NCBI GenBank assembly: GCA_046497485.1
Contig: JAWOFP010000041.1
Span: forward strand, 1 to 11,720
DNA from: Candidatus Nanohaloarchaea archaeon
GTDB taxonomy: Archaea; Nanohalarchaeota; Nanosalinia; Nanosalinales; Nanosalinaceae
Reading direction: 5' to 3'
DNA: 11,720 nucleotides
The translations under genes and the position numbers were made by a program. The notes under the pieces were generated by a model that worked only from the letters and a program-made list of their open reading frames with translations, searched no databases and was not told the DNA's origin. Positions 1 to 11,720 of this stretch are shown here, one piece after another. The first letter of the stretch is position 1; each line of letters opens with the position of its first letter.

Positions 1-120
1 AATTGTTTCTATAGATCTATCCATTTCATAGAATGCCTCTGTGACATCCTCTACAGCGACTCTAGTTCCCTGTATCACAGGTTTACCAAATCTTATGGAC
101 TCAGACTGTACTATAGCCAT
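1..120 (-). CDS. DUF433 family protein (putative antitoxin / small DNA-binding protein), runs off the window edge
   Basis: Not in the ORF track. Manual translation from the ATG at 120 gives MAIVQSESIRFGKPVIQGTRVAVEDVTEAFYEMDRSIETI..., and GKPVIxGTRVxV is the DUF433 (COG2442) signature. Confidence 0.85.
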   Translation of the reverse strand, partial: MAIVQSESIRFGKPVIQGTRVAVEDVTEAFYEMDRSIETI

Positions 121-189
121 AATTATATTAGCGGTTAGAAAAGTTAAATCAGTTTTCATCAAGAACTTTCTTCAAGAAATTGGGATAGA

Positions 190-354
190 TCAGTCTAACT
201 CTTCTATTATGTCTACTGTGGGAAGGTTTGACATGGTTCCGCCGTTCTTCCTGATTTTTACATCGCTGTTAAGGCCTTTCTCTTGTGTTACATATCCTCC
301 TTCTAGGAAGTATCCTTCTATTACTATATGAAGATCTTCTGAATTCCTGTCCAT
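190..354 (-). CDS. small acidic hypothetical protein, 54 aa
   Basis: Manual translation: MDRNSEDLHIVIEGYFLEGGYVTQEKGLNSDVKIRKNGGTMSNLPTVDIIEELD*. Co-oriented with its neighbours and similar in composition; no recognised family. Confidence 0.5.
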   Translation of the reverse strand: MDRNSEDLHIVIEGYFLEGGYVTQEKGLNSDVKIRKNGGTMSNLPTVDIIEELD

Positions 355-441
355 AAGGGTTTAGTCTTCATTCAATAGTTAAAAACTGTTATCTGTTTAC
401 TGAGTCTTTAACCAATCTATGTAAAGAGTTCTCCTAGTCTA

Positions 442-1530
442 TCATACATCTTCCATTAAACTATGTGTTCTTTCTTCCCTCTTACTTGATAGAACACTCT
501 CTATAACTTCAAGGTCTTCATCATCCGCAAGTATGACTCTTGAATCCTCTGAGTCGTCGATCGCGCCCAGCTCTTCTAAGAAATCTAGGACTTCCCCACT
601 GTAATCATCGTCTTTAACTTCCCGAAGCTTCTCAGACCCATCATTTCTTCTAAACGTTTCCAGGCCTCTACCTTCCAAATCTTGAATCACTTGATCCTGA
701 TTGAACTCCTCCAAAGTATCGAGGATAAGATCCTCATAGACCTCTTCTACATGTGATTCGACCTTTTCTAAAGCTTCTTCATCCTGAACCGTGTACTTTG
801 AGCCTCTGGACTCCAGCACATCCATAGTCACAAGATCGCTTAAATGCTGGCCTATCTTCCAGTTACTCCTCCTTGAATCAAGAAAAGAAGAGTCAAAGAA
901 GTTCCCATCAAAGGCCTGAACCGCATTAACTATACCTGGTCTCGCATATGGCCTTCTAATAGAGTCAAGATTTAGTTCGTCTCCTGAAAGATAGTTTATG
1001 TTAACTTCATCCGAATCATGTAACCTCTCCAATACTTCTTCCAAGCCTGACCTGTACTTCTGTTTCAGTCTGCCTTCATCATCCATTATTTTCTCACTCC
1101 AGTCTGACATGTTCTGAGATGAAAGAGGGGAGCTACCTGAAAAATTCTGATTCACGGATTCCCTGAATTCATCTCCCTGGGAAAGATCGTATAGTATGTT
1201 CCATTTCTTTACAGCCTGGTCTCCAATCGTTACAGTGTGGTCGCCGAATTCAAACTCGTAATTCCCAGGCTTCGCAACCAGTAGATTTTCAGAATCATAC
1301 AGTATATTCCTGTCATCCTCATCATAGAGATCAAGTGAAGGACCTCCTATCTCATCCGATATAACCTCTGATAACACGCTTAAGGCCTTGCGCTGTTCAT
1401 CTTTACTTTTACCCACAGTGATATGCCTCATATCTATGTCTCCGTATGCAGTTTCATCCAAGTCATCTACAAGTCTTATAGCAACGTTGTAGTAGATTGT
1501 GTGAAGTTTAGAATACTCTTGTTTCTTCAA
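442..1530 (-). CDS. acidic hypothetical protein with putative C-terminal tandem winged-helix domains
   Basis: 362-aa ORF. The TTG start is preceded by an SD-like AGGAGG. The C-terminal half aligns by eye with the protein of 3498..4127. Confidence 0.85.
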   Translation of the reverse strand: MKKQEYSKLHTIYYNVAIRLVDDLDETAYGDIDMRHITVGKSKDEQRKALSVLSEVISDEIGGPSLDLYDEDDRNILYDSENLLVAKPGNYEFEFGDHTVTIGDQAVKKWNILYDLSQGDEFRESVNQNFSGSSPLSSQNMSDWSEKIMDDEGRLKQKYRSGLEEVLERLHDSDEVNINYLSGDELNLDSIRRPYARPGIVNAVQAFDGNFFDSSFLDSRRSNWKIGQHLSDLVTMDVLESRGSKYTVQDEEALEKVESHVEEVYEDLILDTLEEFNQDQVIQDLEGRGLETFRRNDGSEKLREVKDDDYSGEVLDFLEELGAIDDSEDSRVILADDEDLEVIESVLSSKREERTHSLMEDV

Positions 1531-1677
1531 ATAGGAACCCCTCCTAATTCCTAATTAGATGTAAAAATTATATCCGTGTTCAAAAAATACTGGCGGAAAA
1601 CTTTCATAGAGTCATACAGATAATCGTTTGATCTCACCGAACGAAATATAACAAGGCCTTTCCAATACTTGCGGTGT

Positions 1678-2415
1678 ATGAGCATTGAATCCGAGGATCC
1701 TCTCAATGATGTCTCCTATATGTTCTCCGACATGACTGAAAACCTTGACGGTTTGGAAAGCTCCATAATCGAGTATCAAATAGCTGAATCGATTTACCAG
1801 AGGAGAATGGACCAGTATAGGCAGGGGAAGACCTCAAGACACGATGTGAAAAATGCTATGGATCACTTCGCCTTTACGGAAACTGAGATGATTTCAGAGG
1901 CCTCAAGAATCGGAGATTTAGCAGAGTTCATCCGGTCAGATTTCAGGGATCTAGGGCCTGAGGACGTCGTAGGTTTAGCGACTGAAAATGTTTTCATGGA
2001 TCATATGCTTGCTGAATCATCCTCCAATTACGAATGCGCTAATGACGACTTCTTGGAGAGTTTGGAAAGATACGAGGATATGTACCGGCATATGGCTAAG
2101 AAAGGAGAGTTACTCAGACAGTCAGATCAGGAAGAAGTCAGAGAAAAGATAGGTTACAGCTGGCGTGAAGCTTTTGCAAACGTGAAGGACTGGGAGGAAG
2201 ACAATACTGCCAATGTTTTCGACCCTGAAAATATTAGCGAAAAAAGAAACGATATAATAGCTGAAAGGCCTCGAGGAAACTATATTGATTTCCAAGAACT
2301 GTCAGGGACTGAAGATATAGCCGAGAAAAGAGAGGAAGTTCTAGATATCAGTGATGAAGATTTAGAGAATAAAAGAGATGAGGTAAAAAGTAGGGAGCCG
2401 CGTTACATCCAATAA
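1678..2415 (+). CDS. acidic helical hypothetical protein with C-terminal repeats
   Basis: Long D/E-rich ORF. ATG 1678 is preferred over the track's TTG 1669 because a TATA-like AAATATAA at 1644-1651 sits at leaderless-type spacing. Confidence 0.8.
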   Translation: MSIESEDPLNDVSYMFSDMTENLDGLESSIIEYQIAESIYQRRMDQYRQGKTSRHDVKNAMDHFAFTETEMISEASRIGDLAEFIRSDFRDLGPEDVVGLATENVFMDHMLAESSSNYECANDDFLESLERYEDMYRHMAKKGELLRQSDQEEVREKIGYSWREAFANVKDWEEDNTANVFDPENISEKRNDIIAERPRGNYIDFQELSGTEDIAEKREEVLDISDEDLENKRDEVKSREPRYIQ

Positions 2416-2417
2416 TT

Positions 2418-2981
2418 TTATCTTTCATCTATTTTCCAGAAGACATCCACTATGGCATCTTCCAGTTCTTCTTCGTCAAGGCCTCGGTCTTCTTCATATT
2501 CTTTTAGACCTTCTCTCAGGTTTCGCGCCAGTTCGTAGTTGTTATCTGATTTTTTGGCGGCTCTTGCAATCATATTTCTTTCGTCTTCCTCGTGCAATAT
2601 CTTCCCGAACTCCCTGACGTACCTTTCTCCATCAGAGTAAGCTAACTCGCTCATAATAAATTCGATCGGGTCTTCATCTATCTCTTCTGAAAAGGCCTCT
2701 GCAGATTCGTTGAAAAACTCTCTTACATATTCTGCTTCTTCTTCTAAGTCTTCGAGTAATAGGAAGTCTACCTTCTTTTCTACGTTATCTCTTAATTCCT
2801 CGTAATCGCTGCTGTTCCAGAATAAGTCTCTGACGGCATCTTCGCCTTCTCCTCCCTGCCATTTCTTTCCTTCTTCTCGGTTGGTCCTAGTTAGTTCTCT
2901 GAATTTGTTCGATGCCTCGACCATGTACCTGAACTTTATAGATTCTCTACAGGACTCAACTGGTTCAAAGATATCTGTCAT
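2418..2981 (-). CDS. acidic hypothetical protein
   Basis: 187-aa E-rich ORF, convergent with 1678..2415 across a 2-nt gap, with an AT-rich TATA-like stretch upstream. Confidence 0.8.
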   Translation of the reverse strand: MTDIFEPVESCRESIKFRYMVEASNKFRELTRTNREEGKKWQGGEGEDAVRDLFWNSSDYEELRDNVEKKVDFLLLEDLEEEAEYVREFFNESAEAFSEEIDEDPIEFIMSELAYSDGERYVREFGKILHEEDERNMIARAAKKSDNNYELARNLREGLKEYEEDRGLDEEELEDAIVDVFWKIDER

Positions 2982-3056
2982 TACAACACATCAATCTCAC
3001 ATAATAAAATTTATAACTGTTAAATGATAACAAGTCGACCATTACTATTATCTTTC

Positions 3057-3072
3057 GAGAATACGTATTCTC
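3057..3072. promoter_or_regulatory. perfect 16-bp palindrome, putative operator
   Basis: GAGAATACGTATTCTC is its own reverse complement. It ends 4 nt before the DUF2892 ATG, in a divergent intergenic region. Confidence 0.45.
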
Positions 3073-3076
3073 TACT

Positions 3077-3298
3077 ATGTTAGACATGGAAGTTAACGTT
3101 GGTAAGACCGATCAAATCTTCAGAGTAGTCGGCGGAATGATTCTAGGTGCTTTAAGCATCAATGCATTAATCGCGACATGCGTACCTGATATTTACAGTC
3201 CGGTATTTGGAGCAATCGCATTAATCTTTTTAGCGACAGGATTCTCAAAAAAATGCCCTGTCAACAAACTACTCGATAGAACAACTGTAGAGGAATAA
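3077..3298 (+). CDS. DUF2892 (YgaP-like) small membrane protein
   Basis: N-terminal NVGxxD..R motif, two hydrophobic segments and a C-terminal TG...CP...L motif typical of DUF2892. The start may be ATG 3086. Confidence 0.85.
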   Translation: MLDMEVNVGKTDQIFRVVGGMILGALSINALIATCVPDIYSPVFGAIALIFLATGFSKKCPVNKLLDRTTVEE

Positions 3299-3497
3299 AG
3301 GCCTCTAAACTTTTTCTCTTATTTTACCCGATTCGATATCCTCTATCAGGCCTTAATCGTCAAAAAACTTTCACTGAACACTTCTTTGACGTAGGCCTCT
3401 CTATCAACTATCCTCATTCCCTATTTTCTGTATCTGTTATTGAATCCAAACCCAATATAATGCCGTTATATTCATCAGCCTATTATTTAGAAAAACT

Positions 3498-4127
3498 CTA
3501 GTTTTCTCGCCGCCACTTATCTCCTGGGAATCTGGTTTCATACCTCTGCATCTCCTCGATATACTCATTTGGAAGGCCTCCACCTTCTCCCAAAGATTCT
3601 GCTACTGTTCTCCACTCGTCTCTGTTCTCCAGTAAATACTCGATATCTGTTCGGTCGGCTTCGAACTCTCTATTATCCCTATCCTTGATTAAATCGAGTT
3701 CTTCAAAAAGCCATACAGTAGAATCATGGTATCCGCCTCTATGAAAATTAATCAGTCCATCTTTTTCCAGGTTATCATACTCTATGAAGGTTTCAAGATC
3801 TTCAACCACCTCCGGTGCAAACTCTGTGGTACTCGCAAGCTTCTCAATTATCTTATACCTGTAAACTTGTTCAGCTAACTCCTCTGCTGGTTCAAGCGAC
3901 CTCACTACGCGATATTTGTTAGGCCTAGAGCTATGCTCTTGTTTATCTGCGATACCTGCTTGAGCTAGGACCTCTAGGTTGAAGCCTATCCTGCTACTAC
4001 TGTAGTCAGACCCGATATGCGGTGCCCTAACCCATTCCTGTTGATAATTACTCGCAGCCTCGATTATCCCAGGCCTCATCCGCGCTATCTTGTTTCTTCC
4101 TATACCTTGAAATCTGTCATCAGTCAT
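3498..4127 (-). CDS. hypothetical protein with putative tandem winged-helix domains
   Basis: 209-aa ORF. SSRIGFNLEVLAQAGIADK...NKYRV resembles a recognition helix plus wing; similar to the C-terminal half of 442..1530. Confidence 0.8.
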   Translation of the reverse strand: MTDDRFQGIGRNKIARMRPGIIEAASNYQQEWVRAPHIGSDYSSSRIGFNLEVLAQAGIADKQEHSSRPNKYRVVRSLEPAEELAEQVYRYKIIEKLASTTEFAPEVVEDLETFIEYDNLEKDGLINFHRGGYHDSTVWLFEELDLIKDRDNREFEADRTDIEYLLENRDEWRTVAESLGEGGGLPNEYIEEMQRYETRFPGDKWRREN

Positions 4128-4238
4128 ATGGAGATTTTCACAGAAGTTTTGTATCTTGATTTAACCAAGGTTTTTCTTGGACCCATAGTTCAGAAAATAA
4201 CTGTAATTATTTATAGTTGTAGAGTAACAACATTTCCG

Positions 4239-4610
4239 TTATTTTTCGAACTGGTCGAAAGTCTTCTGATACGCAGCCGGCAGCTCATACCATTCAAGGA
4301 AATTCTCGACACCTTGCTGCTGATTAATCATTCTATCCGCCCTCTGATCTGCATAAATCGCAAGCTCTCTATCACCCATTTCAAAGTAAATCTTCGCATT
4401 ACGATCATTCACTCTGAACTCATTCTCACCCGGCTCAATCAACAAGTCTCCCAAAATATAATCTGAGAAAACCCCTTTATGATAATTGAAATCATTAGCC
4501 GTAAACTTCGTGACATACTCTTCCCCGATGCCAAAATCATCGCCAGGCCTGTAGTCTTCTACCTCTGCCCAGTCAGAGTTGACAAATCTTTCAACCGCTT
4601 CCTTCGTCAT
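4239..4610 (-). CDS. acidic hypothetical protein
   Basis: 123-aa ORF with an ATG start and halophile-like acidic composition. Confidence 0.75.
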   Translation of the reverse strand: MTKEAVERFVNSDWAEVEDYRPGDDFGIGEEYVTKFTANDFNYHKGVFSDYILGDLLIEPGENEFRVNDRNAKIYFEMGDRELAIYADQRADRMINQQQGVENFLEWYELPAAYQKTFDQFEK

Positions 4611-4659
4611 ATCAAAGATACTCGAAAAATAACTTTTTCTACATAACCTCTCAAAGAAG

Positions 4660-5205
4660 TTAGTAGGAATCCTCCATTAACGACATTCTACCTGTTGCCT
4701 CCCATTCATCAGACTCGAGAAAAATCCTGTCACCGCCAGATAAAACTCCTTTAGAAGGCCTCAAACCCTGGATTTCTCTACCGAGTTCGTCAACCTTTTC
4801 AATAATCGCTCTTCTTACTCGCTCATTTACAGGTTCAAATCCTTCAGGAACATATTTCATCTCCTCAAACCTTACCTGGTTATCAGGTTCTTCGTTCAAA
4901 GATTCGAGAACACCATGAACTTCTTCTACAGTAACATGGGACTCGGTAGGCCTCTCAAGATCCAGTTTTTCATCGTAAAGCCCTCTCATAAAATCATAAA
5001 ACACTGTATGCATCAACGCAGGCTCCAAGTCAGCGAAATCTCTTTCAATCCCTTCAAATTCTGCTATCTCATCGTAGCGTGTCCTTCCGTCGTCGCCTAT
5101 TTCTCTGCCAAGAATAGCCTCGCCCCAGTAAGCAAGATTTTCATAATCCTCAGCTCCAAGATCATAACTATTATCTAGTTGAGTTGACTGCTTTTCAGTT
5201 GACAT
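4660..5205 (-). CDS. acidic hypothetical protein
   Basis: 181-aa acidic ORF with an SD-like GGAGGT upstream of the ATG. Confidence 0.8.
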   Translation of the reverse strand: MSTEKQSTQLDNSYDLGAEDYENLAYWGEAILGREIGDDGRTRYDEIAEFEGIERDFADLEPALMHTVFYDFMRGLYDEKLDLERPTESHVTVEEVHGVLESLNEEPDNQVRFEEMKYVPEGFEPVNERVRRAIIEKVDELGREIQGLRPSKGVLSGGDRIFLESDEWEATGRMSLMEDSY

Positions 5206-5331
5206 ATCTAGATTAGACCTCCGCTTATTTCTTTAATCTTATCCACTTCACGTGATTCGATCTCAGCGTTTAAAAAACTTCGGAGACAAGGCCTAATAGA
5301 AACATTATCTTCTTAACAGAATTAATCCCTT

Positions 5332-6291
5332 TTAGATATCGGCCGCTTTCTTCGCTTCCTCCCTCAATCTGTCCGCCTGTTCCTCCAAGTTTCCTGAAAG
5401 CTTCTCATCTCCTTGAGCCATCTTCAAGGCCTTTTCCGCTTCCGCTCTAACCTCTGAAAGCTCCTCTTTGAAGTCCCGTAAACCTGCTTCCTCCACTAAG
5501 AAATCTAAAAAATTGATAAATCCCTTAGCTTCTTCCTCAGTTCTCCTTGACTCCTCAAAAGCAGTCTCCACTTCATTCTCCAGTTTCCAGGCCTCATTCG
5601 CTTCCTGCTCAGCTTCTTTCCCGGATCTCTCCAAGTTTCTATAGACCTCCTGATACAGTTTATTCCCGACTTTCACCAGAGACTCATCTTTCCACTTTCT
5701 ACCGAGGCCTGCTGTCCCTCTTTCTTCCTTGAACTGAAGCCCATCTAAATCCTCATCAAACTCCGTCTCACTAACCATAAACGCTATCTCCTGCATAACA
5801 TGATTCTCAGTCTCCACAATCGCCCTCTCCTGGACGGCCTCAGTCATCAACATGTCAGCAATCCTTCTAGCATTCAACACGATATCTCTCTTAAACTCTT
5901 TATCGTAAGGCCTCTGTCTACCATCTATTTCATCCTTCAAGTACTGGAACTCTTTCTCAACGCCTTTTTCCTCATCAAAAACCATTTGAATCCTTTCAGC
6001 AAGCATCCCAAGATTCTGCTTCTCCCTCAAAATTGCGTCTTCCTCAATCTCAACACCCTGGACCTCTCTACTGACTTCAGACTGTTCCTCTTCGATTAAA
6101 CGGCCTTCCTCATTCTGGATAACCCTTCTAACTTCTTCCTCTGACAGGCCTGCATTGTATAATTTTTCAAGTAATTCTTCCGTTCCCCGTGCATCTGCAA
6201 AAGCAGACTCCTCAATCTCCTCGGCTTTTTCTAATTCTTCTCGAATTTTTCTTTCATTCTCCTTGATTCTGTCCAGGGAAAGATCAGTCAT
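5332..6291 (-). CDS. Glu-rich predicted coiled-coil protein
   Basis: 319-aa ORF rich in E/K/R/A/L and nearly Pro-free; TATA-like TTTTTATT about 25 nt upstream. Confidence 0.85.
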   Translation of the reverse strand: MTDLSLDRIKENERKIREELEKAEEIEESAFADARGTEELLEKLYNAGLSEEEVRRVIQNEEGRLIEEEQSEVSREVQGVEIEEDAILREKQNLGMLAERIQMVFDEEKGVEKEFQYLKDEIDGRQRPYDKEFKRDIVLNARRIADMLMTEAVQERAIVETENHVMQEIAFMVSETEFDEDLDGLQFKEERGTAGLGRKWKDESLVKVGNKLYQEVYRNLERSGKEAEQEANEAWKLENEVETAFEESRRTEEEAKGFINFLDFLVEEAGLRDFKEELSEVRAEAEKALKMAQGDEKLSGNLEEQADRLREEAKKAADI

Positions 6292-6334
6292 GTAACATAG
6301 TTAGAACTCCTAGAATAAAAATTATGGACTAAAA

Positions 6335-6359
6335 TTTGCCGGGGCGGAGATTCGAACTC
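6335..6359 (-). repeat. 25-bp direct repeat of the tRNA-Leu 3' end (att-like)
   Basis: TTTGCCGGGGCGGAGATTCGAACTC at 6335-6359 is identical to 6415-6439. Confidence 0.9.
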
Positions 6360-6416
6360 GAAGCTTTCTCTTGGAAGCTTCTATAATCAAATACCGCTAG
6401 AAATATGTGATTAGTT

Positions 6417-6499
6417 TGCCGGGGCGGAGATTCGAACTCCGGAACCCCTACGGGACGGGATCTTAAGTCCCGCGCCTTTGGCCACTCGGCAACCCCGGC
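6417..6499 (-). tRNA. trnL: tRNA-Leu (anticodon UAA), intronless, CCA not encoded
   Basis: The reverse complement folds as a type II tRNA: acceptor stem GCCGGGG/CCCCGGC plus discriminator A, anticodon arm CGGGA-CTTAAGA-TCCCG, long variable arm, T arm CGGAG-TTCGAAT-CTCCG. Confidence 0.97.
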
Positions 6500-6580
6500 T
6501 GCAATTTGAAGAGATAAGGCCTCTCTACAAACTTTTTTAGTGAACCAACTTTTTAATACGAGATACCAGAAAATTATACC

Positions 6581-6925
6581 ATGTTATTTATCCTTACATG
6601 GATGTTTGCATTAATACTTGTATTCTTTATCTCATGGGCTGCCTACTATTTCGGCGGAAACTTTGTAGTATTTGACGGAGTTTCAAAACAGGATGGAATG
6701 AAGTTAGCAGGACTGGAGATATTTTACGCTGCAATCGCATCCATTTTTAGCTTCATGCCGCTCGGAGGAATAGTTTCAGCCCTTCTAACCTTAGCATTAC
6801 CATTTATCATGGTAAAAGCAATTAAGAAAAAATTCGAGACAGGCCTACCAATCGCAATAATGGTCTACTTAGTTGCGACAGTTGGAAAACTATTAATTTT
6901 CGTACCTATGTATGTACTAACTTAG
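6581..6925 (+). CDS. small integral membrane protein (about 3-4 TM helices)
   Basis: 114 aa, strongly hydrophobic; TATA-like TTTTAATA at 6551-6558. Confidence 0.75.
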   Translation: MLFILTWMFALILVFFISWAAYYFGGNFVVFDGVSKQDGMKLAGLEIFYAAIASIFSFMPLGGIVSALLTLALPFIMVKAIKKKFETGLPIAIMVYLVATVGKLLIFVPMYVLT

Positions 6926-6955
6926 ACTAAAAATAAGTAGAAAAAAGTATGCGGA

Positions 6956-7531
6956 TTACCTAGGCTCCAAAATTTCTTGGAGCTCTTCCATTTTACTAAG
7001 AGCCTGTTTTCTTCCTCTGTTAGATCCTTCTTCATAGCTCATTTCTAGTTCAAGGTAAGGATTGTTCCCTATCTCTAGATCTAATTTGAAATCTTCAGCA
7101 TCAATTGAGCTTTCAACAACTTCGCCTTCTGAGACTAGAAGCTCGAAGAGACCATATCCATCTGTTTCATTAGGATCGGTTCCAGTAATGTCGGATCGTC
7201 TCTGAACTCTGTAACTTATATTGACTTCTCCATCTTCCACTTGTAGATTGAATTCACCGGGTACATCAGGCTGAATTCTTTCTCCATCATAACCAAATAT
7301 GCCTTCGAAAAGCTCAGTCTCCCATTCAGCCTCATAATGCTGGGTTTCCCTCGGCATATCTCGGCGTTCATTAAGCACAGGGCTTTCTCCTTCATATTTC
7401 AGAGCTGGACTATCGTCATCGTCACTTCCGCTATTCTTTTCGACTTCAGTGACTGAAGAATTATCTTCAAAATTTTCTTCTGGTGCTTCGCGTGAGAAAA
7501 ATCTGCCTTCTTCCTGGTCTTCTGGTCCCAT
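6956..7531 (-). CDS. acidic hypothetical protein
   Basis: 191-aa ORF with a low-complexity acidic N-terminus, directly downstream of rpoD. Confidence 0.8.
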   Translation of the reverse strand: MGPEDQEEGRFFSREAPEENFEDNSSVTEVEKNSGSDDDDSPALKYEGESPVLNERRDMPRETQHYEAEWETELFEGIFGYDGERIQPDVPGEFNLQVEDGEVNISYRVQRRSDITGTDPNETDGYGLFELLVSEGEVVESSIDAEDFKLDLEIGNNPYLELEMSYEEGSNRGRKQALSKMEELQEILEPR

Positions 7532-7588
7532 AACAAAGACTCATTAAGTAGAAAAATGTTAAAAAATGATGTTAGTATAGATTCACAA

Positions 7589-8149
7589 TCAAAGCTTTTC
7601 CTCAAACTCGTCAAGCTCTCTTTCAAGCTCTTCGACTGAGGCCTGTAGAAGCTCTTCGTTGCTGTATCCTGAAGTGGATTCGATACGGAATATAAAGTCG
7701 TCTCCGTCTTTTTCATATCCTACTGTTCCGCCCTGATGCTTTGCATGTTCTCTACCAGTTCCTAGAACTGCTGTAGCCTCAAAGTCAAGTTCCTGACCTT
7801 CTTTCAGTTTGACAAGAGCGATTTCATCGTTTACAGGCTCTGCTTCTTCGTTATCTGTCTGAATATCTCCAGACTTAACATTTACAGGACCTTCCTTCTT
7901 CACAGCGATGTGAAGTTCGTCTTCTTCATCAAACTTTTTCGGAATTTTGAACGGGACCATACCCATTCTGTTTGCTAAGTCTTCATCAAAAAGGCCTGAT
8001 TCATTCTGGATAACTTCTAATTCTTTGATAGAAAGAGTTGGTACTCTAGCCATCATAGATCTTCTTAGAGCGTTTGCTACTGCAGGATATGAGTCCTTCA
8101 GAGTTGCTTCTAGAACGCCGTTTTCCTCGTCTCCTAGTTCAATGTTCAT
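7589..8149 (-). CDS. rpoD: DNA-directed RNA polymerase subunit D (Rpo3), short form
   Basis: Motifs ANALRR, VPTL, N.S.LFDE.LA.R.G..P, G.G..HAKH and FIFRIES; canonical position after rps11 with an ATGA overlap. Confidence 0.96.
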
Positions 8150-8532
8150 ACTCTTCTACCTCTCTTTCCGCCTTTTTCTCGGCAGCCGTCGTGAGGTACC
8201 GGTGTAACGTCTTCAATATTTCCGACTTCAATGTCTTCGTTTCTAGAGATCGCACGGATAGCAGGCTGTGCTCCTTTACCCGGGATCTTGGACTTCTGTC
8301 CACCAGGAGCTCTCACACGGATGTCAACTTTTTCCAGGCCTTTCTCAGTGGATTCTTCAATCGCTTGATCCGCTGCTTTCATAGCAGGGAAGGCTCCACC
8401 TTGTAGACGGCCTTTGTCAGTCGCCATTCCTGATGTGATTCTTGAGAATGTTTCAGCTCCTGTTCCGTCTGTTACGTGAATTATAGTATTGTTAAAGCTC
8501 GAGTAGATGTGTACAATTCCTTTCTTAACCAT
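8146..8532 (-). CDS. rps11: 30S ribosomal protein uS11
   Basis: Motifs [20 protein letters not shown]...[11 protein letters not shown] and [11 protein letters not shown], with an archaeal GGKRGRRV C-terminus. Confidence 0.98.
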
Positions 8533-9083
8533 TATTCTTCTTCCTCCTCGGATTCTTCTTCGGTTTCAGAATCATTTTCTTCTGTCTCCTCTTCAACTTC
8601 CTCTGCTTCTTCAGGTTCTGGAGTTTCTGGCATATCAAGCTCAATGTTTTTCTCCTCTTCCTTTGTAAGCATGTAGCTTGGAATATTCACAACTTCGCCA
8701 TCCACTTTAACATGACCGTGGTTAACAAGTTGTCGGGCCTGATTTGGAGTATCTGCAAGGCCTCTTCTCTCTACTGCTGTTTGAAGTCTTCTGTTTAGAA
8801 TATCTTCAACTCTCAAAGTCAAAAGATCTGAAGGCTCTGCATCTGACTTAACTAGGCCTAATCTATGGGCTTTGTTAAGTACATCTTCTTCCTCTTGAGG
8901 ATTGTCTTCAGCAATCAGCTTTCTTGCCTGACGCCTGAATCCTCTTAGTTCTGAGTATGCTTTGTAAATCTCTTTTTTGTTTGCGAGGCCGTACTCATCA
9001 GTTAGCTCTGCCTCTGTATCCATTCTTTCCTGATTCCACGCATTGTTAGGCGTTTCATACTGTTTCTTAAGCTTCTTTACCAT
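8532..9083 (-). CDS. rps4: 30S ribosomal protein uS4 with acidic C-terminal tail
   Basis: Motifs YETP...W, YGLx[20 protein letters not shown] and PSY; TAATG overlap with rps11. Confidence 0.98.
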
Positions 9084-9105
9084 TATTTTTAGGCCTCTGT
9101 ATAGT

Positions 9106-9168
9106 TTATCTAACCCGGTTCTTAAGTTCCCGGTACTTTCTCTTTGCTTTTTCCTTTAAGTCCTTCAT
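9106..9168 (-). CDS. putative 20-aa basic peptide inside the ribosomal operon
   Basis: [20 protein letters not shown]. The ATG overlaps the rps13 TGA (ATGA), GGAGG lies 9 nt upstream, and the ORF fills most of the rps13-rps4 gap. Confidence 0.45.
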
Positions 9169-9632
9169 TCTTCGTCTCCTCCTTCTGATGCTTCAGCCTT
9201 AATGGAAGCTGTGTCTACTCCGATCTTGCTTCCTGTTCTGAAGCTAGACTTAGTCTTCTGTCCTCTTACAGGTAGTCCGATCTTATGTCTCCATCCTCTG
9301 TAAGATCCGATTTCCTTGTAGCGTCTAATATCAAATTCTTCTTTGAGCTCGAGGTCTGATTCGATTAAATGACCGTTGTCTCCTGTCTCCCTGTCGTCTC
9401 TCCTGTTAAGAAGCCATTCAGGTAGCTCAGGGTCTTTGAGCTCTTCTTCTATTTCATCGATTTCTTCATCGGAAAGGTCTCCGATTATCTGGTCTTTGTA
9501 ACCTAGCTCATGCGCAATTGCATGACCGTACATCTGACCGACTCCCTTGAGACCTGCGACTGCTTCTTCTACAGGCTTTGTTCCGTCGATTCCGGTACGG
9601 GCAATCCTTACTATTTCTTTTGTCTCGGACAT
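9165..9632 (-). CDS. rps13: 30S ribosomal protein uS13
   Basis: Motifs IVRIA, GLKGVG, PEWLLNRRDD.ETG and SYRGWRHKIGLPVRGQKTKS. Confidence 0.98.
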   Translation of the reverse strand: MSETKEIVRIARTGIDGTKPVEEAVAGLKGVGQMYGHAIAHELGYKDQIIGDLSDEEIDEIEEELKDPELPEWLLNRRDDRETGDNGHLIESDLELKEEFDIRRYKEIGSYRGWRHKIGLPVRGQKTKSSFRTGSKIGVDTASIKAEASEGGDEE

Positions 9633-9656
9633 GTGTAAACTAAGGCTCGGTTAAAT

Positions 9657-9665
9657 CTTATAAAG
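9657..9665. promoter_or_regulatory. TATA box of the rps13 operon, possibly shared with the divergent gene
   Basis: TTTATAAG on the minus strand about 25 nt before the rps13 ATG (leaderless spacing). It also reads TTATAAAG on plus, upstream of 9698; the intergenic gap is only 65 bp. Confidence 0.55.
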
Positions 9666-9697
9666 GTACTAAAGGTTGAGGTTGAACTTGGTTAATT

Positions 9698-10105
9698 ATG
9701 AGTTCAAGATCGGGAGAAGCCCTTGAAAGTCAAGCCGGGAAGCTATTGAATAAGAGATATGGCGAAGACTATATTGTTAGGAAAAATGGACTCAACAAAG
9801 AAAAATTTGAAGAGATTCTGAATAAAGGCGTTTTAGAAATAGACAAAGAAAATCGCGGATTTCCAGATGCAGAGAAGGAGCAAGATATTGTCGATGAAAT
9901 AAGGTTCTTGGAAGGATATCAATATGAACACCTGGACTTTGAAGATTTCTATATTTTTACAGGAGAATTCAAAAACGAGAGCTTCATAGGAGTCTCAACA
10001 GATCTAGATCACCAAGAAACTTCAGACCACTATACAAGACTCTATTTTTCGGACAGTATACCAGATAGAGATATTGGCTACATTCTTGAGGAAAAGCAGG
10101 CCTGA
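9698..10105 (+). CDS. acidic hypothetical protein
   Basis: 135-aa ORF with an ATG start, divergent from rps13. Confidence 0.75.
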   Translation: MSSRSGEALESQAGKLLNKRYGEDYIVRKNGLNKEKFEEILNKGVLEIDKENRGFPDAEKEQDIVDEIRFLEGYQYEHLDFEDFYIFTGEFKNESFIGVSTDLDHQETSDHYTRLYFSDSIPDRDIGYILEEKQA

Positions 10106-10108
10106 AAA

Positions 10109-10654
10109 TTAATTCAGGCGCTTTACATCAATCGAATCGTAGGCCTCGACTTCTCTACCCAAGTTTTGGACATCTGTCGCTCCATCAAAATTAACTAGAT
10201 ATAACTGGCCTTTATCTCCGCCGTAACTGCCGTCCATATCATAGACTAGGCCTGCGAAGACAGTCTCTTCAAAATCAGTTTGCTCGAGTAGAAACTCTAT
10301 CTGATTATCCACATTTCTCTCAACAAGTTTGCTAATTTCTTCCTGTTCAGTTCCTGTACCCGAAACCTCTCTATAGTCATCTGTAAGGCCTGAGTCCATC
10401 AATAATTTGATGTCGGAATTTATGCCTGTAGCTTCTCCATTGTAATCTGCCAGATCGGATTCAGAAAGATCTTCTGCATTAGGTAGGCCTTCATCCTCTT
10501 CAATCATGCCTAAAGTTTCATAGGTTGCTGTGACAGCTCCACAGCCTGTATGTCCTATGACTGCGACGACTGTTTCGGTGTCTGAGTGCTCCGGGATGTA
10601 GTCAATGCTTCCTGAAACCGCTTCTTCTCCTTCGCTCGTATAGGCATTTACATA
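10109..10654 (-). pseudogene. 5'-truncated beta-class carbonic anhydrase
   Basis: The frame of 10109..10507 stays open upstream to a TAA at 10655-10657 and reads YVNAYTSEGEEAVSGSIDYIPEHSDTETVVAVIGHTGCGAVTATYETLG. It has the GHxxCGA zinc motif, later VERNVDNQIEFL and GLVYD, but no CxDxR and no in-frame ATG upstream of the motif. Confidence 0.75.
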
Positions 10655-10829
10655 TTATATATCAATCTATTAGCCTTTTCAGAATTTCAAAGCCGCCTCT
10701 ATATTATCTAAATTAACCATATTACCTTGAAAATAAGCTTTATATTTAATAAAAAGATTCTAACAATTAAAAAGAAAAAACACAGTCTTAGAAGATAATT
10801 AAGAAAATAGTAAAATTCGGTTTATTTCG

Positions 10830-11114
10830 CTATTCCTCATCTACTTTCTTGATTAGATGCCATCCAAACTCTGTCTCAACAGGCTCGCTTATCTCCCCTT
10901 CATCTAAGTCAAAGGCCTTTCTCTCGAACGGTTTAACCATGTCGCCTCTACCAAACCATCCTAGGTCGCCGCCTTTCTTTCCTGAAGGTCCTTCAGATTT
11001 TTTCTTTGCCATTTCTTCAAACTCTTCCTTCCCTTCATCTAGTTCCTGTTTGATTTGACGGGCGTGTTCCCTATTATCTACGAGAATATGTTTTGCGCGT
11101 ACTTTCTGTGCCAT
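10830..11114 (-). CDS. ppiC: parvulin-type peptidyl-prolyl cis-trans isomerase
   Basis: Motifs AKHILV, F..MAK..S.GPS...GGDLGWF, MVKPFE..AF and SEPVETEFGWHLIK. Confidence 0.95.
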   Translation of the reverse strand: MAQKVRAKHILVDNREHARQIKQELDEGKEEFEEMAKKKSEGPSGKKGGDLGWFGRGDMVKPFERKAFDLDEGEISEPVETEFGWHLIKKVDEE

Positions 11115-11172
11115 GAAAATTATTTACCGGAGAAACTGTAAAAAGTTATTCAAATAAAGGCCTGAAATCTAG

Positions 11173-11718
11173 TCAATAACGTCTTCTCAATACCTCATCA
11201 GAATCTATATTTGAGTCGACAATAAGTTTGGACTCGTTTGTAGTATCAGGACATCTTTCGCCTTCAACCTCTTCTACAGGAACTGTATCTCCTACATCAA
11301 CTCTTTCCATATCAAACTCGAACTGTATATCTTCCGTCTCCTGTAAATTCCCGAACTTCATTGTATCTGTCTCCGAACTGAAGTACGCTCCAGTTCTCTG
11401 CCTATCTCCAGTCTCATTGTAAAGACATCCGCTGAAAGATGCGCCTTCTGAATCATAAGGTAGTACAGAGTTCTTTGAAACCATTAAATCTCCCGCATCT
11501 ATATTTTCTGAAACCGTTATCTCTTGTTTCAATTCATAGTCATAACTTACGTTTCCTGAACCAACGTCATACAATATAAGGCCTACTAACAGTATCAGAA
11601 GAGCTATTCCTGCTTTCTTCACTTGATTATTTGTAGGGCTAAACTCTTTCTGAGTTACCATATACCCTAATCCTGCAAAGATTCCGGACGAGACAATTAA
11701 TGAAAGCATTATTCCATC
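11173..11718 (-). CDS. membrane-anchored protein, probably 5'-partial
   Basis: The frame is open beyond ATG 11709 to the window edge. Two hydrophobic segments are followed by an acidic domain with two Cys. Confidence 0.7.
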   Translation of the reverse strand, partial: DGIMLSLIVSSGIFAGLGYMVTQKEFSPTNNQVKKAGIALLILLVGLILYDVGSGNVSYDYELKQEITVSENIDAGDLMVSKNSVLPYDSEGASFSGCLYNETGDRQRTGAYFSSETDTMKFGNLQETEDIQFEFDMERVDVGDTVPVEEVEGERCPDTTNESKLIVDSNIDSDEVLRRRY

Positions 11719-11720
11719 TG

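Follow-up and report, generated by a model that had tools for sequence, protein, structure and literature searches.

The window, meaning the whole 11,720 bp stretch of DNA that was analysed, contains 40 exact copies of the palindrome AGGCCT, the first at position 272 and the last ending at 11584. In the first half the copies start at 272, 662, 912, 1383, 1654, 1898, 2266, 2479, 2693, 3299, 3348, 3393, 3574, 3921, 4071, 4545, 4756, 4948, 5289, 5427, 5589 and 5705, and in the rest at 5908, 6146, 6517, 6841, 7639, 7992, 8336, 8758, 8854, 9091, 10098, 10141, 10248, 10386, 10485, 10913, 11158 and 11579. These strandless sites are dispersed over 272..11584 with a minimum gap of 43 bp, and three of them form an intergenic trio (3299..3398, strandless) with spacings of 49 and 45 bp. 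On the minus strand, rpoD (7589..8149) has sites at 7639 (Gln-Ala-Ser) and 7992 (Ser-Gly-Leu), filling both possible positions, the uS11 gene (8146..8532) has its single possible position filled at 8336 (Lys-Gly-Leu), and the uS4 gene (8532..9083) has two of three filled (8758 and 8854, both x-Gly-Leu). The parvulin gene (10830..11114, minus) carries a site at 10913 (Lys-Ala-Phe). The uS13 gene (9165..9632, minus) has no site at any of its three possible positions and lies in the window's longest gap between copies (1007 bp). The gene for tRNA-Leu(TAA) (6417..6499, minus) also has none inside, the next AGGCCT being at 6517. Pfam identified uS13 and confirmed the identities of RpoD, uS11, uS4 and parvulin given in an earlier, sequence-only reading of this DNA.

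The sites fall in every phase: 7 are read as Arg-Pro, 10 as x-Ala-x and 14 as x-Gly-Leu, and 9 lie outside the gene list. The latter are the eight that the sequence-only reading had placed between genes, all correctly, plus that at 272, within a doubtful 55-codon ORF; its phase assignments also check against the gene list. Both of its GGCC counts were reproduced: 40 of the 51 GGCC tetramers are AGGCCT and 9 of the remaining 11 are one-mismatch variants, each altered at an outer base (848..10211, strandless; 848, 949, 1954, 5835, 6101, 8408, 8735, 8986 and 10206). The last two, at 5340 and 6479, are CGGCCG and TGGCCA respectively. Upon 200 dinucleotide shuffles of the window AGGCCT occurred 2.33 +/- 1.43 times (maximum 7), and none of the 200 reached 40. 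The claim of a highly iterated word is thereby confirmed; the strong excess stands, whereas its size is about 17x by shuffle rather than the roughly 20-fold first given.

The window belongs to genome G000; other G numbers denote genomes of the same phylum (70 in total), which we call positive when enriched in AGGCCT and negative when not. The whole of G000 has 3,249 copies in 967,558 bp, about one per 300 bases through genes and spacers, with 1.8-5.8 per kb on each of the 66 contigs. This agrees with the genome-wide DNA-level signal proposed earlier and, given presence on 66 of 66 contigs, rules out restriction to the window, which had been named as a refutation. An assembly artefact, the other refutation named, is excluded because 12 other assemblies share the enrichment and contigs from run X1 match pieces of the window with 0-2 differences (X1 may be the window's source sample). 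In an order-2 Markov model AGGCCT is the top-ranking hexamer (O/E 6.35). A maximal-order model gives an O/E of only 1.09 because the component 5-mers are themselves made of AGGCCT. Under a synonymous-shuffle null, which keeps amino acids and codon usage, the enrichment persists at 7.4x with an excess in all phases. If no reader were involved, the word would be the product of a context-specific mutation bias or a codon-pair habit, an idea with simplicity alone in its favor. It is largely refuted and hardly credible given that the excess outlives the synonymous shuffle in all phases, that spacers are as dense (3.87 against 3.29 per kb), that no particular inner neighbor of AGGCCT is drained in G000, and that the sites repel one another as other abundant hexamers do not.

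At positions where the protein permits the word, AGGCCT fills 65-78%, versus 4-8% expected from codon usage. In G000, in G005 and over 380 kb of G010 the ln odds ratio is 3.4-4.0 in every phase, whereas the negative G024 gives -0.2 to -0.8. Conserved genes and variable genes are filled alike (0.70-0.75), whereas fill drops to 0.58 in those G000 genes that have no G024 match. Peptides that AGGCCT can encode stand at 1.72, 1.92 and 1.78 times their reversed controls, against 1.03. AGGCCT is a highly iterated palindrome. An active force at the DNA level maintains it and increases its odds 30-50-fold wherever it is possible, in all frames and in spacers. The force alters protein sequences, rewriting proteomes 1.7-1.9x, and being strong enough to do so it has consequences for studies of codons, selection and phylogeny in these archaea.

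The force is weaker in places that have another copy no more than tens of bases away. Relative to permutation among possible sites, close pairs in G000 had an O/E of 0.19 at 5-9 bp, about 0.4 at 10-19 bp, 0.6-0.7 at 20-39 bp and about 0.8 out to 100 bp, and counts were under-dispersed at 0.5-1 kb (variance/mean 0.70-0.76). The reach of this avoidance is about 25 bp in G005 and about 100 bp in G000 and G010. In these three genomes the flanks extend the palindromic preference to 14 bp, with T favored at -4/-3 and disfavored at -1. Non-coding DNA shows it too (T at -3 is 0.44-0.46 against 0.30-0.31). All four bases are found at -1, and the word is a hexamer with no fixed seventh base. The outer-base variant AGGCCC stands at 2.4x in G000, 4.2x in G005 and 0.3x in G024, and inner-base variants are equal to G024 or lower. 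Sites gave no peak when anchored on TATA boxes or promoters, and the best period in G005 (32.5 kb) had a power of 9.14 versus a threshold of 9.25 against a red-noise background. Near rRNA operons the sites are mostly in spacers, and one 16S rRNA site in G005 carries a compensatory change.

It is possible but doubtful that the sites are directly selected because a chromatin or nucleoid protein binds them, each occupied site giving a small benefit and one footprint being unable to hold two. Such selection would account for exclusion being strongest below about 20 bp, for the extended preference in coding and non-coding DNA, for the under-dispersed counts and for the keeping of sites between positive congeners. 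However, no 10-bp oscillation is visible in flanks or pair distances. When the main histone, leaving aside Alba and other histone paralogues, was compared between 10 positives and 20 further genomes, no residue told the two groups apart, and the small winged-helix candidate is found in 38 of 70 genomes, the majority negative. A structural system wholly missing from congeners would also be hard to picture.

Enrichment is found in 13 of the 70 genomes, across four genera, some congeners being without it; even within a genus the force can be on in one species and off in another. Conservation in orthologues, which the sequence-only reading had proposed as a check, was seen among positive congeners: at 41-49% fourfold-site identity 19/30, 17/23, 14/24, 26/41 and 9/18 sites were intact at orthologous positions, versus 8/107 in negative congeners. 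Only 35 of 1,345 sites lie near an alignment gap; AGGCCT sites arise through substitution, not insertion. No alternate hexameric HIP was found in loci of 6-20 kb from negative genomes. The sole negative compared whole was G024, an imperfect control because it carries a GGCC-type restriction system. Coverage of G010 extended to 380 of its 1,119 kb, and that of G018 to 20 kb together with small loci; the contrast therefore has no second whole positive or second whole negative. In a viral scan none of 80 loci, from at least 122, was nanohaloarchaeal by protein match.

For three decades the origin of HIP1, the highly iterated palindrome of cyanobacteria, has lacked a settled explanation, and it is linked to methyltransferases. 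A methylation-directed ratchet of the kind invoked for cyanobacterial HIPs, run here by an undetected methyltransferase (of unusual family, recently lost, or delivered by host or virus), seems unlikely. The outer-base bias of near-matches and the local saturation agree with the Elhai model, a ratchet that predicts saturation near existing HIP1 sites (PMC4390886), and AGGCCT contains GC. Moreover, G000 has one C5 methyltransferase, an AGGCCT-rich phage-like contig encodes a C5 methyltransferase, and methyltransferase transfer between nanohaloarchaeon and host has been proposed (PMC11001535). Against this, PF00145 is missing from the single-contig positives G005, G010 and G022, PF01555 is above cut-off in one of five positives, and nothing in G000 matches either of the two DNA methyltransferases of G005. 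The G005 type I locus has hardly any sites (0/3 and 0/5 filled) and therefore looks recent. G000 and G005 have a class I SAM enzyme in common, but it occurs in only 3 of 50 genomes. A search of three families across genomes and of others by motif in G000 and G005 (PF02086, PF02384 and PF05063 not as families) found no DNA methyltransferase common to the positives, and the methyltransferase link suggested earlier was not upheld.

Upon contrasting positives G000 and G005 with negative G024, 57 of 1,111 G000 proteins passed. About 45 of these lie outside the distribution tests and by reading are mostly transport, metabolic and RNA-modifying proteins; they include a Cdc6 paralogue, an integrase, a Mrr-domain membrane protein and an HD hydrolase. 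Among 13 candidates tested by distribution or sequence, none tracked the enrichment. The PolB2-type polymerase is present in negatives G014, G020, G059, G061 and G063 and absent from G022, G057 and G058. Distribution likewise rejected DnaG, an alkyltransferase-like protein, a SWIM protein, a 402-aa unknown protein, a 218-aa unknown family (atlas clusters all hypothetical), a PD-(D/E)XK-like protein and a coiled-coil protein, together with the winged helix and SAM enzyme already mentioned. The lead offered by the main histone (92% vs 53%) was a missed-ORF artefact, the true orthologue being present in G024. RadA identity tracks lineage rather than the trait. NucS is general, occurring in positives and negatives alike (5/5 and 27/30; sequence compared in five genomes).

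Self-recognition in DNA uptake, DUS/USS-like and by a non-ComEC route, is very improbable. The rewritten proteome and even spacing recall DUS/USS, and HIP1 increases transformation in cyanobacteria (10.1101/2024.09.10.611283). However, the ComEC family (PF03772) was in 0 of 5 genomes versus 10 of 14 controls, which weakens the uptake role suggested earlier, and a spacing of 250-300 bp with exclusion below 100 bp would require far shorter fragments than does DUS, whose spacing has been matched to tracts of 0.5-1.7 kb (PMC2397512).

The explanation we consider best, although we hold it tentatively and at slightly less than an even chance, is that a site-reading protein biases local repair or conversion and so constitutes a molecular drive. 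A dimeric protein would read the unmethylated word (core AGGCCT, an outer base tolerated, weak TT preference at -4/-3) and bias short-patch heteroduplex repair or gene conversion toward the site-bearing allele. New sites from ordinary point mutation would then be transmitted preferentially, including those that replace an amino acid. Little would be gained by a second site within reach of the first, and this would explain the exclusion zone as well as a maximum density near 3-5 per kb. Were the reader lost or altered, sites would decay, as may have occurred in G004. The reader could be a conserved protein of changed specificity or a gene outside those tested. The uniform strength over phases and over conserved and variable genes would argue for such a drive, as would the origin of sites by substitution, the depletion of close pairs, the enriched outer-base variants and the lack of a TATA-anchored peak. 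Proteome rewriting would speak for it as well, and comparable rewriting is reported for uptake sequences (PMC2817400). Against the drive, the 13 candidates are present in negatives or missing from positives, NucS and an AddAB-like pair occur in positives and negatives alike, the reach of avoidance differs between genomes, and the steep loss below 20 bp is as consistent with a steric footprint as with a repair tract. Conservation of HIP1 sites has been interpreted as selection (PMC5861425); site conservation does not separate drive from selection.

More broadly, we think it an even bet that some nanohaloarchaeal lineages repeatedly acquired a methylation-independent, sequence-specific conversion or repair drive (or a sequence-specific chromatin reader) that rewrites genome and proteome toward a single palindrome. 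If so, it would be the first of its kind in Archaea and would mean that HIP-like repeats can do without a methyltransferase. The earlier reading was aware of no description in this lineage, and our searches of the literature, supplements not covered, likewise found none of the AGGCCT signal. Here a HIP1-like signal is present in 1-Mb archaeal genomes having no shared methyltransferase; some species have it, while congeners lack it or are losing it. Given small genomes and on/off pairs, the search for the reader is a finite experiment. AGGCCT also offers an easy marker with which to bin sequences and date gene imports.

Chi sites of RecBCD/AddAB are short over-represented words, as is AGGCCT, and an AddAB-like helicase-nuclease pair is encoded. 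Unlike Chi, AGGCCT is palindromic, and the AddAB-like pair is found in G000, G005 and also negative G024 at similar identity (B-like subunit 39-42% identical); a metagenome scan with AddB gave three further loci, all short. One-sided AGGCCV showed no Chi-like polarity between the G005 chromosome halves beyond gene strand, the sense/antisense ratio being 1.6-1.8 on both strands and in both halves (origin not mapped). In Alcanivorax borkumensis SK2, which has a StuI-type restriction-modification system, AGGCCT is methylated (PMC12128166). The recognition word is identical but is a classical restriction-modification target, and no such system is common to the enriched archaeal genomes. The DUS of Neisseria and USS of Pasteurellaceae are non-palindromic 9-10-mers (PMC2817400, PMC2397512). 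AGGCCT resembles them in its thousands of copies, approximate doubling of encodable peptides and scarcity in newly acquired genes, but is a palindromic hexamer with no ComEC match and a 3-4x greater density, and its close pairs are avoided, whereas DUS/USS pairs are used in terminators. HIP1 is GCGATCGC, and Synechococcus sp. PCC 6312 has the alternate HIP CAGGCCTG (PMC4390886, PMC5861425, PMC13756078), an octamer at 0.37 per kb whose six-base core is identical to AGGCCT. AGGCCT differs in being an archaeal hexamer at 2-5 per kb, neither GCGATCGC nor a listed octamer variant, with no cognate methyltransferase common to the positives and with a short-range exclusion measured in nanohaloarchaea. 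As with cyanobacterial HIPs, it is a dispersed palindrome present in all frames and spacers beyond codon and Markov nulls, is made by substitution, is conserved at orthologous positions, has near-matches that deviate mostly at outer bases, and is patchy among relatives. The HIP1-like behavior proposed from sequence is thus borne out by the nulls, the orthologous conservation and the outer-base near-matches: AGGCCT is not a member of HIP1 but behaves like it, and is an archaeal counterpart of the unexplained cyanobacterial repeats.

AGGCCT is a real and strong case of an archaeal highly iterated palindrome. The window contains 40 AGGCCT sites, against 2.33 ± 1.43 expected from 200 dinucleotide shuffles, and a recount bore out the coordinates, codon phases and near-matches of the sequence-only reading. 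G000, the genome carrying the window (967,558 bp, 41.5% GC), has 3,249 sites spread over 66 of 66 contigs, which disposes of the concern that the enrichment is limited to the window. The word is the highest-ranking G000 hexamer (O/E 6.35, order-2 Markov), and the 1,050 genes of our own ORF calls contain 2,814 sites versus 378 after synonymous shuffling within genes (507/91, 973/118 and 1,334/169, phase by phase); the enrichment holds genome-wide under both nulls. Site density is 3.87 per kb in non-coding DNA and 3.29 per kb in coding DNA.

Where the encoded peptide allows AGGCCT, the G000 word fills 78%, 65% and 65% of the 650, 1,480 and 2,065 possible positions in the three phases, whereas codon usage elsewhere predicts 7.7%, 4.5% and 5.7%. 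The ln odds ratios are 3.4–3.8 in G000, 3.5–4.0 and 3.5–3.7 in the AGGCCT-rich genomes G005 and G010 (the latter resting on 380 kb), and −0.2 to −0.8 in the AGGCCT-poor G024. Peptides that the word can encode outnumber their reversed forms 1.72-fold in G000 (4,195/2,438) and 1.92- and 1.78-fold in further positive genomes, versus 1.03-fold in G024. Fill is independent of gene conservation (0.70–0.75); it is lower (0.58) in G000 genes lacking a G024 match, and a handful of genes are nearly devoid of the word (1/17 and 4/20 possible positions filled), as recent imports would be expected to be. Within the window, 25 nt from the 3′ terminus of tRNA-Leu(TAA) recur exactly as a direct repeat (6335–6359 and 6415–6439, 80 bp apart), resembling a scar left by att-type integration; the majority of ORFs left of this repeat lack a Pfam match.

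When 70 genomes of the phylum were scored by the ratio of AGGCCT to its reversed counterpart as a control, 13 gave 4.3–17.2 and the other 57 gave ≤1.63. The positives are 5/5 genomes of genus g1 (G004 weakly), 3/3 of g7, 3/3 of g19 and 2/6 of g2. 20,195-bp loci from records titled Ca. Nanosalina sp. VS9-1 and Nanohaloarchaea archaeon SG9 contain 87 and 83 sites, and a 20,192-bp locus titled Ca. Nanosalina sp. J07AB43 contains 9. A record titled Colwellia polaris (L285) encodes a nanohaloarchaeal histone (88% identity), and its label looks mistaken. An RpoA′ tree covering 30 genomes shows the genera as distinct clades, with the backbone unresolved; inside g2, G005 and G060 pair (93/80) amid four negatives, and the sister of positive G003 is G004. 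The sequence-only reading had proposed examining orthologues, and sites are indeed kept in positive congeners (19/30, 17/23, 14/24, 26/41 and 9/18 intact) versus 3/35 in G004 and 8/107 in the g2 negatives. In small samples, a peptide trace persists in G004 (27 possible positions versus 21 in G024) and is missing from the g2 negatives (87 versus 91), which suggests that AGGCCT is decaying in G004 and was gained within g2. Positions possible in both G000 and G005 but not in G024 occur genome-wide at 2.3 times expectation (controls 0.88 ± 0.19), which counts against separate gains; shared ancestry and convergence could both be sources of this excess, and a single origin followed by losses is possible. 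Within the G005 16S rRNA (L050) an AGGCCT lies in a helix with the partner strand compensatorily changed; in G000, G010 and G024 the sequence there differs from the word by one base.

G024 is an imperfect control, since it encodes an endonuclease of the NgoPII family together with a C5 methyltransferase (L003, 1456–3375) and avoids every GGCC word. NgoPII is specific for GGCC, and such a system offers one path to lacking AGGCCT. ACGT is avoided in G000 (O/E 0.49), as are GTCGAC and GTTAAC; ACGT words are also avoided in G024.

The methyltransferase link raised by the sequence-only reading is not supported: three methyltransferase families profiled across genomes, and others sought by motif in G000 and G005, yielded none that the positives have in common. 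The single C5 methyltransferase of G000 adjoins an McrBC-like pair, to which its gene is divergent (L001, contig C53); the family was found in 9 of 41 genomes and not in G001–G005, G010 or G022. PF01555 scored above cut-off in just 1/5 positives, and no counterpart of the G005 type I and type IIG enzymes was found in G000. The lone PF07669 match in G000, a 166-residue protein, was read as a protein methyltransferase, and thirteen further candidate drivers failed, being present in negatives or absent from positives. Like G024, G020 has a high-scoring methyltransferase and few AGGCCT sites. One nanohaloarchaeal methylome study reports GDGCHC as the sole motif (PMC10266531), in a strain that may or may not be rich in AGGCCT. 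Hidden methylation as the source of the word seems unlikely. An AddAB-like pair (PD-(D/E)XK protein and UvrD helicase) occurs in three nanohaloarchaeal genomes (G000 contig C62, 17323–22499; L069; L121). Across the family, RadA identities to the G005 protein split into 76–90% and 64–67%; the lower class, seen in g19, g16 and g20 and in some of g21, suggests a replacement. The archaeal DnaG of G005 has no match in near-complete G024 and G018. The G005 histone, 92% identical to its G000 counterpart, matches entries labelled Nanohaloarchaea at 81–100% identity, which places the window in that group.

By permutation among possible sites, close AGGCCT pairs are rare in G000: O/E is 0.19 at 5–9 bp, 0.37–0.42 at 10–19 bp, 0.58–0.69 at 20–39 bp and about 0.8 up to 100 bp. 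Depletion is similar but milder in G010; G005 gives 0.32 at the shortest range, 0.74–0.80 up to 24 bp and about 1 beyond. The G000 short/long pair ratio is 0.38, versus 0.71–2.09 for abundant hexamers not overlapping the word. Across three genera T is enriched at −4/−3 and depleted at −1; stop codon avoidance accounts for part of the −1 effect, which remains in non-coding DNA (strong in G005, weak in G000). Near-matches varying at the outer base are enriched, those varying at inner bases are not. Sites do not peak at any set distance from TATA-like boxes; there is just a mild surplus 16–25 bp upstream of starts and directly after stops.

The analysis shows a bias that is active, uniform, locally saturating and directed at a single word, and we infer that a protein reads AGGCCT. 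Biased repair or conversion maintaining the word is the explanation we tentatively favor, since neither gene class nor position affects the bias, which is also dispensable in congeners, overrides amino-acid choice in the way of uptake sequences (PMC2817400), and saturates locally as the HIP ratchet model predicts (PMC4390886). Selection for a chromatin-binding protein at AGGCCT, which accounts equally well for the footprint-sized exclusion and flank preference, is somewhat less probable than biased repair or conversion. DNA uptake is improbable despite the likeness in overriding amino acids, and mutation bias as the source of the word is highly improbable.

A phage-like 42.9-kb IMG/VR contig (L398, L478 and L479) with a non-acidic proteome has dispersed AGGCCT (33 in 10.2 kb, about 21-fold) and CGATCG (67–72 in 20 kb) and encodes C5 and D12-type methyltransferases; 12 related loci have 0–10 sites each. 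It is possibly an independent HIP-like case outside Archaea. The nanohaloarchaeal signal is apparently new, no published account having been found in the literature searched, from which most subscription journals were absent. Although AGGCCT does not qualify as a member of either the HIP1 or the DUS system, its genomic behavior in these archaea is like that of both.
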